A DNA stretch of 64,000 nucleotides from Raillietiella orientalis (taxonomy: Eukaryota): NCBI GenBank assembly GCA_036172245.1, contig JAYWIR010000028.1, forward strand, positions 1,364,001-1,428,000, in the 5' to 3' direction. The notes beneath the pieces are model-generated. The model was not told where the DNA came from. It saw only the letters and a program-made list of their open reading frames with translations, and searched no databases. The position numbers and the translations under genes were made by a program. The first letter of the stretch is position 1; each line of letters opens with the position of its first letter. Below are positions 1 through 64,000 of this stretch, one piece after another.

Positions 1-2950
1 GAGCGGACGTGCGGTGCTCGTCAGATAGCTCTGGAGCAGCGGTTTGTCTGCGCTGACAGCCGGACCACTCTTGTCGGGCGATGCGCCTGACAAGCGCGCC
101 GATCGCGGTCGGCGACGCCCATTGTTTGGCGGGCGAAGAGAAGCGCAGCGGAGGTCGCACTCCCACGGCCACTGGAAGCGGTCGGCTGGCGGCGGCCTGC
201 GCCTGCGCGAGCGTTCGCGAAGTGCACCGGCGCGCTCTTGAGTGCAAGCAACTGCTCCCGAGAGCTCCCGGCGAGCGGGAGGAAGGGGGACGCGTGCGCC
301 CTTTCCTCCCGTGCGTGCGCACGTTCGCTTGCCGCCTTCCCGTCAGCTTCTGTACGCCGGGTGCGCTCCTCGAAGCGCGGCTGCACACGCAGACTTGGTC
401 GAAAACGCCCGTTGCTGCGTGTCATCCCGCTGGCTGGATTGGCGCGCCGAACCTTTCTCCCGGGGTGCGATCCGCGTGCGTTTTCGACGCTTTCAGAGAA
501 AAAACGGCGCCCTGGGCGCTCGATGGAGAGAGAAGTAGAGCCAGGGGGAGACCAGGAGCTCTCGCTGAACTCCGCAGCCTGGCGCCTGGCGCCGCCGTCT
601 TCGATGCTGGCCGCGGGCGTTTCTTGCGGGCACGCGGCGCCTTTTCGAGCGCCGCGCATCCTCGTCCGCCAGCGGTTGGAGCGGGGCGCTGGCAGGTCGG
701 TCGCCCCTCCTTCCGCGCGCGAGCGATTGGACTGCGCGCAGAGCACCGCCTTTGTGCGAGTCGACGGTCGTCCCCCGGCGCCGACCTCGAATTGGGCAAC
801 AAAGGCACGGGGCCAGACAATGGGCACCTACGCCCGTCGCGTCTAGTTGTGCGGCGTGTATCTGCGAGCTCATCTCGGAGGGATGAATGGAGGGACGACG
901 GGAGAGGGGAGGGGGGAATCGGGGAAGCGTCAGGACAATGAACGGATGGGACGGGACCGTCCTGGAGAGGCTCGGGAACGCTGCTCCTGGTCTTCGGTCT
1001 CTCCTCTTCTGCTGGGCGAGCGGGCGGGAATGCGGAGGCGCGCTTATCTTCGTCCCGTCGGCTGTTTTCGTGGTGGTGGTGGTGCTTCCGGCCGCCTCCG
1101 TTCTCCTGCTCGTTCGACTCCAGCAGCGCCGTGGGGCGCCGCTCGCCTGCCCGTCTTCTCCGTGCGCACGCGCCCGTCACGGAGGCGTCTGCACAGATTG
1201 CGCCCATCCAGTCGTCTCCTTTTTCTCGCGTGCTCGCCTCGCTTCCCTCTTGCGCATGGGCCGATCTCGGTCGGCCTGCCTCGACCCGAGTGCAGGCTCG
1301 GAAGTGGCGCCTCTTTCGCTTGGCGCGTGCGACCTGCGCGGGCGAGGTGTTCCGCGGACAGCCGCGTAAGGCAGGGGAGCTGCAGCAGGACCTCCGCGCC
1401 CGGGACGCGACGGCGCCCTCGGAGGCGCGTTTCCGAGGCGAACAATTGGGTCGGCAGGTACTCCGCGGGTCTGAGGGGCAGGGGACGTTTGTCTGTCGGG
1501 AAGGGACGGGGACGATCAAGGCTGCGGAGGGTTTACGATGCGCTTCACGTCGGGAATGCCATCTGGGATGCCCGCGGGTACAGGGTGACCACCATGTGAG
1601 CACCCAGAAGGGCTTCGTTCTTTCTTTCCGGGTGGTGCGAGGGCCAGTCGGCGTAGGTGTTGGTCCGTTTGCATGCGGACCGGCCGCGGTCTCGCTGTTC
1701 GGTGACCTCAGCTCCCAAAAAGAAGGTCGCGTTTATGGCCACGGCCGCGTGTGGTTGCGCCCCCGCAGGCTGTTTGCGCGCGCACCCCGCGGCGTTGTGC
1801 CACTGCTTCCACGCTGGTGCTCGAGATACTCCTGGTGCTGCTCCTCTCTCCGGGGGCGTCGAGTGGCGCCAGGGGCGGCGCGGAGTGCTGGTCGCGTTCT
1901 CCCTTGCAGGGATTGGAGAATGGGTGCGCGAGAGGTCGGCCCTCTTGTCATTTCGTGATCCGACCCCTGCGCCCTCCTGCCTCCCGGCCAGGTATTACCG
2001 ACGCGGTCCCGCACGCGGGCGAGCACAGAGGAGGTTGCGTTGTGCTTTTGCTCCTTCCCCTCTTCCTCCTGGGTTTCCTTCCGGGATGCGATAGGTTTCG
2101 GACTTTCCCGAATTCTCCCTGTCGCCCTTCGCCTCGGTGGCTTTCTCGCAGCGATGCCCTCCGCGGCACGCCCACTCCCGGTTGATTTTCCGGTGCCGTG
2201 CGGCGTTGTTTTCGCCATTGAAGGGGAAGACCTTCGCCCCGGACGGTGCCCTGCAACGGCGGTTGCCACGGTTCCTTGGCCCCTCTCGGGAGGACGCTCC
2301 CCATGCTGGGATGCTGGGATGCGCCCGCGCTCGCCTCCGATTCAGGGGAATGATCGTGGCTGTCGGCGGGCTTTTTCGTAGCTTTCCTTTCTTGCCCCTT
2401 TCCGGCGGTGGATCGGCGGGTGTGGGGAGTTGCCTCCGCCTTTTGGGCAGACTCCAGAGACCTCTTCGTCCCGATGAGGAGGCGCGACTGCTTGCTTGCA
2501 AGCAGCACCAGGCTGTGCCATCCGTGCGACGCGCGCCATCTTCCCCCCGAGGGTAGGAAGCTTTTCGTGTGGAAAATGACCTCTCCTTTGGCGATTGTGT
2601 CCAAGGAGGGGGGGAGGCTGCTTCGCTGTCGCGTGTAGCGAGACAGTGGACGGGACAAGGAGGTCGCATTGCCGTGTTGCCGATGGGGTTTCTGTGGAGA
2701 CCAGGAGGCTGCATGTTCGTTTCGGTGTGGTGCGTGTGTAGATGGATCGATTCAACAGAAGAGGGTCTTTGCGATGCAGACGGATCGCAGCTGTGATCGG
2801 GGTGAGAATGCTGTCCGTGGAGGAGGACCGTTTCGCCTCCCCTCCGGGAAACGGTCGCCTTGGCTACTTGGCGGCACGCGAATCTACTTCAATGTGCGTG
2901 GTGTTTCTCTGGAGGAATGTCCGTTGTGGTTGCTCGGTCACGCCGGGGCG
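1..2950. other. Very GC/CpG-rich segment with no identifiable product
   Basis: Visibly the most GC-rich part of the window. Long overlapping ORFs occur in all six frames, are Arg/Ala/Gly/Pro-rich and show no recognisable motif, as expected from stop-codon depletion. Confidence 0.5.
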
Positions 2951-5900
2951 CTGATCGCATGAAGAATTGCACAAAGGAACCGAGGTCTTAGCTGAGTGCG
3001 TTGCCGGGCAATGTGCAGTGCGGGCATCATGGGAAAGGAAAAATTTTGGATGGATGGAGTAGGCTGCGTGGTCAACCGGTGATCTTCCTTCTTATTCTCC
3101 GTACTTTGTAGTGACTTCTTGCTTCCACCACCCTTTCAGAAGGTCATCTCCCAGCTTCCGTGATTGTGTCTCGCGCAAGCTCTCAGCTGATTCTGCGAAA
3201 CGGATGCTGTGCCTCCGTTTTCATTCTTCCACGGAGGAAGCCTAATCGTGCGATTGCTTTCGTGGGAGACAAGTCGTTGGCATGGAAGAAGCACTTATGT
3301 ACCATCCTCTTGCAGAGGAACATTCTGGTCTCAACGTCCTGCGTCGGGCAACAGCGCCCTGAGGAGAGTCAGCTCCTGGTCATCGAGGATTCTCCGATGA
3401 GTGGATTCGAACGTGCAGCCCGAGACTCAGTGGACTGCTTGTGAGAGCGGGAACCACCTGAAACAGCAGCCTACCTGAAGGGTGAGGCGCTTCCACGCAT
3501 CCTTCCGACCGTTGCGGACGAAAGCTCGATCTCTAGAAGATGTGGTGTACTCACCTGAAAGGACGAGTGGAAGCAGTAAAAGTCATCAGCAGAGATCCTC
3601 CTGGAATTCAGCACTACAACCGGACCTGCTGCATTGGGACAGGGGCTGGCCATCCCGCCCCTGTGAAACGTCGCTGTTCCCGGGAGAAAAAGAAGTGGAA
3701 GAAGGAGAGCAAAAAATTAGGATCCAACTCTCCGCTTTCTCGCCCCCCTTCCCCCAGGAAAGCGCTCGCTTCGGGGAGAGTCACCTTCTCTAAGGTCCCT
3801 TATATCCGAAGAACGAAGCTGGAGAAAGAAGCGAACGTTCCGCATCCGCGAGATTCGCGTTGAATGCATTGGCTAATTCTACGGACGGCGACCATCGCAT
3901 GACTTCGTCGCTTCTCTCTGGACGACTGGAAGGATCGGACAGAGATGATGGAACATCCTCATTCAGCATTTCCTGTGCACAAATAGGCGCGAGTAAAAAA
4001 AAAAAAAACTCTTTCGGCTGGTCTGTCTCTGTGACAAGGACTCCCGTTCTTTCTTCTTCCGGATGTCAGCGCCTCATCGAACGACTGGGGGGAAGGGCGA
4101 GGAACCGCTTGGAAGGAAGCGAGCGCGCGGTCTCATGTTCCTGTCTTCCCTGCCTTCTGGTCCTTTGAAGGAGAAAAGCAATTCCTCCCTTCCTTCTTTT
4201 ACCCTATGAAGAGTTGACCTATATTCTCGGCATCCGTCCGTTGTTTGCGTTTGGAACAGCCGCTGGTTTGTTTGTTGCTCGTGTTGCCAAGGTGCCATAT
4301 CTGGACGGAAGGAAAAAAAAGAACGACCGATCCCTCTCTGGTTTGCCTCGTTTTCCTCTCCTCTCCCTACACCTCCATAGCTCTGGACCCCAGCTGTGCT
4401 CGCGCGTCCGAATACCGACTCCTTCCTTTCTTCTTCCCCTTCAACATCTTCGAGAGACACGATTGTTTACTCGAACCCTCTGCGTTCGTTCCAGCGTGCT
4501 CAACGCAAGCTAAAATACATCATTTGTCCCTTTCTCACCCTCCGATGAACCCACGAGCCGTTCCCTTTCCTCAAGTTCCCAAATTGGTTCCAGCAAATCC
4601 ATCCATCGAGAGAGTCCTTGAGAGAGTTCGTTTCGTAGGAAACGGAACCGAACGGCTCTTCGTCAAACCCGACGGATTCTGTTGGCCTGGTAACCCTTAA
4701 AAAGAAGAATGCATCCTCCACGTTTGGGGGCGAGGAGCGAATTCGACCTTTACTAAATCAAAAGCACTTGCTACCTCCCATTTTTCAATACCTGGGGGTG
4801 AGACTCCGCACTGATTTCACTCTTTTTGGATCTCCTCTGGAGGAAGCGACCTCCCTGCGGATGTGCTCGAGATGCGTCTCCCGACCAAGGTAAGGCAGGT
4901 CAGTGTCCACAACCTACGGACTTGGAAGGGCCAAATGAGCTCTGTGCTTTCCGAGGCATGGAATGTCTCCGGCGAGAATCAAAAAAAAAAAAATAGCACC
5001 TCCGCCTTTTTCCTCCTTCCCCTCCCTCTTCAAAGGTACAAGCAAAGAAATACTTTGAACCTAAGGCACGGAACCAACCAACTTGCAGACATAGAACTGG
5101 CCATGTCTTCTTTCAGCAGCTTCTCGTCTATCAGCTACTCCCTCAACGGAACATGTTTGTAATCCAGAACTGGCGATGTTACACCCTGAGAGTTCCCTCT
5201 TGGCAGGGTGGGTCGCTTCGTCTTCCCTTATTTTCCTGCCTCTGCGGATTCGTTGCCTTGACAATGTGAGCAAGTCTCCATCTTGGCCGGTGTTTTATTT
5301 TTGCCCAAAGGTCTTTCTTAGGAGGAGTTTGAAAACATTTTCATCTTCCATACTCTCAGGAAGAACTGTTCCTGGAAGCATCAACCCTCAGTTTCTCTCC
5401 TCCGACGGTGTGCGGAGAAAACCATTTATCGGTAGTAGCAGACTTTCCCCTCTTCGGGATTCTATTTCTCCGCGTTGCCAAGGTTCTAAGCGCAGTTAAT
5501 CTGGGGTTTCGTCCATCAACTTCTTTCGGACCTTCAGTTATAATCTACAACCTTGGGTGGAATGGCTCAAGTCTTCCGTGGACGTCCTCGTCTTTATGTC
5601 AAGGTACATTACGCTCTCGTCGCTCGTGTGAAGGAGGAGGTTGCTCCCAGATGAATGGTTGCGTCCGACAATGGGGCAATGTCTCATCCTGAAGTGCCAC
5701 CTCGGTCGGACCTTCTCTTTCTCCAACAGGGACTTGGAGTCTTTATCCCGAATGCTGCTGCCCTCCTGAGAATACGGAGATAACGCTTTTCAGGGCACGA
5801 GAGGACAAGGAGGAATAAGGAAGGGAAGTATTTTTGTCCTTTTGCAGAATCCCAGCCTCCGTCCAAACGTTGATGCTGGACTCCGAAACGACGAGGTGAT

Positions 5901-8900
5901 GCGGGAGCTCGGAAACCCTCGGCTCTGCATGTGGACAAGATGCGCAAGGTGAGAGTCTCGTCCAACGTACGACATCCTTCACAGAGTGAGATTCGAAACG
6001 AACTGGGTTGAAGGTCCGCTCCTCCATATCAAATCTCCAGGCGAATCTCTCCAGAACGTTCTCTACCACCCTTAAGATCTGCACCGTGAGCAGCTTCAGG
6101 TGAGCTTGCGTCTAAACCCTTCTGTGCTTCCCCTTTGGCGAATAGGAGGAGGGTTCTGTGACACCCCCCTCCTACTCGCCAAACCCCCCTAGCAACCTGC
6201 CGTTTTCCGACGACGGAAATCATGAGCTGCTCCGTCTTGACTCTTTGGTACACGCTCGACGCTTAAGCGCCACTCATTTTCAGACTCGGGTGCTCCGTTC
6301 TGCTGCTTCCTGCTCTTCTGGATGAATTTGTCCTTCGGTGAGTCAGCAAAAGACTTGCGTTCCCTTGTCATCCGGGTCGCGGGAACGGGCATCCTCCGAG
6401 TGACTGGTGATAAGGGAAGGCGAGTCCAGGAGGTGGAAGAGATGCCCGCCCCCTGAGATGGCGAATCCAACAACCCAGCAATGCTCGTTCCCGGAGAAAG
6501 AGACACCCAAAACCGGAAGCATGTCTGACCGGGAGAATTGCGTGGAAGAGCTGAAGGAATCCGTCGGTCCAAGCAGCCCGGTGCAGTCGACTCACCTACC
6601 GGAGCCAACTGACTCCGGAAGTTGAGTCGTTGCGCGCTCCTGAGAGGATTCTGACGTCCATGGCCACTTTCCTGCTGCCCAGAGCAACCAACAACAACAC
6701 CTTTAATTGGATCCGATGAGCGTCGCATCGGGCGCTGCAACCCAACGTTCAACTGATCCCTCAGCGCCAGTTCCGTCTTCCAAAATCGCCCTACCGGGAT
6801 TCGACAGTCTGAGCTTTAGCGTTCAAGCAAGGCGGAGTTCTCACCCACTTGAAGTTTGAGAATAGATTAGGGTAACTTCGACCTCAAGACCTCTCTAATC
6901 ACTCTCTTTGCAGGAAGAAATCTTTTTTTCCCCTTCTGGAAAAGCGCTCTTCCATCATCAGCCCCATCACGGGATTAAATCTAACCTGCAGGCATTTGGA
7001 TCTTCATTTGCGTACTCTTCGTACACTCCTTATCTCCCCATCCATATTCTTGCTCTTGATTCTGCGACTCCGGGACCCAAAATGGAAGGAACACACTTTT
7101 AGCGGATGTCTGTATGTCGGATGAAGGCCTACTTCCGTCATCTGAGCAGTCGCACTTGCTAACCGTTGAGGACTCGGCTGGACACTGCGCAACCAGCCCT
7201 GAGTGATTCGGAAGCTGCAGGCTATCAGGGCAAGAATAGGGTTCCCCCACTTCCCACCGCCTGGGGAAAATTCCATACTTGCAGGTTGTTGATCTGCTTA
7301 CAACCGATGCATTGCATCGCTTGGATAGTCTTCTTGGTACTTCGTTTACCACGTCTGGAGATTCGTGTCAGCTGATAGCAATTTCTCTTTCATTTTTGGC
7401 ATTTCTCAAACAGTTCTGTCCTGACTCCTTTCAACAGAACGAAACCTCCTTGCCGAACTTTGGCACGGCAGGAAAGATGCAGAAGAGAAAAAAAGAGAGA
7501 ATCCCCATTTCCTTCGCACAAGCTGAAAAGGTCCATCGTGTTCCCCGAAGTTCTTCTTCTACTCTTCTCGTCCTCCCTTAAGCATGCATCTCTCAAACCC
7601 TTGGCGCAGCGTTCGCGCCCCCTTTTCAGAAGTAGATCAAGGGTTTAGCGATTCCCGGTCGATTGAACACCGCTTCGAATGCTGGATCTCCAACCGGGTG
7701 TTTTTCCCCGGGGTTGGTGTGGACTAATTCCAGCATTCCCTGGAAAATTGCGCCGGCCTCGAAATCGCTGCTGCTTGTCATCAGGATCGTTTCCTTTTTC
7801 CCCCCCCCCCCCCCTTCATATTTTAGTTACCGTGAGGACCGCAGCGGAGTAGCCAGATTCATTCCGCTGGTCGCGGATGAAATCCTTTTAGATTAGGATC
7901 AGATGTGCGTCTTCACATCGGGGCTGCTCCAGCTCTTTGCTCTGCAGGTCCGAACAAATCACGACCGATTCCAAAGGCACACCCTCTGCTGCGTCTCCTC
8001 TGGTTTGGGATGCAGCTGATCAAAGTGCACGGGGTTTGAATCCGGATCGGCTGAACTTCTCTGAATTCACGCTTGGCTGAGGAGGAAGGGGGAAAGGGGA
8101 AGACGGGAGTAGGGGGGTAAACTTGCTGGCGCTCCGCACAGCAGGGTCTAAGAAGGGACCCAGGCATCCTCTCCAGAACTCCCGACATAAGTTTCCGAAT
8201 ATTTGTATGTCTTGCAATGCCGTAGCAGAATTTTCTAGAAAACTACATTCGTGAAATTGCTAATTTGGAATGAGTATTACTGCCACGAGCACACTGGGAG
8301 CTCTTTCTTGGTGATAATATAGTACCCTATGGCATCAATAATGCATTGGTAATGTAGTAAGAACATTAGTAATGACGTACATCCTACTAATAATACATCA
8401 CTTACAGAAGTATGCAAGATGGACAGCCATGGCTAAGCTTGAGGGGCAGCAGGGAGCACAGCGAAGCTTTCGGAATATCCGTTCTATTTCGTCGACAGAT
8501 TGAGTCAGCATTCTAACAAGCTTATTCTACGCACTCGGGAAATAGGCCAGCCTTCCTCCTCTTCGCGGCATTTGCCTGCGTGCCCCGTAGGACGTCCGGT
8601 AGAACAGAATTGGGAATCGAATGGGGAAAGTCACTCTTCGTAGACTTCCTCCTCTTCGCTCTGGAGCACCGCGGGAGAGTTTCCGCGATCAGCGACTCGG
8701 AATGCTGAGTGTCTTCCGCAGGCGCCATCCGGTCATCTCCAGAGAAGCCGATGATCCACCCTGCATCCGAGTAGGTCTGCTGCTTCGTGCTAGCTGTCTC
8801 GTCTCACATCCTGGCTGGTCCGTCACACCAAACCACTGGCAAGACTGCGTGATGCATCCCTTTCAAAAGCTTTCCTTGCAGCCTCCCAAGCAACTTCACC

Positions 8901-11900
8901 CTTCCTAATTGCGGAAGCTGCAAGTGGAGTGAACCGGATGAACTTCAAGGGTTCCATAGGGGGATCATGGGCTTTGAACAGGTGCCATCTCGCGAGTGGA
9001 TGTCGTCTTGGTTCCCTTCCTGCCATCTCGAAAGGATACCGTCTGGCGCTCTGGACGTGTTTTGGAGCATCTCCAAGGATCTTTTAGAAACTTGAATTCC
9101 TTGAATCGAAACTGCTACGGGAATTTCGGATGCAATTCGAGACGATTCTCGAACGCACTGCTTTGCTTGAGGGTCGGAAGCTGCTCGCCTCCGAACATTT
9201 CCGCACCGCGCCTTCCTGGAAGAATTCTCGATTCAGGATGCTCACGGAGGGGGATCCGTCGAACGGTTGCTTATGGAAACTCCTCCTCACGTCTGATTCA
9301 AGGTCGCACGGGAAACAGAGTTCATCCTCCTCTCCTTCGCTCTAGCGAGTTTGCAGCACCCTCGCCGGAATCCCCCATTTCTTCCGGGGACCCACTCTTT
9401 TCCATCTTCACCCCGAGCGCCTTCGCTTTGGAATAAAAAAACCCGGCCAGCCGATTTGCACGAAGATTCGACAGCGGCAGTGGATAAATTTTTGATTTCG
9501 CCAAATGATTCAGCATCACTGCTAGAGGGATTGGAATCCGCGAACCCGAGAGTAGAGCAGAAATTTTTAACGGCGCTCCCATTCTCCCTCCCTCTAGGGC
9601 TTTTGTCTCCTTAAGGAACCCCGGACACGGCTATCTGCCCACTGATGTGCTTGCGGCCCACTGATGGGTGACGCCGAATTTCTTCCTTACCAATTCGTGC
9701 GGGTGGATTTCTTTTCCCCCGCCTCGAACAGAGGAAACATATCCAAGCAACCAGACTCGGAAGAAATGTGAATGGTAAGGCCTCAAAGAAGTCTGAAAGA
9801 ACCTGGCCAAACTGTGTTTGGCGGTCCTGGCAAACTTCTTTCATTTTCCATCGGATAACTGGAAGGGGAACTCTTCGGTGCATCGGAAACTCGGAGTTCC
9901 TCCATCCTAGCAACCAGGTTTGCAGACTGCTGAATTACCTTGGAATGAATGCGCTCCGTGCCGCCTTCTATCTGCAAAGATTGCTGATTCCACGAGCACT
10001 GAAACTCGGGTTTCCTACCTTCTTCGTCGACTTCGCTTGCTGCCTTCTCACGGACGTCAGAATGGCTGCCGGAAGTGTAAACTGGGAAACGGAGAAGAAT
10101 CTTTTTTTGGATCCGATATCGCTGTTTCCCGGTGCTCAGCGAGTGTTCGTTGCTGCTGCCGTCCGGGCTGATGCTCCCCTCTTGACTACGACTTGAGTTT
10201 CTTGCTGCTTCGACATCAAAACATTCCCCGATTCTCCTTCTTGACTTGGCTTGTTTGTTGTTCGGGGAATTTTCAGTCTTTCCTGAGGTCTCCTCTCCTT
10301 CTCCTTGCGGAGCACTCGCAGCTCCGGGAAATGGAAATCGATCGGCGGGACTTCCGTTTTATATCTTCCATGAAGTTTCATGGCCGTAATGGAAACCGCG
10401 TTTTGAAAGACTGTTGCTTCATCCACAGTGCATCTGGGGAATGTCGAACAGCGGAATAGGCGTTGGTGGGCAAGAACCAACAGTAATCACGAATCGGCCA
10501 AGCATTGGAGATGGTTTCTTGTGTCAAAGACTGAACGTAAAACCTGCAATCCGGAGGTGTTGTTCCCGCTTAGATGGACGCGCACCACCACGGGACCACT
10601 TTCGCATAAGACTGCTTCCCTGCTGCTCATTCCATACGTATTCCTCCGTTGTTTGGGAATTCTGTTCGGATAAACAAAAATGAAGTTCAATACAACGTAG
10701 TAACCGGATGAACCACCAAATAGCACTCCGGAAGCAAAACTTCCTCCAAGTGACATCCAAAAAATGTAAGTTGCAAAACGAAGAATTTTCAGCATCGCAA
10801 AACGCTTAGGAAAACCCTTTCATCCTACCATTCTGAGCAGCTTTCCGTTACAATATGGACAAACGTGTACAGAGTTTCCGACACAGTCGGACCTGGTCGT
10901 CGAAAAGAACACTTGCAAATTAGTCTCCTGTGAATTTCCCGTACCTTGATTCATGCCGCCGTGACCTCATCAGCGGTGAGAAAAGTAGCCAAAGGAAACT
11001 CGAGTTGGAACACCGGGAAACGAAAGGTTGAAAAGGAATTCGAATTTGCACCACCTTCTCCCCGATTTTGCATTCAGAAATCAATTTCGAAGGTCAACGG
11101 TTCATTATCAAAGAAGCCTCACGGGCGTGGCCTCACGATGCACAGTGTGGAGGAATTGGACGCGGTCGAAAATCCGAGATCAATGCAAAAGGAGGTGGTG
11201 GAACAGCGTAATGCCAATGTGATACACCACAGAGTTGCGGAAGCGACCCGCAATTTTGCCTTTCACGCGTCTCCTCTGTGTTCGATGCACGTGCAGAGAT
11301 GCACCTCAGTGTTTCATCGCACTCACGAGCAGTGTTCCGATGCAAATGGTTGCAAACTCGAGCATGCTGCATCAACGTGACGGATTCTTTCATGTCTGCA
11401 GGGCATCACTGTCCCATTCATACCCTCCGTTCATTCATGCGCAGCTACAGCTACACCGCACATGCAAAATGCTCCTGAGGATGTCCCCATTAAATATCTG
11501 TTTGTGTGCATGGAAAGCAGCGAATGACATGGCAACAGCACGCAGTAAGAATCAGATCACAGCGTGTAGATACTGGAGCATGGCATACTCCAGGAGGACA
11601 CTTACTGACGAGTAGGTTTCACAAGACTTTGCTCATTCATAAGTTGAAAACGAGGTCTGCTGGGGTCTGTTATCTTGCCTAGTTGGAACTGAAGATGCGA
11701 TAGCAATGTCGATATATCAAATGCATCTTTCAGCTCATTCATCCTCTGTCTATTGAAATAGGCAGCACGTCCTTTATCTAAGTGCAAGGATAACACGTGG
11801 TGGATGTTCTAACTGAGAAACCACGCCCTTTTTCCTTCGAAATGTAAGTTGCAGCTCATGGTCCCACTTTCTTAATAATTTGGTATTAGGTATTTATTTA

Positions 11901-14900
11901 TTCATGGTTTTCTTTTTGTGTGTGTGTGTTTTTTTGTTGTTGATTTACTCTCTTAACCTCCCCTAGAAAGCATGGATTTCCGGTTAGCAAGATGGATCTG
12001 AACCTATACTTTCTCCTCCTTCCAGCCAACTTCTTGTCTTCTTGATTTGCGTTTCGTGTCCCACTTTGCCACTTAACTTACACATAACGATGTTTGCAAT
12101 GCGAACTTTAACGTGTCACCTAAAAGAATTCTGTTTGCAATTGTAGCTAATAATTCTCGTACGTGCACACGCTTCGACCGTACGTATACGAAAATTGTCA
12201 GCAAAGTGTGGTCCTAGAGAGTGGGTTGGCGCTATTACGAATACACTCCGTTGTTTTCGTGTGGAAGTGTTCTGTCCCAAGACTTGCATGTAACAACCGA
12301 AGGAAAACCAGTACTTCTCCTTCAAAAGATCACAAAAGAACAGTTGCATCCTCGGAACCCAGGTGCAAAATGGAAAACGAAACGCGTAGTGAAACATAGA
12401 AGCAATAGAAACGATAGACCCGCGTTCCTGCAAATCCATCGCGTTTCCGCACTGAGGGTCGAGTTCCCCACAGGCCCACGGCTGTTTTTGGTCATCTGTG
12501 CCCACTTCGGTACGGTTATGCTCGAGGGTACCATCAGCAGAAAAACTTCGGATATTTACATCAATAGAAGTTGGACTTTGGGCAGAAATCGATCCGCATT
12601 CCTAATTGGAAAAATAGATTCGGCTGGAAAGCACCGGTAAGATAGATTTCGTGTGTGATTTCCCGCATGGCGCATGTTCTTCGAGCAGAGCGGACTCATT
12701 CCCAACGACTATGGTAAACTTAACTCAGTTTTCACTGCGCATGCTTCAAAAGCATCAGCAGGTACAGATGTGTTCTGTACACACAATCCTGCGAACACTA
12801 TTGCTTTAGACGAACCTTCCCGGGAACTATGTAGAAGACACAGTTCGAATGCCCATTGGTACTTTGAGAATTAACTGGGGGGAGAAAACCAAGTCATTAC
12901 GCATGTCTGTAGCTGCAGCGAATCTCGGATGCTTCAGTAGGGAAGCTGTCTCAAACTGTCTCTCGAGCTCAGTTCAGTTGGTCTGAACCCCCACGCATGC
13001 ACCTCTCCAAGAAGCTACCAAGCTTTGAGTAAAAACATTCCTTCCATTTTCTTTTCGTTTTTTTTAAAAAAAAGAAAAAGAAAAGAAATCGAGCCTTCCA
13101 CGACCTTTCGCAATTCTTTAAGGTATCCTTCACATAGACGGAAACATCCGTTCACCGACACTCTTGATCAAGATTTCATCTCTTCTCCTCTCCCCTTTCT
13201 AGCTTAACGCATCTCCTGGTTATCCCTGGCAGAAGGACTGTTCGGTCGCAGATTGAAAAATGCAGCATCTGACTCACAACACAGGCAGCGTAAAAAAAAA
13301 AAAAAAATGCAAACACTCGAGGCAAAGATCATAAAATCACTTATTCTGCTTTTGTGGAGTCACAAACGGAAATGAAAACGTGCAAGGCGAGGCCGGAGGA
13401 GCACGCATGGGAGCACTTGTCTCCACGTCTCGCCGAATCCTTCTTGCGTCTTCCTCGCGGCGGATGATTTGCATCCGCGTGTGCAAAGAACGCGCAAAAC
13501 CCTTGTTGTTCCACTAACTCCGTTTTTCTTCTCATCCGCTCCCATCGAGATAAACGCAGGAGTGAGGACTTACTGCACCGACAGGGTGTTGCGGGAAAGT
13601 GCATTCCCGAATTCGTGAAACGTTCGTTTTATCCAACACTCGGACAGACAGCATATGTGTTTCCATCTCGCACGTCAGCGCGACGACAGCGCGGCAGCAT
13701 CCTGTTTCCTCTCGATCGCTGCAGGCTAGAAGAAGACCTTGCAAATTCCCACGCTCAGTTCTAAACCAGCAAACGGACCCCGAAAAGGATTTCGCAAACC
13801 TCGGAAACCGTGGTGGAATGATGGACGGTCAGGCGAAAAGCTGAAGAATCACTCGTTCTCGAAACAAGTTCTTCTTCTTCCCCTCCTCCCCCGATTTTTC
13901 GATGTGCACCGCAGATAACATTCTTATGTTGGAATCTTCTGGGTTTAAGAGAGGAAGGTACTAGAAAGCTTTATGAAGAACCGAGCACTGGGCAGTGCTT
14001 TTCTCACATGACCTAGCCATTGCATGGGCGGAATAGGCACGCAGCAATTTTGAGATTAGCATGGAAAAATCGGAGAATGAATGTGAAGAATAAACAAGCG
14101 GCAAAAATTCCTCTTTTGACTGAGTTTCCTTCGAAGAATGCATCTTCTTTAGGATTGAAAAGTGCCCAGAAGAGAGATCTTCTAGTGATTGACCGTTTGT
14201 TTTCAAGAAGAAAGGCATGGGTAGATGGAAAAAAATGAGGATTTGGCTGAGATGAGCAGCTTTAGGAAGAAAATAATCGGAAAGTCACTCTCTCTGCCGA
14301 TATCCCCTGTTTCACAGAGTTCGACCAGCACCAACTCTTCAAGAGAAGGTGCACCTCCGGTTCACATCCAGATGGGTCCAGAAGCACTCTCGAGAGAACC
14401 GAATGAGTTCGAAACCTCCACGGTATTCCGTCTGCATTAGCAACACACACACAGTGCAGGAAAAAAATTCGCCGGTGTTCTAGAATGAGCATGGCCAGGT
14501 ATAGGATACACACATGCTGGCCACCACGCTGAACGAGCACATGCTTTATCTCTGCAAAAGGTCCTTGGATAAGAGGGAGGGTCATAGGAAATGAAAATTC
14601 AAGCACGCATCCCCTGTGAAACCTCTCACCAACTTCGGTGTTCTCGTATTGAATGCTGCTCTTCGTCACGACTACTACAAGCGGATGAACAAAGGCCTAA
14701 AATGGAAATGCTGCTGAGCCAACCGACTTGTGAGTCAGCAAAAATAAAGCCAGCACTTTAAGAAGACTTCTTCTGGAAAGGCAAGGGGAGAAACACTCGA
14801 TGACCAACGGCGGTTTCCCACTGGATTTTTGTTTTTTTTTTTCCTTCCCGAGAACCAGGAATACAGAATCCGGTCGTCCTCACAGAAAAGTGGCTCAAAC

Positions 14901-17800
14901 CGATGGAATTGCTTCAGCCACCTCCAGACTACAGTCAGCTGATTTCTTCAATGGAGAAACCTCCTCCTGCAGAGCTTTAACAACAGCTTCGGCAGGTGAA
15001 AACGAGAGGCAGCCACGCACTTAAGGAGATCCAAGTCGCTATCATGTCCTGAGAACACGACCGTGTTCGAAAGGATTCGTCGGAAGCAACCGTGCTGATG
15101 CTTGCGTCCTGAATCAACGAATAGTCGAGGTGTCCTGGACGGTTTCCGAATCTGCTTCTCTCCCAAAGGCATTCCGTGCGTGGATGGAAAGGCATAAGTG
15201 AAGAACTGCATTGCAAACAGCTGGAACGCTCACGTCTGCCAAACACGTGGATCGAACTGAAAAGAAAAACGAAAATTCCAAATTGTGGAAGCGAAATGCG
15301 CAAGGAATTCGTAGGTGAAACACGAAAATAGATAGACCTACTTGGGAATAAACGAGCGATAGGTTCTTGCCTGTGCCATCCAACCTTAGGAAACAGCAGC
15401 TTGGAAGAGAAACGAGAAACTCGTAACTCCCCGTTCCTGAGTCTGGAGCATTACTGCAGACGTCTCGGCTGTCTAGATCCAGGAAAACCGCGACTTTCTG
15501 CGGAATTCAGCGTCACCTGTATGGGAAGAAGCTGTTTGCTTGCTCATAATCAGGGAGTACGAGCAGCGTCCTACAGCGAGCAGAATGTGTCGAGCCCCCA
15601 GTTCTCAAATTGAAAAATGATCATGTCACGATGGCAGTTTGGTTCGAGAGGGGGAGGACAGGTCAGGGCACTGGATGCAAATGTAAACACGAGAGCACGA
15701 GTCAATTTGCTAGCCGTTTTTCACAGCCTCTCGTGCGTTGGGAAGGGATTCGTCGGCATGAGAAATGTGCTGTGAATATGCGTCAGATGTATGGAGAGCC
15801 GAAAACGAGGAGGTTGCATTCAATCGAGAGAGGGAGGCTGTAAGATTTTTTTCGATGTCTCTCGCACGGGAAATCTCTTTCTTAATGAAACATTGATGAC
15901 CGAGTTTATGCAATGTCTTGCTCTTGAAAAAAAAAATAGAAATAAAGTAGAGGGTGGAACAGAATTTCAGTGGAAAATGTACCAAAAGTGCGGAGTTGCC
16001 AAATGAGAAGGACATTCGCGTTCAAGAAAAAGAATGTGCACTATTTTTCGTTTTTCAGAGCCCCTGAACTTCTGAAGCTTTCTGAGACTACTGCAAGCAA
16101 GCCCTATTCTGCCCCCCTCTTTGCAGTTTTCCTCGGAGGTCCGTTCTGAAATCCTACCTGTCGTTATCCCCCCGCCTACCATGCCCAGCCGATTGTCTTT
16201 TTCTAGCTGAAGCGCGGTTGTCGATAAATCTTCAGTTTTACCTCGTTGTTCCACGGATCCTTTGAGTCTTCCCATTCCCAGTGCAAAACAAAAACGGAAT
16301 CTGCTCGTATTCGAATGAAGAACATTGGCTGCAAGCGTGGCTGCTTGCAAGACTTTCGTGGCTGAGGGCTTTCGGCGTGCTGGCAAACCACTCGTTCCCT
16401 AAGGCATCGAAATACTTGCTGTCTTCAACAGTGCATTTGCCCCATTTCATATTATATGAGTATTCAAATCCATGTAAGCAGATGCCGCCTACGCAATCTT
16501 GGGCGCCGGATGTTCATTTTAATTTTCAGGTGTGCACACGAAAGAAATGTCTGGAGATTCAGTAAAAGCATGGATTCCTCTTTTCTGGATTCTATTCCAG
16601 TAGAACTACGATATTCGCTGTATTCTTAATGGATGGCTGTTTTTTTCTATAGTGTCCATAAATTCGCTAAGATATTTCTGGAGCTTAGAATTCAGTTGCA
16701 TGGAAGAAACAAGATTAAGGGTACCTCCTACAGCTCTTTTCAGTCTTACCATCGTCGTTTCTGATTATAATATTGTGCATGAAGAATTTAGCTCTCGATT
16801 TGGAGATAAAATTACTTCTCCAGATGATATTATGCTCAAAACAGTAACTCTCATCATTTCGTTTTGCCTCTCGGCTGTCTGTTTTTGATCAAGGGGCTGT
16901 AAGTGAGGAAAAACTGAAGAGAGAAAACCGTTGTAAGGGAATAGTCGATTTCTAGAACGTGACACATATTGTGATTATGTACGAATTTCTTATGACAGCA
17001 GCATACGTTTCAGGTGCAAAATGTAAAATCAATCGGATTCAATAGAATAAACTTCTAAGGAATTCCTTTTGGTGTATAAAATTTGCTCATGTATTTTTTT
17101 CAATGCAAATTTCCAGCTTATGAGGATAAAATGTAAAAGATAGAAAGCAAAGGCGCACACAAAAAGAGAGCAGTAGAAAACTTAAGTCTAATGGTACAAA
17201 GCTGTCGAAACAAAGTTATTACTGTTTCTTATTTTTTCGACTAAGGTAAACACCTAGTCGTTATTAAGAAAAGTGAGGAAAAATAAAATAAAACTGATGA
17301 AAGAAGTGAGCGCATTTTGTGCACTATAATTTTTGCTACTCTGAATAAAAGGCAAATGCATTTGGATGGTTAGTACTCGACAGATCAGACATGAAAACGA
17401 AAGAAATTCCTGCGGAACACTTGGTGTCGATAGGGAAAAAAAAGGAGAGCAAAAAAAAAAAAAACCTCATTTACATCCCCTGCAGTAATCATCCACACGC
17501 AACTGAAACTTTCGTTATACACAACCGATTAGCGAGATGCAACCAAGGCGATGATACACACCGAAAGAGATCTTCGATTTTGGACTGCTGTTGTAGGATT
17601 CTGGAGAAAGGGAGCTCAATGAGCTCAAAGTGTTGGCCAAACACACTGTGCATTGCATTGCAAAGTCTTCGACGATTTCGTCTTTCGGCATTGTCTATCA
17701 GGCGGTTGCCTTCAACCTCGGCTGCCGAGCTGCTGCTTCTTTGCGACGACGATGTTTGGATAGAATACTGTGAACTCTGCATCGAATCGCTCGCATTTTG
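2950..17800 (-). pseudogene. Coding-like but frame-broken region; possible decayed large multi-exon gene, unidentified
   Basis: Minus strand is rich in GAA/AAG-type codons. It has splice-like boundaries (acceptors near 4696, 8235, 11809; GTAAG donor near 16749) and protein-like fragments (e.g. 11602-11796 SLHLDKGRAAYFNRQRMNELKDAFDISTLLSHLQFQLGKI; 17560-17783). No frame stays open and I recognise no family. Confidence 0.25.
14169..14253 (-). repeat. Diverged copy of the first ~83 nt of smo's last exon (19091-19173)
   Basis: gaagagagatcttctagtgattg...atttggctgagat aligns with 19091-19173 at roughly 80% identity by eye, with a 2-nt indel. It translates to PFFLKTNGQSLEDLSS versus Smo PFSLKTNGQSLEDLSS. 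Confidence 0.85.
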
Positions 17801-18290
17801 GAATAGATTACGAGTTTTCCCATTGTAATGGTGAATAAATAATGCGGCATCGAACGTTCCCGATTTTTTCATTTACAGCTCTGCATTTAGGTATTCAAAA
17901 GGTGGCAGTCTTTCTGCTACACTGCATCATGGTGAAATCAATAACTGTACTTATGTGCAAGCTTAATTCATCTTTTACGCATATTTTCCTCCAGCCATGT
18001 GAAATATTTGCACACAAACACGTGAAAGTGCTGAAAATTGGACCAAACTTATAGCAACTTCGTACTATGACAGCGCCAATGTACTTAAATATGTACTGAT
18101 GTAAAGTATCTATAAAAATCCTAAGCATTTGTTGAACATTCCATTGTATAAATTATAACCAATAATGTGTTTCTTGTTGATGAATCAAGTTTTGATACCT
18201 ATGCATATAAATTAAATGTTTACTGTATGCAAAGTTGAAAATTGTTCTGCTACTCCTGTTTAATGTGAGAAGGAAATTTTCCAGAAAACC

Positions 18291-18575
18291 ATGGAAGAAA
18301 CCCATGATGTATCCAGTAATGGAAGCCATATACTTCAAGAATTTTTAGAAAGTGATAGAACTGGTAGGAGGAATGCATTGCCTAACATTAATGAACACGA
18401 ATTCATAAATTCCAAATTAATATCAACTAGTTTACACAATCTTTGTCTTACAGGTAAACTACCATGCATTTGTATCAGAAAAAAATTGTAGTAAACTTAA
18501 TTTTTTAATGCAGATAAACCAGATAAATTAAAAAACGAGGTGAACAAGGAGTATTTCGGTGTAAAGAAAAAATGA
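18291..18575 (+). CDS. PKI: cAMP-dependent protein kinase inhibitor (PKI family), 74 aa, 2 coding exons
   Basis: Exons 18291-18453 and 18514-18575 (60-nt GT-AG intron, phase 1, in frame to TGA). FLESDRTGRRNALPNI matches the PKI pseudosubstrate (FxxSxRTGRRNA-hydrophobic). ISTSLHNLCL resembles the PKI NES. An acceptor just before the ATG (ttttccag, ~18284) implies an upstream non-coding exon. Confidence 0.9.
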
Positions 18576-18608
18576 AACATCCTTTTTTAGAGCACTGTAC
18601 ATTGAGCA

Positions 18609-18614
18609 TTTATT
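18609..18614 (-). terminator. Candidate polyadenylation signal (AATAAA) of smo
   Basis: First minus-strand AATAAA (plus-strand tttatt) downstream of the smo stop at 18769. Confidence 0.5.
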
Positions 18615-18721
18615 GGTTTTGTATACATGCATTCAATAGAATCTCAGGAACAAACTTTCACTGATGAGATATTGGTGATGCTTAATCTCAAAATTCCAAC
18701 TCGGAGCTGGTATGTAAAAGT

Positions 18722-18727
18722 AATAAA
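18722..18727 (+). terminator. Candidate polyadenylation signal (AATAAA) of PKI
   Basis: First plus-strand AATAAA after the PKI stop at 18575. Confidence 0.5.
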
Positions 18728-18768
18728 CTCAAAATAATACTTTGATATCATGACAGAACAGTAATGAT

Positions 18769-21700
18769 TTACTGAGACACCTGAGTAGATCTGCTCACCA
18801 GATGAGCTGGCACTAAGAGCTCCCAACTTGTCTGCACTGCACTTTCCATTTGCATCCTTGTCAAACTCACATTTGTTTGGACGGCAGAATTGCACATTTC
18901 ACTGTTTTTTTTAACATCCAAACTGCAACTCAGTCGTAGTTTGGAATCATCAGTTTTATTAAACTGATTCTGATCACCACCTTTCATCTTTCTGATCAAT
19001 GGGATTTCTTCAGGAAGCTTTTTATTTTGGGGGTTATCTGGAAGTCCTTTCACACTATATTTTGAGGAGCCGAAACTTTTTTTTCGTTGTGAAGAGAGAT
19101 CTTCTAGTGATTGTCCATTTGTTTTTAAAGAGAAAGGCAGAGGTAAATGAAGAAATGAAGATTTGGCTGAGATCTAAAGAGCTTTATGCATAAACTATAG
19201 GCTGTGCAACTTACCTGAGATCCAAAATTACTTTCCTGAGATGTGTTACTATCCTTCCAAAAGGAATGTGACTTTCCACGAGCTCTTTGTCGGCTTTTCA
19301 GTCTCTTAAGCCGATCCGACTTTGATGTAGCATAGCCATGATAGAGCATGGAAAGTCTGTCTGAATCAGAAAGATGAGCTGATAGTTGTGAATCCATAGA
19401 ATGACGTCTGGTAAGACGTGAATCGACGGACCATCTAACATTATGCATACAAAAAAAGTTGAAGTACCACAACTACCTTCGTTGACTAAAGCTCTGACTG
19501 AGAGAAGATTCTAAAGATCCTCTTCTCAGAAACAATTTATCGTTTCCAGTTATAGCATCACGCCTAGTGATAAAACGTGGTATGGCTGCTCCCCATGATG
19601 TGGAAAATTCTTCGGATGCACCAGACTCGATAGCAAAATTGAGTCCTTCCAACAGAATGCACACACAAAGTTTGAATATGTTGCTTACCAAGTGGATCAG
19701 ATTGGGAAGTAGGAAAAGAAATGGACATGCGACCATTATTCAGTTCATGGCGTTTTGCAAATGCTAATGAGATCATCTTGTGCTTTTTTAAATGGAAAGA
19801 TTTCTCCTGGACAACACCACATAACCTTCTACATTAAACTTTTTCAAAGCACTCGCAAATACTGGTAGTGCCTACCTTTTCAAGAAACGTCTCCAGCAGT
19901 GCCAACTTTCTTTATTCCACACCCAACTGCTCAAATTGATCCCAGCACCAAATATGGACAATAAGTGCAACTGCATCAGAAAAACTGAAGGGCGTGTCCG
20001 AAGCATACACTCTGGTAAATACGGATCTTGGTTGGTCTTGGCCAGACATCTGCATTATATCTGTTGGGAAAGGAAGACCTAAATGATATACCCACATGAG
20101 ATAATTATGCAGACTATGTTTCCATTCTGCTTCATGCAAGAATTCGTACACATGGCACACCAAAGTAATGGAAACAGCAGCCAACATAAATAAGGTAAAG
20201 ATCAACATTCGGATAAGAGTTTGTGTGAGTTTGGAGGTTATGGTTTTGGAAAGAATCAAGGAACTTTTCCATTTCAAATGAATTAAAGTCACCACACCTA
20301 TGCATTAGATCTTGAAAACAAAATCCCCTAGACTGTAATAGCTCACCACAAACTAAGTAAAATCCACCAATCCCACTTGCAATCAATACTGGTATCAATA
20401 CAAAACATATGCGTGCAGTCCAATTAAAATAGCCAACAAAACATATGCCTGTAACATGATTGCCATCGACTTCCGATAAAGATATGATAATGATAACTAA
20501 AATCAAGGGTGTTGTCCATGTCATCAGATGGAAGTGATTTGCACGATCGTGGATTCCTTGCTTAACTTTTCCTAGAAGACGGATAAAAATGATTACCAGA
20601 ACACACACAAGAAAAGTCTATTCAAGAAAAAGCAGATGAAAGTCACAACATACCAACACATGCACTTTCAAAATGGTTACTACAGGAGCAGCATTACCAA
20701 AACCAAGAGGTAGGAAAGTCAACTGGAAATTCACAGATGCTTAATGAAGTTCATGTAGTTCAGCTTTTGAAAGAAAGAACGGAATAGTTAATTAGCTCAT
20801 AATAACAACTCACCAATAGCTCTGAAGCTTAAATGCCAGGAGTACATTAAAATCACAAACCACATCAATCCAGCAATCATGAAGTAATAAATCAAAAAAA
20901 ACACTATTGTGCATGAAAAACTTTCTCCAGCTCTAGAATAATACAAACCGAAATGTCAGATTCACATTTAAACATGCTCGTTTTGCAAACTAATGAGTAT
21001 ATGAACTACATGGATATGTATGGAATCAACAAAACTATGAACACATAGTTTACCACTTTCCTAGAATCTATAATAAATAAAATGGCTAGCCTATCTACAA
21101 TGAAAGCTTAATACCGGCATACAAAAAGTATCAATCTAATAACCCACATGAGGACCTACTATACTTGAAAAGTCAATGTACTAACACTGGAAAATTAAAT
21201 ATCATAGTTTCAAATATTTAAAATTTCCGAACCTCACCATCTGACTTGTCGTCAGTGCTAGATTAAACAGTAATCACATTGAGACATTGAGCATAACACA
21301 TAGAACTTCCCAATATGCTGGTAGAAATAAAACTACAAATTTTCTGGGTTATAAGGATATCAACATCCATCACAATATAATAACAGAATTTATAACATAT
21401 GCTAACTTTGAACAAATGTATATGAGTATCTAAATGGTGATGAATATATGGAGGAGTACATTTCTAGAACTCAGAAAGCAAGGAATAATTTAGAATAAAT
21501 AGTGTATGTAAACTTTAGTTACCACACACTGATGACATAAACAAATCGATTATACACTTTCTTTATACACTTATTCCAACTCCTGATGAATAATTTTTTT
21601 TTTTCATTTCCTCTTCCAACACATCACCTTGAACCATGCATGCTAGAAATTGATTCTTATTTATCAAAAATGACTTCTTCCCAAAGTTCCAATACATTTT

Positions 21701-24700
21701 TCAATAACCACACTTAATATACAAAACATAACAATTATGAATACCATCAAACTAATTCACAGAAAATCTGAGGAGCACATATCACTTAATCTCAATTCGA
21801 AAAACATTTTCAAGCTTTTAACCTAAGTGCAAAAGTATGCTGAGAGTTCAATATATCCAGTAATAATGACAGAAAATAAGAAACACCACCGACTGGAATA
21901 CAAGCTTAGAGTTCAAAAGATCGAACTAAATTACAAATGAGAAAATGCAATCATGCAATTCACAAACTGAGAATCAATTTCCTACTGAAGCAAAATTAAA
22001 TGATTATACGAATTTGGAAATTAATAATCGAAATAAAAAACAAATTCAAATAAAGCAAACTACTCTTTAAACAAACGCACTGCAGTTAAAGAGTAATGAC
22101 CTGAAATGCACAGAACATGATCACTTGGTAAAACTGTACTCATTGGTTCACTGAAAAACAAACTCTTTCAATCCTACAATCAAACAGGTGATCAAAACAT
22201 TTTGAAGAACGTTAAAAATTAAATATCAGATAAGTTAATTCTAGCTTTTACACAGCAGGCATTAAAACAGGAAACATCCAAGCACAAATTTAAACAAAAC
22301 AATGAAAGAAACATTTTAAAATCCACTGTCTGCAATATGTCTCACAAAATATGAAATTAAGAACTAAGCTAATCTTTGTTGAGAAATTAAAAATGTTTGA
22401 TATTACTTGGAATCAAGATTTAAATTTTAAAGACAACTAGAAAAATGCATTTTAATTCAACAAACCCAGGTTCTGAACGCCGTAAGGTACCATCTTTCCT
22501 ACAAGTAATGTCATTCTTTGCATTGGGGAAAAACTGGGCCATCCAACCAACAGAAATCATAAAAAAACAAAAGTTTACATAAAAAACAATAACAGCTGGA
22601 TATTTTTTTGTGGATTTCCAATCTATGATAAAAGTTGCCTAAAATTAAGAAAACGATACAAACAATAAATTCCTAAATCAATTTCAATGTTCTTTAATGT
22701 TTCACAATCAAAATAAGCAATAATCAAGTCTCTCATTGTAATTACATAATATCATAACAAAGATAGACATCATTAAAACATACAAACAACCAACTATGAA
22801 TATCAATCTTTGATTACCATGTTGTAAAACATGTTTTACAAATTTGATAAATTTCTATTATTACTTTAAACTATGTTCTGTAACTTAAACTAATAGTACA
22901 AATGTACCTTTTCCTATCTCAGATCTGTTATTCCACAATATGGTAAAACATAAGACATTCATAAACCGATTTTATTTTTAGAAGTTCCACTATAGAACTT
23001 CAATAACGTTAAATGAAATAATGCAATAAAGGAAGTTTTGGAACTGCAATAGATAATGCAATCTTTCCAAAATAAGAAAACTTTGATAAATAAACTCGAC
23101 AATTTAACATGACTGAGTACAAAAACTTAACATTCGGGATCAATAATAAAAATTCTCATGCACTGAACAAATTCCAGATTTGTAAAATGAGACGCAATAT
23201 TCCGAATTATTTGTGATATCTCAGCATATTTGAACATGGCATAGGAAAAAGAGCTGACTGAATGCTTCCTTAAAAGAATGCAATCATTTAATTCAGGTAT
23301 GTGAGTATTTGAGCATTAATAAGAATTTCTTAAAGATTGCTGTTAATATCAGAACAAAAATTACGATTAAAGTTACTGAGAAAATTAATAACCTTATACA
23401 GGCATATTTTATAATCAAAAACAAAATCACAATGATTACTGCAATATTTACAGCCTCATTGAAAAAAAAAAACTTGGATACTGGAATGAAAACGGAATGA
23501 TTTCATCACTTTGCTGTTACTTATAGTACTAACATTTCCAATCGAAGCATTGTTCATTAGGCATTAAAACATGATTGCAACAAACAAACAGCAAATTACA
23601 GATTCAATATAATACTTCAGTTGAATTGATTTACATACCACAGCCAAAAAAGTTATGATTAAACAAACTCCACCAACGATGAAGATAAATTTATTTATTT
23701 TTTCTCGTTCTTCTGCAGTAAACAATAATGTTTCACATTGCAATCCACATCCTTCAATGTTATCATAAAAATTGATTTCATGCATAGTACTTTTAAAGGG
23801 AGGTTTACAAGTGGCTGTTGAATTGAATTTTAAATCTCTATACTCATTCTAAAAAAGTATAATTAAGTTAGCAACCCAATCAGAACTCCAGAGACATACT
23901 GTGATACCTTACAATGATGTGGAAAATTGCTTCCATTATTACAATGAAGGAAAGAGGGCCATCCACCTTCTTTCTCTACAATTCTGCATGGATTCTGAGC
24001 AAGTTTGCACATTTCATGTGATGGTAATTCGACCATACCGTTGTCACATTTAGGCATATATATTGAACACAATAATGGTTGAATATAGGCCCAACATTTT
24101 GGCACACTCTCAATTCCTCTCCATAAAAGCAATTTTTCCTTAAAATACAACACATATCAGCTCATCAATCACATTTTTCAATAGTTACATAATAAAGTTG
24201 TGGATGTAATTTTGGCAAAAATTCCTTGAAATATAATATCATAATATCAATGTAAAATTCAAGTCGATTCATTTATTTTCAAAACAAAAAAAAAGGCTGA
24301 ACAACTAATAATCAATAAAGCTGTCAAATGGAATGTATAACAGTTCAACAGATCATTAGCAATTCAAAACCCTAGAAAAATGAAAAATCCACTCTCAATT
24401 GAATCTTGTGCTTTTAATCTAAAAGATAAAGTATTTGAAAGTTTCACTAAACAACTGTGCTTTGTGGATGTAGTTCAAAAAACAGCAGGAAGCACTGGAA
24501 ACATATTTTAATATGCATAAAAAATTACAGACTTTACAAAATGAGAATGCACACTTCCTGAAACAGTTTTCAAATATTAAAATAACCAGACATCCAATAC
24601 TCACTCTCACTTCAATTTGATTGACTGAATCTGTTACTAAATCTAGAGATGTATAAGCAAAGGGCAATTTGGCTCCAAAACAATCAGAGAACTTCAGAGG

Positions 24701-24979
24701 TTCACAGTGAGCTTTCTTTTTGCATGATGCAGACAAATTGTTGACTGACATTATTATTGTTGCATTAGATGACATATTATAAATTTTATTGGAGAGCAAT
24801 TTCTGCATATTTTTTTTACTGCCATTCTCTGGGCTTATTTCTCTTTTGATAACATCTGAGTGTGCTTCATGACTTTTCAGTTTTTCATAAATATGAGTTA
24901 CATGTACATTAGTTTTAAGCATCATCACTTGTGAAAAATAAAACAAAAATACACATAACCTCAACATAACTTGCAACAT
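18769..24979 (-). CDS. smo: Smoothened (class F GPCR, Hedgehog pathway), 12 coding exons, ~880 aa
   Basis: Exons 24979-24605, 24138-23908, 23848-23639, 22638-22466, 20932-20814, 20571-20347, 20297-20096, 20049-19876, 19828-19689, 19645-19477, 19434-19215, 19173-18769. All are GT-AG, phase-compatible, and total 2643 nt. Motifs: signal peptide, CRD (PKCWAYIQPLLCSIYMPKC), GCGLQC, 7TM (EVDGNHVTGICFVGY; SSWVW), tail KKHKMISLAFAKR. The start may instead be the ATG at 24967. Confidence 0.97.
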
Positions 24980-27917
24980 TATAATGCACTGACTGATGTG
25001 ATTCCAAAGTTTTTTAAGCAATAGGCACTGCAAACAAATGTTTGGAAGGCATGCATTGTCATATTTGGCTTTGCAATGCTGCACTCTTTAGAGTGAACCA
25101 ATTAAAAACTCAACCGAAACTTTAAAGAGCTGTTATGCTGGAATACAGAAGCTCTGGCATACAATGAAGACTGCTGAAATGATTGATTACAAATACTTCA
25201 ATTAAAGCGAAATGATTCAGTAACAACCAAAACAAAACATGACTGTAATAAGAGCAACGCCAAACGGGGTTAAACGTAACTTAGTCTTTTTCGGGAATAC
25301 TTTGTGGATTGTAAATACTGCTTGAAAAAATGACAAACCATGAGGGAAAACACGAGGTAATAACTTGTGACCAAGCCACCATAACGGAAAAAAGTACAAA
25401 ACGCTAAGCCATTAATCAAATTGTTTTTGAAATCCACATAACATCCATACACGGCAACGCAACACAAAAATGAAAACAGGAAACCACGATGTCTCTTAAA
25501 CACTGCATCATGCAATTTCGGTGCGAGAGTTATAAAATGCCTTTTATTTTGACGCGCATGCAATTTCAGTTTCTTTCTGCGTAAGCTAAGAATGGAATTT
25601 CTGTTTTTAATTTCCATGCACTTGTTTCCCTTTGCATAAGCAGAGTATTTGAAGATTATTCCCAATCTTCGGCAGTTTTAGCTATATTCTATAAACGTAC
25701 TTCTCTTTTAGATTTAGATTTACATACTCGATTTCTAGAAACTGCTCAAAGACCTACATTGGGTTGGCTTAAGCGATTTTCAAGTAAGACTTTTTTAAAA
25801 AACGAAAGTGTGAATAAAGAATTGCTTTACAAGCATGACAAAAGGAAGTATTCTTAAAATATCTTGAGTATTGATTAAATAGGTTTGGGTTTTTATTATT
25901 TTAAAAAGGAGCAAGCTAGATAGCTTGTTGAAAATTTGTTTTCATTAAAGCAAAAACACGAATTTGATTTCATTTTATTCATCCAGGAACAAGTGCTTCT
26001 GACCACAGTGGTCGTTTTTAAAAACCATTACACTAAGAGATGAATGTATTTTAATATAAATGCAAGCAAGTTACACAGTGACAATCAAGTAATAAGCAAT
26101 GTAGAGATATAAGGATGTTAGTAAGGAGCATAACAGGATTCGGACAAAAATATCCTTTGCCGGTATGAATATGCATAGAGAAACCAAAAGTATTAAGAGA
26201 TCAGATAGGAATGAAACTTTTGAATGTTTTTTATTGAAAACTCTTTCGGAAGGCGCTTTTTTTTTTTTCCAAAGGAACAGACAGGATAAAAAACTTATTC
26301 TACGGTATAAGCCGAAGTTGCAGAATGAATGCTCCAGACTTGAAATCAACATCCTTTGTCACGCTTTACTTCACTTTTACACATCATAAATGAAGTATGG
26401 ATGAATAATAATATCTTAATTGTAAATAACTTTTAGTTTAAGAATTTGTTCTAAGTTCATCTAGGCACCCAATTAGCATATGTGCATAATATGCACTGAA
26501 ACATACACAAGTCTTGAACTTGAGATTTCTGAAAGAATCCAAAGCAAATACAATCTCAAATATCATTTCCTCTTCAAGCAATTAGAATTTCACAAATTTC
26601 TTGAGATAAACTTAAGCAGTTCCGATTCAATTTAAGGGATAAAAACTTTAAACTTTATTTGTAAAATATTCAGTCAGTTTTTTCCTAATAGTTTGCATAA
26701 AGGTGCTCCGATTTCATCATGTAAGTGGTTTTTAATAGATACTTTATCTGTAGCCGGTAGTAATTTAGTAATATTCATAAGATAAGTCTCATTTCCATCT
26801 ATAAACAATGGGAAAGTTCTAAGAGACAGTAACTGCGTCAGAAGTTGAATGTGGAGCAAGTGTTATCACTAGATTTCATATGGTAAACTTCAGTAATGAA
26901 GGAATTCACTATATTTGAAATAATAATTTTAAGATTACTTTTGTTTTAGTTATATCACAATATATGACAAAATATTATCCAACCGATATTTTTGAAAGAA
27001 AGAATCCCATCCTCGTAAAGGCGAAAAGCTTTCTTATAGAACACACATCGAACCTAAAAGGATACTGGGATCGAAATTTCAGGAGGAGGAAAAGGAATAA
27101 AAACAAGCAGTCAGTTGCAAAGGAAACTAAGGAAGGTCGCCTTGATCACCAACTTTTCATCACCGAGATGTGAAATCCATGCATGTAATTACCTCCCTGC
27201 TTAGCATCTTTGCCAACAAAGCTGGTATTGACAAAAACACACAGAAACTTCACTGCATGAATCTTCAGCAAATGAAAATCTTTCTACGAGATTCGACATG
27301 CCAGCCTTTAACTGTCAATCTTTCGAGCTACCCTCCATAAACCAAGAAGGACTATGCTCCACAGATTGATGGAAAATACGTAAACCGACTAAAGAAGCGA
27401 AATGAAACTTCCGTCACGCAACATTAGTGCAAGAACCAAAACGATTTAAAACTCGCACCCATGGACCAGGTTTTGTCCTAATTTTATTACGACCGGCACG
27501 ATGGCGGTAGCGATGGACATTAAACCATGGACATCCAGCTGCCACCACCGACGAAGGCTCGGAAGTTGCTGCAAGATCTTCCCGATGTCAATGAGGATGA
27601 CGCGATCTCAAACGGGCAGCCCACTTGAATCTTCATGTCCTTTTTCACAGAGAAAACTACTGGAACAAAATGAACGCTCACACACCCTTTTATACCGACT
27701 ATCTCCGCGAACTCCGAACCCCGTAACTCCTACACCACGAGCGCAAATCTCTGAGACTTTGAATAAAAAGAAGACGACCATGTGGCGGGCCATACTAATA
27801 TTCCTCCTCCACATGACCTTCATATACTTACCAAAATCCACTAAGCCACCGAGTCTACTCTAGGGCAAGTCCTAATGTGCACGTCGTTTTACCGAGAATT
27901 CTTGCTCCGAAATGAAT

Positions 27918-27985
27918 GCCTTTTAGCAGTGGATAACATCTGCCCTATCAGTCTAATATCTGATACGTAATCTATCAGGAAGCTA
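27918..27985 (+). pseudogene. Degenerate U2 snRNA fragment (stem-loop IIa region)
   Basis: 27946-27968 TATCAGTCTAATATCTGATACGT matches U2 TATCAGTTTAATATCTGATACGT at 22/23. It is preceded by ATCTG and a weak GCCTTTTAGC. The branch-site-pairing GTAGTA and the Sm site are absent. Confidence 0.65.
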
Positions 27986-29599
27986 TGCCATAGGCAGAAC
28001 ACATCTGTGTATGCTTCACTTCCAACAGTTACATCGAGTTGAACTTAATTCAACTGCAAGAATGGATGCAGAATGACGTCCACTACCCCAAGACAGGCTG
28101 AGAAATCCCCAACACAAGTTCAAGACATTTGCAAGGTCATTTCCAGCTCACAGTCCTCCAACCCCTCTTTTTAACTTCAAAAAAAAAAACTTCGTTACGC
28201 AAAGCTCACGTAGAGAAAACGACGGAATTTCCGCAGCAAAATGTATCTCATTGTTCAAAGAAACATCCAGAGCCCTGGACCTACGGCCAGCATGTTTTGA
28301 TGTTTTTTCGAGGTTTGAAATGCTTTCTGATTTCCATTATAGTCAAGACAGAAATGAAAATAGAAATTTTGGCCATGAAATAGCAGGTTTCCTCTGAATT
28401 TTATAATGTAACTTACGGAGAATGGACCATTTTTTCTTAAATGGAAGATGGCAAGTCTGGGTCTGGCACAATGGACGTTAGGGGAAAGCTTGGATGAGGA
28501 AAGTTATATTTCATTACGTCTCATGACAACTGCCATCATACCTCTGTGCCCTTACATCTTAGAGGCGGCCTTAAGCATTGCTTGGAGAGTTTCTCCTTCT
28601 AGATGGAAACCAAAATTGCGAAGTTCTGAAGCTGAGGAAGAGGGGAGCAAAGTCTCTGGAGCATATTCATTCTGAGAGAAAGAGAAGACTGAAAGCAAAA
28701 ACTTTTGAAAGATATGTTTGCATTGAGCGAAGACGAAAACGAATGTCGATTTTTTGCAGGCAGCCGTAATAGGTTCCTCCACTCTTAGAAAACCGCGAAG
28801 TTTCAGTTGCCATTTATCACTCTCTTAGCTCAAGAAAGGCGAAGGAAACAGTCCCAGAGCGTATGGTTATTGAGAAATTTTCCACTTCAAAGTAGTATTC
28901 ATTAGGGGTTAGCGATTGGCAAAGGAGTCAGCATTAATTTTCGTACGCAGCTGGGGAGTAAATGCTATGGAGAAAGCCTGCTTTAATATAGAAATCTCCA
29001 GAAAGCAAGCGTTATTCTCTTATTCGAGTGTGCTGAGCCGTCTACAAGTTGATGCGCATCAAAGGATTATTCTCTGATTCTCGACATCAGACATGTACCA
29101 ACTGCAACGTTGTGTCAAACATGGAATGCTAGAAGGACTTTCAAAAGAGACCTTAGAAGACAATTCTCCCTCTTCGTGAGAAAGTGAGGAATGTCGTTCG
29201 TTGATTTTATTAATTTTTGAAACACGTGGAAGTTGCTGGTAGATAAGACGGTTTGAAAGATTCCTAAATAGACTAGCTTTAGGATCTTTATTTGTTCTTT
29301 GGCTTGCTCTTCATCTTTTCATTAAATATAAAGAATGCAGTAGTCTGGATTTCTTCTTTCTTTCAGATGTCTCCATTGTTTTCCAGGACAGAGCTGATGC
29401 ACACGATATACTTTCAGAGGCCAAAACTGTGATGCACATAGCAGAAGTATGGTCTCTGTTATCTCTGAAATGTTGTTCGGGCTCCTATGTTTGCTGCAAT
29501 AGGTTCCAAAAGGACAATTAGGAACTTGAGATCTTGTCTCAGTAAGCAAGCCTTAAGGACCATGTATTGGTCAATCAGAAGATATCGAATGGCAGGGAA

Positions 29600-30350
29600 T
29601 GCACATTAGATGATGAGGAAGCAGACTATTGATAAGCTAGGGATGGGTAGGGATGCATTGTTTGCTGACGATTCAGAGGTCTCGATTCCCAAGAGTAACG
29701 GTAGAGCAGCATACAGATACCCGATCCAGAAGACTAGCTTCATCCTCATGACATTTAGACTGTTTCTTGCATTTCATCTGAATCATTTATGTGAATCTGG
29801 AAAAAAACTTGTATTATCTATGTGAGCCATTGTAAAGTGTCTTCGCGGCTAATGAACTACAACGTTTGTAAGGGGGCAGATGATAATCAGATGATAAAGA
29901 AAAGGAGACCCACATTTCTGGAGTGTGCGCATTCTGCCTAATGGGAGCACATTGGTTAGGAGATACAAATATAATAGGCATATGGTAAGATTCTAGCAAG
30001 TGGGGACAGATGAGAAACTCACCAGGTTTGAGAAATCGTACACTCGTACTTGACACAGGAAGTGAAAATAAAAACTAAGCAGCAGACAACCAGGATGGAA
30101 TTGTCGTAGAGGAAAACAGGTGCATTCGTAAAGATCACAGTTGAATTAAGAGGTGTTGGAATCAAGTGGCACAAGTAACATTACTTCGAAGTTTAGAGCT
30201 TTCTCTGGGATCACAAACAGAAGTGAACAAATTTCAAAATGTCCAACGCACGCTTAGTTAGAAGACTCTGGGGTATTCTGATTTGTGTAGGAGAATGTGC
30301 TGCAAATATAAGGTAATGTCCCTAACTAGGACGCAAGCTCTGTTCCACAG
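29600..30350 (+). mobile_element. Highly decayed non-LTR (LINE-like) reverse-transcriptase remnant
   Basis: ALFADDS motif in ORF 29610-29825 resembles the RT catalytic [YF]ADD. A frameshifted FLG-like segment follows near 29915. There are many stops. Confidence 0.35.
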
Positions 30351-33300
30351 TGCAATGGGAGATGTTGAAGTAAATTCGAGATGGCCTCCCATCTTCAAAT
30401 TGAAAAATGGCACCGCAATTGGATTGGGTAATGATTAGTAAACATTTACATCTCACAAATCCATACTTCTCTGGTCAGCAGTATAAACCTTTCGTAGCAG
30501 CCCAGACACTTTCCTTCGTTTATATGTAGGCACGCATTGTACCATACGTTGTTTTCCTCTTCCATGACGGTCATTTGTAATCCATTTCCTCCACGTTCCT
30601 TTCCCAGACTCGTCTACTACTCTCCCCTGTCTTCTGGCTCGGTTACCCCCTTCCCTTTTCTATCCCTCTTGTCATTCTGATTCCACATGCCTAGAGTTCC
30701 TCGGAAGCTATCTAAAGCCTTTTAATCCGCCTTATGTCTTCTGCTGAAAACTACCTTGTGAATTACAACAAACTGTATAGAAATAGCGATCTTCAGCTTT
30801 TGTTTGGTTCTCATACTTTTCGAAGGATTTTCTGCTTTAATCATTAATAGAAGACTTGAAACAGGATCAGTACTGTCAATTGCGATATTTGTTTACAATA
30901 ACCTATTTATTTCTCTCTTATTTTATTTCCTTTCTGCTATGCCATGCAGAATCAGGGTGAAAGAAACAATCGCTTGAAAGGGAAAAAGAGGAAAATAAAC
31001 GCCATTCCTCTGGTAAGGCGTGCGCCGTAGCGTGGAACAAGACGGCCCTCAAAGTGTGTGTGTTGATGCCCAAGTACGAAAAATCTGGCAGTATTATGCT
31101 TTCTCAGATGTTTCCTTTGAGTTTTAAGAGCATGTAATTCATTCTTTCGTTAATTCTTTCGAGCAAATAATTATGAAACTTGCATGCAGATGACAATGGA
31201 CCACTTACCCAATGGAAGCACAGGATGAACAACTGATCTGCATTTTTGCTCCTGAAAAGCCAAAATTCGAAACCTGAGGAAAAGCAGACCTCTGAAACTT
31301 GGTATTACCTGACACTGATTTCTCAAGATCCATTGAGTCACTACACTACCACAGGACATTATGAAACTTCTCATGGCCTACTGTCAACAGTGCTAAAATT
31401 AGTAAATTTCGTGGAGTATAGAAATAGTTTGATTAGAACTAAAAACAAGCTTTGGGGAATCAGTTTCTCGAGACACCTTTAAAAGAGTATTCTAGAGAAT
31501 GCAAGATTAATGTGCTGGCCTTTGCCCACGTCAAAGGTTCATTGCAGAGTATGTTCAGTAAGTCGATGGGAAAGCAAATTTGGAGGATTTGATTGAAAAT
31601 TTGGAAAAACTTCAATACTTTTCGTATACGGCTTTGATTTTTGAAACAAGTACCGGAAATTCTTATACAGCAAGAGGAGTCGGAAAATTCGAGATAGCAA
31701 AAACTACCGGGAACACTTGGATATTATTTGAAATTTGTAATTACCAGCCTCGAGCACCTTCAACCGAAAATTTAATGCAATAGATGGTACACTTTATTTG
31801 TGATCCTTGCAATCGGCTGCAGAACGCAATCATTCAATTCAGGTTGAGGGTCAGGGAAAATTGTAGGTGACGTTTGGCCAATGAAAAACAATTCCTTGTT
31901 TTGTTCCCATCCATTGGAAGCAACGGTAAGTTCAGCCGAGCAATTTAGTTTCTATTTTTCGTTCTTATTCGGAGGACAGTTCCACAATTGTCTCCATACA
32001 CCGGAAAGAGCAGGTCGTCGTCTTGGACCACTCTTTTCAAGCGAGAGATGAGAATCTTCCTCGACTCGAAAGGCCCATGATGGGATCCAGGGTTACCTAA
32101 TTCACCTGAAGTAGATCAAGTGAAAACTTGCTCGGTTTTGCATACCGGGCATCATATTTGAAAAAGCGAAAGGTGGAATCACGGCAGTGTATATAATGAA
32201 TTCACGTAGAAAAATAAAGCGGAGTTTTCGGCAACACGCTGCGGACGTGTTTGTACCTAGGCATTTGGAAATTCCTTTTGGTGATGAGAGAAAACGGGAC
32301 TTTATAAGGAAATGGGACTCTGTGATGCATGGAACAGCGTTGGCTGTTCTGTGACTGCAAAAATCAGATCTCGTCCTCAATAGATTACGTTTCATTGTCT
32401 ATTTGCAAATGGAACCTAACAAAGGCAAAGCAAAAGATTTCCATTCCGTTCAGAAAGTTTGCTTTCCCAAACACAAAATTCATAGGCATCCTCTGGATCT
32501 TTTTTTGGAGTAACTGAAATAAAACGAACTCGCTTGTTATTTTACTTTTTTTTTGTTTTTTCCTTTCTTCATCTTTGTCATTGTGACGAATCAAACAGAA
32601 GCATTTAATATTTATTGATATGAATGCAAGCAGGTTACTTATCTTCATTAGCCAAATCCCAGGATATGCCCACCCAAGTTGAAAAGTTGTTCGAATTCGG
32701 AACGATGCAAACAGTACTTCTTAAACAAATGTACAAAGCATTAGAAGGGTAGGTGATATGAGCTTTGCACATGCTTGGTTACGAGAATGAAAAAAACTGC
32801 AGGATTTGGAATTGCTTTTGAGAACAGTACGTTCGACAATATTGTGTCCTCTAACCAAACCAAATGTCTAAAGCTCACTGGGATCTTATATCAAACATTT
32901 AAAACAAGCGGAGACATGAGAAAGCTATACAAAAAAATAAGCATGAAAGTGTATTTGATATCCTGATTATCATCGTCGGAGTGATTGTTTCTTTATTTTC
33001 TTATTTTCAGGAAGCCGACACTCTAATTCACCATGGAATTTTCCGTGCGTGGAGCACAGCAATGGACTAGTTGTTTTGAAACACACACTCTCCAAATATG
33101 TAATGTACGCAGGATTTGTTTAGAGTGAATGGTTCTTAATCGATAACCTCTGAGTCTTAACTTTTGACCTCGAGAGCAATACTTGAAATGTGATTGAAAT
33201 GAACCAAAAAAAACAAAAGCAAAGAAAACGTTTTCATCGTTCTAAACTGTCGTTTATTAAGAGCGAATACCAAACTTTTCGCGAAACTTCAACGTTAATA

Positions 33301-36203
33301 TGGTTAAAATGTCTTATGCCTTATATTTTATCCTAATATCTATGTATCAGTATATTGTTCAAATGTGGTAGCAATCAAGTGCTTTTCAATATAATAATTG
33401 AGTTTGTATGAACATTTTAATCGAAAATTGATGAGCCTAGCAGAGCAAAAAATGTATTTTCATGCACTTTTTTCCCCATCAGTGCAAGAATAAGGTCCTT
33501 GAACGGTCAACTGGCAGCAGATGCAGAGCACATACATCCTTCAATCGAGAAAGTGTCATGTCACTTACAAAAATTAATATAATCCAATTCTGAATTTGTG
33601 AAAAATGCGTGATAGTGTAGTAAATGGTCACCCAGATTTCCCTTTACCGGATGTATGCAAGGCAACGATACTGCCCCACTTGGGAAGCAGCAATAGTCCT
33701 GTGGTACGAACCGATCGCCCCACCCCATTCGTTACTTTCGACCAGATCATTTTGGTTAGGAAATAATTGAGTGTACAATTCATCAAGCCGATGTTTTGAA
33801 CAACCCGACGCTTTGGGGAGCACGTTTTCAATAATCCGTTCATCTGTTGAATAAGCGGTTTCGTGTTTTGAAAATAATAGTAATCATCTTTCAGAGAAAA
33901 GTAAAAGCATTTGTTTTATTTTATTTTTTTGGAGACCAAAGCAATCGAATGGCGAGTCGTTTGTCGTTAAGGACATTTTTTTCTCTTTACACACAATTGG
34001 TACTGATAAGGATTACAATGGATAAATGGCAAAACGAAATAAATGCAAGGCGGAAATTTTGGAAAAAAATTTTTTTTTCAATGGAATCTGAAATGTCAGA
34101 GTTTCATACAAAAACGTAGCTTCAGGAGAATTATAAAGTTCTAAGACAAATAAGAACGAGCAGGAAAACACACGCAACACGGAGATGGAAAAGGCTCCAG
34201 GAAAAAGCGAAGGAATAAGGTAGTAGTAATAGGAATTATTCTCAAGATGGCAAACAGTAATCGTGACGTAACTGATCCAGACTCCGGCTTCGCAGTCTCC
34301 TAAGAATGCAGATCGATGACGCATTGTTGTGTTTGAGGGTGAGACGCGTGCTGCGTCGCTCGCAGGAGTACGTTGCCAGAGAGACGTTTCACGCGCGCCA
34401 CCAGCCGAAAGCCCAATTCGCCACGTGACAACCGCATCAAGTTGGATGCAAGCACTAGCCGCAGCCCGGCTCGTGTCATCTCTGCGTAGGGACCACCCCA
34501 ATCTTCGCTGTACGATTTCAATTTTAGTATACGTACAGCGTACGAAGCGTGTACCAGAGTAGCCCAGCTTGAGAGTAACAGCGAACTGTAAGCATGCAAA
34601 AGTACTTGCGAAAGCGTTTGCAGTCAGGTTATCCGTGATATTGCATCGCCAAGAAGCATGGGTATTAATTCATCGAGGCTTGTTTGCACCGATGCCTATA
34701 CTTGCTCAAGTGTTGTTGTTTTTTTGTCGTTTGAGATTTATCGTTTTTCGTCCTGATTTACGATTCGTGGCCGGATGTGAAGAGTGAATTTTCAATGTGG
34801 GTACGAAATCGCACAGTAACCAACCTCGTGTCTTGCGGAAATATTTCAGAAATTTATCGATTAATGCGGCGCTTTTTTTGAAGCTCAAATATTGATGGCT
34901 TTTAGAAGTCATATGCAACTAATTAGGGGTAACTTATTCGACCAGGCAACACTCTTTCCTCTTTTTGCAAGACGAATGAGGTGAAATTGGGGCGGTATAA
35001 CTAAGATTTCATTACGCTCAACTCGAATTTTTGTTTTCAAGTACCACTGATTCAGGATAAAGTCTTTTTGTTCTTGTAACAAGAGAATCGATTGAACTTC
35101 CCATAAAATTACATTCAATACATGCCAAGCTTTACGTGTTTAGGGTACCATACAGGATGTATGGTTTATAACTGCTCTTCAGAACATTTCCAAGAGAGAA
35201 AAAGGGGGGGATAAAACATCTGGCACAAAACACTTGGTTTTACTTTTCATTTCTACCAGTACACAAAATTAAGTCCCCCAAATCGAGCTAGATAAAAGCA
35301 TGAGGAAATTGTTTACAGTACAGGAAAACTGTTAACTGTAACATATTTCAAATTGGCAAACTGAATTATTTCTTCTTATGATAACTTATGTTTACATGAC
35401 AAAATCTGTGCCCTAGAACAACTTAACACGAGCACTTTTTTTTGTGACTAAGATCCTTTTGTAACAAATCTGTTAGGCTAGTATGATGACTTCACTAGAA
35501 CAAAGATGTTACAAAATTGTTTTATGGCAACAAAGGTGAATTAATTAATGCATGCTTCTCAACTCAAATAGCCTCTAATGCAATAGCTAAGTATGCCAAC
35601 AATGTAGAGCTGTGCAATGATGAAATACTTTTCATTTACAAGACTGACTAATAATTAATAACTGCACATGCAGTTAAAACAATGTAAAGGAGGCAAAAAA
35701 AAAAAAAAACATGCAGATTTCTAAGAGCATTGGTAATTTACCAAATAGCATGTTAACAATTTGCTTAAGATTGCATTTTTGCAGCCAAACCAGGAGCATC
35801 TATTTCATGAGAAAACCCAAATGCTGATTAGGTACCCAAATTTCCACTTACTACAGTTAACCACCCAGAATGAGAGCACTTTGAAAAAAATACTAATTCT
35901 AGTCTTATTAATCAAAATTCCAAGAAATCACTATGGGTCATTTGATATTTGCAAATTGGGCTTAATTTAATTGTCAGATGCAATAATGGCAATGTAATTT
36001 ACAGTGTAAAACTCTTTAAATGCCCAAATATCCCATCCGTACTGGACAATGGGAAATTTGTTTTGGAACTCCGATAAAGCAATGTTGTTAGGAGTACATG
36101 TAAAAATGTAAAAACTAATTGGCTGCAGGCCCAGTTGGGATAGCTCACACAGTAGTCAAGTAGTTAAGGCACAAAAAGCAGTGAGTCAGGAATGCAACCA
36201 TTG

Positions 36204-38692
<2,489 letters not shown>

Positions 38693-41096
38693 TCAAACTA
38701 AAAATTCCATGGTGTGATGACACAACACAGTAATGGGTGGAAAATGTTTTTCAAAATTCATACAGCCTACAAAGTAGACATGTGACAACAACATGAATTG
38801 TAGGTTGATAGCTGCTCAATCTGTTTAATGATAATTAACTAACAAATGAATGCACGACCAAAAAATAAAATCGCATCTAGATACCAATCCCAGAAAGACT
38901 TGTGCAGATTACAAACCAAGTACACTGATGTAAACCTAAGACTATATAAGAACTTAAAACATACAGCTTATTCAAAAGGGTATTATGATCTTAACCAAAC
39001 AAACACACCTATTAGAAGTTGAACATTTTGAATACCACGACTTGAATGCATCTCTTTGATAACCATGATAGGTATCTTTTTATATGGGAATTGAAAAAAT
39101 TGCATTTTAGCTAAATAATGCTTGAATATGCAACATGCCAGTTTTGTGTTTGAGCAAGTATCTAATAAATCTACTTTAGAAGACAAGCACCAAAAGCAAA
39201 TAAGGAGATGCCTTTCTCATCTACACTTAAAGCACATATAGCCTTTAAGTCAAATGTAATAAATTGCTCTCAAGGAAGACAGAAATATCAGTTCCTAAAC
39301 TATGTGGATTTTCTTCTGTTTGCGTTTAGAAAGCAAAAAATCGAAATCAGCGCTAATAATCGGTAAAACACATGTAATACATAGACATGCACGTCCTAAT
39401 TACATTAATCATCGATCATTAAATGTATCTTTCCAGTGAAACGTTGAAAACAATTCACTTATCAAATCATCCTACAGACTCCAAATTAAACTTGCCGGTA
39501 TTTCACCTCTTGCCATAAAAAAATTGTCAAAATCTTTTTTTCTTCTCGTCATGAAATCCAGCACAAAAGAGGGGGCTAGGAAATTCTTATAATACCTATT
39601 TAGATATTTTCAAATTGCCTTTAAAGCATGAAAATGTATTAATGTGATTTCTTCGTTAGGATTACCAATTCAATTGAAAACTAAGAAAAATAGCCAATAA
39701 AGATATTTGATCACTCACCAGACAACTTTAATCTACTGAATGTTTGTTATGCCGCATTTACAGATACCGTTTTGTGAAAATTCACGAGGAAACGATGAAA
39801 CAGGAGTTTCTTGCAATTAATTGTTCCTGAAATCGCAGCAATACATGAAATTATAATTCCTGAAACAACAAATTCGGTACTAGTATCAATTCATTTTTAT
39901 GGCACATCAACACGAAAAATCCAAAACTAATGACAAGTATTTTTTTTTTTTTTCAAAACAACAAAAAACAAAAAATCACTATGGAATTGCAACCCACTGC
40001 TCAACAAATTCCAATTCCAACGTCCCTGCCATTTCATTAATCCCCTTCAAATCGAAACATGCAAGTTCCTAACAGGGTAAGGTGTGTTTTTACATTGACA
40101 AGTGAAAGAAACGCTTCCTTTCCCATTTGCAAGCTGCGAGAGAACTACAAAAATAGAACTCTGACGTTTTTTCTGTGTCTTTCATTAACTTCGCAAAGGC
40201 ATTTTAACTCACTTGACATGTCTAAAAATATTTTCCTTTGATTACGTGAAAGTATCTTGCTCATCCACAAAACAATTCCCCGACTACTTCTGCACGAAAC
40301 TTTTTAAAACCCGCCAAACCGAATCCGTAACATTGACACACCTTCGCAACTGCATATCTCCGTAACAACCGCAGATAACCATGCCAAGAGGACCGTTTCG
40401 ATTCCTGTTCTAAAAGGAACCTGGCTTTGTACGCAAATACTTTTCGTTTCTAATTCGAAACGGCAAAATGTGTGTCATGCTTTTTTCCATTCTGGCCACT
40501 TTCTGCGTGGAGCGCTCCCCGGACGACGGAAACGTTCGCGACCGGGCAGGCACCGAGACGGAGGGAAAACGCCTCCGCCCCATCCCCCCGGGCCGAGTGC
40601 TCCCGGCCAAAGCTTCGATCAATCAGCTGCCCATTGTTGCGCTCACTCCCCCCCCCCTCCCCCGACGGCCGGCCGGAGGTGCGTTCGAATCACACGCAAA
40701 TTCGGACCATCCCTCAAATGGGAAGAAATGGAAACTGCTAAATGAACTTCGACTTGACGTCCCCCCCCCCCCCCCCCCAGAAAAAAAAAAGAAAAGAAAA
40801 GAAAAAGAAAAAAACCCTTCACTTGAGGTTCAGCGGGGAACTGAAAATTGGGTACTGAAAACGTCGTGGAAATCTCTCATGATAGCAGCAGCTTGGATAT
40901 TACAACTCACTTCCACATACAATAACGTTTCCATGACTACACGATGTTTTGATACAAATATTTCAACGTATCGAATAAGCTGTTCTCGAAATATCCACTC
41001 GAAATGTATTTTCGATGTGTTTATGATGAACGTGAACTGAGCTTGTAACCGAAAGTTCAGCGAATGGATTTGTGGCGAGTCAATTGACAAATACAG

Positions 41097-41130
<34 letters not shown>

Positions 41131-44100
41131 GAATAATACTGCATGCACGAAAATGGGACACGATCCATTTCGTGTTTTGCGTACATACACGCTGAGCTCG
41201 CTCCCTTTAATTGAGAAGACTTGACAGTGTTCAAACGGACGCAGTCGGAACAAAATGGAAGCCGATCGGTTTTATGGAACACTGCTATTCCGACTTGGTA
41301 CACACTCACGAACATTTCAAGTAGATCAGGAAAAGGTTGCGGAACAGCGGTTGGATGTGCTTTATTAACAGTGCTTTTACGTAACTTTTGCTTAGAATCG
41401 AATATTCCCGATAGAATGAATGCCTTCATCCAAGATTGCCCGATGCTGGAGAAAATTCCGTTGAAGTTCTGGAGGCGCCTCAAGCACGAACGAAGCTTCA
41501 GTTGAAGTGTCCACTTAAGAAGCGAAAACTCTGCAACACTCGCCGTTCAATTGTACAAACCATGAGTCAGATATGAAATATGGGGGTGGCCCCTATGCCC
41601 GGGTTCCTCAAATCCTGAAATGCACTGAACCCGAGAGGGTACATCCAATGTATTCACTGGGCGGCTCTCAACACTGAGAAAGCTTCCCGATGGTCCCGGC
41701 TCAGGACGTTACGTCCGGCACTTGTCCGCATCCTGAACAGGGTGCAGAGGACCACTCGGGGCGAACGGTGATCCCTTCCCCAAAAACACTTCCCTCCCCT
41801 TGGTTTTCACTTGATTTTTCTGTTTCGGTTTGTCGTTTTCCCTGCCCCGTAGCATCCGGACAGGATCTCTGCGGCCTGCGAACTGGCGTCGGCGAGTGTG
41901 TGTCCAGTTGGGCAGAACCACGTGTTCTGCCTAAACAGATTTACCAGACTCTATTGTGAAATTTTTATTATGTAGAAATTTTAATAATAAATGTCCCGGC
42001 ATATCCGGGTGATAGACATCCAATGTATCATTTCAAATAATTATCAATATCAAATTAATTTTTACCTTAATAAGTAAAATTACCCCCTTGCCTAGATACA
42101 CCTTCCGGTACATCTACTATGTTACGACTGATCTAATATTATATCAGAGCGACGGGCGATTTGTATTCAATGATTATAATATTCAATTTACCTTTCTCAG
42201 ATAAATTTACAATTAAATCCTATTTCAATGCAAAATTACATGTATATATCCAAATTTAATATATTGTAGTTCACAAATTTTTCCTTTTTATGCTGCATCT
42301 TGATTAAAACTTTTAATTACTATTTATTAAGAAATTAAGGCGGTTATAGATTCGTGTCGAGAATTGTAATCAGTCGGATTTCTGTGCGTTTTGTTCAGTT
42401 CAGGAGCTTCTTTTACCCAGGGTGTGTTTTTCCCGCAGCCAGATATACCCAAAATCTACTGATGATAACGTTTTTCTTAATTGTTTACAAATATCCATTT
42501 GTGTGAGATTCGTGCAAAGGCAAGGTCGATGGCAATGTAAATGAAGAAAATCAAATCTGTATTATTCGATTCATTTCCTCAATAAAACCACTAAACAGTT
42601 CTCAAACTGCATTCAAGAAATGACTGGTCTGTCTTTTTAATTCTTTGCATGACTTGCGTAATCTTATATGGATTTTTATTTTTAAAAATTCCATACATCA
42701 CTCATATGATAAATCAAGGGCTGTTAAACCCATATCAAAAGGTTGGGTATAATTTTTGCTCGATATGAAACCTTGCGATGACATCTTCATAGGTGTTATT
42801 CAAACAAAACATACGAGTTTAAGGGGGTTGAAGGCGAAAGTTTTCAATTCATCAAATTAAATTCATACCATGTGCCTAACTCTGGGATAAGGTAGCTGAG
42901 AGATCTTCATTTTCGCTCTTTAATACAATCCTTCCAGTATATGCAAAATATTCAAGTTCAAGTATTCGTAGTCCGAAATTACCAATTCAGTTTCATCGAA
43001 ACATTTCCAATTGATCTTTCGTAAGCTATTATAAGAACTTTAAACTTCATAAAAGAAAATATTCCCATATTATTACGGGAATATTTTTTTGCTGTACCTT
43101 TTTTTTTTGGCTTTGTCTCGGATACTGAAATTAACACTATTTCTTTGCTGCTCGAATGCATTCCTCAGTGTTCCTCAAACGACTTACTCAAATGCCTCTT
43201 ATTTGATTAGTCCTTATTTGTTTCATACCTACAGGTACAATCTCTTCAGCTATTTGTCATTAATTGTAGATTCATTGACAGTTTGAGTCATAAGTGCTTT
43301 GCAAAATGCTTCCAGTTCGATTATCAGAATGTCCACTAGAACTTCAAAAGGTCAGCAGGTCACAAACCGAGACCAAGTAGAAAAAGAGAACCATTACGAA
43401 ACAATTACAATATCTTGAGTTGACATTCATGGAAACAGAATTGGAATTCACGGAAAAATATGCCTCAATAGTAAGCTTCAACTTTTTGTTCCTCTAGACA
43501 AAAATGGCAAATGTGCTTCCATATAATGTCGGTCTTTCTAATTTTCAACATATTACAGTATAAGCTTAATAAATTCCTAAAAGAAAATTTCCGACAAAAG
43601 CCTTCAAAGAAATACGTGTACACCTGGGGCACGGAGTCAGCAGTAGTGGAGCACTGACGTATTAATCAACGTGTTAATTAACAAGGCAGTCTAATGAAGA
43701 TCCCGATTCCTTATAGTTTGTTTTCAGCTTAGAGTGAATCAAAATCAGTCATCGCTGATCTTTATTATTTGATGGAAGAAGAAGCTATTCTTTTCTTACC
43801 ATTCGGTTTTTCACGAGCACGAAATCTAGATTTAGTCCAATGGATTTGATAAAACCAAGCAACATCAAAACCTTTTCTGAGGGGATCTTCTGAAAAAGTT
43901 CACCTAGAACGATGAGAAGTCGGAGATTTTGCATGCAAACCACGAAGGGTTATTGCTGAAGGAGGGACTTTTGATGGAGTACGTTTTGAGTGCCATTGCT
44001 TTAGAAGTTCCAGTGTTCTCTTCTAGTTACCAATGGTTTTGATCACAAGGAAAGATACACTGAGAAAACAAATATGTTGAGACAAACACGCTCAAGCGAC

Positions 44101-44507
44101 ATGGATCTTCCTTTTGGTTCATTCGTATAGAACTTTGTGTTGAAAACAAATGCACTTACCACTATGAAGTGCGCGAATGCCATTTGAAATGTGCCTTCCT
44201 GGTGTCCTCATACCGCGGAGAATGCTGGATTATTCCAAGCTGCTTCTGAGCAAAAAATTCTAGGCGTTCGCCATCAAAGGAATCCTTCTATGAGAGATCA
44301 TCATCATGGCATCTTTCGGGCCCAGCATACCTCCAGATTCACACCTCACGATGTTTGATGAAAATGTAACATATTTTGTCACTTCAGTTTATCAGTCAGA
44401 GTAATGGTGGTTAATAATTCCAAGTATGACACAACGGTTCCCTAAAAAAAAAAAGAAAGAAAAGAAACTTGGTTAGTTGTTTGCAAATGGATTGCGTTTC
44501 GCTGGAG

Positions 44508-44838
44508 TCGGTACCTCGGTACTCGTCGGTAATTCGTTTCGGAACTCGGGACGAGAGTCCAAACCGACGAGTACCGAACGAAACCTTCACGATTCACGAT
44601 TAACGCTTAGAAAGCACAGAAAACCCCCAAAAAGGATTGATTCGGGAGGCATATCTGTAAAAGTGTTCGGCACTGTTCGTGGGCTACCATGAGACGGAAT
44701 CACTCACTCGTTTCATCATGAGTGGAGTGTCGAGTTCCGAGCATGCGGCGCCGAGTACCGAGACATTCCTTTTCCTCGTCAAAATGCGACGAGTGCTGAG
44801 TTTTACGAGTTCTGACACGGTCGAGTACCGGGGGACCA
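44508..44838. mobile_element. MITE / DNA-transposon-like remnant with oriented 10-bp repeats
   Basis: TCGGWACTCG at 44516 and 44539. Its reverse complement CGAGTWCYGR-like occurs at 44568, 44731, 44752, 44806 and 44822. There is a perfect 15-bp inverted repeat at 44516-44530 / 44563-44577. Confidence 0.5.
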
Positions 44839-45977
44839 ATGTAAATAAATTGACAGACGAAGACGGAAAAATGAAATTTAGTTTAAAAAAATCTTTTTGA
44901 ATTATATAGTAAGCAATAAAAAGGCAAAATCATTCATTGTACGCAGTCTTTGCGTTCACATGGAAATTGAGACGTAACTTATGTTTCTGGAGTGCAATCA
45001 CTGATGATTTGGGTCACTGCTGTTACGATATGGAGTGTGCACTCATGAGAAACTGTGTTTATCGTTGGTTGAAGGGAAGCATTCTCATTACGTCTTTGAG
45101 TGCAATTGAGTAAATGCAGCGCCTATGTACGCAACAAAAAATAAAGGGGATGATCGTTTTTCCCTCATAGGTGTCCAGAAATCGATCAGTTCCCCATTTT
45201 CCGAAAACATTCTCGTAACTTCCATAGTTACCGTCTTCGAAAGCCTTGAGAGCACTCAGTTACTTTTCGATGAGCTCGGAAACTGAGAAGCACCCATGAT
45301 AATATGATGCTTCAGTCATGGGCCATCAATGTTCATGTATGGGTGAAGACGCCTGTCGCAAATTCGTATTTATTCCGACATTTAGCGCTCCGAAAATCAT
45401 TTATTGCAACTAAGATGAAAAAGGCATTTGTCGATAAAGCAAAACATCCATTGCAGCAAAGCATCAATGGCAGCATTTTGGATTCTCGGCAACCTTAGGA
45501 AAGAAAATATGGAAACGCTGCCGATTGGAGTTTCGGATTTTCGTGTACTCGGGAAATCATTTCTCTCGGAAAGCTGTCGAAATTTTTCAAATCAAATTCG
45601 AGGATGGAATTCGTGACACTCGAATTATGAATAAGGTTCCAAGAAGGTAGGAAAGGAAATCAAAAGTAAGCAGATTTCACGTTCGATCGCTCACGGCAGA
45701 AGGGTTCGAGAATACGATCTTCATGCACGTAAAACTAGGAAATAAAAGATGGACTTCTGAAAGGTGACCCCGACATGAACCTGGACTTCAGCTTTAGTAC
45801 GGGAAGATTACTACAGATTCCGTGAGTCCATCGCTTTGTATACTAGGGGGCAATGTATGCAAATAAATAAGAACCTAAAAGGTCTCCATTCGAGAAGAAA
45901 TGAACCAAAGTTCCTAATGCTGCATCTCTAACGAAATCACTAAACGACAGAATCAAAATTCCACTCACCAAAAATTG

Positions 45978-46011
45978 AGATCATTTCGGAAATGTATTTC
46001 CGAAATGATCT
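45978..46011. repeat. 16-bp perfect inverted repeat with 2-nt spacer
   Basis: agatcatttcggaaat-gt-atttccgaaatgatct. Confidence 0.9.
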
Positions 46012-48725
46012 GACATAGCAACGAATAAGATGGTTAAATCCAAATGAAAAAAGGCATCGATTTCAAAAGGAACACATTTTAGGAACGAGTTGAAAAGAAA
46101 ATTGATAATCCCAAGCTACTGAAGGCTTGAGAAGTAATATAATGCTGAATCTGAAACTAACTTATAACGCATTTCATTATCTGAACCACTCTCTTCTTAC
46201 GGCACGAATGCTGCAAGAGAAAAAAGCGTGCATTTCATCCTAGCACGGAGAATTCAGTTCATTTTATCGAAAGAAAATGATCAAGGAGTCAGTGGAAACA
46301 ATGCATCTGATAGCAGTGGATCCAGATATTTATGATACATTTTTGACATTAATCTTAACTGATGCTTAGCTTAAACTTTGATTGCATAATTAACATTTAG
46401 TGTGACGCCAATCTCTGCTAAGGTTCCTTTCCTTTATATTTTCTTCATATTACATTGATGTAGTCTTAAGATTACTATTTAGGTTATTTGGAGGATTAAC
46501 TTCTGCGCATTTTCCTTTCCCACAATCTCAAATCATATTTTCATGCTTCATCATGGCAGCACTCTAGCAACTGATTTGTGTAGTACAATTGCTACAGATG
46601 ATATTGGTGCTTCTCTTGAAAGAGAAGGATTTTCCATTCTCTTTCATTATAACCAGCAGAGAATGATATTCGAGCTTATGTAGTATTCGGACTTGTGGAT
46701 GTTCCATATACAAGCAGCAGCAGTATTATCCCACATAATTCTTTTAATCCGTTTGATTTTTCAATCTTTAAGCAATTATCATCTATCAGATTTAAAATCA
46801 TCTAGTGAATGAGAGAAACAAGACTGTCTTCAAATTCAAAAATACATTGATTTGAAGCGCGAAGAGCAAGAACGACTCTACTGAATATCATTCTTTAAAT
46901 TATACTCAAAGATTTCATGAATTCACATTAATGATCGAGTGCATAAAAAAAGCAATGAGGAAGGAACCGTCGTAAAAATACCATGGTTTAAATTTAGTCT
47001 CATATTATCAAAGGAATAGTAGAACAGAAAAACAGGAAATTCCAGCAAATTCAAAGGTGTATTACAGAAAGAGACGTGTATTATAAAAAAAAGGTTATGG
47101 ATATCTTGAAATTCCAAAGCAGAGGAATAAAAGTGTAAAAAAAAACAAACTGACTTCACATAATACAAACGCTTACAAGTAGGCGCTATAACTACACAGT
47201 TTTGTAAAAGTAAAAGAATATTAGATTCACGGGATTCTTAGCTAAATATTTAGCAACATTCCTTATCATTTACTTTATTGCCAAAAGGACGATGACTTTC
47301 GAGTTTTGTTAAAGACATATCCCATACGTACACCTATATCCAAAATAATTTATAAAAAATCAGCAAAATCAGTTTTCACTTCATATTGGCCAAACACTGT
47401 TTTTTTAATATTCTAGTTTCAAAAGAATTGTATTAGATATGTATGTCTACACGGAGCATGTTTTTTAGATAGACATAAGTAGGTTCACATTTTATAACTG
47501 TTTAAATCAATAGAAGACGTTCCTTCTCATGTAATTGTGGGTTCTTTCATTATTGATGATAATTTTGCAATTGCATTCAATTATGCTGTTATCTTTTGGA
47601 GGAGAGACTTGGAGATGTTCATGCTATTATTTCATATCGTTTCGTTATAGCTGGTTAATGAATTTCTTCACTCTCCAAATTCCTTAGTATTCACTTTTCT
47701 TGATTTCTTTCACCTTTTCATGATTCATAAATGACTCATGATTGATAACTCATAGTTTGCTTTTCTTTTTCTGTATCTACAAAATGCATTTCTTTGGTTA
47801 ATGAGTAATTGATTATTAGAAAGAAATGTCTGCAATATAATTATTCATGCCAACTGCTGTCAAAAAATAAAAAAATTATCATTTTAGGAATATATATCAT
47901 CATGCATTTCAGTTCTTTGAAAGATTAATACTTAGTTCCTTCTTTAATGTGTATGTTCTTTTGTCTTTGCGTTTGTACCTGTGTGTCTTTTAGCATCTTT
48001 ACTTTTAGATTGACCTGAATCTTACTTGAGCTCTAAATCCGTTCTGCTTTTGTTTTTACCTTTTCCACTTGGAATTCGTGCAGGGAACTGTACAAATTCC
48101 AGGTTATAGCTCGTAGGTTCCTGTATCTACACAAAATACTCTTTGTTTTAATTAGATGATATACTTTTCAAACTGCATTTTAATATTTAATGACAGTCCT
48201 AAAGATCATGAAGATTAATTTCTTTTTTTTTTATAACCTTATTTCTCGAACTTTCTCTCAAAATTTTAGATATCTCATTCATTTAGATCACCACGTATGT
48301 AATATTTATTTTTATTTTTTTCCAAGATTCCATTAGTTTTCAACTGTTTTAATAATATGTGCAAATGTGAATTGGAATATGTTCTTTCAATTGCATTAAG
48401 TGATGTTTGTAATTCGTATGTAAAGGTTTGAATAAGTTGATGGATTTTTTTTATTCATTTGGTTGCAAATCTTCGCATGGATGAACTTTAAAAGATGAAC
48501 GTATTAAGATAAACTTTAATAGGTATCAATTCAAATGTGTTACTTGGAAATATAAAGATGAATAGTTTATGTAAATAGGATTTTTGGATTTGAACATTTT
48601 GTAACGATTTATTTTTTAAAAATTTATTACTTAGAAAACTTTGACAATTCTGAGCACGGTAGTTCGGTTCTATTTAAATGCTAGGAGGAGCAAGCAAGGA
48701 ACGGAGCCATTGAAAAGTTAATATT

Positions 48726-48728
48726 ATG
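48726..48728 (+). CDS. LSm2: Candidate ATG-only first coding exon end of LSm2
   Basis: ATG|GTGAGG is the best ATG-adjacent donor I found upstream of LSm2 exon 2, with TATTTAAA ~50 nt upstream. The exon at 54053 starts at LSm2 residue 2, so the Met must come from an upstream exon. Confidence 0.4.
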
Positions 48729-49320
48729 GTGAGGAACTTTGAATTTTTTCGTTGTTGTATGTAAGCATTGTGAGGGATAACTCTTTGAGGGAATAAATTA
48801 GGGATTACGTGTTTGTATATTTATTTAATCAGGACGTGGAAATAGTATAATTATTTAATGGCGAACATGATTCCAACATATTCCAGTTAATTTTAAGGAC
48901 ATTGAATGCTGTCAGTTTTCACAGTGTTCACATCACCCTTCGTAAGCAGTTCTGTGGGCTATTTTTCTCAATTTTTTATAACAGTGATATCTAATTAAGA
49001 GTAGGGTGGTTCATTTTGATTGCAGTTCCAGCTGGAATGAAAATGCAGCTTTTCCTTTTTCGTTTCTGTTTAGCAGTTCTTGACTATTTGGTTGTTCATA
49101 GTGGTTTTTGTTCATAAGATTTGGCGAATTGGCAGCCCCTGTTTTCTAAATATAATAATTAAATTTGTGAACATCAAATTTTTGATAAAAGTTTGTACAT
49201 ATGTGTTTATAAAAGATAGATTTTTTATATTTATTGCAAAATTGTAGTAGCTTTGTGAATCCTTCAGTACTTTTTCAATTGCAGTGGCTTCAACCGTAGT
49301 TTTGGGTATTCTTTCAAGGT

Positions 49321-49346
49321 TCTTACATAAGACTACTTATGTAAGA
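49321..49346. repeat. 11-bp hairpin
   Basis: tcttacataag-acta-cttatgtaaga. Confidence 0.8.
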
Positions 49347-52300
49347 GCTATTATTTAACAGTGTTAAATATGTAGCTGATTCTCTTCATATCAGGCTGGT
49401 TTAACATTTGTTTTTGAACATTTACGGTTGACTTAGTTGCATAAATATGATGGAAAGCTTAGGAAAGTTATGAAAATGTGGGAATCTAAAAAAACAACGC
49501 GTTTTGGTGAATAAAAGTTCCAGGAGATCTAGTGCTGGATTTTATTCCATCTAATTAATAAATACGTGACGAATGTTATTCAATCTAACTGAATTATGTT
49601 AACAGTTTATTGCATGATTCGTTCAAAAATGATTCAGAGTTTTGTTGGTTTTTTTTAAATTGTGGTTTAACATTTGTAATAGATAGGTGAACATCAAAAT
49701 CTTTACATCAAAATGGCATTACATAACAAAAAAAACGTGTTAGTGAATTCCATGCTTGTTTTCATAATTAATTCATTATTGTTATTTCCCATAATTGCAT
49801 TGTGAAACCTTTTTCAGCCATGATGTGTCATGTAAACTCATTATATGCCAGCAACCAGTATCATATGTAATCTGTAGATAAATTGTATGGTTACCTTAAA
49901 TGTTTAATTGGATAAGTATTTAAATGTGCTTTCAACATTTGCTATTGCAAATGGTAAACATGATGTATAATAGTAAATCCTGAAAATAAATGCATTTTAA
50001 TCAGGAATTGTGTTAATCAGAAATATCCTTGCCATCTTGTATGGAGGTTAGCAGACTGTTTACAATTGCTAATCTTTCTAATAGAATTCTGAGTTCAGTT
50101 GAATAGGTATTTGAATTGAACAGATATTTGAATTAAATACTGCTGTCTCAGCTGTTAACAAAATTAGCCAGGAATATTGCTTTCAAGATGATAATGGCCT
50201 TTTTTGGAAACAAGTGCTCTCTATTTTTTATTGTTTTCTAAACTGACTTTATTCAGTCATGCATTTTGCTGATTGTCATGCATGGTAACTCAAAATAGGT
50301 AAATTTAAGACTACATGAAGTAATGTAGATTATTGTTTTATTCTACTTATATGATCAGTGTTTTTAACTGTGAATTATGTTGAAAATTTAATTTTGTTTT
50401 TGGCACAAAGTAGATAAGAAGCTTTATAGAGTTTTAGAAAGATCTGAAAGGTCTCTGAAACAAAAGAATTATTCAATCCATTAAGTAAATACATTATTAA
50501 CTTGTGTTTTTCAAAAGCTTATCATTATAGTTGAAGTTTCATTTGGTACCATCAATGCATAACAAGAAGCAGAATTCTCCGTGTGAATTTTTGCTAATTG
50601 TGGAATAAAATTGTTTGCATCTCTGTACTTCCATTGTTGGTTTGAAAGCCATGTGCTCTGTCATAAATCTAAATTTGGTGTCATTTCTGAGATTTCTTGG
50701 CACAAAGCTAATTTATCTAAGGTTTTGTTTCGTTGTAGGGTTATGTTTTGTAATAATGTGATACTTGTGAAGCTAATTAGCCCATTGCAGGCTTACCTAA
50801 TATTTCTGTTTGATAAATAATAACTTTTGTTCATACCTTCAAAAATAATATTAACAATTCTTGGAGCATGTTTTTTAAGAAGAAATCCTCATTATAAAGT
50901 TCGCAGTTAAATTCTGCAAAATTATCTTTTGTCTTGATTTTAGTCTGAACTATGAAAACTTTTCTATGATTTTGCACATTTGCAACGTGTATACCGAATT
51001 TCATTACTTGTGTGCTGTATTAAATAGATTAATTTGATTTGTGTAATATTTTTTAGACAAGATTTGCAAATCTTCAACTCCTACATGTAGATGACAGACT
51101 TTTTAGGTAATAAAGATGAGTGGAATACAGTATTTCTTGCATTGAGAATTTAGGAGAAAAAAGGCTTGCAAATTTAATAAACAATATTAGTATAAATAAA
51201 AAGAGAACTCTCCGAAGCAAATCGTGAAATTCGAGCAAAATCGCAAGTTTATTTGGTAAAGGATTGATGTTGGTGAAGGAGTGATTTCTTTACTTCAGCA
51301 ATTTTAGTGGTATACAGAATGTACTTATCACTAGAGTTTATTAGGGAACACAAAAATTTCACGAGGAAGTGGTTGTAATGAAAATTTATTTAAAAATTCC
51401 GCTGGAGACTGGAGTAGAGATATTAAGGATTGAATGTTTTCTTCAGTCCTGTGGTAAAATTTAAGTAGTCAGATGAGAATAGTCAAGAAAATACTATCCG
51501 TGAACATATCACAAAAGTCACTGTTTCTAAGAAGATTATAATCTAGAATGCATTTTGAAGACTGTAAAGTTAATTGATTTTGTATTTTGCAGTGATCTGA
51601 GATTGAGCTAAGAGGCTAACGTGTCAATAAGCAGTGCATCTTGTTTTTGAGTTGTATAATTTAATGATGTGGAAATAGTACGACTACCAAGAAAAGAATG
51701 AACTTACGTGAGAACAAAGGAGTTTCTTTAAACGTGTTCACTTTGGAAGTATCTGGTACTTTTCCTTGTGTATGAAATGGTCATCGGTTTTCCTAAAGCA
51801 TCAAGGGAGAAATAAATGTAAATCATTAGCACAAAAATAAAGTATTAGAAAATCAGTTGCTGCCTGAAAGTAGTCCATTTGAAAAACTGTAAATTAATAT
51901 TGAAAATTACCTGTATGTAGATTTCTCAGGTGAAACTGAAAATTTGATGAAAATAAAATTTATGCATTTTGTATTATTTTATGAAATTATGATTATTTCA
52001 TGAGTAAAGCTTGAGAGACCTGAAGTTAGGCAGTATTGAAGTGATGAATGATCAGTAGTATTAAATGGCTCTAAAATAGAAAATAAGTAAAGCTAAAAAT
52101 GCATCTTTTTTAGCTTACAATGTAACTTTAAATGTAATTTTGGATGATCACTTTGTGATGCCTAAAAGTTTGCATTGACAGTGCAAATATTCATAAACAT
52201 GCTGATGTTTTTAAATAAGCAAAAAATTAATAATCAATACAAAAAATAATTTATTATTCAGAATAGTGAAATCACCTGAAAGTAGGTGCTAATAAGAACC

Positions 52301-53361
52301 AGATAAATGTTGGGATGTCTCTATTTTTGTTGAATAGAAATCTTATGATAGGATATGTGGAAACTTTTTATTTGGAAACACAGCATAAATTATCAAACTG
52401 ATACCGTTGCAAAATGATAATAGTTGAATTTCATGATGTTCATACAAAAACACTGATGAAAAGTGTGTTGTCATAAATAATTAAATTTAACAAAGATATG
52501 ATAATTAATTGAGCTAGTTGAGTGTTATTTCTCGATGAATCATTTGTTGCAGTAATGAACATACTTTTTTTTTTTTTTTTTCTTTAAGCAGTAGATAGAT
52601 TTCTTCTTTTTTAGAAAATAACACTTGATTTTATAAGTAATACAGTTAGTATTTATAAGGCCTGAACATTAGATATGAGTAAGCAGATTTTAGATGAAGA
52701 AAGGAGATTTTCTTATTGTTAAGAAATTTATGATGTGTTGAGAAGTGGATCTCCATTCAATGTCTTGAGCAGGCAATTCTATATTATGTATCAAACATAT
52801 TTGATTTCATGGTACACAGTCGTAATTTGTTGGACACTTCATGTGCAGCTGGGTGAATTCTTGGCAAATCCTTAAAAAGTTAAAACTATCGAAAAATTCA
52901 GCATATTATTTGTTATGTATATTACTTTACATTCTGTAGATTTCGGAATCATCTTATAGGTGACCTTGTTAACTTTTTGGCTCTTATTAAATATCATCAT
53001 CGTAAGGTTTGGGGTTAGGTTATTTTCTTTTATTTATGTTTATACTGCATTCCATCATATGTAAATTCAGTTTCTTCAGAGTAGTAGTACTAATCAAGCA
53101 GAATGATTGAACACCAAGTAATATTTACTTTGAAGTATTGAGCTGTTGTTTACTTGACTTTTTCATTGTATATTTTCCATTATTTGACTTTTCCACAGAA
53201 GTGTAGTTCCACATTTGTTGTATAAAGCAAGGATTCTAGTTTTCATCGGTAGTGTTTCATTTGCTGTGAAGTATCAGTTGTCAGTTATTTTCTATTGCAC
53301 ACTATTTAATGAAGTTCTGTTCACACGTGACTGCTTTTACACAAAGTACATTCCAGTGATT

Positions 53362-53395
<34 letters not shown>

Positions 53396-54052
53396 CCATG
53401 TTGAAGTCCGTTTGTAAAATAAGCTACCATTAGTGTAAATCTTTCTTTACATTTTTCAAATCAAAATTGCACGTGTTGTGTATTTTCTTTTGTTCATTTT
53501 TCCAACAATTGATGGTAGAAAATATGCTGTTGTGCTACATAGTTTTTGTTTGCATTCTGATGTTTTTATTCTTTGGAAAAGAAAGCAGAAAAAGTAACTT
53601 GCTATCATTGACATATTGAATAAACTGGTAAACGTGCAGTGTTTTCAGTGGTTATGTAAGTTTCGTCTGTAAAATTTGCACATTTAGAGGCAATGGACAG
53701 TAACATTAGTCGAAGTCAAAATATTTGCTTTAGCTTGTGGCAGTCTCAGAAATTGATCAAAGGGAGAATTGCATGATGTGTAGATAAGACTGACCGTGTC
53801 AAATTTTTACTTAGGATTTGATGTATTGAGAGAGGATTAATATAAAAACATGCAGAGCTGCCCATGCCCATTTTATGTTGGCCTTATGTTTTCGCAGTAT
53901 CATCCTATGTTTCTTATCTTTGCAGAACATTCTATAATTATAGATATTTTACGTATTTTCAGCATATTCCACTGTAGTGTAAGCTGGACAATTTCAGTCC
54001 AGTCTGAATAGGTGAGCTTCTTTGTCTTACAGTACTCTAATTGTTGTTGCAG

Positions 54053-54438
54053 CTGTTCTATTCATTTTTCAAGTCTCTGGTTGGCAAGGATGTGGTGGTG
54101 GAATTGAAGAACGACCTCAGGTGAGATTTGTTGTCTTGGTTTGACCATATTAGTTGTTTGCTGCATGCATTAATTGCAGCATTTGTGGTACATTGCATTC
54201 TGTGGACCAGTATCTCAACATAAAACTGACAGAAATTAGTGTCACCGATCCAGAGAAATATCCACACATGGTGAGTCTTGCAGGGACCATCACTTTTGCA
54301 TGAGCCCTTCAGTTGTCTGTTAAAAACTGCTTCATCCGGGGGTCAGTGGTTCGTTATGTCCAACTACCTGCTGACGAGGTCGATACTCAACTGCTGCAAG
54401 ATGCAGCTAGAAAAGAATCTCAACAGGGAAAACCCTAG
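54053..54438 (+). CDS. LSm2: U6 snRNA-associated Sm-like protein LSm2 (residues 2-95); missed by the ORF track
   Basis: Exons 54053-54120, 54180-54270, 54313-54438 give LFYSFFKSLVGKDVVVELKNDLSICGTLHSVDQYLNIKLTEISVTDPEKYPHMLSVKNCFIRGSVVRYVQLPADEVDTQLLQDAARKESQQGKP*, near-identical to animal LSm2 as I recall it. Introns are 59 and 42 nt. AATAAA at 54467-54472. Confidence 0.96.
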
Positions 54439-56807
54439 TCTACAGTCTCTTGTTATGGTATTAACGAATAAAGTTCTCTGATGAGTTCTTACCTGCTTTC
54501 AACTTTTATGCATCTTTCGGATGCCCCAATATAGTACGCATTTTGTGTTTGAATACCGACATTTTTCTTCCATGACTTTACTGAAATTCTTTCTACTTAC
54601 ATGAGCTATCAGATTGAAAGTCTCTGTAATTTTATTGTCACCATGTATATACAGAATAGCAACCAACTTTACCATATTTAAGATCATTGGCCGCAGTACT
54701 ATATAGAAATGTATTGAAGCAATGCTGGTGCACTGTATGAATTCATCCAAAAAAATATTCACTTTATTTCACGCCCTGAAGTTATTGGAAATTAAAAATT
54801 TTTTCTTTTCATATAGTAAATTCCCCACTTCAGACATCACTGCTCTATTTGATACTGTGGAGCTTCAAATGCTCGGGTTTATCTGTAGCATCTTGCCACT
54901 TGAATTTTGTTATGCCGCAGCCCTTTGTTATTCAGCTGATTTTTTTTTTTTTTTTCTCTCCCCCCCCCCCAATTAATTTTTCGATCACGAAGGTAAAATA
55001 TAACGTTCAGTTGTGTGAAAGTGTGATTACGAATAAAACCGTATTCTTCCCATTCGAGCGAGTGAATATTTTGTGTACACGAACCGAGCTTGCAGACTGA
55101 TTCCAGTGATTGAAAAGATTGCGATGCCAGTGCTTCGTTTCTCATTAGTTCGTCCAAACGAAGAGAATGCGTGAGATACACCTACGCACTGCTCCGTTAA
55201 CCCTGGGCTGTCGCAATTCCATAGATGGTCATCTCAGTACATATTGTCTGGAAATAATGTGGGTGATTGCAGTATGAACAGGTAGTCGCATTAAGGTTTG
55301 TCCACCTGGTAGTGATCCCATCATTTCTGCCGAATATCAACGAGGTATATGTGCAGGTAGGCGCGCTGTTTCCTTGTACCCCATTTGCAGTGAAAGATAT
55401 AGGTCGTTATTATTCCCAGAGTTGTTTTCGAATGCTGCAATTTTTTTTGCCTTTTTTTTTTTTTCGTTGTTGTTGTTGTTGTTGTTGTTTCCCCCCCCCC
55501 TTCCCCTCTGGTGATACGTAGGATGTGACAATTAAGGTCTAAGGGGGAAAACGTGAAGAGTGTGTGCACTTTGGCAATGTTTGCATGGCAATGTTCATGT
55601 GGTGTTTTAGCAGTTTTGTGTAAATGTGGATTAGGTTGTTTCCATGTTTTTTTTTTTTTTTTTTTTTTTTCCCCTTTGAAAAGTAATAGACGATGTAGTT
55701 CGTGTTTTTATCATGTAAGACAACGTATTCGACAGCGTTTCGTGTAAGTTTTGCTGCACGTAGATATATGTGTATATGTATGTATATATATATGTATATA
55801 TATATATAGGTAGATAGATAGAAGATACATATATATATATATTTCCATTTGATTCCAGAGCTCCAGAATGTGCATTTCGTTTTTTGCGTGCTCACTGAAA
55901 TAGGAAAATCTGTGTTTTGCTTTCTCTTACAAATTCGGGTTTCAACGCGTTAATTTCTGTATTTGTAATTTGAATCATTTTCTCAACCCAATTGCCCCTT
56001 CTCAAGCAGCAATTTGCTTATCGGTACTGATAAGCAAAATTGGTACGTGATTTCGTCTGTACGTGATGTTCCTTTTTACGTCCGTGTTGTTTTATGGGCA
56101 GTTTTTTTTTTTTTTTTTTTTTTCCTTTCCCCCTTTGGGGGGGGGGGGGAGGAAATGAAATTCCCTATTCACATGCGAGTGCTTCCATTCGAAATTTGCA
56201 TTTGGTTTCCGCGTACGCAGATGGTTTTCATAATTCTGGAACTCGAAAAACGACTGAGTGGGTGTTCGTTTGAACTTTCGTTTTTACGCGTGGGTAGCAG
56301 GGAGGATGAAGACATGGGTTCCTCTTCTTTTCTTTTTCTTCTTTTTTTTTCCTTTCTTTCTTTCTTTCCTTTTTTTTTTTTTTTCTCTCCTGCGGTTCTA
56401 AGCCCGATGAAGAGCTCTCAAGTCCTGACTCGGAACAAAACAGCTTCCTTTTTTCTCCCCCCCCCCCCCATCCCCACCCCTTCCCTATTGGAAATGTACC
56501 GAAGAATCGTCTACTTTTTTTCCTCGGGGAAGTAACGGAACAGCTATTTGTCCCCATTCCGTCAAAGTGCTTCGTATGCTGGGCAACCGTGTTGAATCCG
56601 AGAAGCAGAAAATGCACGAAATTCATGCGAACTCATATCCGTACCTTAACTCGTGTACGTTAGCGTTCGGAGCCGTTGCGTTTCGTGCGGTTTGTACTCG
56701 TGAATCCGTACACGCTGCATTCTCCCATCCGCAAATCTCAGGACCACTTTGTATCCGGCTGTAAGCAGTTTTGTGGCGGATGAGTGCACGTCCAGTGTAT
56801 ATATATA

Positions 56808-56811
<4 letters not shown>

Positions 56812-56838
<27 letters not shown>

Positions 56839-58494
56839 ATTTTCCCTCCATACACATTTCACTATCTCGAAATGACGTCCGATTCGTTTATGGCCGAGGG
56901 AGATGCAGCCGCTCCTGCGGCTGGGAAGTGAGTCGGGCGATGCGATTCCTCTTCGGGACGGAACGTGTGTGTGTCCTGGACCTTGTTTATGGTGTGACTA
57001 CTTTGTAACCTCAGGATAACCTATTTCCTTCTTCCCACTTGACACGAGCGAGATGATGGCGCGTGTCACGTGCTCATAATAGTGGTTCCGTGCTAATTAC
57101 AATCCCCTCCCGTAGGCTCATTATGGGGATTATGGGAATACGGAATCACATATTACCTTTCAATGAATGGAAAGCAACCGCATAGTAACAAAGTGAAGGA
57201 ATGGAAAGTATTTTTTTTTTTTTGCAAAAAAAAAAAAAAAAAAACCCTCCATTTTCTTTATTTTCGGAAAGGCGAAAGGGTTCACGAAAGAGTGTGTAGA
57301 TGAGTACTGTAAGTTGACTTTCGTTAAGATGTTTTCAGAACGGACCGTCTGTGTTCCCTTTCGTGGGCGAACCGAGCTGAAGAGGCTGAGATTCGTGAAA
57401 TGGAGCCGAGGCTGGGCATGAAAAACGAAACGAGGTGGTCGCTTTCGAAATTGGGTCGGACGTGGAACTCGGGCGCGCTTTCGCGGTCGATTCCGTCTGT
57501 TTCGAGGAGGGAGGAACGGTGTGGTTCTGTGCTTCGTCACTCACTGTCTTGCAGAGAGGAGGAGGACGCGTTGCCCACTCTCCTCTGCCTCTTACGGCAC
57601 TCGAGGAGGCGAGCCGTGCGTCCCGGGCTTGTGGGACGCGGATGGAACACGGGGGGAAGATCGTGGACCGGAAAGGAGCCCTGGCCGGATCTCGAGGCAA
57701 AGGCCTCACGACGACTGCAGTCGGTCCGGTCTTTCTTGGCACGTGTTCTTCCGTATGGTGCACGCTGTGGCAGTCGTGTCCAGCAAGCACGAGGCGTTTC
57801 CTACACAGCACCGGCGAGGCTGTGTCGGCTCACAGAGTTCACTTTTGCTTTTGTTCCTCACAGACGAGCGGACCGGTCCGTTCCTTTCACGGCAGGAAAC
57901 GGAGGGTATTCGTCTGTTCCGGGTGGTCGCTTCGGGAGACCATCCTTGGGTTCTTCTTGCTGCCAAGCGCGCGTCTTCCTCCGTCCTCCTGCCGTGGTGT
58001 TTCGAAGGCTTGCAAAAGTGTGCGGCGTGCTCTTGCTCGGGGGGGGGGGGTCCCCATGTGCTTTCATATAGAATGACAGTGAATTGAAAATGTAACGTTT
58101 TGCAGCCCTTTACTGCCACATCGTTTCACAAAACAAACACAGTCCAAAGTGGATGCCGAATAATTGCAAACAGCTTTAGGGAGGTGGTTTCTAATTAGAC
58201 ACTTGGATAAAGTATGTGGTTCCAATAATATATAATCTCCACACGCATTAATGTGGTATGTGACGGTTCATAGGCATCATTGCTATGATCGACGACGACA
58301 AGTAAAAAATTTTCCTTTCTGGAGGCATAGACATTTTCAGGTTGACTTTTTTTTTTATCTTGAAAAACTTTGAAGCCAAAAGAAGAGCTAATTTTCAGAT
58401 TACACGCAAACGATGGGATTATTAGGATATACATTACTTTCGTTCATTTTCTTCATTACCTGTGCAACTCGCTGCAGGTAAATTCGTTACTATC

Positions 58495-58526
<32 letters not shown>

Positions 58527-58666
58527 ACGTATGTAATATGAGTGGCCTCGTTTGTAGTTGTCCCATTCTGTTATGACGACGCCATGTTTTTTCTATAACT
58601 TTTCCTTCTTGCGTTCATTTTTGGAAGAAATGTCTTCAATCTGTTGGTTTGCATGCAGATTATGTT

Positions 58667-58716
<50 letters not shown>

Positions 58717-59068
58717 GCAGTGAATGCGATGATACAATGTGCTGTTGAGCAACCCGTCTGCCGTTCTACTAGTCTTGGAGACTTTGTCTACCGTGCACCG
58801 GATAGCCAAAAGTAGAATAGTGGCGTTTGAATTTTCCCTAATTTTGATCCTCAGTGCTTCCCAGTTGCATGGTGGTTCTTCCAACACGCAGAGCCGAGAA
58901 GCTCCGTCGGTGAACGACTCCTGTGGCCCCACTTCCTACGATGTCTTTTTGGGAGGATCGTGCAATCCCACCACATGGAGGAAGGACATTGCTGTTCCCT
59001 TATTAGAACTGTGGCGTTTCACATATTTCAATCCGGTAATGATGCATTTCCAATATTTCACGAGTCGG

Positions 59069-59111
<43 letters not shown>
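56812..59111. repeat. Microsatellite cluster: (GT)n ~56812-56838, (TG)n ~58500-58526, (CT)n ~58677-58711, (TAT)n ~59070-59111
   Basis: Read directly. Further (TA)n tracts lie near 41100, 55780, 62000 and 63770, with many long homopolymers from 53 kb onward. Confidence 0.9.
58855..59035 (+). CDS. raw: Exon of a Raw-like protein (nucleoside 2-deoxyribosyltransferase-like domain); partial gene
   Basis: ctcag|...YDVFLGGSCNPTTWRKDIAVPLLELWRFTYFNP|gtaat matches the Drosophila Raw motif VFLGGSCNPTTWR...YNP. Phase-compatible upstream candidates are 58721-58811 (43-nt intron) or 56872-56927 (MTSDSFMAEG..., GTGAGT donor). The downstream exon was not found in the window. Confidence 0.85.
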
Positions 59112-59991
59112 GTCATTGTCATGATTATTGTTTTCAGTGCTTTGTTCACTAGCAATTAGGAATTATTCGTGACGAGTCTTAAAGAAAGTAACAACTGTCC
59201 CGAAAGCTGAAAATGCAAATCACTGCTTGCAAACCCCCAAAAGTCGACAAATGTTGCGAGTGTGCACGTTGGAAGTGTGTGTTTCAAGTTGTGCATAATG
59301 ACACAGCTCTATGCAAAAGCAAATTACGTGCTCACGCATCTCGGGCGAAGAAATGGCACGGGAAGAACTCAGCCAAAGTTCCGGTGTCTGCTGTGAAGAT
59401 CGGTCCAGCAGCATCCATCATAAATCCAGGGATAGGTTTAACCGCAGTGGTTTCGATCCGCAGGCTTAATTTATTACTACGTGGGCCGACGTCCCTTGCA
59501 GATACAGAATTGAATTCTTTTGATGATAAGTTCGTTATGTGGTAGCAAAAAAAAGCACCACAGTTATCGTGTTGTGGATTGCGATGCGATTCCGGCGCAT
59601 CTGTCGCGTGGTTTTTTTTTTTTTTTTTTCCTTTCTTTCTTTCTTTCACTCTTATGCTTTTCTTTCGTGCCGATCGCATACAAAAAGCATCCCTGTACAC
59701 GGAAATTTGGATCCTCGACGTATTTTAGCGTTTTCATTTGTAAATCAACATTTCGATTATGCTGTTTTCATTTGATGCGATAGAATTTGTAATGCTTTCC
59801 GTATCATTGGCATTCACAAATGTGGCATTGTGGTTTTTCGGTTCTCATGTGGCTGCCGTGTCTGTTTCGGAATGAAAACGTCTACGGAGTGTTACCGATG
59901 ACGTCGACCACTCGCAATTTTTTTTATGAATCGTTTACAGGTTGCGTGTTTGCAGTGAAATGCGGTCGTGCACGCAAACTGTACGATCTTA

Positions 59992-60762
59992 CAATTCCTT
60001 GCAGCACTTTCGTGCACGATCGCAGGAACAAGCCGTGCGGGTTCGTTAACTAGGGGGTCATCAAGGACGTGGTTTCCCGGTTGACACACCCGGATGCGCA
60101 TGGGTCCCCCCCCAGCTTGGAGGATGGTGGGTCGCTGCGAGACTTGCAAGCACGAGGTCCTTTTTCTGTCCTTTGTTCTTCCTTGCAATTCCTTGCAGCA
60201 CTTTCGTGCACGATCGCAGGAACAAGCCGTGCGGGTTCGTTAACTAGGGGGTCATCAAGGACGTGGTTTCCCGGTTGACACACCTGGATGCTCATGGGTC
60301 CCCCCCCAGCTTGGAGGATGGTGGGTCGCTGCGAGACTTGCAAGCACGAGGTCCTTTTTCTGTCCTTTGTTCTTCCTTGCAATTCCTTGCAGCACTTTCG
60401 TGCACGATCGCAGGAACAAGCCGTGCGGGTTCGTTAACTAGGGGGTCATCAAGGACGTGGTTTCCCGGTTGACACACCCGGATGCTCATGGGTCCCCCCC
60501 CAGCTTGGAGGATGGTGGGTCGCTGCGAGACTTGCAAGCACGAGGTCCTTTTTCTGTCCTTTGTTCTTCCTTGCAATTCCTTGCAGCACTTTCGTGCACG
60601 ATCGCAGGAACAAGCCGTGCGGGTTCGTTAACTAGGGGGTCATCAAGGACGTGGTTTCCCGGTTGACACACCCGGATGCGCATGGGTCTCCCCCCAGCTT
60701 GGAGGATGGTGGGTCGCTGCGAGACTTGCAAGCACGAGGTCCTTTTTCTGTCCTTTGTTCTT
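59992..60762. repeat. Tandem array of ~4 x 194-bp near-identical units
   Basis: Units start at 59992, 60186, 60380 and 60574 (caattccttgcagcactttcgtgcacg...). Differences are limited to a few substitutions around cacc[c/t]ggatgc[g/t]catgggtc. Confidence 0.97.
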
Positions 60763-63708
60763 TCGTTCAGATAAGAATGGATGCGTTTATCTGGCATCAG
60801 TACCAACATTCGTTTCTTATCGGTTTCGGCTCCCAGACACAGTAAAGAGCACTTAGTTGAGAGTGTTTGAAATAAGGTGCTCTACTCGATTTTTTTTTAG
60901 TTTCAATGGAACCATATTTTTTTCTTGTGAAGTTGGGTCAAATCGCCAAAATACAATGTGGGAGCACAAAGCTGTGTTTAATGCTCTTTTGTTTTCATTT
61001 GCCCTGTTTGCTCAGGGTTTTTTTTTTTTTTTGCCTTGTGAATTCAAACAGTATTTCTTTACGCACATATGTTCTAATTCATTGAAAGCTTGGGGATGAA
61101 AAACCCTCTCCTTGTTTCATCCTAAAAACCAGTGGTTTGTTACTTTATGGTAACTTCTGAAATTTAATTTAAAATAATAAATACGGGGAAAAAATAAATG
61201 AGAAAAAAAAAAACATTGGTCTCCTTCTGAAAGAATGTATGAAAATATTGCGCCATTTTATTTGAGGAAAGTTGCGAGCGTCCTTTCTCTTTACGTCCTT
61301 GTTGAATTCGTCCAAGTTCGTATTTCGTGCAATATCCTTTTTGAGGATTATTTATCCCAACTTTCCATTTCTTCCGTGCAGCGCGCGTCCTCATTTGTAA
61401 TGCATCCGTCGAATGAAAATGGGGGAACGGCCCTAGTGGGAAGACATGGGTTTTGGCATATCAGTGGGATCTGTCGGATCCGTTCTTTGGGTGAAATTCT
61501 CGGTGAATGTCGAATCTTGAAATAGGAAGTTTGTTTTCTGGCCGAACCGAGTTTTCTTCTTCTTTTCAACGGTCCGTCGAAATGCACGGCTGGGTGGGAA
61601 TGACGCGAAGACGTCTGAAGAGTTTCATTTGCAGGGCGAACGAAGGATTCCATCAAAAAATCGTCAAATGTTCGGAATTGTTCCCTTTCGCAAGCGTCCT
61701 GGCCCGGTACTGAGTACGACTGTGTACACAAAACTCTGTTACAGCAAAACAGATCGGGAAAGTGGGTGAAAGGCAAGAACAAACGGGTTTGGCAATGGAG
61801 ATGACAGTATCGTATTTCATTATGTTAATTCAAAGGCAATATGCCTACTTCTTCAAGAATAGTACACATAATTACGGAGGACGGTATTTAATGAAGAGAG
61901 TGCAGCGTACTTTTCGTATCTTATCTGGTGAACGTGCGAAATTTATTTAATGTACAAAATCTATTGATTCCTCGTGGTTACTCTTTAAAATATATATACA
62001 TATATATATATATATATAGCCCTCTTGTGTTTGATATTAAGATCGACACAGGTAGACTGTTTGTAATTTGAGATCCATAGGGGAAAATGAATGGCTTGTG
62101 CTGCCCTCAGTATCACAGCAGGTTGAACATACGAAGTCAGCGGCGCTGATGGAATCGTTGACGTTCCTCTGCAAATGAATTTTCAATTTTTTGATAGTGA
62201 GGGATAGCATCCCGTAGCAGCCAGCAACCTCCTGAGGCTCGAATAGCTGCAAAGTTTTAAGCCTCGAACACGTGCACGTGCACGGTTTTCAGGTTAACTG
62301 ATATCCATTTGAAGGCGGCAAATATTTGAAGCAACCGGGAAAATTGGTTCGATAGAATGATAGATGCAGAGAGGCCGATTTCTGATTCTATACGATCGTT
62401 AACTCTAGAACTTGGCGAGCTCTCATAACTGTCAACATATCAATAGCACGGAAGTCCAGAAGCTGAAGAAGCCGCCCAAAAATTCTCACGCAGATAAAAA
62501 AAACTACGATTTCAAGGATTGTCAACAAATTACGAATAAATAATTTTGCAGAAGCCTTAGATGCGCCCTGCCTTGCTGATATTCTTCGTATTTGTGCGTC
62601 ATACATGCGAATGCCCAAAGTGTTGCCAAAAGAGTTTCATCAGTCTAGTTAAGGAAGTTTTATATAAGCTTCAGACAAGGCGTTCCAAGTTCATTTCACA
62701 AAATTCACACGCGCGAAAGAATTCGGGTTTACTGGTTTTGGCCTCTGGTGGTGGTAGAAAGAGTGTTGGGTATCCTGCAGGACCAGAAGCTCATTTTCTG
62801 TGGTTTTCCAAAGTGGTGTTGCAATCCAGACTCTGCATGAATATTCCTTCCATACTTCGGAGGTGTTTCCTTGTGTACGTGCTCCCTGGGATGTACCATA
62901 CCGATTTGGATCAATTGGAGAACTGTTGGGCATTCATTCTCATTCTGCCTACCAAAGTAGGAAAGGCTTCCGCCTCGGTCTTCATCACGCAAGCGAGGCT
63001 CCCTTCAGAAATCCCGCAACGGCGGTTTCTTCACCTCCTCGGCAGGTGCTTTGCAGATGCCCTAACCGCAGCTGCATCTCAGTGCAGAGTGACCGATCTT
63101 CCCGCCGAAAATCGGCTTGCAGATCTTGGTCTTTCGCTCCGTTACACCGAGCATCTGCATCGCATTCTACGGCCCGAGTAGGTTCTGCCCTACTCGACGA
63201 AAGTAAGAGCGTGTGCGTGCCTCGTTCTGCCAACTCTGTGAACACTTTGTTCCTCTTTCGTTTGTCGACCATGCAATTTATGCCGCCATGTTTTGTAATC
63301 TAAACAGTTGTTTTCAGCAGCTGAAGTCTGGTTGCTTATTGGGACTTCCTTGCCCGGCTTCTTCTCGAGTACATTGGGGCCGTTGCCAGGGAGTACCGTG
63401 GTTTTTGAAAACCGAGTGGAATCTCGGCAGCATCTTCGTCCATCGTCCCGGTATAGAAAAGTGTTCTGACCTATAGGGTTTCCGTAAAGGCTTCAGCAAG
63501 TGTTGAACACGTCGTGGCGTGTCCGAACTTTTGGCAGTTGAGATGTGAGCGCGCGAAGTCGCTGAAGACGAACGGTCTCTCTTCTTTTGTACTCAAAGTT
63601 TCGATCCAACCAATGTAACGAATTGCTTTTGCGCTCTCTTTGTGGAGAATAAAAATTCCGGCGGTTGTGGGACTTTGGTTGGGAATGTTTTCCTTTCAGC
63701 TCTTCCAA

Positions 63709-63762
63709 AATTTCACTTCTGAATATATATATATATATATATATATATTCAGAAGTGAAATT
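63709..63762. repeat. Perfect 54-bp palindrome with a (TA)12 core
   Basis: aatttcacttctgaa-(ta)12-ttcagaagtgaaatt. Both strands translate to NFTSEYIYIYIYIFRSEI in the ORF track. Confidence 0.95.
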
Positions 63763-63769
63763 ATGCACT

Positions 63770-63804
<35 letters not shown>

Positions 63805-64000
63805 GTGCATATGTTTATTTTTCGTTTTGAATTTGTGTGTGTGTTTTTTACTTCTAGTCTGTTTGTTTGTTTTTCGAAACTTGTTTTCGTGATTCTTTTG
63901 TGTTTTTTGTTCCGAGTGTCTTTGTCGGTACGATATTGCATTTTTGGTTTACTTTTCGTCTTCGAAAAGCTTCGAGTATTCAGAAGATGAGACCATTTGA

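Follow-up and report, generated by a model that had tools for sequence, protein, structure and literature searches.

A PKI gene lying tail to tail with smoothened: an ordinary convergent pair of suggestive gene content

Hedgehog signalling is held in check chiefly by PKA. The small inhibitors of its catalytic subunit (PKA-C), namely the vertebrate proteins PKI-alpha, PKI-beta and PKI-gamma (PF02827) and the tick protein PKIB, are alike in a size of ~75 amino acid residues, a pseudosubstrate of the form F-x4-RTGRRNA-[IL], and a leucine-rich, NES-like motif situated ~15-25 residues downstream of the pseudosubstrate. PKI genes are annotated and expressed in arthropods, and that for tick PKIB (LOC8025090) serves as an expressed cell marker (PMC13015885). 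A second type of pseudosubstrate is carried by the Hedgehog receptor Smoothened itself. Mouse SMO is described as inhibiting PKA-C by way of a PKI motif at residues 615-638 (bioRxiv 10.1101/2021.07.05.451193), and vertebrate SMO is reported to block PKA-C with a PKI-like decoy, the evolutionary conservation of this mechanism being posed as an open question (PMC13186710). For Drosophila Smo, three clusters of phosphorylation by PKA and CK1 are reported, with the PKA sites at S667, S687, and S740 and with two CK1 sites located downstream of S687 (PMC4900676). With respect to gene arrangement, convergent genes with overlapping 3'UTRs are described in yeast (PMC3900390), and cis-NATs (natural antisense transcripts in cis) have been surveyed in ten species (PMC1524920).

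Presented here is an analysis of a locus at which these two types of gene meet. It lies within a 64-kb stretch of DNA from Raillietiella orientalis, hereafter referred to as the window, and consists of a PKI gene on the + strand and a smoothened gene on the - strand that point toward one another. The pair resembles the known 3' cis-NAT pairs in its opposite strands, its convergence, its short gap (193 nt between the stops), and its crossed poly(A) signals, both of them AATAAA. It differs in that the overlap is predicted only, and in that it joins two proteins acting on one and the same kinase, PKA-C. The reading preferred here, with a probability of roughly 0.65, is that two independent, intact genes form an ordinary tail-to-tail pair without dedicated coupling. 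The coordinates of the relevant features are provided in Table 1.

Table 1. Features of the PKI/smoothened locus and of the other recognisable genes in the window.
Feature	Position	Strand	Remarks
PKI start codon ATG	18291	+	in-frame stop upstream of the ORF
PKI coding exon 1	18291..18453	+	54 codons plus 1 nt; gene model
PKI pseudosubstrate FLESDRTGRRNAL	18342..18380	+	Phe at P-11; Arg at P-6, P-3, P-2; Ala at P site; Leu at P+1
NES-like motif ISTSLHNLCL	18420..18449	+	read from translation; 15-24 residues past the P-site Ala
Predicted PKI intron	18454..18513	+	60 nt, GT-AG; donor GT at 18454, acceptor AG ending 18513
PKI coding exon 2	18514..18575	+	TGA at 18573-18575; splice signals only
Stop-to-stop gap	18576-18768		193 nt; predicted to hold both 3'UTRs, mutually antisense
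Weak variant AATAGA 3' of PKI stop	18635..18640	+	59 nt downstream; possible alternative PKI signal
First canonical AATAAA 3' of PKI stop	18722-18727	+	146 nt downstream
First canonical AATAAA 3' of Smo stop	18614-18609	-	154 nt downstream; CA dinucleotides and a stretch rich in T, which overlies the PKI stop, come after it
Last Smo coding exon, with RKKSFGSS	19173-18769	-	TAA at 18771-18769
Third candidate Smo cluster RKKSFGSS	19086-19063	-	translation of gene model
Smo tail exon with RRHSMDSQLS	19434-19215	-	gene model
Smo PKA-type RRxS cluster RRHSMDSQLS	19409-19380	-	aligns with RRRSFDSQLS of P0008
Smo tail exon with PKI-type pseudosubstrate and RRGSLESSLS	19645-19477	-	gene model
Smo PKA-type RRxS cluster RRGSLESSLS	19526-19497	-	translation of gene model
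Smo PKI-type pseudosubstrate WGAAIPRFITRRDAI	19595-19551	-	Trp at P-13; Arg at P-3, P-2; Ala at P site; Ile at P+1
Smo exons covering TM6, TM7, helix 8	20297-20096, 20049-19876, 19828-19689	-	intervening introns 46 and 47 nt long
Upstream Smo exons: CRD, linker, TM1-5	20345..24763	-	extents as matched by tblastn
Coronin gene, four ORFs	36.4-38.7 kb	-	Pfam
Nuc_deoxyri_tr2 exon	58.7-59.1 kb		Pfam, sub-threshold

The + strand gene is small, and its model comprises two coding exons that together specify a spliced product of 74 residues. Exon 1 matched PF02827 with a score of 29.9 bits and an E-value of 6.8e-07, above the curated Pfam threshold of 25 bits, and the stop-to-stop ORF scored 29.2 bits against the same profile in the ORF sweep. 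In alignment with the PDB chains of PKI(5-24) and of PKI-alpha (1cmk_I and 1apm_I), the translation displayed an identical phenylalanine and an identical RTGRRNA segment, with Leu replacing Ile at P+1. The E-values for these alignments are weak (0.48 and 0.96) because the PKI peptide chains contain only 20-22 residues. A leucine-rich NES follows the pattern hydrophobic-x3-hydrophobic-x2-hydrophobic-x-hydrophobic. The segment ISTSLHNLCL, a putative export motif, matches this pattern, and its spacing is that expected from PKI-alpha. Additionally, the acceptor-like sequence TTTTCCAG lies directly 5' of AAAACCATGG, which suggests that a non-coding PKI exon may be located upstream. Whether PKI stops at 18575 hinges on removal of the predicted 60-nt intron. 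Were it retained, the reading frame would close at 18489-18491 and the PKI 3'UTR would be longer; the predicted overlap with the smoothened transcript would remain.

The assignment of this gene to the PKI family is firm on the basis of its sequence, and its product is predicted to inhibit PKA-C. It differs from the vertebrate PKIs and from tick PKIB in its C-terminal third: in exon 2, which encodes this region, no similarity to the Pfam profile was detectable. Close homologues were likewise few. A word-based protein search provided no candidate, and a HMMER search of 1.84 billion proteins at E-values up to 0.001 yielded one match, P0003, which is a 195-residue protein with four PKI-like repeats. 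Such results, together with the lack of homology support for exon 2, would be in keeping with the PKI ORF being a relic, or a chance ORF in the 3' flank of smoothened, rather than a working gene. This explanation is scarcely credible, however, in light of the Pfam match above the curated cut-off, the intact state of every key pseudosubstrate residue, and the fact that the NES-like spacing, the clean GT-AG intron, and the size of the product are all typical of the family. Moreover, this was the sole PKI match among the 300 ORFs scanned in the window, and annotated, expressed PKI genes are known in arthropods, as exemplified by tick PKIB (PMC13015885).

The - strand gene encodes Smoothened. Five - strand ORFs located between 19.9 and 24.2 kb match either the Fz (PF01392) or the Frizzled/Smoothened 7TM (PF01534) profile of Pfam. 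The exon for the CRD matched the SMO CRD chain with an E-value of 5e-32 versus 2.5e-4 for Frizzled-3 (FZD3), and the TM exon matched SMO with an E-value of 4.5e-18 versus 6.9e-11 for Frizzled-1 (FZD1). Smoothened accounts for 15 of the 16 PDB sequences matched by the CRD exon, with FZD3 being the only Frizzled. In a large protein collection a spider 'Smoothened like protein' ranked first (9.2e-27), with fish Smoothened next. By sequence comparison the gene is firmly a smoothened, far closer to SMO than to Frizzled. The sequence-only reading had named the two neighbors as PKI and smoothened; both names stand, the former on its Pfam score and intact pseudosubstrate and the latter on the preference of its CRD and TM exons for SMO.

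Searches with related Smo proteins using tblastn indicated that smoothened spans positions ~24763 to 19341. The 3' half of the gene, consisting of six exons, was assembled by hand and subsequently checked with a script. Its introns, with lengths of 46, 47, 43, 42, and 41 nt, are all of the GT-AG type, and no stop interrupts the frame before the TAA. Conservation of the extreme C-terminus with relatives was found neither by tblastn nor in an alignment of five Smo tails, and thus the position of the Smo stop rests on the gene model.

The five sequences in this tail alignment were those of the window, the spider protein P0004, P0008, and two fish. The tail of the window Smo contains a PKI-type pseudosubstrate, which in the alignment occupies the same position as in the tails of the fish and the spider. 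Trp is found at P-13 and arginine at both P-3 and P-2, with Ala as the P-site residue and Ile at P+1; these are the same hallmarks that are described for the mouse SMO PKI motif (bioRxiv 10.1101/2021.07.05.451193). The RRxA[IV] core is present in all five tails, and the Trp at P-13 in four, the exception being P0008 with a Phe. The motif is Smo's own feature, reported to be conserved among orthologs, and is not in itself new. Against the PDB, the Smo tail exon gave only chance matches, with E-values of 1.5 and above. The idea that the Smo PKI motif and the PKI gene share an origin was considered and rejected: BLASTP produced no alignment of the two at E-values up to 100, and apart from the motif there is no similarity. 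As judged from the translations, both neighbors encode PKA-C pseudosubstrates, or decoys, about 1.2 kb apart.

The same tail displays candidate phosphorylation sites. Where CK1 sites follow a PKA site, the pattern expected is an RRxS site with serines at +3 and +6. Two segments, RRGSLESSLS and RRHSMDSQLS, conform to it and are predicted to be of the PKA type, and RKKSFGSS represents a third candidate. The first two can be likened to the clusters of Drosophila Smo by virtue of the RRxS core and the serines at +3 and +6. In the window Smo, however, alignment with a relative's RRxS site was seen for just the second cluster, the relative being P0008, and the fish proteins do not have the clusters, with no counterpart of RRHSMDSQLS in their tails in the five-sequence alignment; phosphorylation of the window protein is a prediction. 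The sequence-only reading had noted that PKA phosphorylates the arthropod Smo tail, and the tail of the window Smo does carry these fly-like, PKA-type clusters.

The stops of the two genes face one another across the gap. The sequence-only reading had placed them 193 nt apart, with the poly(A) signals crossed. Recomputation from the PKI TGA and the Smo TAA returned the same distance, and the sole canonical poly(A) signal of either gene does lie past that of the other. No other AWTAAA was found between the two stops on either strand. In a scan for 14 hexamer variants on both strands, none was observed on the - strand from 18768 to 18615. On the + strand, the next signal past 18722 is an ATTAAA at 18958, within the last Smo exon.

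The use of these signals, and hence the overlap, we infer from the hexamers. With cleavage assumed to occur 10-30 nt past the hexamer, the smoothened transcript would end near 18579-18599 and the PKI transcript near 18737-18757, or near 18650-18670 if the weak AATAGA were used. The predicted overlap is thus ~140-180 nt, or ~50-90 nt with AATAGA, and each predicted end falls outside of the coding region of the other gene. Overlap persists even with the weak + strand AATAGA at 18635 because the - strand has no variant between 18768 and 18615. On this reckoning it is likely that the PKI and smoothened transcripts overlap at their 3' ends. The prediction of ends from hexamers is imperfect, and the AATAGA lies 59 nt past the PKI stop, such that the two mRNAs might, through non-canonical signals or early termination, stop before meeting. 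For this to be so, Smo would require a hexamer-independent site within ~100 nt of its stop, and we regard such an outcome as unlikely.

Hexamers of the AWTAAA type are abundant in the window. There are 218 on the two strands versus a shuffle mean of 178, a count of 218 being reached in none of 100 shuffles, and their density is ~1.7 per kb per strand. An arithmetic estimate is that chance would supply one hexamer per strand, in crossed order, in no more than a few per cent of gaps of 193 nt. The presence of the hexamers is a requirement of two real 3' ends and not evidence of coupling.

The gap itself is unremarkable. No Rfam family was matched at E-values up to 1, and its folding is ordinary relative to shuffled sequences, with z-scores of -1.06 for the + strand and 0.06 for the - strand. 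The surroundings were surveyed by an ORF sweep that identified, in the window, 342 ORFs running from stop to stop with a length of 65 residues or more. After 39 ORFs starting at or before position 4000 (a GC-rich stretch) were left out, 303 remained, and 300 of these, covering 4-63.8 kb, were scanned against Pfam; three at 63.6-64.0 kb were left out, and short exons would be missed by this approach. The ORFs that matched were the PKI ORF, four Smo ORFs, four coronin ORFs, and one sub-threshold Nuc_deoxyri_tr2 exon. Hence there are four recognisable genes in ~60 kb, and the window is not gene dense. The fallback offered in the sequence-only reading, that of a chance adjacency in a compact genome, loses its appeal to compactness in this gene-poor window. 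Because the locus is gene poor, the 193-nt spacing is unexplained by local crowding.

The tightness of the gap despite its gene-poor flanks is one of several points that might be taken to favor a functional cis-antisense coupling, in which the overlapping 3' ends would make the expression of PKI and smoothened interdependent. Transcriptional interference, an RNA duplex, or endo-siRNAs could be the means, and free PKA-C might be tuned in this manner in Hedgehog-responsive cells. An overlap is predicted whichever hexamer is chosen, and convergent 3'UTRs are described as mediating interference in yeast (PMC3900390). Furthermore, the products of both genes are PKA-C pseudosubstrates by sequence, which makes the pairing less arbitrary than one with a random neighbor. 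The connection of Smo to the kinase is illustrated by the inhibition of PKA-C by mouse SMO through its PKI motif (bioRxiv 10.1101/2021.07.05.451193) and by the three clusters of Drosophila Smo that PKA and CK1 phosphorylate (PMC4900676). On the other hand, the gap has neither special structure nor a known RNA family, and the partners of PKA are so numerous that a PKA-related neighbor is, by this reasoning, not very improbable. Both the coupling and the means proposed for it are considered quite improbable.

Evidence for the adjacency was also sought elsewhere. When the Smo TM exon was used to scan metagenomes, 198 stretches matched and three loci with 44-46% identity were obtained, one of which, L003, is a bacterial contig. 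The motif GRRxA[ILVM] was absent from all frames of the three loci (L001, L002, and L003). No publication treating smoothened, PKI, and synteny together was found in the literature search, and among the matches listed, the work on smoothened, PKI, the pseudosubstrate, and PKA concerns, in the portions available, the protein motif and not the adjacency of the genes. Human SMO and the three human PKI genes reside on different chromosomes, and any linkage of PKI and smoothened would therefore be lineage-specific. A still stronger proposal treats PKI and smoothened as a cis-antisense pair that is both conserved and selected, with the soluble and the receptor-borne PKA-C inhibitors transcribed into each other's 3'UTRs. 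We hold this to be very improbable. If true, expression of the two genes would be mutually exclusive or stoichiometrically linked, and this would define the PKA threshold for the Hedgehog-responsive cells of the lineage.

According to the preferred reading of two independent genes, a canonical small PKI, with its predicted PKA-C pseudosubstrate and NES-like motif, and Smoothened would simply lie tail to tail. Both mRNAs would most likely terminate in the shared 193-nt gap and would be complementary over roughly 50-180 nt of 3'UTR. The result would be an ordinary 3' cis-natural-antisense, or convergent, arrangement, arising from a tight packing of 3' ends, and the link of both genes to PKA would most likely be a coincidence. 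The absence of dedicated coupling is assumed here by default.

The tail-to-tail pair is real but ordinary, and its gene content is suggestive. It represents a new example of a well-known arrangement, the only new point being that a Smo with a PKI-type decoy adjoins a true PKI gene. At present the locus is a well-annotated curiosity. With PKI abutting a smoothened gene that encodes both a decoy motif and fly-type PKA clusters, it would offer a convenient place in which to study the interplay of soluble and receptor-borne PKA decoys. Conservation of the adjacency, if established, would make the locus a rare instance in which overlapping transcripts join a signalling receptor to a modulator of its pathway.

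The gene encoding Smoothened (Smo), the Hedgehog receptor, contains introns of two quite different sizes. The five introns nearest the 3' end are each 41-47 nt in length with GT-AG boundaries in every case, whereas those further upstream, such as that lying between 22429 and 20937, span ~1-1.5 kb. The distribution of intron lengths in this single gene is thus strongly bimodal. The nearest recognizable neighbor of smo encodes a coronin and lies ~11 kb away, measured from the 5' end of smo.

The first 4000 nt of the window are very rich in GC (57-68% versus 29-40% around smo). Long open frames are observed on both strands of this region, and they look compositional rather than coding. The copies of a 194-bp tandem repeat are traversed by minus-strand open frames of 110-130 codons, for which there was no Pfam match.

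Positions of the features
Feature	Position	Strand	Details
Smo tail RRxS clusters	within 19380-19526	-	RRGSLESSLS, RRHSMDSQLS
Smo tail pseudosubstrate	19551-19595	-	PKI type
3'-most five smo introns	19174-20095	-	
Coronin gene	36396-38692	-	DUF1899 (113.6 bits), WD40 repeats, WD40_4
ORF	58733-59149	+	Nuc_deoxyri_tr2 match below threshold (27.6 bits, cut-off 30)
(ATT)20 microsatellite	59070-59129		after the sub-threshold Nuc_deoxyri_tr2 match
Tandem repeat	59988-60762		4.0 copies, 98% matching

The single match to the PKI protein at E up to 0.001 in the library of 1.84 billion proteins, P0003, is 195 residues long and displays four PKI-like pseudosubstrate repeats in tandem, namely GRTGRRNAM, SARRNAL, CQRRNAL, and SKRRSAV. 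It may be a multivalent inhibitor of PKA-C.

A pseudosubstrate of the PKI type, WGAAIPRFITRRDAI, is present in the Smo tail, as described for vertebrate SMO. The tail also resembles that of fly Smo in its PKA-type RRxS clusters. Judging from these motifs, features for inhibiting PKA and for being phosphorylated by it would reside on the same tail.
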